From Chthoniobacteraceae bacterium (GTDB lineage: Bacteria; Verrucomicrobiota; Verrucomicrobiia; Chthoniobacterales; Chthoniobacteraceae), in NCBI GenBank assembly GCA_031409335.1, contig JANNWY010000186.1:1-64000 (forward strand): 64,000 nucleotides of DNA, given 5' to 3'. A program made the position numbers and the translations under genes. Below the pieces are notes generated by a model that did no database searches, had not been told where the DNA came from, and saw only the letters and a list, made by a program, of their open reading frames with translations. Below are positions 1 through 64,000 of this stretch, in pieces; positions within the stretch are counted from its first letter, which is position 1; every line of letters begins with the position of its first letter.

Positions 1-49
1 CGTGGGAGAAAGGCATGGGAGGAAGCTTAAGCGGAAGAGGAAGAAGCCT

Positions 50-1384
50 TCACGAGTAGCGGGCATTTTGGTGCTGCGGCAAAAAGAACGCGTGCAGGAT
101 CACGTCGATCTTCAGCAGCGCGGAGCGGTCGAGGACGAGCCAGTCGCCGTGCTCGGTGAGCAGGCCGCGGCGTTTGAGTTCGGTGAATTGCGCGTCGAAT
201 TGCTGGTCGATGTTCGCCCCGAATTTCTGCGCGAAATAACTGCGGCTCACGCGCCCAAGTTTGAGCTGCAAAATCAGCTCGCGGATCATCCGCTCCTGCG
301 CCGTCGTTTCCAGCGCGCGACCGATCGGCAATTCACCCGCGCGCACCGCCGCCGTGTAGCTTTCAAAATCGGGAAGGTTCTGAAAATGCACGCCACCGAC
401 GTGGCTGAAACTCGCGACGCCGAGCCCGAGCAAATCCGCGCCTTTCCACAGCTCATCGCGATACACGAACTTCGTTTTTTCCGGATCGCGCACTGCCGTC
501 GTCGCGCTCGTCACCGTGTAGCCATTCGCCTCCAGTGCCTTGAACGCCTCGTTCACCCAGCGCCGTTTCGTGGGCCATGTCGCGACCGGCGCGACGAGTT
601 TCCCCTCGGCCTTCATCTGCTGGAAGATGCCCGTGTTGTAGGGCACTTCCATTTGGTAAATCGTCACGCTGTCCGGCTGCAATTCGATCGTCTTCGCGAT
701 GTTGCGCTGCCAGTTTTCATCCGTCTCCTCGACCATGCCGGCGATGAGGTCGATGTTGATTTGCGGATAACCGACCGACCGCGCGAACGAGTAGGCGCGA
801 TAGATTTCATCCTCTTTGTGCGCGCGTCCGTTGATCTCGAGGATGTGCTTGTCAAAGTTTTCCACGCCCAGCGAAAGCCGCGTGATGCCGATCTCGCGGA
901 TCGCGCTCAGCTTCGCCTCCGTCAGCGTCCCCGGCTCCGCCTCGAACGCCACTTCCTCCACCTCATCCCACGGCAGCAGCGACTTCATGCGATCCGTCAG
1001 CGCCTTGAGTTGCGCGACGGACAGATAGCTCGGCGTGCCCCCGCCGAAATACACAAATTTCGGCCTCCGCCCCGCGATCCGCGGCGTGCGCGCATACATT
1101 TCCATCTCCGTCATCCCGCTCTCGATGTAGCCCTTGATGTCGTCCGCATTCTTATCCGTATAAACGCGGAAATAGCAGAAGTGGCAGCGCTTCCGGCAAA
1201 ACGGAATGTGGAAATACACCCCGAGCGGCGTCCCCTCCGGCGCGGGCGACGCGAGCGCCCGCTGCACATCGGAAGCGCGTTCTTTTTGCCAGAAAGAAAA
1301 CGGCGGATAATTCGCCACGAAATAATTGCCCGCGGTGGTCTCGTCGCTCTCGGCAAGGAGTTGATCGAAGAGTTCGGCGGTCAT
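50..1384 (-). CDS. HemN/HemW-like radical SAM protein (non-canonical coproporphyrinogen III oxidase family)
   Basis: YFHIPFCRKRCHFCYF (CxxxCxxC), YFGGGTPS, RLSLGVENF, NIDLIAG; its ATG overlaps the stop of the upstream gene (ATGA). Confidence 0.85.
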   Translation of the reverse strand: MTAELFDQLLAESDETTAGNYFVANYPPFSFWQKERASDVQRALASPAPEGTPLGVYFHIPFCRKRCHFCYFRVYTDKNADDIKGYIESGMTEMEMYARTPRIAGRRPKFVYFGGGTPSYLSVAQLKALTDRMKSLLPWDEVEEVAFEAEPGTLTEAKLSAIREIGITRLSLGVENFDKHILEINGRAHKEDEIYRAYSFARSVGYPQINIDLIAGMVEETDENWQRNIAKTIELQPDSVTIYQMEVPYNTGIFQQMKAEGKLVAPVATWPTKRRWVNEAFKALEANGYTVTSATTAVRDPEKTKFVYRDELWKGADLLGLGVASFSHVGGVHFQNLPDFESYTAAVRAGELPIGRALETTAQERMIRELILQLKLGRVSRSYFAQKFGANIDQQFDAQFTELKRRGLLTEHGDWLVLDRSALLKIDVILHAFFLPQHQNARYS

Positions 1385-2649
1385 GGTTTCGCGGCTGCGG
1401 TTATTGGATCAAGGGTGCCGATGGCGAAGAGGTTTCCGTCTTCCGCGCCGACGACGATCACGCCATCGCTCGCGGCGGGCGAGGCGGTGACGGGGGCGCC
1501 GATCTCGAAGTTCCATCGCTCTTTGCCGTCCGCGAGCGTGATGCAGTAGAGCCGTCCATCGCCCGAGCCGACGACGAGCGCGTCGCCGCAGACGACCGGT
1601 GAGCTTTCGACTTCGCCGCGGGTTTGGAAGGTCCACACGCTTTTGCCGCTTGGGCGGTCGATGCAGTGCAGGCGTTTGTCGCGAGAGCCGAGGAAGACGC
1701 GGTCGGCAGTGACTGCGGCGGAGGAGAAATACGGAAAGTTGCGGTCGCGATATTTCCACAACACGGAGCCCGCTTTCGGATCGATCGCGAGGACTATGTT
1801 GCCATAATTGCCGACGTAGCCGATGCCATCGGCGATGGCGACGGAGGACGCGATGTAGGCGTCGGATTCGATCTGGCGCAGCTCTTTGCCATCGGCAAGC
1901 GCGAGGACATGGATGAAGGAATCGCACCCGCCGAAAAGCACTTCGCCCGTCGGTAGCAGCGCGGGCGTGCCGTTGATGTAGTTATCCGTCTGGTGGGTCC
2001 ACACCGCTTTGCCGGTCGCGGCGTCGATGCAGTGGAGATTCGAGTCGTAGCTGCCGATGAGCAGCCAGGTCGCTTTGCCGTCGGGCGCTTTCGCGTGGTT
2101 CGCGCCGCCGAGGATTTTGTCGCCGGTTTCGTATTTCCACTTCAGCGCGCCGGTCGCGGCATCGAGCGCGTACAGATTGGCGTCGGAGGAGCCGAGGAAA
2201 ACGACGCCATCCAGCACGAGCGGCGTGGCTTCGATGGAGCCTTCGGTTTTGAATGTCCACGTCACTTTGCCTGTCGCGAGTTCGAGCGCGTGGACGGTGC
2301 CCGCATCGTCGCCGACAAAGACGCGCCCGCCCACGATCGCTGCACCAGCCTTGATCGGCTTGCCGAGGTTCGCGGACCAAAGCTGCACGGCTTTTGCGGG
2401 CGCAGGCATTTCCGCGATGCCGCGAAGCTGCGGGCCGCCGCGGTGCATGGGCCAGTCGGCGAAGGCGGAAGTCGCTAGAAGCGCGAATGCAAGAAGGGTG
2501 GAGCACTCGACCCGAGTGCCGTTCGCGGCGACCCGCCGCGAATACTTCGAGCGCGCCCACGGTCCGAATGCGCAATCCAGTGCTTTCGGCGGGTCGCCGA
2601 AAACGGCACCCCAGTCGAGTGCTCCACCCTTCGCATTTCCGCGCTTCAT
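1381..2649 (-). CDS. Secreted PQQ-like (BamB-type) beta-propeller repeat protein, with an in-frame palindrome in the signal peptide
   Basis: DWPMHRGG N-terminal motif, repeated xSSP..GS.D..L.CID..TGK..W.F blades, h-region LLAFALLATSAFA; ATG overlaps the ADH stop. Confidence 0.85.
   Translation of the reverse strand: MKRGNAKGGALDWGAVFGDPPKALDCAFGPWARSKYSRRVAANGTRVECSTLLAFALLATSAFADWPMHRGGPQLRGIAEMPAPAKAVQLWSANLGKPIKAGAAIVGGRVFVGDDAGTVHALELATGKVTWTFKTEGSIEATPLVLDGVVFLGSSDANLYALDAATGALKWKYETGDKILGGANHAKAPDGKATWLLIGSYDSNLHCIDAATGKAVWTHQTDNYINGTPALLPTGEVLFGGCDSFIHVLALADGKELRQIESDAYIASSVAIADGIGYVGNYGNIVLAIDPKAGSVLWKYRDRNFPYFSSAAVTADRVFLGSRDKRLHCIDRPSGKSVWTFQTRGEVESSPVVCGDALVVGSGDGRLYCITLADGKERWNFEIGAPVTASPAASDGVIVVGAEDGNLFAIGTLDPITAAAKP
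2493..2632. repeat. REP-doublet-like palindromic element inside a CDS
   Basis: Perfect 19-bp terminal inverted repeat gaagggtggagcactcgac (2493-2511) / gtcgagtgctccacccttc (2614-2632); inner 13-bp IR 2526-2538 / 2587-2599; each arm has its own hairpin. Confidence 0.85.
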
Positions 2650-3788
2650 CCGAGCACCTCCGCGTAAAGTTCCTCGAAATCCTTCGCGTCGATTCTGCGC
2701 GGGTTAAAACTCGCGGTCCATTGCTTCGCGGCTTCGGCAGCGAGCATCGGAAACGCGCTGTGGTTGATTTTGAGCTTGGCGATGCCTTCACGCATTCGCG
2801 CGGCTTCGAGGATCGTGTCCAGTTCACCAATCAAATCGTCGATGCTTTCGAGCCCGGCGATCATTGCGAGTTCCAGGTAATGGTTGTGCGCTTCGGGATC
2901 GCGCGCATTGAAGGCGATCACGGCTGGGAGCATGAGTCCGACGGCCTGGCCGTGGACGATGTCGTAGTGCGCGGTCAGCGGATTCGCGGCGGAGTGCGCG
3001 GCGCCGAGCATTGAGTTTTCGATCGCCATTCCGGCGAAAGCCGCGCCGAGCTGCATGCGGCTGCGCGCGGCGAGATCGCGCGGGTCTTCCAGCACACTTT
3101 CCAGCGCGCAGAAACACAGCCGGAATGCCTCCCGCGAATACATCGCCGAGAGCGGATTCCGCTTCTTCGTCACCGCCGTCTCGAAGGCGTGCGCGATGGC
3201 GTCGATGCCGGTGCAGGCAGTAACGCGCGGAGGCTGCGAGACGGTGAGCAGCGGATCGAGAATCGCGACCGCCGCCGCCGCTTTCCCATCTCCACACGCC
3301 ATCTTTTGATGCGTCGTCTCATCCGAAATCAGCGCGAACGACTGGCACTCGCTGCCCGTGCCCGCCGTCGTCGGGATCGCGATCAGCGGCAGCATCGGCT
3401 TGGTCGCTTTACCCACGCCCCAGTAGTCCTGCATTCGCCCGCCGTTCGTCAGGATGAAGTTGGCGCCCTTCGCCGTGTCCATGCTGCTTCCCCCGCCGAG
3501 GCCGACGATGAAATCCACGCTCGCCGCGCGCGCGATTTCCGTGCAGCGATCCACGTCTAGCGTGGTCGGATTCTCGCGTACTTCGTCGAAAATGGTGACT
3601 TGCAAACCAGCGGTTTCCAGGAACGAAATGGCGCGCGCCGGATGCCCCGCCGCGGCGAGCCCTTTGTCGGTGACGAGCAGCACCCGCTTGCCGCCGAGTT
3701 CACGCGCCAGTTCACCGACGCGTTCCAGAGAATCGGCCCCGAAGACGATCCGCGTGCGGGGTTGATGATCGAAGCCGGTCGAATGCAT
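2646..3788 (-). CDS. Iron-containing alcohol dehydrogenase
   Basis: GLGGGSSMDTAK, IPTTAGTGSE, DAIAHAFE, AHSAANPL..HGQAV metal ligands; ATG 3788 chosen (TTG 3815 possible). Confidence 0.93.
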   Translation of the reverse strand: MHSTGFDHQPRTRIVFGADSLERVGELARELGGKRVLLVTDKGLAAAGHPARAISFLETAGLQVTIFDEVRENPTTLDVDRCTEIARAASVDFIVGLGGGSSMDTAKGANFILTNGGRMQDYWGVGKATKPMLPLIAIPTTAGTGSECQSFALISDETTHQKMACGDGKAAAAVAILDPLLTVSQPPRVTACTGIDAIAHAFETAVTKKRNPLSAMYSREAFRLCFCALESVLEDPRDLAARSRMQLGAAFAGMAIENSMLGAAHSAANPLTAHYDIVHGQAVGLMLPAVIAFNARDPEAHNHYLELAMIAGLESIDDLIGELDTILEAARMREGIAKLKINHSAFPMLAAEAAKQWTASFNPRRIDAKDFEELYAEVLG

Positions 3789-3819
3789 CACAGCCGGGTC
3801 AGGTCGGTTTCGCAAACGA

Positions 3820-5253
3820 TCACGCGGCGCGCTCGATCGAGCGGCGTTTGTAGAGAAACTCGAACATGTTGCCCTCGTGCGGCTGATCCCACGAAATTTT
3901 CATCGTGGAAATCGGGCCGAGATTGAGCCGCTCGATCAGCGGCGAATCGAGCAGTTGTCCGGTGAAAGTGGGATCGTTCGTGATCGCGGTGACGACGAGC
4001 GTCGGGCCGATCTTTGCGAGCACATCCTTTTGCGGAACTTCGACGACGCTCGCGTATGGGCAGAGGTATTCCTTGTTCGCGAGCGGGTGCTCGAACGAAT
4101 CGCAATGCACGATCGTCGCCCGCAAATACACGCCGCCTTCAAACTCCACCTTGCGCGGCCCACCGCGATACTTCGCCGTCACGTCCGTCGCGCCCGGCGT
4201 TTGCAGGCCGTCCTCGATCGCCTTGTCGATGAATTCCGCCATCTTCGGATTCGCGAAGCCGGAGAGCTTCGCGTTTTCATCCGAAGGAGCCAGCGGCACG
4301 ACCGGGCCAAGTTTCCGCGCCAGCGCGTCAGCGATTTCCGCGGCGTGGCGCGGCACCACGACCGCGCTCGCGTTCACGCAGGAACGTCCACCATTGTCCG
4401 CGATCGACGCGGCGATGATGTCGATGAAATCCGGCCAGCGGTCGATCTCATCCTCGCCGATCACGATCTTGCTGAAGCCGGGGCCGTGGACGGAAAATTT
4501 CGGGTTGTCGCGGTACTGCGCGACCGTGTTGGCATCGCCAAAGATCAGCGCGCGCCCGCACAGTTTCATCACCTCGCCAGAGCCCTCGTGATCAGTCGGG
4601 TAAAAGCCAAATGCCTCGGGCGGCGCGCCTGCCGCGATGAATGCCTGGATCAAACGGAACGGCGTCCACGGCTCCTCGCGGCCCGGCTTGATGACGACCG
4701 GCGTTTTCAGCGCGATCGCCGGCAGCCACAGCGAATTCACCGCCGGTGAATTGCTCGGCATCACCAGCCCGAGCGCATTCGTGGTCGGGTAATAACTCAC
4801 GCCGCAGCCCGCCTGCTCGCCGTAACCGCGGTCGATGACCTCCATCGGCAGCCCGCGCGAAAGCCCGTTAAGCACCGTCCGCACATTCGTCAGCGCGTGA
4901 TAAATCTTCGCCATGTTCCGCCGCACCATGATGTGCGGCAGCCCGCTCGTGGCGCTCAGCGTTTCCACATAGTCTTGCGGCGACTGCGTGTGCCCCTTGT
5001 CGCCGAGCTGCAGCGTGCCATTCAGGAAAAACTCACCCGCTTTCCCGGAGATCGCGATCAGCTCGGCAACCGTGAACTTTTTCAGCGCCGCGCGCGCCTC
5101 GCCGATCCGGCCGAGATCCTTGCGGATGATGCCCGCATTCACCTGGCTGACGACGGCCATCGGCTGGCCGGTGCGGTGATTGATCACCTCCGTCTTGTCG
5201 ATACTTTCGTAGGCTTTGCCACGGCGGAGAGCGGGTAGATGCGGAAGAGTCAT
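3820..5253 (-). CDS. Aldehyde dehydrogenase superfamily protein, LuxC/acyl-CoA reductase-like
   Basis: MPSNSP, VIKPG, LIFGD, HGPGFSK in place of ELGGK, catalytic Cys in NGGRSCVNAS. Confidence 0.8.
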   Translation of the reverse strand: MTLPHLPALRRGKAYESIDKTEVINHRTGQPMAVVSQVNAGIIRKDLGRIGEARAALKKFTVAELIAISGKAGEFFLNGTLQLGDKGHTQSPQDYVETLSATSGLPHIMVRRNMAKIYHALTNVRTVLNGLSRGLPMEVIDRGYGEQAGCGVSYYPTTNALGLVMPSNSPAVNSLWLPAIALKTPVVIKPGREEPWTPFRLIQAFIAAGAPPEAFGFYPTDHEGSGEVMKLCGRALIFGDANTVAQYRDNPKFSVHGPGFSKIVIGEDEIDRWPDFIDIIAASIADNGGRSCVNASAVVVPRHAAEIADALARKLGPVVPLAPSDENAKLSGFANPKMAEFIDKAIEDGLQTPGATDVTAKYRGGPRKVEFEGGVYLRATIVHCDSFEHPLANKEYLCPYASVVEVPQKDVLAKIGPTLVVTAITNDPTFTGQLLDSPLIERLNLGPISTMKISWDQPHEGNMFEFLYKRRSIERAA

Positions 5254-5357
5254 GGTTTCAAGCGAAGTCGCATTTCATACGTCTGCGTATTAAATTCGGC
5301 AACGGCTTTTTTCTTTGGACCATGATGCAATTTCGCGCCTTCCCAGGTGTTTTCCGC

Positions 5358-7883
<2,526 letters not shown>

Positions 7884-7932
7884 TTCAACACCCTCCACAA
7901 ATACCTCCCCGTGTAACTCCGTTCCACTTTCG

Positions 7933-9144
7933 CTACAGCCGCTCGCGTCCGATGTCGTGCAGCTCGAAGATGCGGATGATGGTTTCCTCGATCAAATTGT
8001 TCGGGCAGCTCGCGCCGGCGGTGATGCCGATGGTGAGCGGGCGATCCGGCAGCCAGCCGCCGCTGGCGACTTCGCGCTTGGCGTGGGAATCGTAATGCAC
8101 GATGCGGGCGCGCGATTCCAGGCGGCTGGCGTTGCGGATGAAATACGTGGGCAGTTTCGCCTCGCCCATTTCGGCAAGGTGCGAGGTGTTCGAGCTGTTG
8201 TAGCCGCCGATGACGAGCAGCAAATCCATCGGCGCGACGAGCATGTCGCGAAGCGCATCCTGCCGCTCCTGCGTGGCTCCGCAGATGGTGTCGAAAAAGC
8301 GAAAGCTCTCGCGGGCGCGTTCGGCTCCGTCGCGTTCTTTGATCGCGGCCTCGACGCGGCGCTGCACTTCTTCGGTTTCGCCGCGCATCATCGTGGTCTG
8401 ATTTGCCACGCCGACGCGGCGCAGGTGCAGGTCGGGATCGAAACCTTCGCTGTATGCACCGGCGAATTTTTCCAGAAACTCCGCCTTTTCCCCGCCGAGG
8501 CGGATGTAGCGACAGACGTAATCCGTGTCTGCGAGCGTGAGCACGACGAGGTAGTGGCCCTTGCCGTTTTGCACGGCGCGCGAGGCGGTCGCCTTGGTTT
8601 CTTCGTGCGATGCTTTGCCGTGGATGATCGAGGTCACGTCGTCATTGGCATTTTGCCGCACGCGCTTCCACACGCTCATCACGTCGCCGCAAGTCGTGTC
8701 CACGATCTGGCAGCCTTTTTCCTTGATGCGCGCAAGCGTCTTTACGTCCGTGCCGAATGCAGGCACGATCACCACATCCTCCGCCATGAGGTCGCGCACC
8801 TCGGCTTCCTTGTCCTTGCCGAGCAGATTCTTGATGCCTAGCGAGACGATCTGCTCGTTCACCTCGGGATTGTGAATGATCTCGCCAAGGATGAAGAGCC
8901 GCCGCCCTTCAAAAACCTTCGCCGCCGCATAGGCGAGGTCGATGGCGCGCTCGACGCCGTAGCAAAAGCCGAACTGTTTCGCGAGCCGCACCGTGACGCC
9001 GTCGATGGAAAGCGTGCCGCCGCTGGCGCGCAGCTTTTCGACGATCTCGCTGCGGTAGTGCGATTCGACTTGCGCCTGCACGGCGGCCATCACGTCGGGA
9101 GTGCGGAGATTCACGCGGGGTGTGGCTGCGGCTGGAGTAGTCAT
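7933..9144 (-). CDS. ispH: 4-hydroxy-3-methylbut-2-enyl diphosphate reductase
   Basis: FGFCYGVERA, IIHN, DTTC, NQTT, DTICGATQERQ, SSNTSHL, AGASCP. Confidence 0.96.
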   Translation of the reverse strand: MTTPAAATPRVNLRTPDVMAAVQAQVESHYRSEIVEKLRASGGTLSIDGVTVRLAKQFGFCYGVERAIDLAYAAAKVFEGRRLFILGEIIHNPEVNEQIVSLGIKNLLGKDKEAEVRDLMAEDVVIVPAFGTDVKTLARIKEKGCQIVDTTCGDVMSVWKRVRQNANDDVTSIIHGKASHEETKATASRAVQNGKGHYLVVLTLADTDYVCRYIRLGGEKAEFLEKFAGAYSEGFDPDLHLRRVGVANQTTMMRGETEEVQRRVEAAIKERDGAERARESFRFFDTICGATQERQDALRDMLVAPMDLLLVIGGYNSSNTSHLAEMGEAKLPTYFIRNASRLESRARIVHYDSHAKREVASGGWLPDRPLTIGITAGASCPNNLIEETIIRIFELHDIGRERL

Positions 9145-9231
9145 GGCATGGAAACTATGCGGTCGCTGAGCTGCATTTTCCAGCAGTCAGCGACCGGCAT
9201 GTTAAAATAATGTGCGGTGAGCGGCTCGGCG

Positions 9232-9822
9232 TTACAGGAGCAGCGGGCCGGCGGGGTCTTTGAACCACGCGGGCGAGTTCATGAAGGAGCGCGGTGGATC
9301 GGGGTCGCGCGATTGATCGAGGGCGCGGACCGAGCGGCCATGCTTCGCGTCTTCCGGCTGCGACGATGCGATGCTAACAGGCGTGCCGAGCTGCACCAGC
9401 GCGTAGAAACGGGCGGCGGCTTCGCGATGCATCCGGATGCAGCCGTGGGTGCGCGGGCGCGGGTGGACGAAGCCCTCGTGGAAGCCATAAGCCGGCTTCC
9501 ATGCACACCAGTAAGCCATCGGGTAACCGGCATCGGGCTGGCTAATGCGGCGTTTGGTTTTGATCTTCTCCATGATGCGATAGCTGCCCGATCCGGTGGC
9601 GCCACTGGCACCGACGCAGCCTTGCACCGCCATCAGCATCCGGTCGCCTTCCATCACATAGACGTTTTGCGTGGAGGTGGAAACTTTCACGCGCACATTG
9701 CCGGGATTGTTCGGTTTGTAGGCAGTGGCTTTGTAGGAGCCCATGGAGCGACCGCCGCCGGACGCGCAACCGGAGAACAGCGCCGCGATCGCGGTGAGAG
9801 TAAGGATGAGGAGTGGTTTCAT
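9232..9822 (-). CDS. L,D-transpeptidase (YkuD family) lipoprotein
   Basis: Lipobox LFSGC; YGFHEG...THGCIRM catalytic motif. Confidence 0.85.
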   Translation of the reverse strand: MKPLLILTLTAIAALFSGCASGGGRSMGSYKATAYKPNNPGNVRVKVSTSTQNVYVMEGDRMLMAVQGCVGASGATGSGSYRIMEKIKTKRRISQPDAGYPMAYWCAWKPAYGFHEGFVHPRPRTHGCIRMHREAAARFYALVQLGTPVSIASSQPEDAKHGRSVRALDQSRDPDPPRSFMNSPAWFKDPAGPLLL

Positions 9823-9856
9823 GCGGCGCTATGGAAAGACGCGCGAGCGCGCTTTG

Positions 9857-10822
9857 TCAATTGGTCATCGTGCTCTTCAGCAGCTTCTCAAATTTCGCCG
9901 ATGCGTTCGCGTAGCTGGGGTAAGCGCGTTGGTTTTCGCGCGGGCGGAAGCGGAAATGTTTGTAAGGCCACAGCCACAGCTCCGGTCGCGCGCGGAGGAT
10001 CGGCTCGAACGCATCCCAGCACTGCTGCGCGATCGCGGCGATGCTCGCGCCATCGGAAATCTCCAGCGCGGGATGCGCGATGATGCGGCAGGTGCCGTCG
10101 GCCTGCGGCTGCGTCTCGACCGGCACGAGCAGCGCGTTCGCCCGCTGCGCCAGCACTCCGTGCAAAAGCGGGACGCACATTTTCATCCCAAAGCCCTCGA
10201 TCACCGTCGCGGCCTGCGCGGGCGGGAGATTCAGGTCGATGAGCATTCCGGTGGTGCCGCCGCGTTTCGCGATCTTCAGGAGGCGCAGAATCGAGTTTTC
10301 CTGCGCGACGATTCTTTGCCCGGAGATTTCGCGGAGCCGCTGGAAGATCGCAGTGAGTCGCGGATTTTTGAAATTCTCCGCGACGACCGTGTTGCCAAAC
10401 CCGAGGAAGCCGCACGCGAGACTGGCCCATTCCCAGTTCCCCTGATGCACGCACATGAAGATCGCGCCGCGCTTTTCGCGATCGAGCCGCGCACGGAGTT
10501 CGTCGAAACCCTCGACCTTCATGCAGTCGCGAAAATTCGCCGGACTCAGCGCACCCGCCCAGAACAGGTCGAGCATCGTGCGGAGGAAATTTTGGTAGGA
10601 CGCGCGCGCCATCGCGATTCGCTGCCCGCGGGAAAAGCGCGCGCCAAATGCGCATTCGATATTTCCCAGCGCCACCGCGCGACCGCGTCGATCCACGAGA
10701 AATGCCAGCGCGCCGAGCCCATTCCCCAGCCGCACGCACACCTCCCGCGAAAGCCGTGGCAACCAGCGCGCGAGGAATGCGCAGCCCCATTCTTCGAGGC
10801 GATGGCGGAGGCGCTTCGGCAT
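9857..10822 (-). CDS. Lipid A acyltransferase (LpxL/HtrB family)
   Basis: HQGNWE motif and C-terminal PELWLWPYKHFR. Confidence 0.88.
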   Translation of the reverse strand: MPKRLRHRLEEWGCAFLARWLPRLSREVCVRLGNGLGALAFLVDRRGRAVALGNIECAFGARFSRGQRIAMARASYQNFLRTMLDLFWAGALSPANFRDCMKVEGFDELRARLDREKRGAIFMCVHQGNWEWASLACGFLGFGNTVVAENFKNPRLTAIFQRLREISGQRIVAQENSILRLLKIAKRGGTTGMLIDLNLPPAQAATVIEGFGMKMCVPLLHGVLAQRANALLVPVETQPQADGTCRIIAHPALEISDGASIAAIAQQCWDAFEPILRARPELWLWPYKHFRFRPRENQRAYPSYANASAKFEKLLKSTMTN

Positions 10823-10905
10823 TTAGGAATTAGGAAATAGGAATTAGGATTTCGGAAGTCGCACCGGGGAGGTAAATCCTAAATCCTAATTCTTAAATCC
10901 CAAAT
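10821..10905. repeat. AT-rich inverted heptamer repeat (ATTTAGG/AATTAGG ... AAATCCT) filling a divergent intergenic region
   Basis: Arms 10821-10852 and 10874-10905 are complementary at 27 of 32 positions; they abut both ATGs. Confidence 0.85.
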
Positions 10906-10907
10906 CC

Positions 10908-11849
10908 ATGGAGACCGCTCATCTTCTCGACATCATCCGCTCGATCCTCGGCCAACCGACCGCGCCATTTCACGAGGACGCCGTGCGCGCGGAGATCTGC
11001 CAGCAGCTCGGGCAGTGTCCCCACGTCACGCTGGAAATCGACGACCATCAAAACCTCATCGCGCTTTACACCCGCGGCGAGGCCAGCCCGCGTTTCGCGT
11101 TTGCGGCGCACATGGATCATCCGGGATTTGTGGATGGAAAATTCCTGGGTGGCGTGCCGCCGGAGTATCTCGCACGCCGGCCGCCGACGCGCGATTTCGG
11201 GGCGTTCGCGATGTGGGATTTGCCCGCGTTCACGCTGGAGCACTCCCGGATTTACTCCCGCGCCTGCGACGATCTGATCGGCTGCGCGGCGATCGTGGCG
11301 ATGTTTCATGAACTCGAACGCACTGGCGCGGAAGCCTCGTGCTACGGACTTTTCACGCGTGCCGAGGAAGTCGGCCTGGTCGGCGCGACGCTGCTCGCGC
11401 AGTCGGGACGCATCCCGCGCGAAGTGACGGTGATCTCTTTGGAAACAAGCAGCGAACTCGGCGGTTCCGCGCGGATGGGCGCGGGCGTGGTGGTGCGCGT
11501 CGGCGATCGCACGACGGTCTTCGATGATGCCACGACGGCCATGCTCGCGCTGCTCGCGGTAAAAAATGAAATCCCGTTTCAACGCTGCCTGATGAGCGGC
11601 GGCACCTGCGAAGGCACCTCGTATCAACTTTACGGCTACCGCACTGGCGCGCTGTGCGTGACGCTGGGGAATTATCACAACTGCGGCCCCGACACGACGA
11701 TCGACTCCGAGTATGTCTCGCTCGCCGACGTGGAGGCGATGACGCGGCTGTGCGTCGCCGCAGCGAGCGCGGGTGAAGCCGTCGATCCGCACGCGGAGCT
11801 GCGCGGGAAGTTTGAGAAGGCCGTGGAGAAATACCGTCGGATGCTCTAA
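10908..11849 (+). CDS. M28/M42-family metallopeptidase
   Basis: AAHMDHPG, ACDDLIG, AEEVG, GGTCEG, NYHN metal-ligand motifs. Confidence 0.8.
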   Translation: METAHLLDIIRSILGQPTAPFHEDAVRAEICQQLGQCPHVTLEIDDHQNLIALYTRGEASPRFAFAAHMDHPGFVDGKFLGGVPPEYLARRPPTRDFGAFAMWDLPAFTLEHSRIYSRACDDLIGCAAIVAMFHELERTGAEASCYGLFTRAEEVGLVGATLLAQSGRIPREVTVISLETSSELGGSARMGAGVVVRVGDRTTVFDDATTAMLALLAVKNEIPFQRCLMSGGTCEGTSYQLYGYRTGALCVTLGNYHNCGPDTTIDSEYVSLADVEAMTRLCVAAASAGEAVDPHAELRGKFEKAVEKYRRML

Positions 11850-11851
11850 CC

Positions 11852-11933
11852 GCTCCTGCTCTTGCTCCTGATCCTGATCCCTCCGAAATCCGCAGTGAGG
11901 ACGGGTGGATCAAGAGCAAGAGCAGGATCAAGA
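11852..11933. repeat. Inverted hexamer repeat (GCTCCT/GATCCT ... AAGAGC/AGGATC) between convergent genes
   Basis: Arms 11852-11880 and 11907-11933; the right arm contains the recJ stop codon. Confidence 0.8.
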
Positions 11934-13619
11934 TTCTGCGGCGCGCACGGCGCGCATGTGGATCTGCGCGGAGACTGTGCCTTGATATTCGTTGCGTTCG
12001 ATGTTGAAGGCGATGTCCCACGGCAGGCGCGGCAGCTTTTCCGACACGGCCCCAAACCACACCGCGCGATACTCGTCGCCGCCCTGCCGCAGCATCAGCG
12101 AGAGATGTTTTTCCTTCATCACGCGCGGCCCGCCCGCGAGCGTGACGCCACGCGCAAAGAAGGTCGGTTGACGGTTGCCCATGCCAAACGGCTGGAGCGC
12201 GCAGTATTGCGCCAGCAGCTCGAAATTGATGTCGCCGATCGTAATCTCGACATCGAGATGCAGCCGTTCCTGAAGCTGCTCGGCATTTAGAATATCGAGC
12301 GCGCACGCGCGGAAGGCGTCGCGAAATTCCTCGAACGAATCGCGGCGCAGCGTGAGGCCGGCGGCCATTTCGTGACCGCCGTATTTTTCCAAATGCGACC
12401 CGCATTTCGTCAGCGCATACACCAGCGAAAGGCCGTCGATGCTGCGCCCGCTGCCGCGTCCCATGCCTTGTTCATCGAAGCCAATGACTAGCGAGGGCCG
12501 GTGATGCTGGCGCAAAAGTCGCGAGGCGACGATGCCGACGACGCCGGGATGCCAGCCATCGCCGCCGACCACGATCGCCGCATCGCGCGCCGGGTCGAAC
12601 CAGCCCGCGAGCTGCGCCTCGGCCTGCGCGAGCACGTGATCTTCGACCGAGCGGCGCTCGCGATTTTGCACATCGAGATCCGCCGCGATCGTGCGGGCGC
12701 GCGAGCGGTCTTCGGTGAGGAGCAGCTCGAGCGCGGCCTCGGCGGTGCCGAGCCGGCCGGCGGCGTTCATGCGCGGCCCGATTTTGAAGCCGACATCGGA
12801 CGGCGTCAGCGGCGGGCGCACGGCGGCGACATCCATCAGTTCGCGCAGCCCGATCGAAGTCGTCTTCGCAAGTTGCGTCAGGCCATGTTTGACGAGGATT
12901 CGATTTTCATCCGTGAGCGGCACGAGGTCGGCGACGGTCCCGAGCGCCACGAGGTCGAGATGCGCGCGCAGATCGAAGTCCGCGAGCGGGCGGCGCTTGA
13001 GCAGCGCGTGCGCGACTTTGAAGACGAGGCCGACGCTGCACAGATAGTGAAAAGTGTCGCCGCGTTTCGGGTTCACGAGCGCCGCGCAGTCCGGCAGCGC
13101 GCCTTTAATTTCGTGATGATCGATCACGATCGCCTCCACGCCGTCGGCTTTCAGCGCCGCGATTTCCGCGACGGAAGACGTGCCGCAATCCACCGCCACG
13201 AGGAGCTGCGGGTGAAACGTTTCGACGCAGCGATTCACGCCGTCCACGCTCAAGCCGTAACCTTCATCCGCGCGCAGCGGCAGGAAACTTTCCGGCTTCG
13301 CGCCAAATGCCCGCAGCACGCGCGTGAGCAGCGCGAGCGAGGTGACGCCATCGACATCGTAGTCGCCGTAAAGGACGATGCGCTCGCCGCGGTCGATCGC
13401 GGTGAGCAGGCGATCCACGGCGCGATCCATGTCCGGCAGGAGAAACGGATCGCTCAGCGTCTTCAGCCGCGGATCAAGGAAACAAGCGGCTTCCGGGCCG
13501 GTGGCGAATCCGCGCCGCGCGAGCAGCCCGGCGATGAACGGGGCGACACGGAGTTGCGCTGCGAGCGTTTCGACGGCAGTCGGATCGACGGGAGTGGGAG
13601 TGATCCAAAGAGGTGACAC
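11928..13619 (-). CDS. recJ: Single-stranded DNA-specific exonuclease RecJ
   Basis: YGDYDVDG, VDCG, IDHH, LGTVADLVPL, PRMNAAGRL, GSGRS, GGHEMAAG; GTG 13619 is the likely start. Confidence 0.96.
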   Translation of the reverse strand: MSPLWITPTPVDPTAVETLAAQLRVAPFIAGLLARRGFATGPEAACFLDPRLKTLSDPFLLPDMDRAVDRLLTAIDRGERIVLYGDYDVDGVTSLALLTRVLRAFGAKPESFLPLRADEGYGLSVDGVNRCVETFHPQLLVAVDCGTSSVAEIAALKADGVEAIVIDHHEIKGALPDCAALVNPKRGDTFHYLCSVGLVFKVAHALLKRRPLADFDLRAHLDLVALGTVADLVPLTDENRILVKHGLTQLAKTTSIGLRELMDVAAVRPPLTPSDVGFKIGPRMNAAGRLGTAEAALELLLTEDRSRARTIAADLDVQNRERRSVEDHVLAQAEAQLAGWFDPARDAAIVVGGDGWHPGVVGIVASRLLRQHHRPSLVIGFDEQGMGRGSGRSIDGLSLVYALTKCGSHLEKYGGHEMAAGLTLRRDSFEEFRDAFRACALDILNAEQLQERLHLDVEITIGDINFELLAQYCALQPFGMGNRQPTFFARGVTLAGGPRVMKEKHLSLMLRQGGDEYRAVWFGAVSEKLPRLPWDIAFNIERNEYQGTVSAQIHMRAVRAAES

Positions 13620-13705
13620 GGTTGTCCCAACGCTTAGTCCCAGCGATCCCGGAATGCCAACCGCGATTCCATTTGCCGGCGAAAGCACCGCGAAAATTGC
13701 GGGCG

Positions 13706-15013
13706 CTACACTGCGGAAAACGCCTCGCGATTTCTCCAGAGATAAAGCAGCCGCCGCGAGGAATTCGGATGCGTGGAACCGCGGTCGTCGATTTCCTCCG
13801 CGACGCTGAAGAGGACGCGATCGGCGTGGCGCTCGGTCTCGGCCATGAGCGCGGCGAGGTCGGGCATGGTCGGGCCGCCGGGCTTGCCGACGATGTCGCG
13901 GATGGACACCGGCACTTTCGCGATGCTGCGGAGCGCGCGCATCGTGCGGATGGAATCCTTCAGCGCGTCCTCGTCGGTGTCGCCGCTCTTGAAGATGTAG
14001 TTGTAGAAGCCGCGGACCGACGATGTTTCGTTCTCCGCCAGGCGGCGCTGGATGCCCTGCTCCATTTGCTCGCGGACCTGCCCGGTATTCACACCACCAA
14101 ACGGCAGCGCGTCTTCATAGGCCTGGAGCAAATCCTGAATTGGCACGTCAGTGTGTTTGAGTTTCGCCTCCATCACGCGCTGGAGCAGATCGCCGCGGGC
14201 CTCCTGTTCGAGGGCGATTTTCAGATCGCAGGTCATCGCCGGGAGCAGGCCCGCAGCGCGCGCGCCGTGATCGTCGCAGAGAAATTCGACGAGCCGGATT
14301 TGCGTGGTCCACGACGAATAGGCCGCCCAGCGCGCGATCCACAGCCCGAGCAGCGGAGCGCCGATGTAGATTTCCGTATTCCGCAGCAGATGCGCGATGA
14401 CGAGCGTGAGCACGCTGGCGAGCAGTCCGTGGATGAGCAGGCAGCGGCTGGCGATCGGCGAGTAGGGAAAGACGTGGCCGAGTTCGTGGGCGATGACGCT
14501 CTCGAGTTCCTTTTCATTGAGCAGATGGACGATGGAGCGGTTGAGTTGCACGCTGTTGAAAAGGCGCCAGCCGGGTAGCAGGTCGAGGCGCAGCGCATAC
14601 GCGTTCACATCCTTTTCCCGCGCCAGATAAACCCGCACGCGATGGCCCGCGAGGCCGAGGCGCTCCTGCACGCGTCGCGTCGCGGCGAGCAGCGAGTCGC
14701 GCGTGTGGTTGCCAAACCGCGCGTCGGGCCGCACGTCTTCGAGCCGTTTTCGATTGGTGAAAAACTGCGCCACCACGAAGTCGAACATCCCGAGAAATCC
14801 CGCGGTAAAAAGCAGTAGCGACTGCCAGCCGGGAAGGCGCTCCGGCTGCGCCGCCCACCACGCAAAACCGATAACGATGACCGCCGCCTCCAGCGCCAGC
14901 CAGAGCTTCGATCGGTTTTCGTGCGCGTAAAAGCTCTGCAGCAGCGCGTCGCGGGTTGGCGTGATGAGACGCCGCGGTTCCGGCAGCGGATGGGTGGCGC
15001 CTGGCGCGTCCAT
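13706..15013 (-). CDS. M48-family (HtpX-like) membrane metalloprotease
   Basis: NAYA, VIAHELGH, EFLCD, STHP; four hydrophobic segments. Confidence 0.85.
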   Translation of the reverse strand: MDAPGATHPLPEPRRLITPTRDALLQSFYAHENRSKLWLALEAAVIVIGFAWWAAQPERLPGWQSLLLFTAGFLGMFDFVVAQFFTNRKRLEDVRPDARFGNHTRDSLLAATRRVQERLGLAGHRVRVYLAREKDVNAYALRLDLLPGWRLFNSVQLNRSIVHLLNEKELESVIAHELGHVFPYSPIASRCLLIHGLLASVLTLVIAHLLRNTEIYIGAPLLGLWIARWAAYSSWTTQIRLVEFLCDDHGARAAGLLPAMTCDLKIALEQEARGDLLQRVMEAKLKHTDVPIQDLLQAYEDALPFGGVNTGQVREQMEQGIQRRLAENETSSVRGFYNYIFKSGDTDEDALKDSIRTMRALRSIAKVPVSIRDIVGKPGGPTMPDLAALMAETERHADRVLFSVAEEIDDRGSTHPNSSRRLLYLWRNREAFSAV

Positions 15014-15017
15014 CGCG

Positions 15018-15710
15018 TCAGGTGAAGGTCTGGAACAATCCGCGAATCATGCCCACGGACGGGCGCGCGCGCGTCTGGTAGATCAGATTTCCCGGCCCGG
15101 TGAATCGCACGATGAATCCCTCCCCCGAAAAGAACGAATCTTTCAACGACTTCGTGATCACGACGGATTCAAACTCGAGCGATTTCGAGAAGGCGACGAT
15201 GTTTCGATTATCGAGCACGAAGCGCTCGCCCTCCGCCAGGCTCTGCTCGATGACGCCGCCGTAGCTCGAAAGGAAGAGCGTGCCCGCGCCATCCGTGCGG
15301 AGAAAAAAAAGTCCGCGGGTCGCGAGCAGTCCTTTCACGCCGGCGTATTGCAATTTGAAGCCGAGGTCGGGCGTGCAGGCGAGGAACGCGCCGGGCGCGA
15401 GCATCAATCCGCTCTCCTCCGTGATTTCGACGGTGCGGATTTCCCCCATCTGCTCCGGCGCGAGCATGATGTGCTGCTCGTCGCGTTTCGCCTTGTAGAT
15501 CACGGTGAACAAATTCTCCCCGCCAAAGACGCTCCGCATCCCGCCAAAGAAGCCGCGTTTTTCCCCGCGCTGAAGGCCCAGCTTTACCTCGACGTGAAAG
15601 CCAGGCGTCATCGCCTGCATCGCACCGGGCTGCGCGAGGATCGACTCGCCCTCGTTCATGTCGAGCCGCAGCGTGGAAAATGCGGGCGCGTGGAGAATCT
15701 GATGTCGCAT
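15018..15710 (-). CDS. AIM24 / TIGR00266-family protein
   Basis: GESILAQPGAM, FGGENLF, GEGFIVRFTGPG.LIYQTR. Confidence 0.88.
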   Translation of the reverse strand: MRHQILHAPAFSTLRLDMNEGESILAQPGAMQAMTPGFHVEVKLGLQRGEKRGFFGGMRSVFGGENLFTVIYKAKRDEQHIMLAPEQMGEIRTVEITEESGLMLAPGAFLACTPDLGFKLQYAGVKGLLATRGLFFLRTDGAGTLFLSSYGGVIEQSLAEGERFVLDNRNIVAFSKSLEFESVVITKSLKDSFFSGEGFIVRFTGPGNLIYQTRARPSVGMIRGLFQTFT

Positions 15711-15774
15711 GATGCGTTTGGCGTTGCTGGAAAATGAACGCGCAGGTGTCCTCTACACCGCGAATGGTCGCAAA

Positions 15775-16005
15775 CTAAATGTCCGAGTCCGCGCTGCCGC
15801 TCATCTTCTTGCGCACGATGTAGCCGATGGCGGCGATGGCGAGCATGATGCCAAGGAAGATGAAAAGCGCCACCATGCGGCTGACGCCGAGGACATCTTG
15901 GATGGTGGTAATGCAGATGTCATAGACGATGAAATAAATGAACGTTCGAACGATGCCGCCGAAGCCGCCTCGCGCCACGATAGGAGTGATAGAAAAGCTA
16001 TCCAT
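15775..16005 (-). CDS. Small membrane protein
   Basis: Two hydrophobic segments with a basic tail; co-oriented with the AIM24 and M48 genes. Confidence 0.6.
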   Translation of the reverse strand: MDSFSITPIVARGGFGGIVRTFIYFIVYDICITTIQDVLGVSRMVALFIFLGIMLAIAAIGYIVRKKMSGSADSDI

Positions 16006-16175
16006 AATTCCTGGAGATTCGGTGGTATGGCGGTGGGGAATCAAGAGAAAATTTACTTCACTGAACTTGACCGCCTCTCCGCTTTTGCGTAGCCGTTAGA
16101 CTAATCCCCGAACGAAGCTCGCTGCGTCCTTCCCGCGGGAATTTGGTGCAGCTCCCGGGATCGGAAAACATCGTC

Positions 16176-17339
16176 ATGAAAACCCATCCAAAAACCACGC
16201 TCACTCCCGCTGCGGCGGCATTCATCGGCGTCTTTCTCGCATTCCCCGGCATCGTGTCCACGGCCAGGGGCGCGGCGGTGGCTTACACCCATGCGTTGCT
16301 GGCAAAGATGGGTGACGTCGTCGGCGGGAAAACGCTCACCGGTTTCCAGAACGCTCCGCATATCAATGATGCCGGCACTGTCGTGTACGAGGCCGATTTT
16401 TCCGGCGGCACCGGCGTTTTTTCGCAGACCGGGCTGCTCGTTTCTACTGGCCAGACTATCGACGGCAATACCCTGCTCGGACTCCAGAGCAGCGCTTTGC
16501 TCAACAACGCGGGCACCACCGCATTTCTCGGCGCGTTTAATGGCGGCACCGGCATTTTCACGCAAAACCAAGTGCTCGCCGCGACCGGCCGCATCGTCGC
16601 CGGCAAGACCTTCCTCGCGCTCCCGAGCCTGCCCTCGCTCAACTCCGCGGGCACTGCCGCGTACTTTGCGACATACAACGGCGGCAGCGGCATCTTCACC
16701 CAAACCACCCAAGTCGCGGTGACTGGCCAGACCATCGGCGGCAAATCGCTCACCGGCCTCGGCGCTCCGTCGCTGAACGACGCCGGCCTCATCGCCTTCC
16801 GCGGCGTGTTCAACGGCGGCAGCGGCATCTTTACCCAAAACGGATTGCTGATCGCCACCGGCCAGACGCTCAGCGGCAGGACGCTCACCGGATTCGGCGT
16901 GCTGCCATCGTTGAATGACAACGGCGACACCGCCTTCCTCGCCGACTACAGCGGCGGCACTGGCATCTTTACCCAGGCCGGCCTGCTCGTCGCCACCGGC
17001 CAGGTCATCGGCGGCATGACCCTCACCGATCTCGGCGATCCCTTTCTCGGAAACGACGGCACGGTCGCGTTCCTCGCTTTTTTCAACGGCGGCCAGGGCA
17101 TCTTTACGCAGGATAGTCTCGTCGTCGCCACGGGCAGCATCGTGGATGGGAAAACCATCGCGACCCTCGGGCCGCCGTCGCTGAACAGCAGCGGATCGGT
17201 GGCCGTCACCGCCACATTCACGGACGGGACGCGGGGCGTCGTGCTTGCCAGCGTCGCCGTCCCCGAGCCCGGCACCGGCGCGCTGCTCGTCGCGGCAGCT
17301 GCGCTCGCGAGCGCTGGGCGCCGTCGTCGCGGCCGCTAA
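16176..17339 (+). CDS. PEP-CTERM protein with seven 45-46-aa NxxGxxAF tandem repeats (probable beta-propeller)
   Basis: Signal peptide; repeats LNxxGxxAF..GGxGIFTQ; C-terminal VPEPGTGALL..RRRRGR. Confidence 0.9.
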   Translation: MKTHPKTTLTPAAAAFIGVFLAFPGIVSTARGAAVAYTHALLAKMGDVVGGKTLTGFQNAPHINDAGTVVYEADFSGGTGVFSQTGLLVSTGQTIDGNTLLGLQSSALLNNAGTTAFLGAFNGGTGIFTQNQVLAATGRIVAGKTFLALPSLPSLNSAGTAAYFATYNGGSGIFTQTTQVAVTGQTIGGKSLTGLGAPSLNDAGLIAFRGVFNGGSGIFTQNGLLIATGQTLSGRTLTGFGVLPSLNDNGDTAFLADYSGGTGIFTQAGLLVATGQVIGGMTLTDLGDPFLGNDGTVAFLAFFNGGQGIFTQDSLVVATGSIVDGKTIATLGPPSLNSSGSVAVTATFTDGTRGVVLASVAVPEPGTGALLVAAAALASAGRRRRGR

Positions 17340-20300
17340 AAGCCCGGCACTTTCACCCGATAGAAGCGCTGCGGCTGCGCGGTGGGATCGGCGCGTTCGA
17401 TCGTGGTATCGCTCGCCGGCGCGGGGATGGTCGCAAGCGTCTGCCAGTCGGCATCGGTTAGCGCGTCTTTGAATTCGACGACGTATGCGCGGCCAGCCTT
17501 TGCGGTAAAACGGACAACAAAGCCCGGGCCGGGCACCGCCGCGGAAACCTCCGCCTTCAACACATCGCCAGCATTCCGCGGATTCGTGCCGGAGAGATAC
17601 TCGGCGAAATTGCCCTGCCCGTCGCCGTCGGCATCCATTGCCGCGTCGGTGCCATCGAAACGGTCGAGACCGTTCGCAGTCTCCCACGCGTCGGGAAGGC
17701 CATCGCCGTCGCTGTCGAGAAGCGGTGTTTGACCCACATTCACATTCCCGGGAGTCGGCGTCTCGGCGGTCCAATTCCCCACGTCGCTCCCGATCTGCGC
17801 GCGGCTGAGGCGCTGGAGCGAATGGCCCGTGCCATCCGGCGCGACCGGCCACGGCGCGGCATCCGTGTATTCGATTTTGTCCACGCGGATGAATGGTGTG
17901 ATCCCACCGACGGCCTCGCTGGCGTAGCCGAGTTCGATGTTCGCCGTGCTGTTGGAAAGTCTCGGCGCATACGGTCCGAAAATCGTGGCGTTCGCCGGGA
18001 GGTTGTAGGCTGCGAGGAAGGCGTTCAGCGAGACGGAATCGGTCGCCGGATTGAACGAAACAACGAGCGCGTACTCGCCGGGCCGGATCGTCGCGCCTAC
18101 TCCGAACACACAATCGACATCGCCCCGCAGCCTCCAGCCAGCGAGGTTTTGCGGACTGGTCGCGAGGTTGTGCAGTTCGATGAATTCATCGCGCCCATTG
18201 TCGGTGCCGGGCAGGATCGGGGGGAAATCCGCGGGATGATACATCACTTCATTGATGACGATCGGCCCGGTCTTCGGCGCCGCATTCACCAGTCCGAAAG
18301 TGCGCGCCACGAGCGGCCAGAATTCAGGCGTCGTCGCGCCTGCGAGATTCCCCGTGTTCACCCGCCCAAACGGCACGCCATCCAATGCCGCGCCGAAGCT
18401 GACTTGCGCGCGATAGCCAGTTAGCACGCCGCCGCCATCCACCGCCGACAGGATCACTTTCTCGCCGAGAGCATCCAGCGAGAAGCTAGTCCCCGCGCCG
18501 GGTGCGGGGTTGAACTGGCTTTCCAAAAACACTGCGAACCCGCCCGCGGGCAGCGTCGTTCCGGGCGGGATTTGGAATCTTCGCAAGGCCTGAATATCGT
18601 CGCTCAGCCACCAGCCGCCGATGTCCACCGGATCAGCGCTCCCATTGAAAAGCTCGATCGTGTCCCCGAGTGGCGGGGTGGAGTTGGTGAGCGCTTCATT
18701 GATGACGACCGGCGCGGGCAGCCAGTTGCTTTCACCGGGTGAAGGGGATTGCGGAAACGAATGGATCACCGCATTTCCATCCGGGAATCGCCCCTGCGAA
18801 ATCCCGCGCTCCTGCGCTCCGAACTGAATCGCGGCAAGCGTCGTCAGGCCGTTGGTGGTGGTGAGAATCAGGTCATCACCGGCACCACCGAGCTTGAAGT
18901 TGACACTGTTGAAGCCATCGGTGGTGCCGTCGGCGTTGAACTTCGTGAAGCCATTCGGCTCGATGAAAGTCAGTGCGGGAATTTGCGTGATCTTCGGCGT
19001 GGCCGGCGTGTCGCTGAGCCACAAGGAACCGAGCGCAATGGGTGCGGCATCGGGATTGAATAACTCGAACCAATCCGAGCCCGAAAGTGGGTCCGCCATC
19101 CATTCGTTGAACTTCAGACTGGTGGCGTCCGTGCCAAAGGCGTGGGCCACGTTCGCGGCGCCGATGCTCGGATCGTTCAAATTCCACGCCCCCGTCCCGT
19201 TCGCGATGCGACCGATCGGAAGGTCCGGCACCTGCGGTCCGAAACTGATCGCGTCACGCACCACTCCGGCCTGGATAAGGATCACGCGCTGGCCGCGATC
19301 GTTCAGCCCAAATCCGGCGTGCAGGCCGGGAAGCAGCACGTCGCTGTCGCACCAAATGACCAGATAGCCGCTGGCCGGCAGTTTTGTGCCGGCAGGAAAG
19401 GCATACTTGTTCGGCACCAGTTCGTCGTCCGTGAGCGTCCAGCCCGTGAGGTCCACCTCCAGCGCGGTATTGTTCTTTAGTTCCACATAGTCGGGATAGG
19501 TCGTGGCATTGGCAACCGCCGAACGATTGTCAGCCATGATCTCGTTGAGCACGACGTTGCCTGCCGTAGTGGATGTCGGGCCGTAAGAAAACGACCTTTC
19601 CGCCGACGTAATCGACGGGTGACCCAGGGCATCGAAGTAAGTCGCCCGCCAGAAGTAAGTCTGCCCAAAGGTTAGTTGCCCAAATGGGATGGGCAGCGCA
19701 GTAAGATTTGGCGGGCCGAGTTTCGCCAGGTAAATGGGATCGTCATAGTTCCCGGCCGCTGTCCTGATTTCCCACTTTGTGAAGGTATGCGGACTGACGG
19801 AAGGTGCGGCGGTGTGAGTGCTCGCCGCGTTGTAGCCGTAAGCGGAAGTCGTCAGCGAAACACCGGGCAATACTGCCGCGCCATTCGCAGGCGCAGCCGC
19901 CGTTGGCCGGGTGGGCTTGTAAAAGATGCCCAGGGCAACTTGAGAGTTGACCGAGGTGAAACGATTCGCAGCAAAGCCACCAGCCAGGCCGTTGATGTAG
20001 CTGTGGTAAGTGCTACTGGCTCCGCTGGCGGTCACGTAAGTCAGCGTTTGCAGGTTCTCGGGATCAAGCAGGGTATTGTTCAGAAACCACATGCGCTCCT
20101 TGAACTCGTTTCGAAACGCCTTGATGAAGCCATCCTTCACATAGTTGGGGCCGCGGGAATTGTTATTGGCATTACCGACCTCGCCGAGATAGATCGACGA
20201 GGAAGACGAGGTGCCGTCGCCTGTCCCATACATGGCATCGAAATCCCACAGCAGCCGCACCCACTTGCCGTTCGCGCGCCGCCAGAGGAAGTGATTCTGC

Positions 20301-22300
20301 GTGGTGTCGTCCCACGGACACATCCAGTTGCCAAGCGCCATGGACGTCAGTTCCGTATCCACATCCCAGTTCGCCTGAAACCATGCTTTCAAGTTCACCA
20401 GATTCGGATTCGGTGCCGTATGCGTATCCCCCCGCGCCGTCCACATCCCGTTCACCGTGTCTTTGATGGGTTTGGCACCTTTCCAATTGTGATTCTGGAG
20501 CGAGTAAGTGTAGTCGAAGCGCTGCAATTCCGTCCACGGACCGGAGGCAGGCAGCCGCCACTCGTTGCCGCTTCCGTAGGGTCCCTCGCCAGCGGTGTTC
20601 GGTGAGATGATGAAGCCAACGGACTTGTAATACTCGCCCGTCTCCTCCTTCACCGAACCAGGATTGAGGCGTTGCATCTTTTCATGGTAGGCATCGAGCA
20701 GTTCACCGTTGTATTCGCCTTGCTCAAGCCGCGTGATCACACTGTCCGTGTTGAAATACCAATCGACGTAACGCACTGTGGAGAGCGGCAGACCGGCGAG
20801 TTGGTGCAGACCGTGCGCGGTCATGAAGTAATCGGTTTTGTCCGTCTCGAAGACCGAGGTGATCTCGTTCCCTGCGCCATCTCGAAATGGCAGGTACTCA
20901 GCAAAGAACACTTTGAACGACTTGCGGCCTGGGTTGCGATTGTAGCGGCTGCCGTGGTAACGGATCTGGATGTCGCGCACGATGCCGTTGTTGACGAAAA
21001 CCCCTGGCACGGTGTCGTTCCACAGCCGGTCCGTGGGCAGCACTTTGGGAATCTCGCGGGGCTGGCCGGAGATGTCCGTCGAGGTCACGCGCTTGGGGCT
21101 GCCGTTGCTGCTGTATGCCAATGACTGAAAGCCATTGAGTCCATTGAAGCGCGCCTCGTTTGCAGTGCCATCGGTGGGAACCAGGACATCGTAGATCTGC
21201 CGCGTCGAAGTCCGCACCGGCGAAACAAACCAGGCATACCAAGCTTCACGCCGCGCAGGCAGTCGCTTTGGCGGGCTGGCCTGATAAGTGGGTGCGCCGA
21301 CCTGCACCACCGCAGGATCATCGACGCGCGGGGCGACGACCTCCAAGCCGTCGCCAAGGTTGGCTTTGATTCGGTAGCGCACGAGGGTCCGGTTTGGCTG
21401 TCCTGGGAGCATTGCGATGAACTGGCCGTTGCCGCTGGCGGTCATGGTGACGGTGGTCTTCACCTCGTTGAAGGCGTTCATATTCTCGACGAAATACTCG
21501 ACCTGAACATCGGCAGGCGATGCCATGCTCGAGAATGAACAAGTGATTTTAACTTGCTGGGTCGCGCGAATGATCGCCGCACCGTCGGATGCTTGTGTCG
21601 CCAGATACTCGGTGACGACCGGCTTCGGAAAGTTGCGCGAGACGATGTTTTCCGCACCCGGCGTGGGCTGGTCTGCAAAAGTAACGGGGTTGCTGGCAAG
21701 CCGCACGGCAATCCAGTTCGCGGGATCGTTCGCTGGCGCAGTCGCGCTTACCCGCTGAAGCGACCGGCCCTTGTATTGATAGGTCGCGGAATCAAGCCCG
21801 GTGAAATCGTCGCTGGCGCCCAGCGCGTCCGCGCTGATCGGCCACGGAAAATCCGATCCATAGGTCACCGCGTCCACCGCGGTTCCGGCGGCATCGAGCA
21901 GCCGCACCGTGTCGCCCTTGTTTGAAAGAACTCCCGCATAAGGTCCGAGCGCGCCGGTGATGCCATAGACGTTCTGGATACGGCCGGGATTCTTCGCGAT
22001 GACCTTGAACCCGCCGACCGGAAGCAGCGTGCCTGGGTCAAAAGTAAAGTCGATCCCGCTGGTAAGCCTCCACCCACTGAGGTCGATGGCCCTCGCGCCT
22101 GCGTTGTGGATTTCCACGAATTCATGCACATCATCGGTGAGGTCCGCGGGCGTGTTTTCCGGGTATATCGGATTTCCCGCGGTATCAAAGCGCGGATTCT
22201 CCACTGGATGATAGTGGATTTCGTTGATAACGACCTGCGCAGAGACCGCCTGCAAAGCAGTGGCGGCGAGGATTGGAAGGAGAAATCTGAGGGTGAACAT
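17336..22300 (-). CDS. Secreted multi-lamin-tail-domain / CotH-kinase-like protein
   Basis: Signal MFTLRFLLPILAATALQAVSA; several (V)INE..E(F/Y)VE(I/L).N..DLSGW.L LTD motifs; CotH-like RYHGS, QNHFLW, LWDFD; DSDGDG; ends RFYRVKVPGF. The ORF-track start at 22711 is not credible. Confidence 0.85.
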   Translation of the reverse strand: MFTLRFLLPILAATALQAVSAQVVINEIHYHPVENPRFDTAGNPIYPENTPADLTDDVHEFVEIHNAGARAIDLSGWRLTSGIDFTFDPGTLLPVGGFKVIAKNPGRIQNVYGITGALGPYAGVLSNKGDTVRLLDAAGTAVDAVTYGSDFPWPISADALGASDDFTGLDSATYQYKGRSLQRVSATAPANDPANWIAVRLASNPVTFADQPTPGAENIVSRNFPKPVVTEYLATQASDGAAIIRATQQVKITCSFSSMASPADVQVEYFVENMNAFNEVKTTVTMTASGNGQFIAMLPGQPNRTLVRYRIKANLGDGLEVVAPRVDDPAVVQVGAPTYQASPPKRLPARREAWYAWFVSPVRTSTRQIYDVLVPTDGTANEARFNGLNGFQSLAYSSNGSPKRVTSTDISGQPREIPKVLPTDRLWNDTVPGVFVNNGIVRDIQIRYHGSRYNRNPGRKSFKVFFAEYLPFRDGAGNEITSVFETDKTDYFMTAHGLHQLAGLPLSTVRYVDWYFNTDSVITRLEQGEYNGELLDAYHEKMQRLNPGSVKEETGEYYKSVGFIISPNTAGEGPYGSGNEWRLPASGPWTELQRFDYTYSLQNHNWKGAKPIKDTVNGMWTARGDTHTAPNPNLVNLKAWFQANWDVDTELTSMALGNWMCPWDDTTQNHFLWRRANGKWVRLLWDFDAMYGTGDGTSSSSSIYLGEVGNANNNSRGPNYVKDGFIKAFRNEFKERMWFLNNTLLDPENLQTLTYVTASGASSTYHSYINGLAGGFAANRFTSVNSQVALGIFYKPTRPTAAAPANGAAVLPGVSLTTSAYGYNAASTHTAAPSVSPHTFTKWEIRTAAGNYDDPIYLAKLGPPNLTALPIPFGQLTFGQTYFWRATYFDALGHPSITSAERSFSYGPTSTTAGNVVLNEIMADNRSAVANATTYPDYVELKNNTALEVDLTGWTLTDDELVPNKYAFPAGTKLPASGYLVIWCDSDVLLPGLHAGFGLNDRGQRVILIQAGVVRDAISFGPQVPDLPIGRIANGTGAWNLNDPSIGAANVAHAFGTDATSLKFNEWMADPLSGSDWFELFNPDAAPIALGSLWLSDTPATPKITQIPALTFIEPNGFTKFNADGTTDGFNSVNFKLGGAGDDLILTTTNGLTTLAAIQFGAQERGISQGRFPDGNAVIHSFPQSPSPGESNWLPAPVVINEALTNSTPPLGDTIELFNGSADPVDIGGWWLSDDIQALRRFQIPPGTTLPAGGFAVFLESQFNPAPGAGTSFSLDALGEKVILSAVDGGGVLTGYRAQVSFGAALDGVPFGRVNTGNLAGATTPEFWPLVARTFGLVNAAPKTGPIVINEVMYHPADFPPILPGTDNGRDEFIELHNLATSPQNLAGWRLRGDVDCVFGVGATIRPGEYALVVSFNPATDSVSLNAFLAAYNLPANATIFGPYAPRLSNSTANIELGYASEAVGGITPFIRVDKIEYTDAAPWPVAPDGTGHSLQRLSRAQIGSDVGNWTAETPTPGNVNVGQTPLLDSDGDGLPDAWETANGLDRFDGTDAAMDADGDGQGNFAEYLSGTNPRNAGDVLKAEVSAAVPGPGFVVRFTAKAGRAYVVEFKDALTDADWQTLATIPAPASDTTIERADPTAQPQRFYRVKVPGF

Positions 22301-22386
22301 CGGGGATGGGCGAATCAGGTCTGGCGGGTGAGAGACTAGCCTCAATCGGCGGCACCGCAACGCCGCGCGAACCGTTGTCTGCCGCG

Positions 22387-22578
22387 TTACTCTTTCCGGG
22401 CGCGGGGACCGATATAGATGTGGCGCGTGATGAGTGCGGTCCGGCCAGTCTGATAGCTCGTGCGAAGCCTCCAGTCGGTGCCGTCGTGTAAGTATTCGGG
22501 AAACTGCACGCAATCGTCGCCAAAGAATGGGCGATGTCCGTCTTCCGCCTTCAGGAAAGTGCGCAAGAGGCGCGAAGC
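22387..22578 (-). pseudogene. Degenerate copy of the 3' end of the GH63 gene
   Basis: ASRLLRTFLKAEDGHRPFFGDD-CVQFPEY..SYQTGRTALITR..KE* matches the C-terminus encoded at 24740-24965 (40/63 identical by hand, plus an 11-codon deletion). Confidence 0.9.
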
Positions 22579-22604
22579 AAGTGGCTGCCAGGAAACTGCT
22601 TTGG

Positions 22605-23186
22605 TCACTTGAATGGGGGAAAGACCGCATTGATCGAAGGATCTTCCCGGAGATAGAGCACCCAAAGTGGCTGGCCGGGTTTGCGCTCCCGGATCGACTC
22701 GTCGTAGGCAACCAGCGAGCCCTGATATTCCCGGCCTTCCAGCGAGAAGCGGTAGATCAGTTTCCACGGGCTGACGCCGTTCATCGATTCTTCGGTAAAG
22801 CGGGTTACCGCGACCACCGCGCCTGCGACGGGTATGCCATGACGGAAGGCCTTTAGCAATTTGGAGCCGGTCGTCAGCCCGTGCCTCAGGATGGCCAATC
22901 CCCCGAGCACAACCAATCCTGCGACGAGCGCGGCCCACGGAAAAATGAGCAGCAGGATGAGCCCCGGCAGACCTCCCATGACTACGATGGCAAGACCCAT
23001 CGTGCTGGTCATGTTATTCGTCAGCCGCCGTCGCCAGGCATACCCTTTCGGTAGTTGCCGCGGGATGGCCGACGGTTCCTCGCCGAGTTCCATCCCGGGC
23101 CGGGGAGGCATGCGTCCGCCGCAGGCGTTGCACTTGTTTTGCCACTCGGGATAGGTCGTGCCACACCAGCCGCATTTGATATTCAT
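22605..23186 (-). CDS. Zinc-ribbon + two-TM + DUF3592-like protein (paralog 1, 193 aa)
   Basis: CGWC..CNAC, two TM helices, G...G.VV..Y.F...GREY.G..PGQPLWVLY..DP; start at MNIKC. Confidence 0.75.
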   Translation of the reverse strand: MNIKCGWCGTTYPEWQNKCNACGGRMPPRPGMELGEEPSAIPRQLPKGYAWRRRLTNNMTSTMGLAIVVMGGLPGLILLLIFPWAALVAGLVVLGGLAILRHGLTTGSKLLKAFRHGIPVAGAVVAVTRFTEESMNGVSPWKLIYRFSLEGREYQGSLVAYDESIRERKPGQPLWVLYLREDPSINAVFPPFK

Positions 23187-23202
23187 GGGAGTACGGGAAG
23201 AG

Positions 23203-23784
23203 TCAAGCGAGCGGAGGATAGATCGTGCTGGCCGACGGATGCTTCGACAGGTAGAGCACCCAGATCGGCTCGCCCGCCGACCGCGTGCGCACGAGGTTGT
23301 CGAGGGTGGAGAAAGAGCCCGCGCGTTCCACGCCATTGACCGTGAAGGTGTATTTGAAAATCCACGGAGCCTTCATCCCTTTCTGCCCGGCGTAGAGCGG
23401 ATCCTTTTCGATGGAAACCACCTTTCCCTCCGTAGCCATGCCATGTCGATAAGCCTTTAACACCCTTGATGAGTGGGCCACCCCCCGGCACAAGGCGCAG
23501 AAGCCGGTGAGCATGAAAAAGCCGGGGAATAGCGCGAACCAAGTCTTTTTTGCCGCAAACAGGGCGAACATCACTGAGCCAAAAAAGAAGAAGACGAGGC
23601 CAAAGACGGTGTTGAAGTTTTGCGACCATCGCTGTCGCGTGGCAAACCCGCGTGGTAACTTCCGGGGAGCTGGGCCCGGCGGCGGACCGAGCCCACCACC
23701 CTCTGGCGGAAGGCTGCCGCCGCAAAAAGTGCATTGTGGTTGCCACTGGTCATAGACAACCCGGCACCAACCGCAGGTCAACAT
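23203..23784 (-). CDS. Zinc-ribbon + two-TM + DUF3592-like protein (paralog 2, 193 aa)
   Basis: CGWC..CTFC, PRKLP, two TM helices, GEPIWVLY..HP; colinear with paralog 1. Confidence 0.78.
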   Translation of the reverse strand: MLTCGWCRVVYDQWQPQCTFCGGSLPPEGGGLGPPPGPAPRKLPRGFATRQRWSQNFNTVFGLVFFFFGSVMFALFAAKKTWFALFPGFFMLTGFCALCRGVAHSSRVLKAYRHGMATEGKVVSIEKDPLYAGQKGMKAPWIFKYTFTVNGVERAGSFSTLDNLVRTRSAGEPIWVLYLSKHPSASTIYPPLA

Positions 23785-23932
23785 GGCCGAATGGTGACGC
23801 CCATCGCCGGTGTGATCAATCGCTTTTCCGGTGTCTGGGACGGGGTCCTTTGGCAGCTTTCCGCTCGCCCGATCCCGTGTCCCATTTCGTCAAACAAGCG
23901 CCGGGCCGCCAACCGCGAAGTGGCCAGACCCG

Positions 23933-24448
23933 CTACGACCGCTTCACGTAAATACCGAGCACCGGGCGCGGGTATGGCGTTGGGGAGAAAAAATCGCTGA
24001 CGAAGCCGCGTTCGGTGCGCAGCTCGACGTGGCCCGCGTCTCGGCCGCCATAGACGACCACTGCGCCGACCGGAGCCCGTCGAGGGTCGTTTTCGGGGAG
24101 TTTTTTGAAGCCGAAGTGGCGCTCCAATTCCTCGCCAGCTTGCCGGGCGTAGAGAGTCGTGGGCCGCGAATGAACGACTTGGGCCGCGAGCAGCGCATTT
24201 TTCACGTAAGCCCAGCAATGCCAGGTGGTGCGTTCGTGCGCGCGATCCTGAGCCAGTTTTACCGCGCGGAGCATCCGCGCATCGTAGCGCAACCCCTTCG
24301 AAGCGGGGCCGAGGCGCTGTTGCTCCCAGGCATTCGGACGCCTCGCGCCTTCCCCTTTGTAAAGCGATCTGTCGGCTCCGAAGGTAACACTGTGTCCGCC
24401 CATGAGGAGAAAAAAGCAGGGGATAACGTGGCGGCGCATGTAGGACAA
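23933..24448 (-). CDS. Secreted NlpC/P60/CHAP-like cysteine amidase
   Basis: CWAYVKNAL, APVGAVVVY, GHVE, FVSDF (Cys-His-Asp); signal-like N-terminus. Confidence 0.7.
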   Translation of the reverse strand: MSYMRRHVIPCFFLLMGGHSVTFGADRSLYKGEGARRPNAWEQQRLGPASKGLRYDARMLRAVKLAQDRAHERTTWHCWAYVKNALLAAQVVHSRPTTLYARQAGEELERHFGFKKLPENDPRRAPVGAVVVYGGRDAGHVELRTERGFVSDFFSPTPYPRPVLGIYVKRS

Positions 24449-24569
24449 ATACTTACAACTGCGGCGATCCTACGGGCGTTCTGAGGCTCGTCAATGACTA
24501 CTTTGCGCCATTTCCGAATTCCTCCGTTCTCTCAAAAGGTGACCGAACTTTCGTGAAAATAGCAAAGCT

Positions 24570-24592
24570 CCGCAGCGGATCGGACGCTGCGG
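24570..24592 (-). terminator. Possible terminator hairpin downstream of the GH63 gene
   Basis: 8-bp stem ccgcagcg/cgctgcgg followed on the minus strand by agctttgctatttt; weak U-tract. Confidence 0.3.
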
Positions 24593-24739
24593 CGCTGGGG
24601 GATTTTTACGCGGCGATGTCGCGCGGGGGTTCGGCCATCTGCTGCCGTGTGGCGAGCATTTGCATGATGGCTTGGAAGCGTCCGACTTTGCTGCTGCCAG
24701 GTGCAAGAAGGGGTTGCTTCTTGAATTTCGCTCCGGTGG

Positions 24740-27397
24740 CTACTCCTCACGGACCCGCGCCACCATGTTGATGCAGCGCGTGATGAGCGCGGTCCAGCCG
24801 GTCTGATGGCTCGCGCCGAGGCCGCGGCCGGTGTCGCCCTGGAAGTATTCGTGAAACTGCACGCAGTCGCGCCAGTGGGGGTCGTCGCGGAAGCGCGGGT
24901 CGTCGCCGAAGAATGGGCGGTGGCCGTCTTCGCCTTTCAGGAAAATGCGCGAGAGGCGTGTGGCGATTTCGAGCGCGACTTGCTGGAGGTTCATGAAATT
25001 GCCGGAGCCGGTCGGGCATTCCACCTGCACGGTGTCGCCGTAGAAATGATGATACTTTTCGAGCGCCTCGATCAGCAGGTAATTGATCGGAAACCAGATC
25101 GGTCCGCGCCAGTTCGAGTTGCCGCCAAACATGCCGGTGCGCGATTCGGCGGGCTCGTATTGGATGCCGTATTCGTTGCCGTCGATTTTAAGCTGGTAAG
25201 CTTTTTCGTAGTAGGCGCGCGAGAGCGAGCGGATGCCGTGCGGCGAGAGGAATTCCGATTCGTCGAGCACGTAGCGCAGCACGCGCTTGAGCCGCTCGGT
25301 CGATGGGATCGCGAGCAGGCGGATTTCCTCGCCGGGCTGGCCGGGTTTGCCGGCGCGCTCCATGTAGCTGACGTGGCGGCTGAGGTCCTTGCGATTATCC
25401 AGAAACCAGCGCATCCGCTTGCGGAAACCGGGGAGCGATTTGATGACTTCCTGATCGAGCACCTCGACCGCGAGCAGCGGGATGATGCCGACGAGCGAAC
25501 GCACGCGGAGCGGGATTTCGGTGCCATCATCGACGAGGATTTTGTCGTAGTAAAAGCCGTCGCCTTCGTGCCAGAGACCGTCGCCGCCGAGGGTGTTCAT
25601 CGCGTCGATGATATCGACGAAGTGTTCGAAAAATTTGGAGGCGATGTCTTCGTAAGCGGGCCGGTCGCGCGCGAGTTCGAGCGCCATCGAGAGCATCGTC
25701 GCGCAGTAGAAAGCCATCCACGCGGTGCCATCGGCCTGCTGGAGCTGGCGGCCATTGGGCAGCGGATTCGAGCGGTCGAACAGGCCGATGTTGTCGAGCC
25801 CGAGGAAGCCGCCGCCAAAGAGGTGCTTGCCCTTGGTGTCCTTGCGATTGACCCACCAGGTGAAATTCAGCAGGAGCTTTTGGAAGCAGCGTTCCAGAAA
25901 GAGCGTATCGCGTTTCCCATGCGGCGCGCCGATTTTGTAAGTGCGCCAGCAGGCCCATGCGTGGACGGGCGGATTGACGTCGGAAAAATTCCACTCGTAC
26001 GCGGGGATTTGCCCGTTCGGGTGCATGTACCATTCGCGCAGGAAAAGCTGGAGCTGCTCCTTGGCAAAGTCGCGATCGAGGCGCGCGAACGGGATCATGT
26101 GAAAGGCGAGATCCCACGCCGCGTACCACGGGTATTCCCACTTATCGGGCATCGAGATCACGTCGTTGTTGAACAGATGCGGCCAATCGGAATTGCGCGA
26201 AGTCGCGTGCCCTTTCGGTGGCGGCGGCATCGCGGGATCGCCTTCCATCCACTGTTTCACGACGTAGCCATACCATTGCTTTGACCACAGCAGCCCCGCA
26301 TAAGCCTGCCGCACCACGAGCCGCTGATCGGCGGTCAATTTATCCGGCAGCCGCGAGGCGTAAAAGACATCGGCCTCCGCGATGCGTTGGCGGAAGACTT
26401 TGTCGAAATCCACCCATGGCCCATGCATGTCGTCCACTTCAGGCCGCAGACGGACGCGCAGGACGACTTCGCCGCCGGCGGGGATGTTGCACATGAAATG
26501 CGCGGCGGCTTTCGTGCCGCGGTGCGCGGGGTTCACGGCATCGCGCCGACCGGTAACGATGTAGTCGTGAAACGCATCCTTCACGAACGGCGTCGCATTC
26601 GCGCAACCGTAGAGCCGCGCGTTGTTCGTTTCATTCTCGGTGAACAACAACTCGCGCGCGCCGTCGGCCTCGAATCGAAACGTGCCGAGCGTCCGGTGGG
26701 TCGCGGTGATCGTGGCAGAATTCAGCAGCGCGAGCTCGGGCCTGGCCGAGCCGTTCCACGTCCACACATTGCGAAACCAAATCGTCGGCAGCGCGTGGAT
26801 CGTCGCCGCCTCGGGGCCGCGGTTGGCGATGGTGATGCGGATGCAAATGTCCTCCTGCGCGGCCTTCGCGTATTCCACAAAAATATCGAAGTAACGCCCG
26901 TCATCGAACACGCCCGTGTCGCCGATCTCGAATTCGCGATCCTGGCGCGAGCGGCGCGCATTTTCATCGAGCAAACGCGCGTACGGAAACTCCGCGTGCG
27001 GATATTTGTAGAGCGCGCGCATGTAGGAATGGGTCGGCGTCGAATCGAGATACCAGTAAGCCTCCTTCACATCCTCGCCGTGATTGCCCTGCGGGTTCGA
27101 AAGCCCGAAGAGGCGCTCCTTCAAGATGGCGTCGCGCCCATTCCAAAAAGCCGGCGCGAAGCAGAGACGGCATTGGCGATCGGTGATGCCGAACAGCCCG
27201 TCCTCGCCCCAGCGATACGCGCGGCTGCGCGCGTGCTCGTGCGGGAGATGATTCCACGCATCGCCATTCGGCGAGTAATCCTCGCGCACCGTGCCCCATT
27301 GCCGTTCCGAAAGATACGGCCCCCAGCGTTTCCAATTTTTTTCGCGGCGCGCGTCTTCATCGAGACGGAGTTGCTCTGGCGTGTGATGAGGCACCAT
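24740..27397 (-). CDS. GH63 / MGH1-like glucosidase
   Basis: WGPYLSERQWGTVREDYS, MPDKWEYPWYAAWDLAFH, GLDN, NSNWRGPIW, GASHQTGWT. Confidence 0.93.
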   Translation of the reverse strand: MVPHHTPEQLRLDEDARREKNWKRWGPYLSERQWGTVREDYSPNGDAWNHLPHEHARSRAYRWGEDGLFGITDRQCRLCFAPAFWNGRDAILKERLFGLSNPQGNHGEDVKEAYWYLDSTPTHSYMRALYKYPHAEFPYARLLDENARRSRQDREFEIGDTGVFDDGRYFDIFVEYAKAAQEDICIRITIANRGPEAATIHALPTIWFRNVWTWNGSARPELALLNSATITATHRTLGTFRFEADGARELLFTENETNNARLYGCANATPFVKDAFHDYIVTGRRDAVNPAHRGTKAAAHFMCNIPAGGEVVLRVRLRPEVDDMHGPWVDFDKVFRQRIAEADVFYASRLPDKLTADQRLVVRQAYAGLLWSKQWYGYVVKQWMEGDPAMPPPPKGHATSRNSDWPHLFNNDVISMPDKWEYPWYAAWDLAFHMIPFARLDRDFAKEQLQLFLREWYMHPNGQIPAYEWNFSDVNPPVHAWACWRTYKIGAPHGKRDTLFLERCFQKLLLNFTWWVNRKDTKGKHLFGGGFLGLDNIGLFDRSNPLPNGRQLQQADGTAWMAFYCATMLSMALELARDRPAYEDIASKFFEHFVDIIDAMNTLGGDGLWHEGDGFYYDKILVDDGTEIPLRVRSLVGIIPLLAVEVLDQEVIKSLPGFRKRMRWFLDNRKDLSRHVSYMERAGKPGQPGEEIRLLAIPSTERLKRVLRYVLDESEFLSPHGIRSLSRAYYEKAYQLKIDGNEYGIQYEPAESRTGMFGGNSNWRGPIWFPINYLLIEALEKYHHFYGDTVQVECPTGSGNFMNLQQVALEIATRLSRIFLKGEDGHRPFFGDDPRFRDDPHWRDCVQFHEYFQGDTGRGLGASHQTGWTALITRCINMVARVREE

Positions 27398-27464
27398 CCG
27401 CGGAGGGTAGGTAGTTACCGGGCGCGGCGACAAGCATTGAACGAGCGGTCCTACGCGACCGCGG

Positions 27465-28178
27465 CTACTTGTTCTTGTTCAGCAGCTCGCGCAGATCCTC
27501 GATGGACAACTCCTTCATCTGCCCGATCCGCTCGACTGGCGTGATGTAACGCCGTCCGCCGGTGCTCGCGCCGATCTCACCGCCGGTCGTGACCATCCCA
27601 CTGGCCCCGCGCCAGTTGGCGGCTTCCTTTGGATCGACCGGCGTTTCCATTTTCTTTTTCTCTTTGCCCAGATACTGGCGGCTGCCGTCGGGCAGCGTGC
27701 GCACGGCCACCGCCAGATCGGCTTCCCTCGCCTCTTTTGTCGCCGCGGTTTTCGTGTCCGCCCTTTTCGTCGCGTTCGGGATTTCGTAGTTCCCGCCCGT
27801 CCGCGCGGCCCGAGTCGCGAAGCGCTGATCGCCGAATGCCGACTGCTTCGATCCCCAGAACTGGCCCGCTTTGTAAGATTTCGTCGTCACCTTCTGCACG
27901 TAGTTGAAATCCTTCACGTTCGCCGAGCCGGTGTTGTAAGAACGCTTCGATCCGGTGTTCGTGTTTTTCATGTCGAATGACTTGTCCGGGTCCAGCACGA
28001 GCATTTCAGACCACCGCTCCGTCCCGGCGGCGCCGCGATTGTTCAGCGCATTCATCCGCTGCGATTCCACCACGCGGCTGTTTTCCTGTTTGCGAACGCG
28101 CTCGGCTTTCTCCTCCGGCGAGGCGCAGGACGCGCAGAGCAGGGCGCAGGCAAGTGACATGGGAAAGTGGAAGCGCAC
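27465..28178 (-). CDS. Hypothetical lipoprotein
   Basis: Lipobox-like LCASC; Lys/Thr-rich body; ends LSIEDLRELLNKNK; start uncertain (GTG 28178 or ATG 28160). Confidence 0.65.
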   Translation of the reverse strand: MRFHFPMSLACALLCASCASPEEKAERVRKQENSRVVESQRMNALNNRGAAGTERWSEMLVLDPDKSFDMKNTNTGSKRSYNTGSANVKDFNYVQKVTTKSYKAGQFWGSKQSAFGDQRFATRAARTGGNYEIPNATKRADTKTAATKEAREADLAVAVRTLPDGSRQYLGKEKKKMETPVDPKEAANWRGASGMVTTGGEIGASTGGRRYITPVERIGQMKELSIEDLRELLNKNK

Positions 28179-28268
28179 ACTAGAGCAGTGCCACCGGAGC
28201 GCCGCGGTGTAAAGTTCCCGATTTTCGCGCGACGACGGAGCGCCGCTATTTCCGCGGTGAATCAATGG

Positions 28269-29135
28269 TCACGACATCGCTTCACAGCCCCGACGCTTGC
28301 GCGACCGTGAGAAGGCAAAGACTGCTCCGGTCGCCAGGAGCAGCGCGCTCGTCGGCTCGGGAATGGTGCTGACGACAAGATTGTCGTAAGAGCGATGCAC
28401 CAAAACACTGCTGCTGAAACTCAGCGCGCCGAAATTTGCCCCGCCGAGGACCGAGAAATTGTAGGCGGAACCGCCATCGATGCTGACCGAGCCGCTGATG
28501 CTATCGGTAGCACCGTACGCGCCCGGCGAAGCAGGGATGAAGGTAAGGAGCACAAAATGCGGAGTGGTCGGTGTGCCATAGTCCAGCGGCCCGGTGGCGG
28601 CAGTCCCGGGCAGGAAGACGCCATCCTGGAAGAACTGGGTGTTGCCGACGTTTGGGCCAGCCGCTTGCTGGAAGAGCAGCGCAAAGTCGGCGTTGGTTGT
28701 CGTGAAGGCGGAACCTGCAATCGCGGTTGCCGTATTGACTCCCAATCCCACGGTAAGAAAACCGTTGCCAGTTGTAGGATTGAAGGGATGAAAACGGCTG
28801 AACGTGAAAGAGACGGAGAAGCCTTGGGAGGCGAGGGTCGTCACGTCAAAATCGTAGAACGCACTGCCATCCGCGGTCGATGCGAGCGCGCCGTCGGTTA
28901 CTTGATTGGCGCCACCCGTCCGGTTCGGCCCCACCACCCATGCCTGTTAGATCGTCCCGCCGAGCGCATTGTCGTTCGTTCCCCAGCTTGAAAAGTTAGC
29001 CGGATTCGCGGGCTTTCCATTCGGGTCGCCACTCCCTGTGACGCGGTTGAAGGAATCAGAGTAGATGACCTGGGCGGATGCCGAAGTGGCCAGGGTGAGA
29101 CTTGAGAGAGCTAACAGGAGATGTTTAGGGTTCAT
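28269..29135 (-). pseudogene. PEP-CTERM protein interrupted by an in-frame TAA at 28947-28949
   Basis: The signal-peptide ORF (28947-29135) and the IPEPTSALLL..RKRR ORF (28269-28937) are in the same frame, separated by one stop. Confidence 0.85.
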
Positions 29136-29201
29136 AATTTTTTTTGGGTTGCCAGTTTTTGTGTGGGTGGAGATAGGTAGAAAGGAGCTATACTGCCAGT
29201 C

Positions 29202-29216
29202 ATCACAATTTGTGAT
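29202..29216. promoter_or_regulatory. Possible operator palindrome ATCACAA-T-TTGTGAT
   Basis: Perfect 7-bp IR in AT-rich DNA about 70 nt upstream of the PEP-CTERM start. Confidence 0.3.
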
Positions 29217-29352
29217 TCACATTGGGCAGCGGTTTCTCAATTCATGAGGACAGGAAGTATATTTCGATGCGCGCGAATCGTAACTGACGATCTTGAGCTG
29301 TCTATTAGCCGAAAGGCTAATAGGGGCGTGTTTGTAAACGCCGATCTTCCCC

Positions 29353-29536
29353 AGCCTGAAAGGCTGAAACAACACAGCCCAGGGCAACGCCCTGGGATGC
29401 AGTGGAACGGAAGCCAGCCCTGAAAGGGCGGGAGAAGGGCATGAACGCTCATTGTCGCGCCCTTTCAGGGCTGGTGACTCTGGAAACGGTGACCCAGGGC
29501 GTTTCCCTGGGCTTTGTTGTATCAGCCTTTCAGGCT
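29353..29536. repeat. Large REP-like inverted repeat with GAAA/GCAA-loop sub-hairpins
   Basis: Arm 29353-29435 (agcctgaaaggct, cccagggcaacgccctggg, gccctgaaagggc) mirrored by 29453-29536; extra hairpin ctattagcc-gaaa-ggctaatag at 29302-29323. Confidence 0.85.
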
Positions 29537-29563
29537 TTTGGACCATCAGTTTACAACCGCGCC

Positions 29564-30199
29564 CTAACTCAAGTGGATGAAGCCGCGCTGGATGGCCAGG
29601 GTGGCTGCCTCGGTGCGGTCGGCGGCGCCTAGTTTGGCCATCAGGCTGCGAACGTGCGCTTTTGCGGTGAATTCGGTGAATTTTAACTGCTCGGCGATTT
29701 CCCGATTGGTCAGTCCCTTGGCCACGAGCGGCAGGACTTCGCGTTCCCGCTCGGTGAGCACTCCGTAGGCCGCGCGTTCCGCGAGGCGCAGCGCGACCTC
29801 CGGCGGCATGTAGCTTTGGCCGTGAGCCGCCGCGTCCACGGCGCGCAGCAATTCCTCGCCCGGCACGCTTTTCAGCAGATACCCACACGCCCCGGCCTCC
29901 ATCGCACTGTGAATGTCCTCGTCCCCGTCAAAGGTCGTCAGCATGAGAATCCGCGCCTTTGGCCACTCTGCGCGGATCGCGCGGATTGCCTCGATGCCGT
30001 TGCGTCCCGGCAGCCGCAGATCCATCAGCGTGACGGCGGACTGATGTTTCCGGTAAAGGGTCACCGCCTCTTCGAGCGTGCCCGCCTCGGCTACCACTTG
30101 GAAATTTGCGCGCAGCGAAAAAATCGCCCGCAGCCCGGCGCGGAAGACAAAATGATCTTCCACCACCATCAGCGTGATTGTCTCGGGATTGGTTTTCAT
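29564..30199 (-). CDS. NarL/LuxR-family response regulator
   Basis: VEDH, LMDLRLP, LTTF, GYLLK; HTH LTEREREVL..GLTNREIA. Confidence 0.95.
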   Translation of the reverse strand: MKTNPETITLMVVEDHFVFRAGLRAIFSLRANFQVVAEAGTLEEAVTLYRKHQSAVTLMDLRLPGRNGIEAIRAIRAEWPKARILMLTTFDGDEDIHSAMEAGACGYLLKSVPGEELLRAVDAAAHGQSYMPPEVALRLAERAAYGVLTEREREVLPLVAKGLTNREIAEQLKFTEFTAKAHVRSLMAKLGAADRTEAATLAIQRGFIHLS

Positions 30200-30202
30200 C
30201 AG

Positions 30203-30645
30203 TTAGGTTTTTGAACTGCCATTCAGCGTGAGCGGGACGTGGACGCGGAGCTCCGTACCCTCTTCCGCAGACGATTGGATTTCCAGTTCGCCGTCCAGCG
30301 CGGCCAGCCGTTCGGCCATGCCATTGAGTCCGTAGTGACCCTCATCCGAAGGTGCCTGCGACCTGTCAAATCCCACGCCATCGTCCCGCCCCGCAGCGTC
30401 ACGCTGTCCGTTTCCTGATGTAGCAGCAGCCAGATATGCTGTGCGGACGCGTGCTTCAGCGCATTCGTGATGCCCTCTTGCGCCACGCGGAAAAGATGCC
30501 CCGCCACCGCCGCGGGCTGCTCGCCGCGCAGGCCGGTCAACTCGACGGAGATCGCCGGTCCCGAGGCATCCGCCAGCGCGCCGACCATCTGTTCCATCGC
30601 CTCGCCGAGGCCGGCATCCTCCAGTGCCAGCGCCCGCAGTCCTCG
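30203..30645 (-). pseudogene. Truncated, frameshifted NarX-type sensor histidine kinase (HATPase end only)
   Basis: GLRALALEDAGL..LFRVAQEGITNALKHA, then a 1-nt loss near 30389-30392, then RDDGVGF..GLNGMAER..GTEL; no 5' part. Confidence 0.88.
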
Positions 30646-31112
30646 GGCTGGGTGGGACGTGGAATATGAACCGCGCGATTTCCGGCACGGGGAAAGTGCT
30701 CAAGCAGGGCACCGGCGATGTGACCATCAGCGGCGCGCAAAGTTACGCCGTGCTCGAAACGACCGGCGGCACCACGACGCTCACGACTTCGCTCGCGAAT
30801 GCGGTGATCAACAACACGAGCGGCACGCTCAACTTCAACGCCGACGCGACCAACTCGACGCTGAACGTGGATGCGATCACCAATTTCGGCGTGAGCCAGA
30901 CCCTCGCTGCGCTCGACATCGCCGACGGAGCCATCGCGACACTCGGCGCGCCAGGCATGGCTCCGGAACCCGAGTTCGACGGCGGCTTCGCTGGAAATAC
31001 CGTGCAGGCCGTGCCGGAACCAGGAGCCTTCGCTTTGCTGTTGAGCGGCCTCGCGACGGCGTTCGGCCGCCGTCGCCGCATGAAACGCTGGTCGGGGGCA
31101 GACCTGCGTTGA
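30645..31112 (+). pseudogene. 3' fragment of an autotransporter-repeat PEP-CTERM gene
   Basis: ISGTGKVLKQGTGDVTISGAQSY repeat, SQTLAALDIADGA, QAVPEPGAFALLLSGLATAFGRRRR; no signal peptide or proper start. Confidence 0.8.
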
Positions 31113-31297
31113 TGGCTGACGCCAGCCCATCGGGAGGGAACGCGCGCGCCGGAAAACAGGGTGCTGCGCGCTTTGGTTGGACTTAGTTTTTTGCCATTTT
31201 GAAATCGCGGGGTAATCTCCCGCGTTCAGTGCGCGTGAGAGTTTCGGCGCGCAGGACGAGCTTCTCCCACATACACACTTCCACCCACTCCCGACCC

Positions 31298-34200
31298 ATG
31301 AAAACACCCGCGTCATTTCTCCAACCCATCCTCGCCACGACTCGCTCCCGCAAAACCGTTCTCGTGCTCGCCGGCTCGATCGTCGCGCTCTTCGCTCCAG
31401 CGGCTCACGCACAACTGATCTGGAATTCCGCCGGGGCCACCGACAACTGGAGCACTGCCGCGGCGAATCCAAACTGGCTGCCTGGCAATGTCGTTTGGAC
31501 GCAGAACGAGAGCGCGATTTTCGACGCGACTTCGGGCACGCCGGAGGCCATCGGCGTCACGACCGCGAATGTTTTCAACAACATGACTTTCGACGTGACT
31601 GGCTTCAGTATCAGCAACGGAATCGGTTCGTTGCTCCTCGCGAATGATCTCGCGAGCACCATCACGGTAACCAATCTCGCGGACAGCGCCGCCATCGCGG
31701 AAACGATCGCGAACAACGCGGGCGGCGCGAGCACGCTGACCAAGGCGGGCGCGGGCACGCTCACGCTCAACAGTTCGGCCGCCAGCACTTATTCGGGCGG
31801 GACGATCATCAGCGCGGGCACGCTCGCTTTTACCAATGTCGGCTCGCTCGGCGTCGGCGCGGTGACGAATAACGCCACGCTCAACATCAACGTCGGCAAC
31901 ACCGCGCCGACCGGGCTTTCCAATGGCATGAGTGGCGCGGGGATCGTGAATGTGACGCTGCCGACGGGGACGAACACGACCACTCTGAATGGGAATTACT
32001 CCGCCTTCACCGGGACGTGGAACATCGGCATCGGCGCGGCTGCCGCGGCTGGGAAGGTACAGATGAACGGTGCCGACAATGCGGCGGCGACGATCAATAT
32101 TTTGGTGAACGGAACGCTGTTCTCGACCGGCAGCGTTACCCATAACGCGGCGATCGTGCTCAATGGTGGCGACACCGGCGAGTCCATCGGCCAGCTCCGG
32201 CTCGACAGCGGCGCGACGTGGGCCGGCCCGGTCACGCTCGCGGGCGATATGACTGGCACCAACGATGGCATCGTCGGCTCGAATGCGGGCACGGGCACGA
32301 TCAGCGGGACGATCAGTGAAACGGGCGGATCGCGCGTGTTGAGCAAATCGGGCGGCGGCGCGATCGCGCTCACCGGGCCGAATACTTTCACCGGCAAGAC
32401 GGCGATCCTCAACGGGGCGCTGAGCGCGGGCTCGCTGAACAACGTCGCGGGCGGCTCCGCGAGCAGCAGCCTCGGTGTGCCGACCACGGTCGCGAACGGC
32501 ACGATCGACATTGGAAATGTCGCGGCCACCGGGCAGCTCATCTACACGGGCGCGGGCGAAACGACGGATCGCGTCATCAATCTCAACGGCACCACCGGCG
32601 GCGCGACCCTGACCCAATCGGGCGCGGGCAATTTGAAATTCGCGAGCGACTTCACCGCGACGGGCCTGGGCAATAAGACGCTCACCCTGCAAGGCTCCAC
32701 CGCGGGCACAGGGGAAATCGCGGGCGCCATCGTGAACAGCGCGGGCCTTAACACGGGACTCACCAAGAATGGCACGGGCACATGGACGCTCGGCGGCAGC
32801 AATACCTACACGGGCACGACCACGGTGAATGCGGGAACGCTCCGGCTCGACTACGGCACGAACGACAACTCGAAACTGGCCGACACGAATGGCCCGCTCG
32901 TCTTCGGCGGCGGCACGGTGGAACTCTCCGGCGGCACCCACGCCGAGGTCGCGCTCTCCACAACGCTCACCGCCGGCACAAACAGCACCGTCGCGCGCAG
33001 CAGCGGTGGCGCGGTGCTCCAGTTGAATTTCATCACGCCCAATGCGGGCAACTCGCTCACCTTCACTGGCTCCGGCATCGCGACCGCCGACACGCTGAAT
33101 ACGAATGGTATCCTCGGCTTTTGGGCGCGGACGAACATTGGCGGCGTGTCGAGCTGGGCAGCGAATATGACCGATGCCGACGATGGCCCGATCGTCGCTT
33201 ACGCGGGCTACAGCGATGTCACGCGCCTCGGCGTGAGCGCGGTTCCAAACGGTGCGGCGAACAACGTGCGCATCGTCAACGGCGGCGCTGCTGGGAACAT
33301 CACGCTCGCGGGCGGCGCGCTGACGGAGGCTTACACTTTGCAAATGGACGCGAGTGACGGCGCGGCCACGATCGCTCCGGCGGCGACGACCGACGTGCTG
33401 AATGTCGGCAACGACGCAGGCGGCGCGATCTGGCAGACCGCGACTTCCGGCGCGCTCACCGTCGGCACGGTGGCGAATGACGGCGTGCTCACCAGCGGCG
33501 CGACCGCGAGCGCGGCGACGGCGACGCTCCGGCTCATCAACGACAGCGCGACGAACGCGCTCACCGTCAACTCCACCATCGCGAACAACGGCAGCGATGT
33601 GGTGAACGTGACAAGATCCGGCGTGGGAACGGTGCTGCTCGCCGGGAACAATTCCTTCACCGGCATACTGACTGCCGGAACGGGTGGTACGCTGATTCTT
33701 TCGGGAGAAAATTCCGCGCGCCCCGCCGGGGCGCTGGGCCTCAATACGGTGAACGCCGGTGGCATTCTCCAACTCCAGGCCAACGCCGGGAATACGAGCG
33801 CGGGCGTTTCCACCGCGCTATCGAGCGAACAAACCGCGAACCAGCCGCTCATCGTCAGCGCCGGCGGCACGCTGCAATTGCGCGGCGACAGTTCCGTGAT
33901 CTTTGCGGGCGGAAATAACTTTGGCGGACTCGGCAGCGCGACCGTTACCATCGACGTGAACGGCAGCGGCGCGGGCAAGACGCTCACGCTCGCGCCCGTG
34001 GGCTTCAACGTGAACACCACCACGATCAACGTGACCGGCGGCAACGGCTACGTCTTCGGCACGGGCACGATCAACAATGTCACTGGTGCGGCCAATGCCG
34101 CGCTGACCTTGAATCCCACCACTGCCGCCATGTCCATCGCGGGCTATACCGGCACCACGGCCTTTACCAGCACGCTCGTTTTGAGCGGGACTGCGGCGGG

Positions 34201-35527
34201 GAATTCTGTCACGGGTCCGATCACCAACACCACCAGCACCACGCCCTCGGTGATCAGTCTCACCAAGCTCGGCAGCAGCATTTGGGATAGCGCGGGCGCG
34301 AACACGCACACCGGCACCACCACCGTCCGCCAGGGCACGCTCATCCTCTCCGGCGCGCGCACCGTCACGAGCGGCGGCATCACCGTCGGCGACACGGCGG
34401 GGCTCAATGCCACGCTCAACATTACCAATGGCAACTTTGCCATGACCGCCTCGCTCTTCGTCGCGAACGGTGCCAATTCGAGCGTCGTGAATCACTCGGG
34501 CGGCAGCATCGCCGCCAGCGGCGGAAATTTCGTGCTCATCGGAAACGTCGTGGGCTCGAACTCGCTCGGCACTTACAACCTCAGCGGCGGCACGCTCAGC
34601 ACCGGCGCATCGGCGGCGCGCGGCGTCACCCTCGGCGTCAATTCCAACACCACCGGCACCTTCAACCTCAGCGGCACCGGCAACCTCTCGCTGCCCACGA
34701 GCACGCTGATGGTCGCCCGCTCCGACGATGCGGTGACGCAGAGCAGCACCGGCAATTTCAACCAAACCGGCGCGGCTAGCACCGCGACCATCGGCACGCT
34801 CAGCATCGGCGGTGGCAATGCGAACACCTCCGGCAACGTCGGCAACGTCGATCTCTCCGCTGGCACTTTCACCGCGACGAATTTCACCGTGCTCGCTGCC
34901 AGCCCCGCGAGCACCGCGACCATCCTCATCCGCGACACTGCGCTCGTCACGCTCCCCGCCTTCCCCATCGCGCGCGGCGCGGGCTCCACGGCCACGCTCA
35001 CCTTCGACGGCGGCACGCTCATCCCCGCCGCCGCGAGCACGGCCTACCTGGGCGGGCTGACGAATGCCTTCATCAAAAACGGCGGCGCGAAGCTCGACGT
35101 GCCCGCAGTCGCAGACATCACGATCTCGCAGATCCTCGAGAATTTCGCCGCACACACCGGTTCGCTGACCAAGGTGGGCGCTGGAAAACTCACATTCTCG
35201 GGCGCGAGCATCTACACCGGCGCCACGAACGTGGACGATGGCGCGTTGATCGTCACCGGCACCCTCACCGGATCGGCGGTGAATGTGAACACGGCCACTG
35301 CGACCGTGCGATTCGCCGTCAGCCAAACGCTGCCCGCGCTCAACATCGCCAACGGTGCGACCGTGATCTTGAGCGACCTGCCGCCGCCTGCGTTCGCTGA
35401 TGAATTCGGCGCGCAGGGTGACCTCCTCGCCAGCAGTCCCGCGCAAGCGGTGCCGGAGCCAGGGAGCATCGCTCTCCTTCTGAGCGGCCTCGCGACCGCA
35501 TTCGGCCGTCGTCGCCGCCGCGCCTGA
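31298..35527 (+). CDS. Large PEP-CTERM protein with autotransporter-associated beta-strand repeats
   Basis: Signal ending AAHAQ; repeated LTKxGxGTLTLxxxNTY(S/T)GxTxVxxGTL; C-terminal VPEPGSIALLL..RRRRRA. Confidence 0.92.
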   Translation: MKTPASFLQPILATTRSRKTVLVLAGSIVALFAPAAHAQLIWNSAGATDNWSTAAANPNWLPGNVVWTQNESAIFDATSGTPEAIGVTTANVFNNMTFDVTGFSISNGIGSLLLANDLASTITVTNLADSAAIAETIANNAGGASTLTKAGAGTLTLNSSAASTYSGGTIISAGTLAFTNVGSLGVGAVTNNATLNINVGNTAPTGLSNGMSGAGIVNVTLPTGTNTTTLNGNYSAFTGTWNIGIGAAAAAGKVQMNGADNAAATINILVNGTLFSTGSVTHNAAIVLNGGDTGESIGQLRLDSGATWAGPVTLAGDMTGTNDGIVGSNAGTGTISGTISETGGSRVLSKSGGGAIALTGPNTFTGKTAILNGALSAGSLNNVAGGSASSSLGVPTTVANGTIDIGNVAATGQLIYTGAGETTDRVINLNGTTGGATLTQSGAGNLKFASDFTATGLGNKTLTLQGSTAGTGEIAGAIVNSAGLNTGLTKNGTGTWTLGGSNTYTGTTTVNAGTLRLDYGTNDNSKLADTNGPLVFGGGTVELSGGTHAEVALSTTLTAGTNSTVARSSGGAVLQLNFITPNAGNSLTFTGSGIATADTLNTNGILGFWARTNIGGVSSWAANMTDADDGPIVAYAGYSDVTRLGVSAVPNGAANNVRIVNGGAAGNITLAGGALTEAYTLQMDASDGAATIAPAATTDVLNVGNDAGGAIWQTATSGALTVGTVANDGVLTSGATASAATATLRLINDSATNALTVNSTIANNGSDVVNVTRSGVGTVLLAGNNSFTGILTAGTGGTLILSGENSARPAGALGLNTVNAGGILQLQANAGNTSAGVSTALSSEQTANQPLIVSAGGTLQLRGDSSVIFAGGNNFGGLGSATVTIDVNGSGAGKTLTLAPVGFNVNTTTINVTGGNGYVFGTGTINNVTGAANAALTLNPTTAAMSIAGYTGTTAFTSTLVLSGTAAGNSVTGPITNTTSTTPSVISLTKLGSSIWDSAGANTHTGTTTVRQGTLILSGARTVTSGGITVGDTAGLNATLNITNGNFAMTASLFVANGANSSVVNHSGGSIAASGGNFVLIGNVVGSNSLGTYNLSGGTLSTGASAARGVTLGVNSNTTGTFNLSGTGNLSLPTSTLMVARSDDAVTQSSTGNFNQTGAASTATIGTLSIGGGNANTSGNVGNVDLSAGTFTATNFTVLAASPASTATILIRDTALVTLPAFPIARGAGSTATLTFDGGTLIPAAASTAYLGGLTNAFIKNGGAKLDVPAVADITISQILENFAAHTGSLTKVGAGKLTFSGASIYTGATNVDDGALIVTGTLTGSAVNVNTATATVRFAVSQTLPALNIANGATVILSDLPPPAFADEFGAQGDLLASSPAQAVPEPGSIALLLSGLATAFGRRRRRA

Positions 35528-35610
35528 TTTTCAGCGCGGTGGAACCCGGACGGAAGGAAGCGACCCTTTCCGAATCCGCATTCGGTGATAGGATTGCGCA
35601 CCCGACATTC

Positions 35611-38600
35611 ATGAGATTTTTCCCCCTCCTCGCCGCGAGTTCCGCGTTCGCAATTGCAGCCTTCGCCGCGGACAGCACCGTCATCTTCAACGAAATCCAC
35701 TACAACCCGGCGGCGGGTCAGCAGGAGTTCATCGAGCTACGCAATCTCCACGGCGTGGATATGCACGTCGGTGGTTGGAAGATCGACGGCGGCGTGGATT
35801 TCACTTTTCCCGCGAACACCGTGGTGCCGGGCGGCGGCTACGTGCTCGTCGGCGCGGTCGCGGGGGCGTTGGGAAATTTCACCGGCCAGCTCGACAACGG
35901 CGGCGAGACGCTGCGGCTGCGGAATCTGAACGGGCGCATCATGGACGAGCTGAACTACGGCGACGCTGGCGAGTGGCCGCTCGCCGCGGACGGCAGCGGG
36001 GCGACGCTCTCGCGACGCGCGGCCAGCGCGGCGGAAGGCGCGGCGGCGTGGACCGCGAGCACTGCGATCGGCGGCACGCCGGGCGCGGAAAACTTTGCAG
36101 TCGGCGGGCCGATCAATCGCTCGCTGATCGCCGCGCGCGACTTGTGGAAATATCGCGACGCCGACGCAGCGCCGCCCGCCGATTGGGCGAGCGCGGCTTT
36201 CAGCGATGCGGCGTGGACGCAGGGCAACGCGGTGCTCGGCACGCCGGGCGGCACGCCGACGTTGACGGTGACGACCGATCTGGTGGAGCGTTTCCGCGCC
36301 AGCGCGATCACTGGCCTGGCGAATGGCGCGACGGTGGCGACGTGGCTCGATGGCGCGACGGGCGATGGCTCGCAGGACGCGGTGGCGGGCGCGACGACGC
36401 CGACTTTCCGGGTGAACGTGACGCCGTCAGGCAAGGCGGTGGTGCGCTTCGATGGCAATGATGAACTGCGCACGACCATCCTGCCCGGCATCACGCCGAC
36501 GGGCGGATTTGTGTACTTCGTCGTGGTGAAGGCGCTCGGTGCGCAGGGCGACGGAAACTTCATCCTCGACCGGCACCTCACTGGCGGCGGCGCTCCGTTG
36601 GTTTCGATCAAGCCGCAGAGCGGTTTCTTTGCCCTGCAAAAACGGTACGACGACAACAGCGGGCTGGGCGGACCCGTCTCGGCCACGCCGATTTCCACCG
36701 CCGCTTTTCAAATCGTGGCGGTGCGGAGAAACCGGACACTGAACCGTTTCGAGATGTGGGTGAATGGCGTGATGGAGGCCACCGAGGCGGACACGGGTGG
36801 CGCGCTCAATCCAGACCCGGTGAATATCGGACGCCATGCGACCACGGCCAACGGCGGATTGATCGGCGATATCGCCGAGGTGCTGATCTACAAAAGCGAA
36901 CTCACCGATGCGGATTTCCTGTCGGTTGGCGGATATTTGGAATCGGAGTACGGGCTCGACACGGCGTTCCCCGGCAGCGCGGTCGCGACGCCGCTTTCGG
37001 TCACCGCGCCGACGAGTTATTTTCGGAAAACTTTCACCTCGCCCGGCAATGCCGCGCTGACCGCGCTGCGGCTCTCGCACCTCGTCGCGGACGGCGCGGT
37101 GTTTTATTTGAATGGCGTGGAAATCCTGCGCACAAACCTGCCGGGCGGCGCGGTGGCGCATACGACGCCCGCGAGTTCGATCATCGCGAATCCAGCCTCG
37201 TCGGGCGCGATCTCCGTTCCGAATGGGTCGCTCGTCAGCGGCACGAATGTGCTCGCGGTCTCGCTGCACAAAGCGATCGCGAGTCCCGGCGTGCTTTTCG
37301 ATGCGACGCTGGAATCCACCGAGACGCCCGCCGATCCGAATGTGGATCAATTCCGCTTCAGCGAAATCGCGGCGTTTGGCAGTCCCACATTTTATGTCGA
37401 GCTGCGCAACCCGACGGCGAATCCGGTGAGCACGAACGGGTGGAGCATCAAATCGAGCGACGGCCAGACCGCCGCGCTCGCTGCGCAGAATGTCGCCGCG
37501 GGTGGTTATGTCGTTTTCAATATCGCAAACCTCGGCTTCACCCCGACGGATGGCGCGCGACTTTTCCTGATCGCGCCGGGCGGCACCGAAGTGCGCGACG
37601 CGCGGACGGTGACGGCGCAACTGCGCGGACTGCTGCCGGACGGGCGCTGGGGCCGTCCCGATTCCGCGACGCCGGGTGCGGCGAATCTCGTGACGATCAG
37701 CAGCGCGATCGTCATCAATGAAATTTTTTACAACGCCGACGCGCCGACGCCGCCCGCGCTGCCGAGCGGCGAGCAGTGGGTCGAGCTGCACAACCGCAGC
37801 GGCGCGCCGGTCGATGTGAGCCTGTGGAAATTCAGCGACGGGATCGACTTCCTGATTCCCGCCGCGACGCCGCAGATTCCCGCGGGCGGCTTCCTCGTCG
37901 TCGCGTGGAATCCCGCGACCTTCGCGACGCTGCATCCCGGCGTCACCGCGCTCGGCCCTTTCACCGGAAGCCTCAGCGGAAAAGGCGAGACGATCACGCT
38001 GCGCGACGCGAATGACAACGTGGCGGATCAGGTGACCTACGCCGACGGCGGACGCTGGAGCCAGTGGGCGGACGGCGGCGGATCGAGCCTCGAACTCATC
38101 GACCCCGACGCCGACAACACGCGCGGCGAAGCGTGGGATGCCAGCGACGAGAGCGGCGACTCGACGTGGCAAAACGTGAGCATCACCGACGCGGCGGCGT
38201 TGAATCCGGGGAGCAATCCGACGACTTGGAACGAGTTCAATTTCGGACTGCTGAACGCGGGTGAATTCCTCATCGACGACATCAGCGTGACGCAGGCAGG
38301 CACGCAGTTGATTCAAAACGGCAACTTCACTGCGGGGAACGCAAACTTCTGGCGCATCATCGGCACGCACAGCGGCAGCGTCGTTTCCGATGGCGGCAAC
38401 AACGTGCTCAAAGTCGTCGCGACCGCCGAGACGGAGCACATGCACAACCACGCCGGCACGACGCTGAAAAACGGCGCGAGCTTTCACACCATCGTCGCGG
38501 CGAACACCTACATCATCACCTTCCGCGCGAAGTGGCTGCGCGGCTCGAACGCGCTCCACTCGCGGATGTACGTGAACCGCCTCCCGCTCAAAACGCTGCT

Positions 38601-41298
38601 CAATCGCCCGACGACCGGCGGCACGCCCGGCGCGCAAAACAGCCGCTTCAACGCCAACGCCGGCCCGACTTTCGACGCGCTTTCGCATTCGCCAGTCGTC
38701 CCCGCCGCCACGGTGCCGGCGACCGTCTCGGTGAAAGTCGCGGACGCGGATGGCATCGCGACCGTGGAGCTTTTCCGGTCGGTGAATGGCGCGGCTTTCA
38801 CCAGCACAAACATGGCGACCGCGGGCGGCGAAATTTACACCGGCACCGTGGCGGGGCAGGCGGCGAGCGCGACCGTGCAGTTCTACATCCGCGCCACCGA
38901 TTCGCTCGGCGCGGTCAGCTTTTTCCCCGCGGGCGGCCCCGCGTCGCGCGCGATGATCCCGTGGGCGGATGGCCGCGCGCAGCTCACGCTCCCGAGCGGC
39001 GCAAAGCCGCACAACGTCCGCGTCATCATGCCCGGCGCGGACGCGAACAATCTTTACCGTCACGAAAATCTGATGAGCAACGCGGCGATTCCCTGCACCG
39101 TCATTTACGACGAGCGCGAGGTGTATTACCGCGCCGGAGTCGCGCTCAAAAGCAGCGAGCACGGACGCTTCAACATCAACCGCGTCGGCTACAACATTGA
39201 ATTCCCGGCGGACGATCTTTTCCTCGGCACGCACGGCGGCATCTCGATCGACCGCTCCGGCGGCACGAGCGCGGGGCAAAAGGAAATCCTGATCAAACAA
39301 CTGAGCATCCTCGCGGGCGGCATCCACGCGCCGCAGGATGACATCATTCGGCTCATCCCCGCGCGCGCGACTGGCACGGGTTTTCAGTTCGACGGCGCGG
39401 GAATGCTCGGCGCGGCGATCCTGTCCAAGACAAGGCTCAAAGGCGACTACCTCGACAACCAGTGGGAGAACGGCGGCGACGGGATGATGTTCAAATACGA
39501 GCGCATCTACGTGCTCACGCAGACCATCAATGCGGCGACGCGCGTGGTGGATGGAGCGATCGTGCCTGAGAATCCGAAGATTCCACAGGACACGACTTCG
39601 CCGCTGCCGCACCTAGCACCGCCCGGCGTCAACGTCACCAACCTCGGCGCAAACTCCGAGCTTTACCGCTGGCACTGGCTCGTCGAGAGCGGGCGCAACA
39701 CCGACGACTTCGCGGGAATCATGAACGTCACCAACGCCATCGGCCAGCCGGCGGGCGCGACTTTCAACAGTCTCGTGACCCAATACATCGACGTGGATGC
39801 GTGGACGCGCGCGCATGTGCCCGGCGTCCTTTACGGCGTCGTGGACAATTACCTCGCGGCCAACGGCGCGGGTTCGCTGCACAATGTGCTGTTCTATTTT
39901 CCACCGGGAAAAAAGGCCGTGCTGTTTCCGTGGGACATGGATTTTCTCAACCAAAGCAATCCCACGGCGGTCACGCTCGCCACTGGCGGCGACATCGCGA
40001 AATTCATCAGCAACCCCGCGTGGAAGCGGCTGTATTACGGACACATGCTCGACGTGCTAAACCGCTCGTTTAACACCGCGACGATGACGACGTGGGCCAC
40101 GCACTACTCGCGCTTTGGCACCGATGACATGGTGGCGAGTGTGGCCGCGTATCTCACACCGCGCGCCAACTACGCGCGCGAGTTCGTGACGGGGACGAAT
40201 GGCCAGACCGCGCCGGTTCCCTTCGTCGTCTTCGCGCGCACCAGCGCGAGCCCGGCGACGGTGAGCACGCCTTTCGCCACCGTGACCGGCAACGGCTGGA
40301 TCAATCTCGCCGAGATCCGCCTGCTCGGCAGCGCCGAGCCGCTCGCGATCACGTGGACCGGCCAGAGCACTTGGTCCGTGCAGCTCCCGATTTCCGCGGG
40401 CACGAATCTCTACACGCTCGTGCCCTACGACAAGTACGGCGTGCAACTCGGCAACACCGTCACCGGCGGCACGCTCGTCACCGCCACCGTCACCATCACC
40501 GGCAGCGGCGGCATCTTCCCCGCTGCACCGGGAAATCTCGTGGTGAGCGAGCTGAACTACAATCCCGTGGGAACCACCGACGCCACGGAATTCATCGAAC
40601 TGCTCAACATCACCGGCGCCACGCTCGCCCTCGGCGGCTGCCACTTTGACGAGGAACTCGGGCAGGGCATCGCCTACACCTTCCCCGCCGGAGTGCAGAT
40701 CGCGCCCGGCGCGCGCATCCTCGTCGTGCGCGATCGCGTCGCCTTTGAAGCGATGTACGGCGCGGGCCTGCCGCTCGCGCCCGGCGTCTTCACCGGCGCG
40801 CTGGACAATAGCGGGGAAAGCATCGTGCTCTACTCCGCGGGCGGGCTGGAACTCTTCCGCTTTTCATACAGCGACAACCTCGCCAGCACCGACGGCGGCG
40901 GTCGCACGCTCGTGCGCCAGCTCAACAGCGCGAATCCGAATCCAAGCGCGTACGCATGGCGCGAAAGCACGCAGCTCAACGGCAACCCGAACGCCACGGA
41001 CGCCGTCCTGTTCACCGGCACGCCGCTCGCCGATCTCGATGGCGATGGCTTCCACGCCATCATCGAATACGTCTGCGGCACGAGCGACACCAATCCCGCC
41101 TCGCGCCCCGCGCCCGCGCAGTTTGTTTTCGATATGTCGGGAAATGTGACCGCCACTTTCCCCATCGTACCAAACGCCGACGACGCCATTGCCTCGCCGC
41201 AAACCGCCGCGACGCTTGGCATCGGCTGGCTCCCGCACACCGTCCCGGTGCCAGTGACGCCGACGCGTTTCTTCCGCCTCAGCGTGACGCCCCGTTAA
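35611..41298 (+). CDS. Secreted lamin-tail / LamG-like / CotH-kinase-like protein
   Basis: Signal MRFFPLLAASSAFAIAAFA; LTD motifs IFNEIHYNP..EFIELRN; LamG-like VRFDGND..GDIAEVLIY; CotH-like HNVLFY, PWDMD; DLDGDG; ends RFFRLSVTPR. Confidence 0.87.
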   Translation: MRFFPLLAASSAFAIAAFAADSTVIFNEIHYNPAAGQQEFIELRNLHGVDMHVGGWKIDGGVDFTFPANTVVPGGGYVLVGAVAGALGNFTGQLDNGGETLRLRNLNGRIMDELNYGDAGEWPLAADGSGATLSRRAASAAEGAAAWTASTAIGGTPGAENFAVGGPINRSLIAARDLWKYRDADAAPPADWASAAFSDAAWTQGNAVLGTPGGTPTLTVTTDLVERFRASAITGLANGATVATWLDGATGDGSQDAVAGATTPTFRVNVTPSGKAVVRFDGNDELRTTILPGITPTGGFVYFVVVKALGAQGDGNFILDRHLTGGGAPLVSIKPQSGFFALQKRYDDNSGLGGPVSATPISTAAFQIVAVRRNRTLNRFEMWVNGVMEATEADTGGALNPDPVNIGRHATTANGGLIGDIAEVLIYKSELTDADFLSVGGYLESEYGLDTAFPGSAVATPLSVTAPTSYFRKTFTSPGNAALTALRLSHLVADGAVFYLNGVEILRTNLPGGAVAHTTPASSIIANPASSGAISVPNGSLVSGTNVLAVSLHKAIASPGVLFDATLESTETPADPNVDQFRFSEIAAFGSPTFYVELRNPTANPVSTNGWSIKSSDGQTAALAAQNVAAGGYVVFNIANLGFTPTDGARLFLIAPGGTEVRDARTVTAQLRGLLPDGRWGRPDSATPGAANLVTISSAIVINEIFYNADAPTPPALPSGEQWVELHNRSGAPVDVSLWKFSDGIDFLIPAATPQIPAGGFLVVAWNPATFATLHPGVTALGPFTGSLSGKGETITLRDANDNVADQVTYADGGRWSQWADGGGSSLELIDPDADNTRGEAWDASDESGDSTWQNVSITDAAALNPGSNPTTWNEFNFGLLNAGEFLIDDISVTQAGTQLIQNGNFTAGNANFWRIIGTHSGSVVSDGGNNVLKVVATAETEHMHNHAGTTLKNGASFHTIVAANTYIITFRAKWLRGSNALHSRMYVNRLPLKTLLNRPTTGGTPGAQNSRFNANAGPTFDALSHSPVVPAATVPATVSVKVADADGIATVELFRSVNGAAFTSTNMATAGGEIYTGTVAGQAASATVQFYIRATDSLGAVSFFPAGGPASRAMIPWADGRAQLTLPSGAKPHNVRVIMPGADANNLYRHENLMSNAAIPCTVIYDEREVYYRAGVALKSSEHGRFNINRVGYNIEFPADDLFLGTHGGISIDRSGGTSAGQKEILIKQLSILAGGIHAPQDDIIRLIPARATGTGFQFDGAGMLGAAILSKTRLKGDYLDNQWENGGDGMMFKYERIYVLTQTINAATRVVDGAIVPENPKIPQDTTSPLPHLAPPGVNVTNLGANSELYRWHWLVESGRNTDDFAGIMNVTNAIGQPAGATFNSLVTQYIDVDAWTRAHVPGVLYGVVDNYLAANGAGSLHNVLFYFPPGKKAVLFPWDMDFLNQSNPTAVTLATGGDIAKFISNPAWKRLYYGHMLDVLNRSFNTATMTTWATHYSRFGTDDMVASVAAYLTPRANYAREFVTGTNGQTAPVPFVVFARTSASPATVSTPFATVTGNGWINLAEIRLLGSAEPLAITWTGQSTWSVQLPISAGTNLYTLVPYDKYGVQLGNTVTGGTLVTATVTITGSGGIFPAAPGNLVVSELNYNPVGTTDATEFIELLNITGATLALGGCHFDEELGQGIAYTFPAGVQIAPGARILVVRDRVAFEAMYGAGLPLAPGVFTGALDNSGESIVLYSAGGLELFRFSYSDNLASTDGGGRTLVRQLNSANPNPSAYAWRESTQLNGNPNATDAVLFTGTPLADLDGDGFHAIIEYVCGTSDTNPASRPAPAQFVFDMSGNVTATFPIVPNADDAIASPQTAATLGIGWLPHTVPVPVTPTRFFRLSVTPR

Positions 41299-41299
41299 A

Positions 41300-41402
41300 G
41301 CCGAAGGCTCTGGGACTGCTGTGATTCTTCACAGCTCTTCGGAAAAGCGCGCGCGGGTGCAAAAGCTGTGAAGGAATCACAGCAGTCCCAGAGCCTTCGG
41401 CG
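41300..41402. repeat. REP-doublet-like palindrome, copy 1
   Basis: 37/38-nt arms gccgaaggctctgggactgctgtgattc(c)ttcacagct at 41300-41336 and 41364-41401; fills the gap between convergent stops. Confidence 0.9.
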
Positions 41403-43232
41403 TCAAGTCAGCACACGCTCCAGCAGCGAATTCAGCCGGTTCAGCATCGCGCGCGGGTCTTCGAGCAGGCCCGCGCTGACGAGCGCGTTGTCGTAGATTT
41501 GCTCGGCGACTTGCTCGGCGAGGGGCTTGTCGGTGTGGCGGATTCTTTCGAGGCGCACGATCATCGCGTTGTCGGGATTGATCTCGAAATCGGGCGCGGC
41601 TTCCATGTCGGGAGCGCCTTCGGGCTTCATCATCTTCATCATGCGCCGCATCGACGACGTCATGTGCATGTCGCTATCGACGACGACGGCGGGGCTGCCG
41701 ACGAGGCGCTTGGAGGTGCGCACTTCGCCGACCCGTTGCCCGAGCGTTTCCTTGATGAAATTTGCCAGCAGCCGCGCGTCATCCGCACTCAGGCCGGTGG
41801 ATTCCTTGTCGAGTTTCAGGTCGGCTTTTTCCGCGGCGACGACGCGCTTTTTCTCGAACTCGCGCAGGTGCTCCATCACGAATTCATCCCGCGGATCGAG
41901 CGGGAAAAGCACCTCGTATTTCTTCTCGCGGAACACTTCGTAATACGGGCTTGTCTCCGCGGATTCGCGGCTGGTGCCGAGCAGATAGTAGATTTCCTTT
42001 TGCTCCTCGGGCATCCGGCTCACGTAGTCCGCGAGCGATGTGCTCCTGCCCTTTTCAGTGTGCGACGACTCGAAGCGCAGCAGCTTTCCGAGCGCCTCGC
42101 GATGCGTCCAGTCGGTCGCGATTCCCTCCTTCAGGCAATGGCCGTGTTCCTTGAAAAAGCGGTCGTATTTCTCCGGGTCCTCCTTCGCCTGTTCGTCGAG
42201 GAATTTGATGAAACGCTTCGTCAGCACATCGTTCAGCTTCCTGAGCAGCGCACTGTCCTGCATCGTCTCGCGCGAGATATTGAGCGGTAGATCTTCGCTA
42301 TCGACCACGCCCTTCAGGAAGCGCAGCCAGTCGGGGAACAGCTTCTTGGCCTTTGGCTGGATGAGGATCTTCCGGCAATACAAGTTCACCTCGCTCTCGT
42401 CCTGCGCCATGCGCATCAGCTCGAAGTTTTTCTCCGGCACGTAAAGCAGCGCGCGGATGGAAATCGGCGCGTCCGCATTGAAGTGCAGCCGGTAGGCCGG
42501 CGCGTCCGTCGAGTGTCCGATGTATTTGTAAAACTCCTCGTATTCCCCGTCGGTGATCTCGCTTTTATTTTTCGTCCAAAGCGCCTGCACGGTGTTCACC
42601 GCGTTGCCGTTCAGCTCGATCGGGAACTGCACGAAATTCGAGTAGTGCTTGATGATCTGCTCGATGCGCGACGCGGTCGCGAACTCGGTGTCGCGCAAGT
42701 TCAGCACGATCTTCGTGCCGCGATCGAGTTCGCCGGCGGGCTCGATTTCGTAGCCGGTTTTTCCGTCGCTGGTCCACAGCCAGCCCGTTTCTCCCGGCAG
42801 GTACGAGCGCGTGAAAACGGTGACTTTTTCCGCGACCATAAACGCCGAATAAAAGCCGACGCCAAACTGCCCGATGAGGCTCGCGTCATCCTTGCTGGCC
42901 TTGAGTTGTTCCAGAAATGCCTTCGATCCCGAGTGCGCGATGGTGCCGAGATTTTCGACCAGCTCCGCGTGCGTCATGCCGAGCCCGGCATCGGTGAAAG
43001 TGATCGTCTTACCCGTGTCATCGGTCGCGACGCTGATCTGCAGCGGCAGCTCCGGCGTGACGTTCTCGGTGCCGGAAGTCTGGAGGAATTTCAGCTTCTC
43101 GGTCGCATCCGCCGCGTTCGAGATGAGTTCGCGGACGAAGATTTCCTTGTCCGTGTAAAGCGAGTGAATGACGAGATCGAGCAACTGCGCGATCTCGGCC
43201 TGGAAGGCGTGTTTTTCGATGGTCGATGACAT
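41403..43232 (-). CDS. htpG: Molecular chaperone HtpG (Hsp90)
   Basis: HAFQAEI..IHSLY, RELISNA, LGTIAHSG, IGQFGVGFYSAF, GVVDSEDLPLNISRE. Confidence 0.97.
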   Translation of the reverse strand: MSSTIEKHAFQAEIAQLLDLVIHSLYTDKEIFVRELISNAADATEKLKFLQTSGTENVTPELPLQISVATDDTGKTITFTDAGLGMTHAELVENLGTIAHSGSKAFLEQLKASKDDASLIGQFGVGFYSAFMVAEKVTVFTRSYLPGETGWLWTSDGKTGYEIEPAGELDRGTKIVLNLRDTEFATASRIEQIIKHYSNFVQFPIELNGNAVNTVQALWTKNKSEITDGEYEEFYKYIGHSTDAPAYRLHFNADAPISIRALLYVPEKNFELMRMAQDESEVNLYCRKILIQPKAKKLFPDWLRFLKGVVDSEDLPLNISRETMQDSALLRKLNDVLTKRFIKFLDEQAKEDPEKYDRFFKEHGHCLKEGIATDWTHREALGKLLRFESSHTEKGRSTSLADYVSRMPEEQKEIYYLLGTSRESAETSPYYEVFREKKYEVLFPLDPRDEFVMEHLREFEKKRVVAAEKADLKLDKESTGLSADDARLLANFIKETLGQRVGEVRTSKRLVGSPAVVVDSDMHMTSSMRRMMKMMKPEGAPDMEAAPDFEINPDNAMIVRLERIRHTDKPLAEQVAEQIYDNALVSAGLLEDPRAMLNRLNSLLERVLT

Positions 43233-43451
43233 ACGGGCGCGCATGATATTGACGCGCGGCGAGTGCGCAAGAGCGGCAGAGCGCCGCCCTTCCCTCCCCC
43301 ACCTTAAAGCCGGCTGGTTTCACCCATTCGGAAGCATCCCTGAAAACCAGCGACTCGCTGGAAACGTCCACTCGGTTCGCCACCATGCTTCGTGATTTGC
43401 GAAAATAGTCTCCCGGCCCTGATGCCACGCGCCGCGCGAGCGCTTTTCAAA

Positions 43452-43544
43452 ACGCCGAAGGCTCTGGACTGCGGTGATTCCTTCACCGCTTTCCCATCGC
43501 GCCAAAAGCGCGGAGGAACCGCAGCAGTCCAGAGCCTTCGGCGT
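43452..43544. repeat. REP-doublet-like palindrome, copy 2 (same family as 41300-41402)
   Basis: Perfect outer 21-bp IR acgccgaaggctctggactgc / gcagtccagagccttcggcgt. Confidence 0.9.
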
Positions 43545-44227
43545 CACCGACTGCTCGCGATGGCGATGAGGTGGCGCAGCTCGTCCGCCGCGTCGCCGGG
43601 ATCGCTCACCGTTGCGGCGACTTCGGCGCGGATGATTTCCCGGAAGCGCGTGCGCAAGCGGTGGATCGCCACCTTCACCGCCGTCTCGCTCATGCCGAGC
43701 GCGCGTGCTGCTTCCGCTTGCGAACAGTCCGCGCCACCATCGAGCCACGGTTTGAGCGCGGGGAAATGCGCAGGCTTTTCTGCTTCCAACGCGGCAAGCG
43801 CGCGGGCGATGAGCGTGAAGGCCCACTCGCGATCGAAGGCGAGCGCATCATCCGGCGCGGCGGGCAGCGACAGACCGGCGGCGGTGTCGGTCGTCAGCGC
43901 GATGTGCTCCGCGCCAGCCCCGCGCTTTTCGGCGATGGCGGCAGCGCGATATTTGGAAAGGAAATGTTTCAGCGCGCCGAGCAGGTAGCTGCGAAATCGC
44001 CCGCGCTCCCGCTCCGGAGCGCCGACTCCGCCCGCGAGCAGCCCGGCGAAAAGGGCGTGCGCCATTTCCCGCGCCGCATCCTCATCGCGTCCCTCGCGCC
44101 TGAGAAACGCGACGACCGGCGCGTAGTACGCCGCGCACAAATCCGACAGCGCCGCCCGCGCCTCCGCGCCCTCGCCGCGCGCGCGGAGGACGAGCGTCCA
44201 GCGGGTTTCTTGGAAGGCGGCAGTCAT
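43544..44227 (-). CDS. ECF sigma-70 factor (kinase-associated PVC type)
   Basis: F.ETRWTLV, LC.AYY.PV, RGRFRSYL, FDREWA, AARALGMSETAVKVAIHRLR. Confidence 0.92.
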   Translation of the reverse strand: MTAAFQETRWTLVLRARGEGAEARAALSDLCAAYYAPVVAFLRREGRDEDAAREMAHALFAGLLAGGVGAPERERGRFRSYLLGALKHFLSKYRAAAIAEKRGAGAEHIALTTDTAAGLSLPAAPDDALAFDREWAFTLIARALAALEAEKPAHFPALKPWLDGGADCSQAEAARALGMSETAVKVAIHRLRTRFREIIRAEVAATVSDPGDAADELRHLIAIASSR

Positions 44228-44230
44228 GCT

Positions 44231-44259
44231 TTGACAGTGCTGGCACGATACGGAAATCT
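44231..44259 (+). promoter_or_regulatory. Putative sigma70 promoter of the TA module (possibly leaderless)
   Basis: TTGACA-N17-AAATCT ending just upstream of the antitoxin ATG at 44266; GTGC-TG-GCAC dyad in the spacer. Confidence 0.4.
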
Positions 44260-44265
44260 TCGAGC

Positions 44266-44505
44266 ATGAAAACGGCAACGCTGAACGACCTGCAAACCCG
44301 GCTCGACACCGTGCTCGATTGGGTGCGGAGCGGCGAGGATGTGGTGGTGAAAGGCGAGCCTGTCACGCCGGTCGCGCCGCAGGACGAAAAGAAAGTCGAT
44401 TGGAGTAAGAGCGCCGCGTTCCGTGACCGCACGGGCGAGCCGATGCTGAAAATGTCGAAGGAGGAACTCCAGGAGTTTTACGGTGACATGCGCGGGAGTT
44501 ACTAA
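44266..44505 (+). CDS. Phd/YefM-like antitoxin
   Basis: MKTATLNDLQTRLDTVLDWVRSGEDVVV..GEPV; directly upstream of a PIN gene. Confidence 0.85.
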   Translation: MKTATLNDLQTRLDTVLDWVRSGEDVVVKGEPVTPVAPQDEKKVDWSKSAAFRDRTGEPMLKMSKEELQEFYGDMRGSY

Positions 44506-44517
44506 AAGCCACGCGGG

Positions 44518-44949
44518 ATGATCTGCGCGGACACGAGTTTCCTGATTTCCCTTTACGGAAATGACGAACACAGCGCGGCGGCTCGCACCCTTCGCGCGGC
44601 ATCGGATGGGCCGCTCGTGGTGCATCCGATCATTGATTTCGAATACGCCAACGCCGTGCGCGCGCTCGTTTTCCGACGCAAAATAGAGCCGGAGCAATGC
44701 GACCAGTGGCTCGAATACTACGAAGCAGAAAAACGGCGCGGCTTTTTGTTGAACGCAGTGCTCGATCAGAATGCGGTCTTCGATGCCGCGGCGGAAATCT
44801 CGGCCAGACACACGCGCACCACCGGAAACCGTGCCTACGATGTCCTCCACATTGCCGCCGCCAAAATTCTCGCAGCGACGGAATTCTGGAGCTTCGACGG
44901 CCGGCAGCGCGCCCTCGCTGCGGCGGAGGGGCTGACGGTCGGCCCTTGA
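44518..44949 (+). CDS. vapC: VapC PIN-domain toxin
   Basis: ICADTSFL, FEYANA, RAYDVLHIAAA, FWSFDGRQ acidic tetrad. Confidence 0.92.
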   Translation: MICADTSFLISLYGNDEHSAAARTLRAASDGPLVVHPIIDFEYANAVRALVFRRKIEPEQCDQWLEYYEAEKRRGFLLNAVLDQNAVFDAAAEISARHTRTTGNRAYDVLHIAAAKILAATEFWSFDGRQRALAAAEGLTVGP

Positions 44950-45027
44950 TCCTGCGGCGTCCCCGCCGCTCGCGCGCAGCACGAGCTTCCTGCGCGTCGG
45001 GTAAAAGGCGTCGGTGGCGGGGGTCAT
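44941..45027 (-). pseudogene. Relic N-terminus of the ECF sigma gene, coupled to the kinase stop
   Basis: MTPATDAFYPTRRKLVLRASGGDAAGSRA versus sigma MTAAFQETRWTLVLRARGEGAEARAA. Confidence 0.75.
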
Positions 45028-47213
45028 TGGCCGTTCTTTGCCGACTCGGGGAATAGCTGTTCGAGGTTCGGCATGGTGAAGAACTCCGGACGTTCCGGAA
45101 CGGTCGCGGCCTTGATCACTCGATATGTCGAGCCCTGCCCCAAGGCTTTCAGTCTATCGCCGATGAGTTGCGTGAGTTCGTTCGCCTTGGCCGCCGCCAC
45201 TTCCGCCAAGGGAACCGCGTAGGAACGTGCGTTGAATTGTCCGGCGACCGGCGCGGCATCGGCGAAAAACTGTTCGACCTCGAAGGCGGAGTTCTCCGGC
45301 AGAACACCTCGAAGGATCCGCAACGGGTCGCCCTCGGCGGGGCGGAATTCGACGCGCGCAGTCGCCCGGTACGGCGCCGACATTTGCGAGAAATTAAGGC
45401 ACCGCCCTTTCTCGACCGAAATGAAGCACTGAATGAAAATTCTTTTCCCCTCCCGCTCCCGCTCGAACCAATACATGGGCTGCGGTGCCCTGCGGTCGGG
45501 CTGTGCTCCCAATCGCTTCTCTGCGCCCGTCCGCCAGACTCCCACGATTTTCCCGGTGAATACGTCCAGCCGTTCCGCGACGTACCTTTCCACCTCGGAA
45601 CGAGCCCCAGAGACGTTCATCGCGAGGTAGCGTTTGAAGCCTTCCTTGTCGTTGGCATTCGCCAGCTCGTTCATGCGGAGAATGGTTTCCAATGGCGAAT
45701 CTCCACCACGCGGATTGGACGTGTCGACTTCGATGTCTTCCATCTGGGCGACGCGAGGAACCCCCGGATCAGCTACGGATCCCTGCGCGGGAGAAGGCGT
45801 GATCACGACTCGACGTTTTGAAGGCACCGGAGCCGCAGATTTCGCGTCTGTCTGCGGGGAAATTTGCTGAGGCTCGGGAAGCCCAGTGTTCGATGCCTGC
45901 CTGCGCTGCAACTCCGCCTCCGCCTGCGCCATGGCCGCACGCATGGCGTCTCGTTCAGCATGCATTGCCGCCATTCCCCGGCGCATCGGCATGATCCAAA
46001 GACCGGCGGCGAAAACAAACATGACCGAAGCGACCACCGGCGACCATACCAGCACGCGCAGGCCAGGACGCCAGATCGGTGGGATTTGATCGCGTCGCAT
46101 CTTGGCGAGGGCGATGCACGCGCCGATGAAACCCAGCACGATGGCGACGATTGCGAACGTCAGCAGGACGCCTTGCGTGGAACCGTGGGTAAACACCGAC
46201 GCCGCGCCGAACATCACGATGCCGCCGAGCGCGAGCCCGATGCTCCACTTCGTGATCGGTGTCGGCTCTTCTTCGCTGCGGACGGGTGCGCGCTCCCCGG
46301 CGGTGGGCGCCGCGCGGGCAACCTCCGTCTTCACCTCCTCGGCGCTCTGCTGGCGGAGGCTGCGTTCCTTTTCCAAAGTCTGGAGCACGATCTCGTCGAT
46401 GCGCGCGCTGACCGCCGCGCGCTCGCTCGGCGCGGGGAAACGGCCCAGCGGCAGTTCACCGGTGAGCATTTCGTAGATGACCACGCCGAGGCTGTAGATG
46501 TCCGCACGGTGGTCCACGTCGTGCGGTTTTTCGTGCTGCTCGGGGGCCATGTAGGCAGCACTGCCGAGCGCGGCGCCCGTGGCCGTGAGCGTGAAATCGC
46601 GCCCTGGATCGCCGACGATGCGCGCGATGCCGAAGTCCACGATTTTCACGCCGCCCTGGGCGTCGAGGAGGATGTTCTCGGGCTTGATGTCGCGGTGCCA
46701 CACGCCCTGCGCGTGCGCCGCCTGGAGCGCGTCGCAGATGCCCGGCACCACACCGAGCGCCTGCTGCGGAGTGAATCGGCCGGCACGCATCGCCTGGCGG
46801 AGATTCACGCCGTCCACGAATTCCATGAGCAGGTAGAAAAAGCCGCCGCTCGTACCGTGCTCGAAGACGGTGACGATGTTCGGGTGGTTCAGCTTTCCTA
46901 GCACCCTCGCCTCGCGGGCAAAGCACTCGGCAAACGCCGGATCGCGCCCCAACTCGGGCGAGAGGATTTTCAGCGCGACGGTGCGATCCAGACTCGGCTG
47001 CCGCACTTTGTAGACAAAGCCCATGCCGCCCTGGCCGATGAGCGATTCGATTTCGAGCTGGGGAAACGCGGACGCGATTTCCGCGAGCGCGGGCGCGGCG
47101 CGACCGGCGGGCGCGGGCTCATCCGCATCGCGCAGGATGCACGCGGGGCAGAGGCCGCCCGGCGCATTCGCCGGGATGGGAGTTTTGCAGGCGGGACAGA
47201 TTTTGGTGTTCAC
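45024..47213 (-). CDS. Membrane Hanks-type Ser/Thr kinase with N-terminal zinc ribbon
   Basis: CPAC..CPAC, IGQGGMGFVY, VALK, HRDIKPEN, DFG, YMAPE, DIYSLG; three TM segments. Confidence 0.95.
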   Translation of the reverse strand: MNTKICPACKTPIPANAPGGLCPACILRDADEPAPAGRAAPALAEIASAFPQLEIESLIGQGGMGFVYKVRQPSLDRTVALKILSPELGRDPAFAECFAREARVLGKLNHPNIVTVFEHGTSGGFFYLLMEFVDGVNLRQAMRAGRFTPQQALGVVPGICDALQAAHAQGVWHRDIKPENILLDAQGGVKIVDFGIARIVGDPGRDFTLTATGAALGSAAYMAPEQHEKPHDVDHRADIYSLGVVIYEMLTGELPLGRFPAPSERAAVSARIDEIVLQTLEKERSLRQQSAEEVKTEVARAAPTAGERAPVRSEEEPTPITKWSIGLALGGIVMFGAASVFTHGSTQGVLLTFAIVAIVLGFIGACIALAKMRRDQIPPIWRPGLRVLVWSPVVASVMFVFAAGLWIMPMRRGMAAMHAERDAMRAAMAQAEAELQRRQASNTGLPEPQQISPQTDAKSAAPVPSKRRVVITPSPAQGSVADPGVPRVAQMEDIEVDTSNPRGGDSPLETILRMNELANANDKEGFKRYLAMNVSGARSEVERYVAERLDVFTGKIVGVWRTGAEKRLGAQPDRRAPQPMYWFEREREGKRIFIQCFISVEKGRCLNFSQMSAPYRATARVEFRPAEGDPLRILRGVLPENSAFEVEQFFADAAPVAGQFNARSYAVPLAEVAAAKANELTQLIGDRLKALGQGSTYRVIKAATVPERPEFFTMPNLEQLFPESAKNGQ

Positions 47214-47321
47214 ACAGGTTCCTGACGAATGCAGCGCGCGACGTTACTGGAAATGTTTTGGGGAGCGCGCACGACCGGACATCAGGGTTGAATCGTGACC
47301 CGGCCACTCTAAAGTCAAAAC

Positions 47322-47567
47322 ATGATTCTCGATCAGTTTCCCACGCTTCGCGGACTCGATACGGCTTCGCAGATACAATTGTCCGCAGAACTCTGGGACC
47401 TCGCGATGGACGCCGAGGCCAAGTTCACGCCGGGTGTTTTGGCGGCCCTCGAAGATCGGGTTGCCTACAACGAAAGTCATCCCGATGAAGTCTTCACTGC
47501 CGCCGAAGTGTCCACCCATTTGGCGGAGTTGAAACGCGAGATCGACGCTCGCCGCAAACGTGGCTGA
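47322..47567 (+). CDS. Addiction-module antitoxin (TIGR02574-like)
   Basis: L...QIQLSAELWD, LEDRVAYNESHPDEVFTAAEV; overlaps the toxin start. Confidence 0.75.
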   Translation: MILDQFPTLRGLDTASQIQLSAELWDLAMDAEAKFTPGVLAALEDRVAYNESHPDEVFTAAEVSTHLAELKREIDARRKRG

Positions 47568-47877
47568 GCAAGTCTGGACCGGGAGATTCGATCGTGAGAT
47601 TCAGGACGCATTTGCCCGATTCGAGGAGCGCACCGAGGGCGCGGGCGTTCGCTTCCACGAGCGGCTCTGCCACGAACTCGCACGCTTGGAAAACTTTCCC
47701 CGGCTCATGCGCGTAGGTCGCGCGGGCTCGCGCCGTCTCCCGATTGCGGCGACATCCTTTTGCGTCATTTATCGCTCCGAAGCCCGGGGGATCGTGCGAC
47801 ACGCGCTGATCGATCTCAGGCAGGATCCCGCATCCATCGAGCGAATCATCCGCGAAATCACCGAAGGACTGGAATGA
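47560..47877 (+). CDS. RelE/ParE-family toxin
   Basis: EIQDAFARFE..G.RF..LENFP, RRLPI..FCVIYR..ALIDLRQDP. Confidence 0.78.
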   Translation: MAEQVWTGRFDREIQDAFARFEERTEGAGVRFHERLCHELARLENFPRLMRVGRAGSRRLPIAATSFCVIYRSEARGIVRHALIDLRQDPASIERIIREITEGLE

Positions 47878-49307
47878 TGAGCACGAATCCATTGCGTGAA
47901 GGAACAATGATCGCCCGCCGCCATTTCCTCCGCGAATGCGGCGTTGGCCTTGGCAAGATGGCTTTTGCCGGGCTGCTCACGGACGCGCTGACTTCCAGCA
48001 GTTTGGGAAATGTGCTCGCGCCGAAGCAGCCGCATTTTCCCGCGAAAGCGAAACGCGTGATCCATCTGTTCATGGCCGGCGCGCCTTCGCAGCTCGATCT
48101 TTTCGATTTCAAGCCGGAGCTGACGAAGCTTGCGGGGAAGCCGCTTCCGGCGTCGGTGATCGCGGGGCAGCGGTATGCATTCATCCGGCCCGACGCGGCG
48201 GTGCTCGGGCCGCAGTTTGCGTTTGCGCGGCATGGGCAGAGCGGGGCGGAGATCTCGGAGATGCTGCCGTGGCTGGCGAAAATCGCGGATGAAATCTGTC
48301 TCGTGAAATCGGTGAAGACCGATCAGTTCAATCACGCGCCCGCGCAGATTTTTTTTAACAGCGGCTTCTCGCAGCCGGGTCGGCCTTCGCTCGGATCGTG
48401 GGTGCTTTACGGGCTCGGGGCGGAGACGCAGGAGCTTCCGGCGTTTGTGGTGATGAGCACGGGCAGCGGATTGAGCGGCGGGTCGGCGCTGTGGTCGAGC
48501 GGGTTTTTGCCGTCCACTTTCACGGGCACGCGGCTGCGCGGGCAGGGCGATCCGATTTTGAATGTGTCGAGTCCGGCGGGCGTGGATGCGCGGCTCCAGC
48601 GCGACACGCTCGATCTCGTGGGCGCGCTGAATCGCGAGCGGCTGGCGCGCGAGGGCGACCCGGAAATCGCGACGCGTCTCGTGAACTACGAGATGGCGTT
48701 CAAGCTCCAGACCTCCGCGCCGGAACTCATGGATTTGAAAAGCGAGTCGAAGGAAACGCTCGAGCTTTACGGCTGCGATCCCGCTCAGCCGTCGTTCGCG
48801 CGGGCGTGTCTGCTCGCGCGGCGGATGATCGAGCGCGGCGTGCGGTTCGTGAATATTTACCACGAAGGCTGGGATGCGCATTCCGACGTGGTGGGGAATC
48901 TGAAAGGCAATTGCGCGAAGACGGATCGCGCGAGTGCGGCGCTCGTTTTGGATTTGAAACGGCGTGGTTTGCTCGATGACACGCTGGTGATTTGGGGCGG
49001 TGAATTTGGCCGCACGCCGATGGTCGAGACGAACCCGGCGCTGGGTCGCTCGCTTGGCCGCGATCATCATCCGAGCGCCTACACGATGTGGCTCGCGGGC
49101 GGCGGCGTAAAACCGGGGATGACCTATGGCGCGACGGATGAACTTGGCTTTCACGTTGTCGAAAATCCGGTCCACGTTCACGACATGCAGGCCACGATTT
49201 TGCACCTGCTCGGATTCGATCACGAGAAGCTCACGTATCACCACGCGGGCCGCGACTTTCGCCTCACCGATGTGCATGGCCACGTCGTGAAGGCGCTGCT
49301 CGCGTGA
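47874..49307 (+). CDS. DUF1501 protein (Tat-exported)
   Basis: ARRHFL, AKRVIHLFMAGAPSQLDLFD.KP, WDAH, WGGEFGRTP, GRDHHP, RLTDVHG; ATG overlaps the toxin stop. Confidence 0.93.
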   Translation: MMSTNPLREGTMIARRHFLRECGVGLGKMAFAGLLTDALTSSSLGNVLAPKQPHFPAKAKRVIHLFMAGAPSQLDLFDFKPELTKLAGKPLPASVIAGQRYAFIRPDAAVLGPQFAFARHGQSGAEISEMLPWLAKIADEICLVKSVKTDQFNHAPAQIFFNSGFSQPGRPSLGSWVLYGLGAETQELPAFVVMSTGSGLSGGSALWSSGFLPSTFTGTRLRGQGDPILNVSSPAGVDARLQRDTLDLVGALNRERLAREGDPEIATRLVNYEMAFKLQTSAPELMDLKSESKETLELYGCDPAQPSFARACLLARRMIERGVRFVNIYHEGWDAHSDVVGNLKGNCAKTDRASAALVLDLKRRGLLDDTLVIWGGEFGRTPMVETNPALGRSLGRDHHPSAYTMWLAGGGVKPGMTYGATDELGFHVVENPVHVHDMQATILHLLGFDHEKLTYHHAGRDFRLTDVHGHVVKALLA

Positions 49308-50224
49308 GCACGGTCGCCGCGGAGTTTCACATCACGCCGCCGGACGCGGGTTTGCGGGTCGATCAATTTCTCGCGGCGCGCGTTCCGGCGCTTTCCCGCT
49401 CGCGCATTCAGGATCTCCTGAAGGCTGGTGACGCGCGCGTGAATGGCCGCGAAACCAAGGCCAGCACAAAGCTGCGCGCCGGCGATCACATCACGGTCGC
49501 CGAGCCGCCGCCGAGCGCGGCGACGACGGAAGCCGAGAATATCGCGCTCGATGTGCTGCATGAAGACAGCGATCTCATCGTGCTCAACAAACCCGCCGGC
49601 CTCGTCGTGCATCCCGCGGCGGGCCACTGGCACGGCACGCTCGTGAACGCGCTGTTGCATCACTGCAAAGGTCTCTCCAGCATCGGCGGCGAGGAGCGGC
49701 CTGGCATCGTGCATCGGCTCGACAAGGAAACCAGCGGCTGTCTCGTTGCCGCGAAAAATGACATCGCGCACCGCGCGCTCACGCGGCAATTCGCCGGACG
49801 TGAAGTCATGAAAATCTACCTCGCGCTCGCCGTCGGGGAATTCCGCAACGCCAGCGGCATCATCGAAGGCGCGATCGGACGGCATCCCATTCACCGGAAA
49901 AAAATGACCGTGCTGACCGGCGAACGCGGTCGCGCCGCGCGGACCGACTACCGCGTGCTCGTTAAAATCGCCGCCGGAACGCTCGTCGAATGCACGCTGC
50001 ACACGGGCCGCACGCATCAGATTCGCGTTCACCTGAAACATCTCGGCCACCCGATTCTCGGCGACGAAGTGTATGGCCGCCGCGCCGGATTTAACCGACA
50101 AATGCTGCACGCGTGGAAGCTCGGCTTCACGCATCCCGTCTCGGGCGACCGCATGAATTTCACCGCGCCAATCCCACAGGATTTCCTGGACGCGGGCGTG
50201 GCCGCCGATCCCGCGCCGCGCTGA
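49304..50224 (+). CDS. rluD: RluA/RluD-family pseudouridine synthase with S4 domain
   Basis: RVDQFL..SRSRIQ, NKPAGLVVHP, VHRLDKETSG, TGRTHQIRVH, LHA. Confidence 0.92.
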   Translation: MSTVAAEFHITPPDAGLRVDQFLAARVPALSRSRIQDLLKAGDARVNGRETKASTKLRAGDHITVAEPPPSAATTEAENIALDVLHEDSDLIVLNKPAGLVVHPAAGHWHGTLVNALLHHCKGLSSIGGEERPGIVHRLDKETSGCLVAAKNDIAHRALTRQFAGREVMKIYLALAVGEFRNASGIIEGAIGRHPIHRKKMTVLTGERGRAARTDYRVLVKIAAGTLVECTLHTGRTHQIRVHLKHLGHPILGDEVYGRRAGFNRQMLHAWKLGFTHPVSGDRMNFTAPIPQDFLDAGVAADPAPR

Positions 50225-50229
50225 AAGCG

Positions 50230-53200
50230 TCAGTTCAGATACGCCGCTTCATTCGAGAGCAGCAGCGCTTGCGCGTACGTTTCCCATGGCGTGAGCGGCG
50301 TTCTTTCGATGCGCTCGCCGACGTTTTTGATCGGTGCCATTCCACCGTACCGGTTCTTGTTCGCCTGCTGCGCCTTCGCTTTCGCGCGATCATTTTTCCG
50401 CGCCGCCATTTTCGGATCCTGCACAGTCGGGACGGGCAACTGCGCTTCGTTCGTCATTTCATTTCCCACGAACGCGAGCGCCATCTTGATTTCATTGGGC
50501 GCCGGGTCGCGTTGAAAAATCACCCGGTAAATCGCAAAGATGCGCCGCAGATTGTCCGGCGCCTTGACGACCTCGGGGCCGGCAATGATGCGGCGCGCCA
50601 CGTCCACGGACATCGCGCTGTTCATCAGGAAAAGGGCCTGCTGCGGGACGATCGACGTGGCGCGTTTTGAGTTCGGCATGTCGGGATCGCTGAAGTCGAA
50701 TTGCGCCATCAGCTCGGGGAGGTTGCCGCGGTCGATGTAGCCATAAACGCTGCGGCGGTAGCTGTAAGGTTCCTCGGTAAGATTGATCGGCTTGCCACCG
50801 ATGGAGCGGTCGAGATTGCCGCTGAAAACGAGCAGCGAATCGCGCGTCGCCTCGAAATCCAACCGCCGGATGTTCGCCCGCCAGAGCATCCGATTCTGCG
50901 GATCTTTGGTTTCAAAAGCGGGATTCGTCTGGCTGCTCTGCTGATACACGCGCGAGAGCATGATGAGCTTATGCAGGGCTTTCACGGACCAGCCTTTTTC
51001 CATGAAATAGTTCGCGAGATAATCGAGCAATTCGGGGTGCGATGGCGGCTCGGATTGCGTGCCGAGGTCGTCGAGCGTTGGCACGAAACCCTCGCCAAAA
51101 TGGTGCATCCACACGCGGTTCACCATGACGCGCGCGGTGAGCGGGTTTGCCTTGCTGGCGATGGCCTGCGCGAGTTCGAGGCGTCCGCTGTTCTCCTTGG
51201 AAAACGCCTCGGGCTTGCCCGCGGGCGAGAGCACTTCGAGGAAGCGGCGGGGGACGACATCGCCGCGCGTCTCGGCCTGGCCCCGGATGAAGACAGGCGA
51301 ATTCCTCGGTGCCTTCGCGTCGGCCACGAGCATCGCGCGGGCGGGCGCACCGGGATGGGTGATTTCGAGCTCGTTGATTCTCGCGAAAGCGAACTCGGTG
51401 CGTCCGGCGATTTTTGGCGGAATGTTTCCAGCGACATCGCGGATTTTTTCCGTGGTGAGTTCCGCCTTGCGTGGGATGTCGAGGGGGATTTCGAGGAGCT
51501 GGATGAGCGCGGGTGCCCAGCCAGTGAGCGGTTCGTTCCTTGCCTGCGCATCCACGTACGCGCGCAGCTTTGAGGCGGCGTCGCTGAAGACCTTTTCATA
51601 GACTTTCACGACATCCTGCTTCGTCGCGATCGTCGCCTCCTTGAACGCTGCGGCGATGAGCGCGTTCACGTCCCCACTGCCGCTCGCGATCCTCGCCACG
51701 ATGGCGGGCGCTTTTTCCGCAAACTCCGCGTCGCTCAACTGCATGAGCATCCGCGCTGGCGTGAAGATGCCGGAGTCGCGTTTCGCGTTATTCATCACGA
51801 GCTTCACGGCATCCCGATCGACGTTGAATTTATTGAGCAGCCCGGTCCGTGCCTTGATCTCGTCCGCCGTGCCGCCGCCCTTCTTCCCGCCATACGGGAT
51901 GACCTGGATGATCGTGCTGATTTTCTTCTGAATATCGCCGTTCACCTGGGCGGCGAGCTTGTAAAACGTGGCGTGATTTTCGGCTTCGAGCACGGCGCGT
52001 TTCGCCTCGTAGTCCGCGACCTGCGCAGGCTCGGGCGATTCGCCGATCTTCGGTTTGGCCTCCGGCTCCAGCGTGGAGGCGAAGATGCCGTGCATCGCGT
52101 AGTAGTCCTTCGTCGGGATCGGATCGAACATGTGATCGTGGCAGCGCGCGCACGTCACCGTCATCGCGAGGAAACCTTTGCTGACCACGTCGATGCGATC
52201 GTTTATGATGTCGTTCGGATTCTTGAAACGCTCGCCGACCGTGAGGAAACCCAGCGCGGCGAGTGAACGGTCGTCCGTGCGATTCGGCAGTTTGTCCGCG
52301 GCGAGCTGCTCGATGATGAATTGATCATACGGCTTGTCGGCATTGAACGCGTCGATGACGTAGTCGCGATACGTCCACGCGTACGGGTAGCGATAGTCCA
52401 TGCCGCGTTTCTGTGCATTGCGCTCGCCGCCGACGGTGTCCGAGTAGCGCGCGGTGTCCAGCCAGTGGCGGCCCCAGCGTTCGCCATAGTGCGGCAAAGC
52501 GAGCAGACGGTCGATGACTTTTTCAAACGCGTTCGGCGATGGGTCTTCGACAAATGCCTTCACTTCGCCCGGCATCGGCGGCATGCCGAGCAGATCGTAA
52601 GTTGCGCGCCGAAGCAGCGTCGCTTTGTCCGCCGCTGGCGCGGGCACCATATTCGCCACCTCGATCTTTTGCAGGATGAACGGGTCGATCGGATTGAACG
52701 CTTTCGGAAACGCCGGGTTCATCAACCAGCCGCGATTTTTCACACCCGGCAGCGGCGGATTTTTAACCGGTTGATACGCCCAATGATGCCGCGCCTTGTC
52801 GGTCAGGCCGCTGAGTTTGCTGACGATATCCGCACTGCCTTTGCGCGGATCGGGCGCGCCCATTTTCACCCACTGCGTGAGATCGTCGATCTGCTGCGGC
52901 GTCAGCTTTTCGCCCTTCGGCGGCATTTGCAGATCGGGGTCGGCGTAGCTGATCGCTTTGAGCAAAAGGCTCTTGTCCACATTTCCCGGCTCCATCGCCG
53001 AGCCACTTTCCCCGCCTTTTTCCCAGCCATCGCGCGTGTCGAGCGTGAGGCCGCCCTTGGCCTTGCCGGCTTCCAGGCTGTGGCACTTGTAGCAGTTTTC
53101 CTTGAGGATCGGGCGGATCTTGTTCTCAAAGAAATCCAGGTGTTCCTTCGGAGTCTCGGCGCCACCGGCACCCATCACAGGAAGAGCGGCGGCGACGATG

Positions 53201-53238
53201 AAAAAGCGGACGATCGGATTCGGAAACATGGCAAGCAT
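50230..53238 (-). CDS. Planctomycete-type cytochrome c protein (PSCyt1/DUF1549/DUF1553)
   Basis: CYKCH and CARCH haem motifs, HWAYQP, YGERWGRHWLD, ARVMVNRVW, PSHPELLD.LA, PQQALFLMN. Confidence 0.92.
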   Translation of the reverse strand: MLAMFPNPIVRFFIVAAALPVMGAGGAETPKEHLDFFENKIRPILKENCYKCHSLEAGKAKGGLTLDTRDGWEKGGESGSAMEPGNVDKSLLLKAISYADPDLQMPPKGEKLTPQQIDDLTQWVKMGAPDPRKGSADIVSKLSGLTDKARHHWAYQPVKNPPLPGVKNRGWLMNPAFPKAFNPIDPFILQKIEVANMVPAPAADKATLLRRATYDLLGMPPMPGEVKAFVEDPSPNAFEKVIDRLLALPHYGERWGRHWLDTARYSDTVGGERNAQKRGMDYRYPYAWTYRDYVIDAFNADKPYDQFIIEQLAADKLPNRTDDRSLAALGFLTVGERFKNPNDIINDRIDVVSKGFLAMTVTCARCHDHMFDPIPTKDYYAMHGIFASTLEPEAKPKIGESPEPAQVADYEAKRAVLEAENHATFYKLAAQVNGDIQKKISTIIQVIPYGGKKGGGTADEIKARTGLLNKFNVDRDAVKLVMNNAKRDSGIFTPARMLMQLSDAEFAEKAPAIVARIASGSGDVNALIAAAFKEATIATKQDVVKVYEKVFSDAASKLRAYVDAQARNEPLTGWAPALIQLLEIPLDIPRKAELTTEKIRDVAGNIPPKIAGRTEFAFARINELEITHPGAPARAMLVADAKAPRNSPVFIRGQAETRGDVVPRRFLEVLSPAGKPEAFSKENSGRLELAQAIASKANPLTARVMVNRVWMHHFGEGFVPTLDDLGTQSEPPSHPELLDYLANYFMEKGWSVKALHKLIMLSRVYQQSSQTNPAFETKDPQNRMLWRANIRRLDFEATRDSLLVFSGNLDRSIGGKPINLTEEPYSYRRSVYGYIDRGNLPELMAQFDFSDPDMPNSKRATSIVPQQALFLMNSAMSVDVARRIIAGPEVVKAPDNLRRIFAIYRVIFQRDPAPNEIKMALAFVGNEMTNEAQLPVPTVQDPKMAARKNDRAKAKAQQANKNRYGGMAPIKNVGERIERTPLTPWETYAQALLLSNEAAYLN

Positions 53239-53463
53239 AGTGATTCTGATGAAAAGCGTAACCCGCGCCTCCGCATGAAGTCGCATGGAATTTGGGGCTA
53301 AATGCCGCCGACTATTCCGGGAAAAGCCAAAATCCGGCGGATCGGTTGTCAGATTTCCATCCGCGATCTCCTTTTCCCAAGGCCGCCGGCTCTCCTGCCC
53401 CGCGCAGGATCAGATGCGTGGCAAAAGAGTGGCGCCGCGTGTTGCCGTCCCAGCGCCCTCCCG

Positions 53464-54699
53464 CTATTGGCGCGTGAATTTCGCGGCGAAGGCGCCGTCG
53501 ATGCCGTCCACAAATGGCAGAGTGCGGCGGGATTCGAGGACGCGGAGTTCGGGCACTGCGGCGATGGCTTTTTCGATGACACCTTCGTTTTCCTCCGTCT
53601 CCAGACTGCATGTGGAATAGACGAGCGTGCCGCCGGGTTTCAGCAAAGTGGCGGCGCGTTTTACGAGGGCGAGTTGTTGCGCGGGCATTCGGATGAAATC
53701 CTCGTCCGTCAGCCGCCAGCGCACATCCACGCGGCGACGGAGGACGCCAGTGTTGCTGCACGGCGCATCGACGAGGATGCGGTCGAAGCTTGCGAGTGCG
53801 AGCGGCGCGCCGGCTTGCATCGTGTCGTGGACGAAGGTTTGCGTGTTGGTGATGCCGAGCCGCGAGAGATTTTCGCGCAGTCGCGCGACGCGGGAGTCGT
53901 AGAGATCGCACGCGTAAATGCGGCCCGTGTTTTTCATCAGCTCGGCGAGATACGTCGTCTTGCCGCCGGGTGCGGCGCAGGCGTCGAGGACGAATTCGCC
54001 GGGCTGCGGATCGAGCAAATCGCAGGCGATGAGCGTGCTCGGGTCTTGCACGTAACACAGACCGTTCGCGAGCCAGTCGGGCGGGAGCGATGCGACTTTG
54101 ATCGCGCGCGGATGATGCGGCGACGCCTCTGCGTTTGGCGCGGATTTCAGCAGGGCATCGACGCTTGTGCGCAGGCCATTTGCGCGGACGTGGACTTCGG
54201 CGGGCGAATTATTCCACACGCAAAGCTGCTCGGTTTGCGCTGGGCCAAACGCGGCGTCCCAGCGTTCCAACAAAAAGTCGGGATGCGAAAGTCGCGCCGC
54301 GCGATCCGCGTTTGCGAGCGCTTCATCGAGTCGCGGCTTTTCGCGCAGCGCGCGGCGGAGGATCGCATTCACCAGACCGCGCGCGCGTCCGCCGAGATTT
54401 ACGGTTTCATTCACCGCCGCATGATCCGCGGTGCGCATGTGAAAAATCTGGTAGAGTCCGAGCCGCAGCACTTCCCGCGTTTCATCGTCGATGTCGCCGT
54501 CGCGCAATTTGCCGATCAAAAAATCGAGCGCCGTCAGATTTCGCAGCACGCCGAAAAACGTCTCCATGAGAAACGCGCGATCGAGTCCGCCGAGGCGCTC
54601 TTTCTCCAGCAGGGTGTGCAGGATTTCGTCGGAGAAAATCTTGCCCTTTTCCCACTCGAGAAGGGCGCGGATGCAGAGCTGGCGCGGATTGGCTGGCAT
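53464..54699 (-). CDS. rsmB: 16S rRNA m5C967 methyltransferase
   Basis: NusB-like N-terminus (LRLGLYQ, LVNAILR), VQD, DACAAPGGKT, DAPCSNTG, YSTCS; start at MPANP (the ORF-track extension is a shadow of the kelch gene). Confidence 0.93.
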   Translation of the reverse strand: MPANPRQLCIRALLEWEKGKIFSDEILHTLLEKERLGGLDRAFLMETFFGVLRNLTALDFLIGKLRDGDIDDETREVLRLGLYQIFHMRTADHAAVNETVNLGGRARGLVNAILRRALREKPRLDEALANADRAARLSHPDFLLERWDAAFGPAQTEQLCVWNNSPAEVHVRANGLRTSVDALLKSAPNAEASPHHPRAIKVASLPPDWLANGLCYVQDPSTLIACDLLDPQPGEFVLDACAAPGGKTTYLAELMKNTGRIYACDLYDSRVARLRENLSRLGITNTQTFVHDTMQAGAPLALASFDRILVDAPCSNTGVLRRRVDVRWRLTDEDFIRMPAQQLALVKRAATLLKPGGTLVYSTCSLETEENEGVIEKAIAAVPELRVLESRRTLPFVDGIDGAFAAKFTRQ

Positions 54700-54749
54700 C
54701 GGCAGAGCTAACGCGACGGAGCGCCGCGCGCCAAGCGGCAACGATGGCG

Positions 54750-57050
54750 CTACGGCGCGATGACGCGGTAAAAGCGTTGCGCGAAACCGCCGGCCAGCGT
54801 GTCGTTGTATTGAAACACGCCCGCCGCAGTCTCCGTGGCGGGACCGAGCACGGTCCACGCAGCGATCGGCTGGGTGAGGTCGGGCGTGGCGATGAGCGTC
54901 TTCGTGCCGCCCGCTGAGGCGGTGAAGCGCAGCGCCATCGTGCCGCCGGTTCGCGAAAGATTCGTCCAGATCACCGGCGTCAGCGTTCCACCATCCGGCG
55001 TGTAAATGTCGGACACGGGCAGGCGCGCAAAGTTGGGACTGTCGTCCTCGCCACCGGCGATGAGCACGCGCCCGTCGGCCAGCCGCGTGCTGGTGTGTTT
55101 CCAGCGCAGCCCATTCATACTCGCGGTCGTGGTCCACGTCCCGCTCGACGGACGGTAGAGCGCGGCGGCGGCGGTGATGTAGGGAAACGTCGCGATATTG
55201 CCGCCGGCGACGAGCACCTGGCCATCGGCGAGCAGTGTGACCGATGCGAGGTGGGTGACGAGTGGCGGCGCGCTCGCGACGGTCCACGTTGCGGTGGCGG
55301 GATTGTAGAGTTCCGCCGCGGGATTGTTGCCGCCCATCACAAAGACGCGGCCATCTGGCAGCAACACGGCGGCGTGTTCCTGGCGTGCAGTCGCGAGCGA
55401 GCCGGTGGCGCTCCACACGCCGGTCGCAGGATCGTAGAGATAAGCCGACGCGAGCGAACCGCCATTGGGCGTGTTGCGGCCGCCGGCCACAAGCACTTTG
55501 CCATTCGCGAGCAGCGTCGCGCTGTGCCAGAAGAGCGTGACAGGGAGCGAGCCGGTCGCCGTCCACGCGCCCGTCGCGGGATCGAACAACTGCGCGCCCG
55601 CGAACCCCGCCGCGCTGAAGCCGCCGGTGACGAGCACCTTTCCACTTTGCAGCAAAGTCGCGGTGTGATTCACGCGCGCGACGCTCATCGGCGCGACCAC
55701 CGTCCACGCGCCCGTCGCCGGATCGTAGAGCGTCGCGCTGGCGAGTTGGCCGGACACTTCGTTGTAGCCGCCGGTCACGAGCACCTTGCCATTCGCGAGC
55801 CACGTGGCGGTGTGAAATTGCCGCGTCTCGGGCATCGAACCGGTCGCCGTCCACAGTCGCGTGGCGGGATCGTAGAGCTCCGCGATCGCTGTGCTGAACT
55901 GGGTCGTGCCGCCCGCGACGAGCACTTTGCCGCTGCTCAAAAGCGTAGCCGTGTGATCGACGCGGACATCCGTCATCAGGCCAGGCGCGGTCCCTGTGCC
56001 GGTGGCGGGATCGTAGATTTCCGCGTAGCCGTAGCGGCCCTGCCCGACGGCTAGCACTTTGCCATTTGGTAAAAGGGAAAGCGTGATGTTTTGGACCAGA
56101 TAGCGCGGCCTGGCGGTGAGCGCCCAAGTGCCGGTGGCGGGATTGTAGAGTTCTTCGCCGTCGGTCCCGGCGATGAGGACTTTGCCATTCGGCAAAAGGA
56201 GCGCGGCGTGATCTTCATGCTGTAGGCTGCTGGAACCTGTCGCGGTGAAAAGTCCGGTCGCCGGATTGTAAATCTCCGCGCTGTAAAGCCGGCCACCGAC
56301 GCCGTTGCCGCCCGCGAGCAGCACCCGGCCATCGGGCAGCAGCGTCGCGCTGTGCGAATAGCGGGCGCTCGTGAGCGAGCCGGTGGGCGTCCACGTTCCC
56401 GTGGCGGGATTGTACAGCTCCGCGGTGGAAATGGCGGCCTCGTCGGCGTATCCGCCAGCCACGAGCAACTTGCCATTGGCGAGCAGCGTGGCCGTATGGC
56501 CGAAACGCGGCGCATTCATGGCACCCGTGAGCGTCCAGTTTCCACTCGCGGGATCGAACAACTCCGCGCTGGAAAACGACTCGAAGCTGTCCCCGCCGCC
56601 CGCGACGAGCACCTTGCCATTGGCCAGCCGCGTCGCCGTGTGGTTTCGGCGCGCGTCCGTCAGCAGGCCAGTTGGCGTCCACGTTCCCGTCGCGGGATTG
56701 TATCGCTCCGCCGTGCCGAGCGGCCCGTCCACGTCGTTTCGTCCGCCAACGACGAGCACCCTCCCATCCGCCAGCAGCACCGCCGCGTGTTCGGAGCGCG
56801 GTGCGCTCAGCGAGCCGGTCAAAGTTCCAAACGACGCAGCCGGGTCGAACACTTCGGTGCTGTCCAAATGACCGTCGCCCCAATACCCGCCTGCCAGCAG
56901 GATGCGACCATCCGCGAGCGTCGTGGCGGTGTGATCGTAACGTGGCGTCGCGAGCAGCCCCGCGGGGCGGAAGGAAGCGGCGTGCGCGGAGGGCCGGACG
57001 ATCGCGCCGAAGAGCAACGCGACGAGCGCGATGGGAAGGGAAAAGTTCAT
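54750..57050 (-). CDS. Secreted kelch-repeat protein (about 13 repeats)
   Basis: Signal peptide; repeats R..HTATLL.NGKVLVAGG..AELY.PATG.WT.TG; ends RFYRVIAP. Confidence 0.92.
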   Translation of the reverse strand: MNFSLPIALVALLFGAIVRPSAHAASFRPAGLLATPRYDHTATTLADGRILLAGGYWGDGHLDSTEVFDPAASFGTLTGSLSAPRSEHAAVLLADGRVLVVGGRNDVDGPLGTAERYNPATGTWTPTGLLTDARRNHTATRLANGKVLVAGGGDSFESFSSAELFDPASGNWTLTGAMNAPRFGHTATLLANGKLLVAGGYADEAAISTAELYNPATGTWTPTGSLTSARYSHSATLLPDGRVLLAGGNGVGGRLYSAEIYNPATGLFTATGSSSLQHEDHAALLLPNGKVLIAGTDGEELYNPATGTWALTARPRYLVQNITLSLLPNGKVLAVGQGRYGYAEIYDPATGTGTAPGLMTDVRVDHTATLLSSGKVLVAGGTTQFSTAIAELYDPATRLWTATGSMPETRQFHTATWLANGKVLVTGGYNEVSGQLASATLYDPATGAWTVVAPMSVARVNHTATLLQSGKVLVTGGFSAAGFAGAQLFDPATGAWTATGSLPVTLFWHSATLLANGKVLVAGGRNTPNGGSLASAYLYDPATGVWSATGSLATARQEHAAVLLPDGRVFVMGGNNPAAELYNPATATWTVASAPPLVTHLASVTLLADGQVLVAGGNIATFPYITAAAALYRPSSGTWTTTASMNGLRWKHTSTRLADGRVLIAGGEDDSPNFARLPVSDIYTPDGGTLTPVIWTNLSRTGGTMALRFTASAGGTKTLIATPDLTQPIAAWTVLGPATETAAGVFQYNDTLAGGFAQRFYRVIAP

Positions 57051-57120
57051 ACCCATTCCTTGGCGATCGCGGACCGATCGTTACGAAAAAAGTTCTACAC
57101 CCTCCGGTGATGCCAAAGGC

Positions 57121-58437
57121 TTACTGCGCGCCCGCTCGGCCCACGGCGCGGTAGTCGAAGCCGAAATTGCGCATCGTTACCGGGTCGAAAAGATTGCGTC
57201 CGTCGAAAATCAGCGGCGTGTGCATCGCGGTTTTCACAGCGGCGAAATCCTGGTTTTGGAATTCCTTCCACTCCGTCGCGAGGATGAGCGCCTCGGCTCC
57301 GGCGGCGGCTTCGAGCGGGGTTTTGGCGATCGTGACTTTCATGGGGTCGATGAGCTTCCACTCGACGGCTTTTTCCGCGCCCTTCGGATCGTAGGCGGTG
57401 ACTTGCGCGCCTTCGGAGACGAGGATGTTGATGAGGTCGATGGCGACGGAATTCCGCACGTCGTCGGTGTCGGGTTTGAAGGTCATTCCCCACACGGCGA
57501 TTTTCTTGTCCTTCAAGACCCAGAGCGCGCTGCGCACTTTGTCGATGAAACGCGTGAGCATCTTCGCGTTGATGTTTTCGACTTCTTCCAAAAGTTTGAA
57601 CGGCGAGCCGAGCTGTTTGGCGATCGCGATGAACGCCTTCACGTCTTTGGGAAAACACGAGCCGCCGTAGCCGAGCCCGGCGTTGAGGAAATTGCGACCG
57701 ATGCGTTTGTCCATGCCGATGCCGTCGGCGACCATTTCCACGTCCGCGCCGCTCGCTTCGCAGATCGCGGCGACGGCGTTGATGTAGCTGATTTTTAGCG
57801 AAAGGAACGAGTTGGCAGCGTGTTTGATCAGCTCGGCGGAATTCACGTCGGTGACGAGGATCGGCGCCTGGAATGGCTCGTAAACGCGCTTCATCAAATC
57901 GGTCGCGCGGTCGCTGGCGCTGCCGATGACGACGCGATCCGGGTTCATCAAATCGGGCACGGCGCAGCCTTCGCGGAGGAATTCAGGATTCGAGACGACA
58001 TCGAATTCCGCGTCCTTGTTGTAACGGCGAATCGTGTCCGCGACCTTTTCGCCGGTCTTCACCGGCACAGTCGATTTGTCCACGACGACACGATACTGGC
58101 CGGGCTTGAGCACGCCGGCGATTTCGCGGGCGACTTGCTCGATGAAGCTGAGATCGACGGAGCCATCGACCTGCGGCGGCGTGGGCACGGCGATGAAAAC
58201 GATTTGGCTGTGATCGACGCCGTCTTCAATCGAGTTCGTGAAGCGCAGGCGTTTGGCGGCGACGTTGCGGTGGACGAGTTCTTCGAGGCCGGGTTCGTAA
58301 ATAGGAATCTGCCCGGCTTGCAGCTTGTCCACTTTGCGCTGGTCGTTATCGACGCACACGACGTGGTGGCCGATTTCGGCGAAGCACGCGCCGCTGACTA
58401 ATCCGACGTAACCGGAACCGATGATGCAGAGATCCAT
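57121..58437 (-). CDS. ugd: UDP-glucose 6-dehydrogenase
   Basis: IGSGYVGL, KSTVP, NPEFLREG, GYGGSCFPKD, FKPDTDDVR, DGRN. Confidence 0.95.
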   Translation of the reverse strand: MDLCIIGSGYVGLVSGACFAEIGHHVVCVDNDQRKVDKLQAGQIPIYEPGLEELVHRNVAAKRLRFTNSIEDGVDHSQIVFIAVPTPPQVDGSVDLSFIEQVAREIAGVLKPGQYRVVVDKSTVPVKTGEKVADTIRRYNKDAEFDVVSNPEFLREGCAVPDLMNPDRVVIGSASDRATDLMKRVYEPFQAPILVTDVNSAELIKHAANSFLSLKISYINAVAAICEASGADVEMVADGIGMDKRIGRNFLNAGLGYGGSCFPKDVKAFIAIAKQLGSPFKLLEEVENINAKMLTRFIDKVRSALWVLKDKKIAVWGMTFKPDTDDVRNSVAIDLINILVSEGAQVTAYDPKGAEKAVEWKLIDPMKVTIAKTPLEAAAGAEALILATEWKEFQNQDFAAVKTAMHTPLIFDGRNLFDPVTMRNFGFDYRAVGRAGAQ

Positions 58438-58599
58438 TTTTCTGAGGCTGTTTGGGTTTTGAATACTGACACGGGACGGGCATTTCCGGCGTCAAAAGGG
58501 GCGCAATAAGAGGCACTAACCATGCGAGGGCAAGGGCGAATTTTGCCGCAAACCGTTTCGATTCTCGCCATTTTTTCAGGGTTCTGGCTATCTGCGGGA

Positions 58600-61143
58600 A
58601 TGATTACCCAGCCTGCCTCTCGCACCGCTTCCATCGAAATCCTCGAAAGCCGAATCGCTCCGGCCACCATCATCGGCGTCGATGCCAATAGCCGACTTCT
58701 CTCCTTCGACTCGGCCTCGCCGGGGGCGGTAACGGTCGTGACGGTGACGGGCCTCGGCGCGGGAGAAACGCTGGAGGCGGTCGATTTCCGCCCGGCGACG
58801 GGACAACTTTACGGCCTCGGGATTGTCGATCTGATTGGGACGGACGAGGGCCGCATTTACACCATCAATCCGGCGACGGGCGCGGCCACGCAGGTCGGCG
58901 CGGCCCCGTTCTCGACGACGCTGACCGACAACTCGGATTGGGGGTTCGATTTCAATCCCGCGGTCGATCGCATCCGGCTCGTCAATGACGGCGACCAGAG
59001 CCTTCGCATCAATCCCGACACCGGCGCACTCGCGGGCACGGACACCGCGCTCACGCCGAATACCGCGTCGCTCATCGGCGCGGCGTACGATCGGAATTTC
59101 GCCGGCACGCCGCAGACGACGCTTTTCGGAATCGACTTCGCGACGGACTCGCTCGTGCGCATCGGCGGCGTGAATGGAGTTCCGTCGCCCAATGGTGGCG
59201 TGGTGACGCAGGTCGGCCCGCTTGGCGTGGATGTGAATAATTTCCGCGCGGGCTTTGACATCGAAAGCCGCACGGGAACCGCGTACGCCGCGCTCCGCAG
59301 TGCCTCGGGTGCAAACCAACTTTTCACCGTCAATCTCACTACCGGCGCGGCGACCCTGATCGGCACGATCGGCACCGGGACCGAGCTTTTCCACGGGATC
59401 ACCGTCGCCCTGCCAAACGACCTGACGCTCGTGAGTCCGACGGTCGCGCGATACATCGATCAGGATGGCGACGCGGTGACGGTGAGGGTTTCAAAAGGCA
59501 CCCTCGGCGCGCAGGATTTCACCTTCGCCACCGGCCAGAAAGGCTCGCAACTTCGCCTGCTGAATCTCAGCGACGACGGCCAGGAATTCGCGGGCGCGAG
59601 CCTCTCGATCATCGGCGTGCGGCGGGGCGCGAATGGCGACGGCTACACGAATGTCGGCCACATCAACGCAACCGGCGTGGACCTCGGACACGTCGTGCTG
59701 CGCGGCGATCTCGCGCAGATCGACGCGGGCGACGCGACGCTGACGACGCCGGGGCTCCGCTCGCTCACCGTCGCGTCGCTGGGGAATTTCGGCACCGCGA
59801 CTCAATCCGCCACGACCGCCTCGACGCAGAGCGACATCGCCGGCGCGCTCGGCAGGCTCGACGTGAAAACCGACATCACGCGCGCCACCGTCGTGGTGAA
59901 TGGCGCGATCGGTTCCGTGACGATCGGCGGCGACATCATCGGCAACGACTCGGCCGCGGGCGGCGGCGTCACGGCCACGGGAAACATCGGCCCAGTTACG
60001 ATCCTCGGCTCGGTCCAGGGCGGCGCGGCGGGGAATTCCGGAATCGTCGATGCGGGTGGCACGATGGGAAATGTGTTCATCCGCGGCTCGATCCTCGGCG
60101 GCGCGGGCGCGGACGGCGGGCTGATCGAGAGCACGGGAAAAATGGGTGCGCTCGTGATCCGCGGCAACGTGATTGGCGGCGCGGGCGACGGCAGCGGACG
60201 CGTCCACAGTGCGGGCGGAATCGCGTCGGTAAATATCGCGGGCTCGATCATTGGCGGGACTGCCGCCGGAGTAGCTTCGGGTCTCGTGGAATCATTCGGC
60301 GGCGCGGCGGCGGTGAACAATATCGGCCCCGTGAAAATCGGCGGCAGCTTGATCGGAAATGCCGGCCAGTATTCCGGCTCGATTTTCGCCAACGGCAAAA
60401 TCGCCAGCGTCAACATCAGCGGCTCGCTCATCGGCGGCGCTGGCAGCGAAGGCGGCAGCATCGTCGCCGGACTCGGCATCGGAAATGTCGCCATCCTCGG
60501 CAGCACGATCAGCGGCGCGGGAAACACTTCCGGCAGCGTCCTCACTTTCAGCGGCGGACCGATCGCCGATGTCACGATCACTGGCGCGGTGATCGGCTCG
60601 AACACGCTTTCCGGGATCCTCTCCGACGGCACGCTCGGCGCGGTGAAAATCGGCGGCACCATGCGCGGCGGACGCATTTCCGCCGAAGGCGTGGCGAACA
60701 GCGCCGGGCTCGCGATCAAAAGCATCACCGTCGGCGGCAGCGTGAAAAACGCGCTGATCCTCGGCGGCTACGACCAGCTCGGCGTAGCCACGAATCCCGA
60801 CGCCAGTATCGGCGCGGTGGCCGTCGGCGGAAATTGGATCGCGTCCTCGATTGCATCCGGCGTCGCGGCGACGGATCCGTTTTTTGGCAATGGCGACGAC
60901 GTGAAAATCACCGAAGGCGTCGCCGACCTCATCGTGTCGCGCATCGCGAGCATCGTCATCGGCGGCTACGCCATTGGCACGCCGTCGGTCAGTGGCGATC
61001 ATTTCGGCTTCGTCGCGCAGCGCATCGGCTCGCTGAAAGTCGGCACGCTTCCCTATCCGCTCGTCCCCGGCAGCAGTTCCGCCGCCGACATCGCCGGATA
61101 CACCGTCGGCCCGACGCTCGATCTCCGCGTGCGCGAAGTGTAA
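58600..61143 (+). CDS. Extracellular protein with N-terminal LESRIAPA (LEPR-XLL-like) motif, DUF4394-like domain and Gly-rich beta-helix repeats
   Basis: IEILESRIAPA; DFRPATGQLYG, GFDFNPAVDRIR, GFDI; repeated IG.V.I.GS..GG. Confidence 0.85.
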   Translation: MITQPASRTASIEILESRIAPATIIGVDANSRLLSFDSASPGAVTVVTVTGLGAGETLEAVDFRPATGQLYGLGIVDLIGTDEGRIYTINPATGAATQVGAAPFSTTLTDNSDWGFDFNPAVDRIRLVNDGDQSLRINPDTGALAGTDTALTPNTASLIGAAYDRNFAGTPQTTLFGIDFATDSLVRIGGVNGVPSPNGGVVTQVGPLGVDVNNFRAGFDIESRTGTAYAALRSASGANQLFTVNLTTGAATLIGTIGTGTELFHGITVALPNDLTLVSPTVARYIDQDGDAVTVRVSKGTLGAQDFTFATGQKGSQLRLLNLSDDGQEFAGASLSIIGVRRGANGDGYTNVGHINATGVDLGHVVLRGDLAQIDAGDATLTTPGLRSLTVASLGNFGTATQSATTASTQSDIAGALGRLDVKTDITRATVVVNGAIGSVTIGGDIIGNDSAAGGGVTATGNIGPVTILGSVQGGAAGNSGIVDAGGTMGNVFIRGSILGGAGADGGLIESTGKMGALVIRGNVIGGAGDGSGRVHSAGGIASVNIAGSIIGGTAAGVASGLVESFGGAAAVNNIGPVKIGGSLIGNAGQYSGSIFANGKIASVNISGSLIGGAGSEGGSIVAGLGIGNVAILGSTISGAGNTSGSVLTFSGGPIADVTITGAVIGSNTLSGILSDGTLGAVKIGGTMRGGRISAEGVANSAGLAIKSITVGGSVKNALILGGYDQLGVATNPDASIGAVAVGGNWIASSIASGVAATDPFFGNGDDVKITEGVADLIVSRIASIVIGGYAIGTPSVSGDHFGFVAQRIGSLKVGTLPYPLVPGSSSAADIAGYTVGPTLDLRVREV

Positions 61144-61205
61144 CCGCGGATTTCCATTTTGACGCTGTGCGCCGCGTCAGTAAGGTCGCGGCCCTTTTTC
61201 CATTC

Positions 61206-62273
61206 ATGAAACTCTTCATTCCCGGTCCCGTCCAAGTCTCCGAAAAAACCTTCGCGGCATTCTGCCAGCCGATGATCGGGCATCGCAGCGGTGATTTTAA
61301 GAAACTGTACGGCGGGATTCAGCCGCGCTTGCAGGAACTTTTCGGGACGAAGCAGCCGGTGTTTCTTTCCACCTCGAGCGCGTGGGGCGTGATGGAAGGG
61401 GCGATCCGCAATCTCGTGGATACGAAGAAAGTGCTGAACTGCATGTGCGGCGCGTTTTCCGACAAGTGGCTCGACGTTTCCAAACGCTGCGGCAAAGGCG
61501 CGGACAGTTTGCAGGTGGAATGGGGCCAGCCGATCCGGCCCGAGCAGCTCGACGCAAAACTCGCGACCGGCGAATACGAAGCTGTGACGATCATTCACAA
61601 TGAAACCTCGACCGGCGTGATGTCGCCGATCGCGGAACTCGCCGCGGTGCTGCGCAAATATCCCGACGTGCTCTCGATCGTGGACAGCGTTTCCTCGTTC
61701 AGCGTCGTGCCGCTGCCGATGGATGCGCTCGGCCTCGACGTGCTGCTCACCGGCTCGCAGAAAGCGCTCGCGATGCCTCCCGGCCTCGCGCTTTTCGCGA
61801 CGAGCGAGCGGGCTTTTGCGAAAGCGAAAACGATCGCGACGCGCGGCTACTATTTCGACTTCATCGAGTTCCAAAAAAATCAAGCCGAAGACATGACGCC
61901 GAGCACGCCGAGCATTTCGCACATCTACGCGCTGCGCTCAAAGCTCGACGACATCTTCACCGAAGGCGTCGCCGCCCGCCACGCGCGCCACGCGGCGCTG
62001 AACGACATGGTTCACGAGTGGGTGAAAGCGCGCGGATTCGATTTCTTCGCGCCGGAAGGCTACCGCTCGAAATCGCTGACCTGCGTGGCCAACACGAAGG
62101 GCATCGACGTGGCGGAACTCGCCAAAAAAATGAAGGACCGCCACGGCCTCGTGATCGACGGCGGTTACGGCAAGCTGAAGGGCAAAACCTTCCGCCTTTC
62201 CAACATGGGCGATGAGACGAAGGAAAGCATTGCCGAGCTGCTCACCGCGCTGGACGACTGCCTCGCGGGTTAG
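61206..62273 (+). CDS. Class V PLP aminotransferase (alanine-glyoxylate / serine-pyruvate type)
   Basis: LFIPGPV, GHRS, HNETSTGV, VDSVSS, GSQKAL..PPG, FRLSNMG. Confidence 0.93.
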   Translation: MKLFIPGPVQVSEKTFAAFCQPMIGHRSGDFKKLYGGIQPRLQELFGTKQPVFLSTSSAWGVMEGAIRNLVDTKKVLNCMCGAFSDKWLDVSKRCGKGADSLQVEWGQPIRPEQLDAKLATGEYEAVTIIHNETSTGVMSPIAELAAVLRKYPDVLSIVDSVSSFSVVPLPMDALGLDVLLTGSQKALAMPPGLALFATSERAFAKAKTIATRGYYFDFIEFQKNQAEDMTPSTPSISHIYALRSKLDDIFTEGVAARHARHAALNDMVHEWVKARGFDFFAPEGYRSKSLTCVANTKGIDVAELAKKMKDRHGLVIDGGYGKLKGKTFRLSNMGDETKESIAELLTALDDCLAG

Positions 62274-62306
62274 TCTTTCTCAATGGGCCAAGGGTATCGG
62301 GCCGGA

Positions 62307-62756
62307 CTACTGGAGAAACCGTCCCAGATTCTGCTCTTCCCATGCTTTCGCCCGGCGGAACCAGTGAAAGCGGCGCTCTCTCGCGTAGAATTTTTCGTGA
62401 TGGATGACGCGCCGCCCCGACGAATCGTATTCGTCGCGCACGACGGCGTGACACATCTCGTGATAGACGACGTATTCGACGAACCATTTCGGCACGAGTT
62501 CGCGGTCGAGGAGCGGATGGACGCGGATGATGCGGTCGTCTTCCTGAATTGTGCCAAAGACAATTTCATCGCGCGGACGACCCTTGCGTTTGCGGCCCCA
62601 GACGATGGTGTAGTCCTTGATCCGGTTGCGGAAATATCGCGCGTTCAGCTTGTCGAAAATCGCGCGCAAATCGTGAACGTGATCCGCTTCGGCGAACACG
62701 AACTGGCGCTGCATGGGCAGCTTTGCGACCGAGACTTTGCGTTTGCGAGTGGCCAT
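62307..62756 (-). CDS. SprT-like zinc metalloprotease
   Basis: FDKLNARYF, IRVHPLLD, YVVYHEMCH, HHEKF. Confidence 0.8.
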   Translation of the reverse strand: MATRKRKVSVAKLPMQRQFVFAEADHVHDLRAIFDKLNARYFRNRIKDYTIVWGRKRKGRPRDEIVFGTIQEDDRIIRVHPLLDRELVPKWFVEYVVYHEMCHAVVRDEYDSSGRRVIHHEKFYARERRFHWFRRAKAWEEQNLGRFLQ

Positions 62757-62820
62757 GGCGACTTTGGAAAGGGATTACGTTGGTGGGAAAATACCGGACG
62801 CCGTTGCCGAGCGCCAAGGA

Positions 62821-63879
62821 TTAGCTGCCGGTCGGCAAAAAATTCCCCTCCGTGCCCGGCATCTGCTTTGTCGATTCCAGCTTTTTCACTCGGTCGAAGA
62901 GTTTCGGGAGGCGGCGGATGCAGGCGAGTTGCTCCTTGGCGTCGCGCATCGGCTGCGAGGGGCTGCCCCAGACGACCTCTTTCGCGGCGATATTCTTACT
63001 GATGCCGCTTTTTGCAGCCACGATGACCTGGTCGCCGATCTCAATGTGCCCGACGATGCCGACCTGGCCTGCAATTGTGACATAACTGCCTATCTTCACA
63101 CTGCCAGCGATGCCGGTGAGGGCGATGACCAGGCTATGTTTGCCGATCACGACGTTGTGGGCGATTTGCACGAGGTTGTCGATTTTGGTGCCTTCGCCGA
63201 TCCAAGTGCGGCCAAACCGGGCGCGATCGATGGTGGTGTTCGCGCCGATTTCCACGTCGTCGTCGAGCTGGACGATGCCGATTTGGGGAATTTTCACGTG
63301 TTTGCCCCCGGAAAACTCAAAGCCAAATCCGTCGCTGCCGAGGACGACGCCGCTGTGCAGGATGACGCGGCTGCCGACGATGCACCGTTCGCCGACGGTG
63401 ACGCGCGGGTGCAGGAGGCAGCCGGCACCGATCTTTGCCCCGCGCCCGATGTAGCCATGCGCGCCGAGGACGGAGCCCGCGCCCACGGATGCGCCGTCTT
63501 CGATGACGACAAACGGCTGGATGGAGACGCCGTCGGCGAGCGTGACATCGCGCCCGATGATGGCGCTGGAATGGATGCCGGGCGGGAAAACGGCGGGGGC
63601 CGGGGCGAATTTTTCGATGAGTTTCGAGAAGGCGAGCGAGGGATTCTCGACGCGGATGGCGATCGGCGGGATTTCCTCGGCAAAATCGAGCGGGACGAGC
63701 GCGGCGGTGGCACGGCAGGTCTTGAGCGCGGCGAGGTATTTGGTATTGCCGAAAAAGGTGATGTCGCCTTCACCTGCCTCGGCGATGGCCGCGCCACCGC
63801 GAATGACGGTTGCGCCATCCGCCGGTAAAGCAAACTGGCCGCCTACGAGGGCGGCCAGTTCTTGAATCGTGATGGTCAC
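62821..63879 (-). CDS. lpxD: UDP-3-O-acyl-glucosamine N-acyltransferase
   Basis: Hexapeptide repeats, GSDGFGF, KIPQIG, EIGANTTIDR, KIDNLVQIAHN. Confidence 0.97.
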   Translation of the reverse strand: MTITIQELAALVGGQFALPADGATVIRGGAAIAEAGEGDITFFGNTKYLAALKTCRATAALVPLDFAEEIPPIAIRVENPSLAFSKLIEKFAPAPAVFPPGIHSSAIIGRDVTLADGVSIQPFVVIEDGASVGAGSVLGAHGYIGRGAKIGAGCLLHPRVTVGERCIVGSRVILHSGVVLGSDGFGFEFSGGKHVKIPQIGIVQLDDDVEIGANTTIDRARFGRTWIGEGTKIDNLVQIAHNVVIGKHSLVIALTGIAGSVKIGSYVTIAGQVGIVGHIEIGDQVIVAAKSGISKNIAAKEVVWGSPSQPMRDAKEQLACIRRLPKLFDRVKKLESTKQMPGTEGNFLPTGS

Positions 63880-63894
63880 GAAGAATACGCGGGC

Positions 63895-64000
63895 TTACTT
63901 CGGTTTGGCACCGGTTGCGGCTGGCTTGGCCGGCTCGGCCTTTGGAGCGTCAGCCTTCGGCGCGGCGGGCTCTTCCTTGCCCTTGTTCTTGTTGAGTTGC
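63895..64000 (-). CDS. 3' end of a gene, probably OmpH/Skp (partial)
   Basis: QLNKNKGKEEPAAPKADAPKAEPAKPAATGAKPK*; identity inferred only from its position upstream of lpxD. Confidence 0.5.
   Translation of the reverse strand, partial: QLNKNKGKEEPAAPKADAPKAEPAKPAATGAKPK

Follow-up and report, generated by a model that had tools for sequence, protein, structure and literature searches.

We report here that a vapBC toxin-antitoxin (TA) cassette lies antisense inside a kinase-sigma factor operon of a Chthoniobacteraceae bacterium, and that the strand opposite to both TA genes carries an open frame, hereafter the bridge, which overlaps the kinase stop codon at one end and the sigma start codon at the other. 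Across related loci this open antisense frame is beyond chance, and we are highly confident that it is under selection. Judging from the sequence, our preferred reading, to which we give a probability of about 0.65, is that the open bridge would serve as a ribosome relay from the kinase gene to the sigma gene.

The locus was analyzed within a 64,000-nt stretch of contig JANNWY010000186.1 (the window). The kinase gene and then the sigma gene are both encoded on the minus strand, about 800 nt apart, and the antitoxin-like and PIN-domain genes of the vapBC pair occupy the gap on the plus strand. The features are as follows:

43544..44227, minus strand: ECF-type sigma factor gene, 227 aa (Pfam Sigma70_r4_2 at 25.3 bits, below its cut-off of 25.7; TIGR02937 at 26.4 bits, below its cut-off of 42.9)
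44224..44227, minus strand: ATGA overlap of bridge stop and sigma start (same overlap in L080, L065, L066, L067, L068 and L069; TAATG/TGATG form in L070)
44231..44260, plus strand: putative sigma-70-type vapBC promoter (-35 box TTGACA at 44231-44236; weak -10 box at about 44254-44260; TTGAC invariant in aligned copies; function predicted)
44266..44505, plus strand: antitoxin-like gene, 79 aa (43 homologues; weak PhdYeFM_antitox match in some aligned members)
44506..44517, no strand: 12-nt spacer, antitoxin and toxin genes in one register (spacers are multiples of 3 in 14/14 cassette copies versus 2/50 controls)
44518..44949, plus strand: VapC-type PIN-domain toxin gene, 143 aa (PF01850 at 43.2 bits, cut-off 23.6; invariant acidic residues)
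44950..45027, minus strand: remnant, 26 codons long, left from the original sigma 5′ end; it joins the antisense sequence of the vapC stop codon in frame and is similar to the sigma start
44224..45027, minus strand: bridge ORF, 267 codons, antisense to and in register with the antitoxin gene and vapC; peptide unconstrained, frame conserved
45024..47213, minus strand: Ser/Thr protein kinase gene, 729 aa (Pfam Pkinase at 160 bits; its stop overlaps the bridge start as ATGA)

The coordinates, the 267-codon frame, the ATGA overlaps, the shared register, the 12-nt spacer and the 38 nt separating the sigma and antitoxin starts had all been given in an initial annotation of this DNA, and each was recovered exactly upon recomputation. 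No internal stop interrupts the bridge (44224-45027, minus strand) over its 267 codons, the kinase stop and the bridge ATG share bases within the ATGA at 45024-45027, and the low coordinates of the antitoxin gene (44266), vapC (44518) and the bridge (44224) all equal 1 modulo 3. The same annotation had described the beginning of the bridge as a degenerate sigma N-terminus, in agreement with our local DNA alignment of its first 26 codons to the intact sigma start; this remnant also resembles the start of L113, an orthologue with an empty site. Residues D5, E42, D108 and D127 of vapC, which we take to be the catalytic acidic residues, are invariant in 10/10 sequences, and the PhdYeFM_antitox profile weakly matched 4/22 aligned antitoxin members (best E 0.0012). 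A comparison of the VapC profile with solved structures yielded no match. On its sense strand the insert contains the antitoxin and vapC ORFs only, with no recombinase gene. Logan contigs from two runs of one study, one of which is possibly the source sample, cover positions 44180-46490 and 44114-45703 with 0 differences; since they cross both junctions, the junctions are not an assembly chimera.

The genome of the window (G000) contains about 25 ECF sigma paralogues, most of them beside a Ser/Thr kinase gene and in both gene orders. Just behind the sigma gene, a palindromic repeat that is REP-like by appearance (43452-43544) matches its own opposite strand and several places in G001 and G002, with high contig depth. 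On the other side, a second TA-like pair encoding 81 and 105 aa (47322-47877, plus strand; weak ParE match, E 4e-4, under the cut-off) stands head to head with the kinase start, so that TA-like genes flank the kinase gene on either side.

An open in-register antisense frame was found in 2877/6073 (47%) of the 225-codon blocks of long genes from the same genome, which justifies, for a single locus, the caution of the initial annotation about antisense frames in GC-rich DNA. Furthermore, in 1 of 3 phases an insert flanked by two copies of an ATGA start will end on that ATGA. The open frame of the window locus alone is therefore weak evidence, and relatives were sought; the excess over chance comes from these related loci.

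When toxin, antitoxin and DNA were used as queries, the arrangement of kinase, remnant of the sigma start, antisense vapBC and new sigma start was found again in several Verrucomicrobia, for a total of 14 distinct cassette copies once duplicates are merged: the window, L080, L081, L082, L064, L065, L067, L068, L069, L070 (two in tandem), L072, L026 and L123. The rows merged before counting were L066 (near-identical to L065), L071 (identical to L070), L035, L078 and L149 (L080), L036, L079 and L084 (L081), L122 (L082), and L003 and L049 (L026). Three loci devoid of a sigma gene (L073, L074 and L076) were moved to the controls, and the partial L075 and L077 were excluded. The copies are few and related, L065-L069 being close kin, and neither cassettes nor controls are independent samples; identity between their TA proteins ranges from 45 to 87%. 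A sigma start lies just before the antitoxin gene on the opposite strand in 11/14 copies, the others being L064, whose contig ends earlier, L026, which bears a deletion, and L123, which has none at the contig edge. The distribution is patchy. The whole antitoxin of the cassette clade was found in 3/151 genomes of the family and at a like score in 2/38 genomes of another family, with none in the 11 and 45 genomes of two other families, and the antitoxin of the window is its sole member in 401 genomes of the class. No relative was found in the viral contigs searched, nor any relative of the antitoxin in the plasmids searched with it. An nhmmer search of G000 returned one whole cassette in the genome. 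When window positions 44102-44945 were compared with runs X5 and X6, a 2822-nt contig of another study was found to carry an L080-type cassette junction, an independent assembly of the layout.

We then scored both ends of the bridge in each copy. The vapC stop codon abuts the remnant in all copies, with no terminator-like site between them, and remnants of 2, 7, 16, 17, 25, 26, 27 and 28 codons all join in frame; the remnant is out of frame in the decayed loci L072 and L026. At the other end, the bridge stop falls on the sigma start in 7/7 complete bridges as read from their sequences, as ATGA in six copies and as TAATG or TGATG in L070, whose sigma start and bridge stop are both displaced 7 codons further up, preserving the same frame relation. 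The gap between the sigma and antitoxin starts is fixed at 38 nt in 7/9 copies of the ATGA type. The bridge is complete in 7/14 copies (window, L080, L065, L067, L068, L069 and L070a), open with one end not scorable in L064 and L123, and broken in 5/14 (L081, L070b, L072, L026 and L082), all of which are damaged loci. Where kinase, TA and sigma genes look intact within the extent of the contigs (window, L080, L065/L066, L067, and L068, for which only 36 kinase codons are visible on the contig), the bridge is complete in 5/5 cases. Four of the five broken bridges accompany a decayed sigma gene. The exception is L082, whose kinase and sigma genes are whole while its bridge stops 50 nt short, with a start gap of 37 nt and an in-frame deletion in vapC; an intact sigma gene can therefore exist without the relay. 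The comparison with relatives proposed in the initial annotation thus supports preservation of the frame in every locus with intact kinase, TA and sigma genes, but not in L082, where kinase and sigma are intact beside a broken bridge. Conversely, L069 and L070a retain the bridge despite a damaged sigma gene, and the reading frame that precedes the bridge start in L064 and L069 does not encode a contiguous kinase. The loci of 8/14 copies have one or more broken genes, so that loss of the arrangement is common. Two different in-frame deletions, in L082 (2143-2364) and L123 (305-530), each remove about half of vapC, leaving the antitoxin gene whole and the register kept.

Antitoxin and toxin genes share one register in 9/9 intact two-gene cassettes, with spacers of 9, 12 or 15 nt, and so do the five partial or damaged copies, with spacers of 15, 18, 18, 15 and 12 nt. 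By comparison, only 2/50 control homologous vapBC pairs, and 0/28 of those matched for GC3, are in one register, most control pairs overlapping out of register (-1/-4 overlap). The vapC matches that did not span the profile were excluded from this comparison, and the -7 spacers in it reflect start choice, of which the frame relation is independent. The codons that would create antisense stops (TTA, CTA and TCA) are likewise depleted: 2 were observed in 10 cassettes versus 22.2 expected from GC3-matched controls (P 6e-8), 14.7 expected after correction for the lower A content at third positions (P 5e-5), and 26.7 expected from the flanking genes of the same loci. Both of them sit in loci with a decayed sigma gene (L081 and L070b). 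With a single copy per cluster (7 copies), the same 2 antisense stops compare with 15.6, 10.4, 18.8 or 7.0 expected (P 1e-6 to 0.03), the weakest figure (P 0.03) coming from the most conservative control, the long genes of the genome.

These results weigh upon two readings in which the open frame has nothing to do with a relay. In one of them, GC-rich codon use leaves the antisense strand open by chance, and the phases were fixed by one ancestral insertion and then inherited. The 47% of genome blocks of the same length that are open speak for it, as do the relatedness of the copies and a P value of only 0.03 against the long-gene rate. Yet only 2/28 GC3-matched control vapBC pairs are free of TTA, CTA and TCA in both genes, and the frame is preserved across four spacer lengths and no fewer than four remnant-length classes. 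Moreover, third positions at conserved four-fold codons differ by 49-82% among six of the 7 cluster representatives, so that silent sites are near saturation and the missing antisense stops are not a matter of simple inheritance. We consider this reading very unlikely and largely refuted. The other reading, in which the bridge is a functional protein encoded by an overprinted antisense gene, could account for an open frame with conserved start and stop positions. However, in four pairwise comparisons antisense identity was 52-68% where sense identity was 73-90%, the changes falling mostly at sense third positions, and synonymous changes on the sense strand freely alter the bridge peptide. Its N-terminus varies as well, comprising 2 to 28 remnant codons, and the ORF matches no Pfam or NCBIfam family and has no homologue among called proteins. 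The peptide is unconstrained and it is the frame that is kept, and we rejected a functional bridge protein as most improbable.

The initial annotation had also proposed that a TA cassette entered the 5′ end of the sigma gene, a view supported by the second sigma start and by the orthologous operons found empty, L113 and C196 of G000. The window and L080 share 87% identity in their TA proteins and only 48% in their sigma factors. The sigma factor of the window groups with that of the cassette-free L113 (support 98/90), which lies in the genome of L080 itself, whereas that of L080 groups with the cassette-free C196 in the genome of the window (100/100). Two genomes therefore carry 87%-identical TA genes in reciprocal operons, the other operon being empty in each. 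L113 and the window are 80% identical in sigma and 89.6% in the kinase domain, and the L113 kinase stop is joined directly to the sigma start. In a tree of 29 sigma factors, 4 changes are required for the five cassette carriers, no fewer than 3 of which are forced, and the carriers do not cluster (112/500 shuffles gave a number as low). TA alleles also change at a fixed site: L067 and L068 have sigma factors 98% identical and flanks 92-100% identical, with TA proteins only 61% identical, which makes this site an allele-swap hotspot, and the tandem TA units of L070 repeat the promoter and sigma start. From these alignments and trees, we conclude that paralogous kinase-sigma operons exchange the cassette and that swapping or stacking of TA alleles occurs at a single site, both of which the initial annotation had missed.

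Remnant and new sigma start form direct repeats, so that entry, stacking and clean loss can all be explained by recombination between sigma 5′ ends. Because a precise loss would rebuild a normal operon, gain and loss look alike at any single site. Cassette-free operons are often directly coupled, the kinase-sigma gap being -4 in L027, L114 and L144 and 0 in L113; other cassette-free pairs have no overlap, with gaps of 13-45 nt in L115, L132 and L146 and larger ones in C110 and C196. The cassette-free paralogue C196 of G000 has, at about 11725-12120, a small gene on the sense strand between the kinase and sigma genes, and the start of this gene is signal-peptide-like. The two tandem vapBC units of L070 (599-2058) differ from each other, and a separate promoter and sigma start accompany each; the vapC adjoining sigma has ACG at the expected start position. 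No joint skipping the cassette was seen among the matches listed for contigs of six runs, in which rare variants are dropped, and no integron or dif-type site was visible by eye at the junctions. The derivation of the L080 sigma 5′ end from another (X-type) sigma gene was rejected as weak (17 versus 14 of 22 residues).

The putative TA promoter lies within the 38 nt that separate sigma and antitoxin starts; its TTGAC is invariant in 12/12 aligned copies and lies 3 nt from the sigma ATG, so that the sigma start sits against the complement of this putative promoter. The antitoxin ATG is located about 6 nt behind the weak -10 box, and the vapBC transcript is probably leaderless. A consensus promoter scan found nothing and did not flag the putative TTGACA promoter. 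Short imperfect inverted repeats with arms of 2-6 nt cover the putative -10 box at 44244-44265 and in several homologous copies; they are a possible antitoxin operator, weak in the window itself. A Shine-Dalgarno sequence preceded the sigma start in 0/11 copies, an uninformative figure given that the same rough test was positive in only 111/1315 long ORFs of the genome, and folding around the sigma start revealed no clear pattern.

In the relay that we propose, kinase, bridge and sigma genes would belong to one transcript. Ribosomes ending the kinase gene would restart on the old sigma start (the remnant ATG), read 240-270 codons of filler antisense to vapC and the antitoxin gene, and use termination-reinitiation to begin again at the new sigma start. 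The kinase-to-sigma ratio would thereby be preserved, and translation would cover 750-800 nt otherwise open to Rho. ATGA and TGATG overlaps were strictly coupled in 13/14 tested pairs according to the available part of one report (PMC6728339), and polarity exerted by Rho on RNA left uncovered by ribosomes is described in the accessible text of another (PMC12548453). The cassette, devoid of a recombinase, would move or be lost by recombination between sigma 5′ ends, and only frame-keeping joints would persist while the operon is in use. Beyond the relay itself, we put at even odds a broader interpretation, that of a selfish cassette that masks itself. In this view a vapBC without a recombinase would spread by recombination at sigma 5′ ends among paralogous kinase-ECF operons, and would offset its own polar effect by means of an antisense ORF of 750-800 nt, indifferent to peptide sequence, that carries ribosomes over from kinase to sigma. 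Such a passenger agrees better than a fixed circuit with the empty orthologues, the allele swaps and the dead toxins.

Two further explanations accept an open frame and assign it another role. The frame could be open only to shield the RNA from Rho, or to push RNA polymerase through the TA genes, with sigma starting independently and the end overlap being incidental. Such a shield would have an adversary in this genome, which encodes Rho homologues (C33 57864-59093 and C160 54073-55167; 508.3 and 467.3 bits, both under the cut-off of 509.45), and it would agree with the intact sigma gene of L082, which does without end coupling, and with the one-in-three odds of ending on ATGA. It leaves unexplained, however, why the stop falls on the sigma start in every complete bridge (7/7), why start and stop are both displaced in L070 and still overlap, and why the 38-nt gap is fixed in 7/9 ATGA-type copies, and we regard it as improbable. 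Alternatively, the locus could be a host-selected switch of the non-contiguous operon type, in which kinase-sigma transcription silences vapBC by antisense or collision and could free VapC, vapBC transcription dampens sigma, and the bridge is a helper. This explanation is compatible with the relay. Full antisense overlap would be forced if the operon is one transcript, the lack of a terminator-like site between vapC and the remnant and the TA -35 box lying 3 nt from the sigma start point the same way, and such switches have been shown in S. aureus, as far as the accessible parts of the reports go (PMC11034616, PMC11087260). On the contrary, orthologous operons do without the cassette (L113 and C196), which is patchy (3/151 family genomes) and freely swaps alleles, and vapC is deleted in L082 and L123. 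We therefore think selection for a switch unlikely; the mutual antisense control suggested in the initial annotation would likely be a side effect if the operon is one transcript.

If the self-masking cassette is real, it would explain naturally how non-contiguous operons can occur in the presence of active Rho, and would be the first example found in which a ribosome relay on the opposite strand dictates the codon choice and spacing of two protein genes. The locus is also a clear example of an antisense ORF that selection keeps open although it is no protein gene, and it shows a route for TA modules into coupled operons at little cost. The idea is testable with single synonymous changes.

Non-contiguous operons of S. 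aureus and phages contain one gene or several in opposite orientation with their own promoter, and the S. aureus set includes TA systems, as described in the available portions of two studies (PMC11034616, PMC11087260). The gene layout reported here, known from sequence rather than from transcripts, matches theirs. The accessible text of the atlas (PMC11034616) names the untranslated antisense stretch a puzzle and explains the crossing by runaway transcription, an answer for Gram-positive bacteria only; an open relay frame is not among the explanations in that text. In the lineage studied here, which has Rho homologues, the corresponding stretch is instead an open frame coupled at its ends, and the alternative would be to keep the antisense strand translatable. 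The same text holds non-contiguous operons to be unpredictable from DNA (PMC11034616), whereas in-register nested genes, missing TTA, CTA and TCA codons, and overlaps at both ends would offer a sequence signature for predicting operons of this kind.

The cassette resembles type II VapBC systems by its PIN domain over the cut-off, four invariant acidic residues, small upstream gene and promoter-like site, the toxicity of VapC being putative. It differs from them by an in-register spacer instead of the -1/-4 overlap of most control pairs, and by its fixed position in sigma 5′ ends. The skin element interrupts the sigma gene sigK and carries TA loci, and SXT supplies a new 5′ end to its target gene. 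SXT/R391 ICEs in prfC likewise exemplify an element in the 5′ end of a gene, in the part of the source at hand (PMC2791158). These are large elements that need their own recombinase, unlike the 720-bp cassette, which comprises only a promoter, an antitoxin gene and a toxin gene; sigma is here whole without excision. The host operon itself recalls kinase-associated ECF groups (ECF43, ECF59-62, ECF217, ECF267 and ECF283), with sigma beside a Ser/Thr kinase gene and no adjacent anti-sigma gene, as far as the available text tells (PMC7826278). In the planctomycete groups ECF59 and ECF217 of that text the kinase gene is downstream, whereas here it is upstream of sigma, and the words "antitoxin" and "PIN domain" are absent from the available part of its supplement (PMC7826278).

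The literature searched, in which subscription journals are mostly outside coverage, contained no description of the arrangement. MIRUs are short repeats of about 50-100 bp. In the accessible account of them (PMC12548453), a mobile unit at a start codon carries an ORF coupled to the target gene by a -4 overlap and is thought to spare its expression. By its sequence, the cassette is similarly a mobile unit with an internal ORF overlapping a downstream start. The relay ORF is, however, 240-270 codons long and runs antisense through two protein genes and a promoter, which makes the unit, at about 720 bp plus the remnant, ten times longer; it is also present in one copy per genome, whereas MIRUs are repeated at many sites per genome, and the cassette is thus not a MIRU. 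The arrangement is real, conserved and apparently undescribed, and joins two known ideas by placing a probable MIRU-like relay in the antisense strand of a mobile vapBC.
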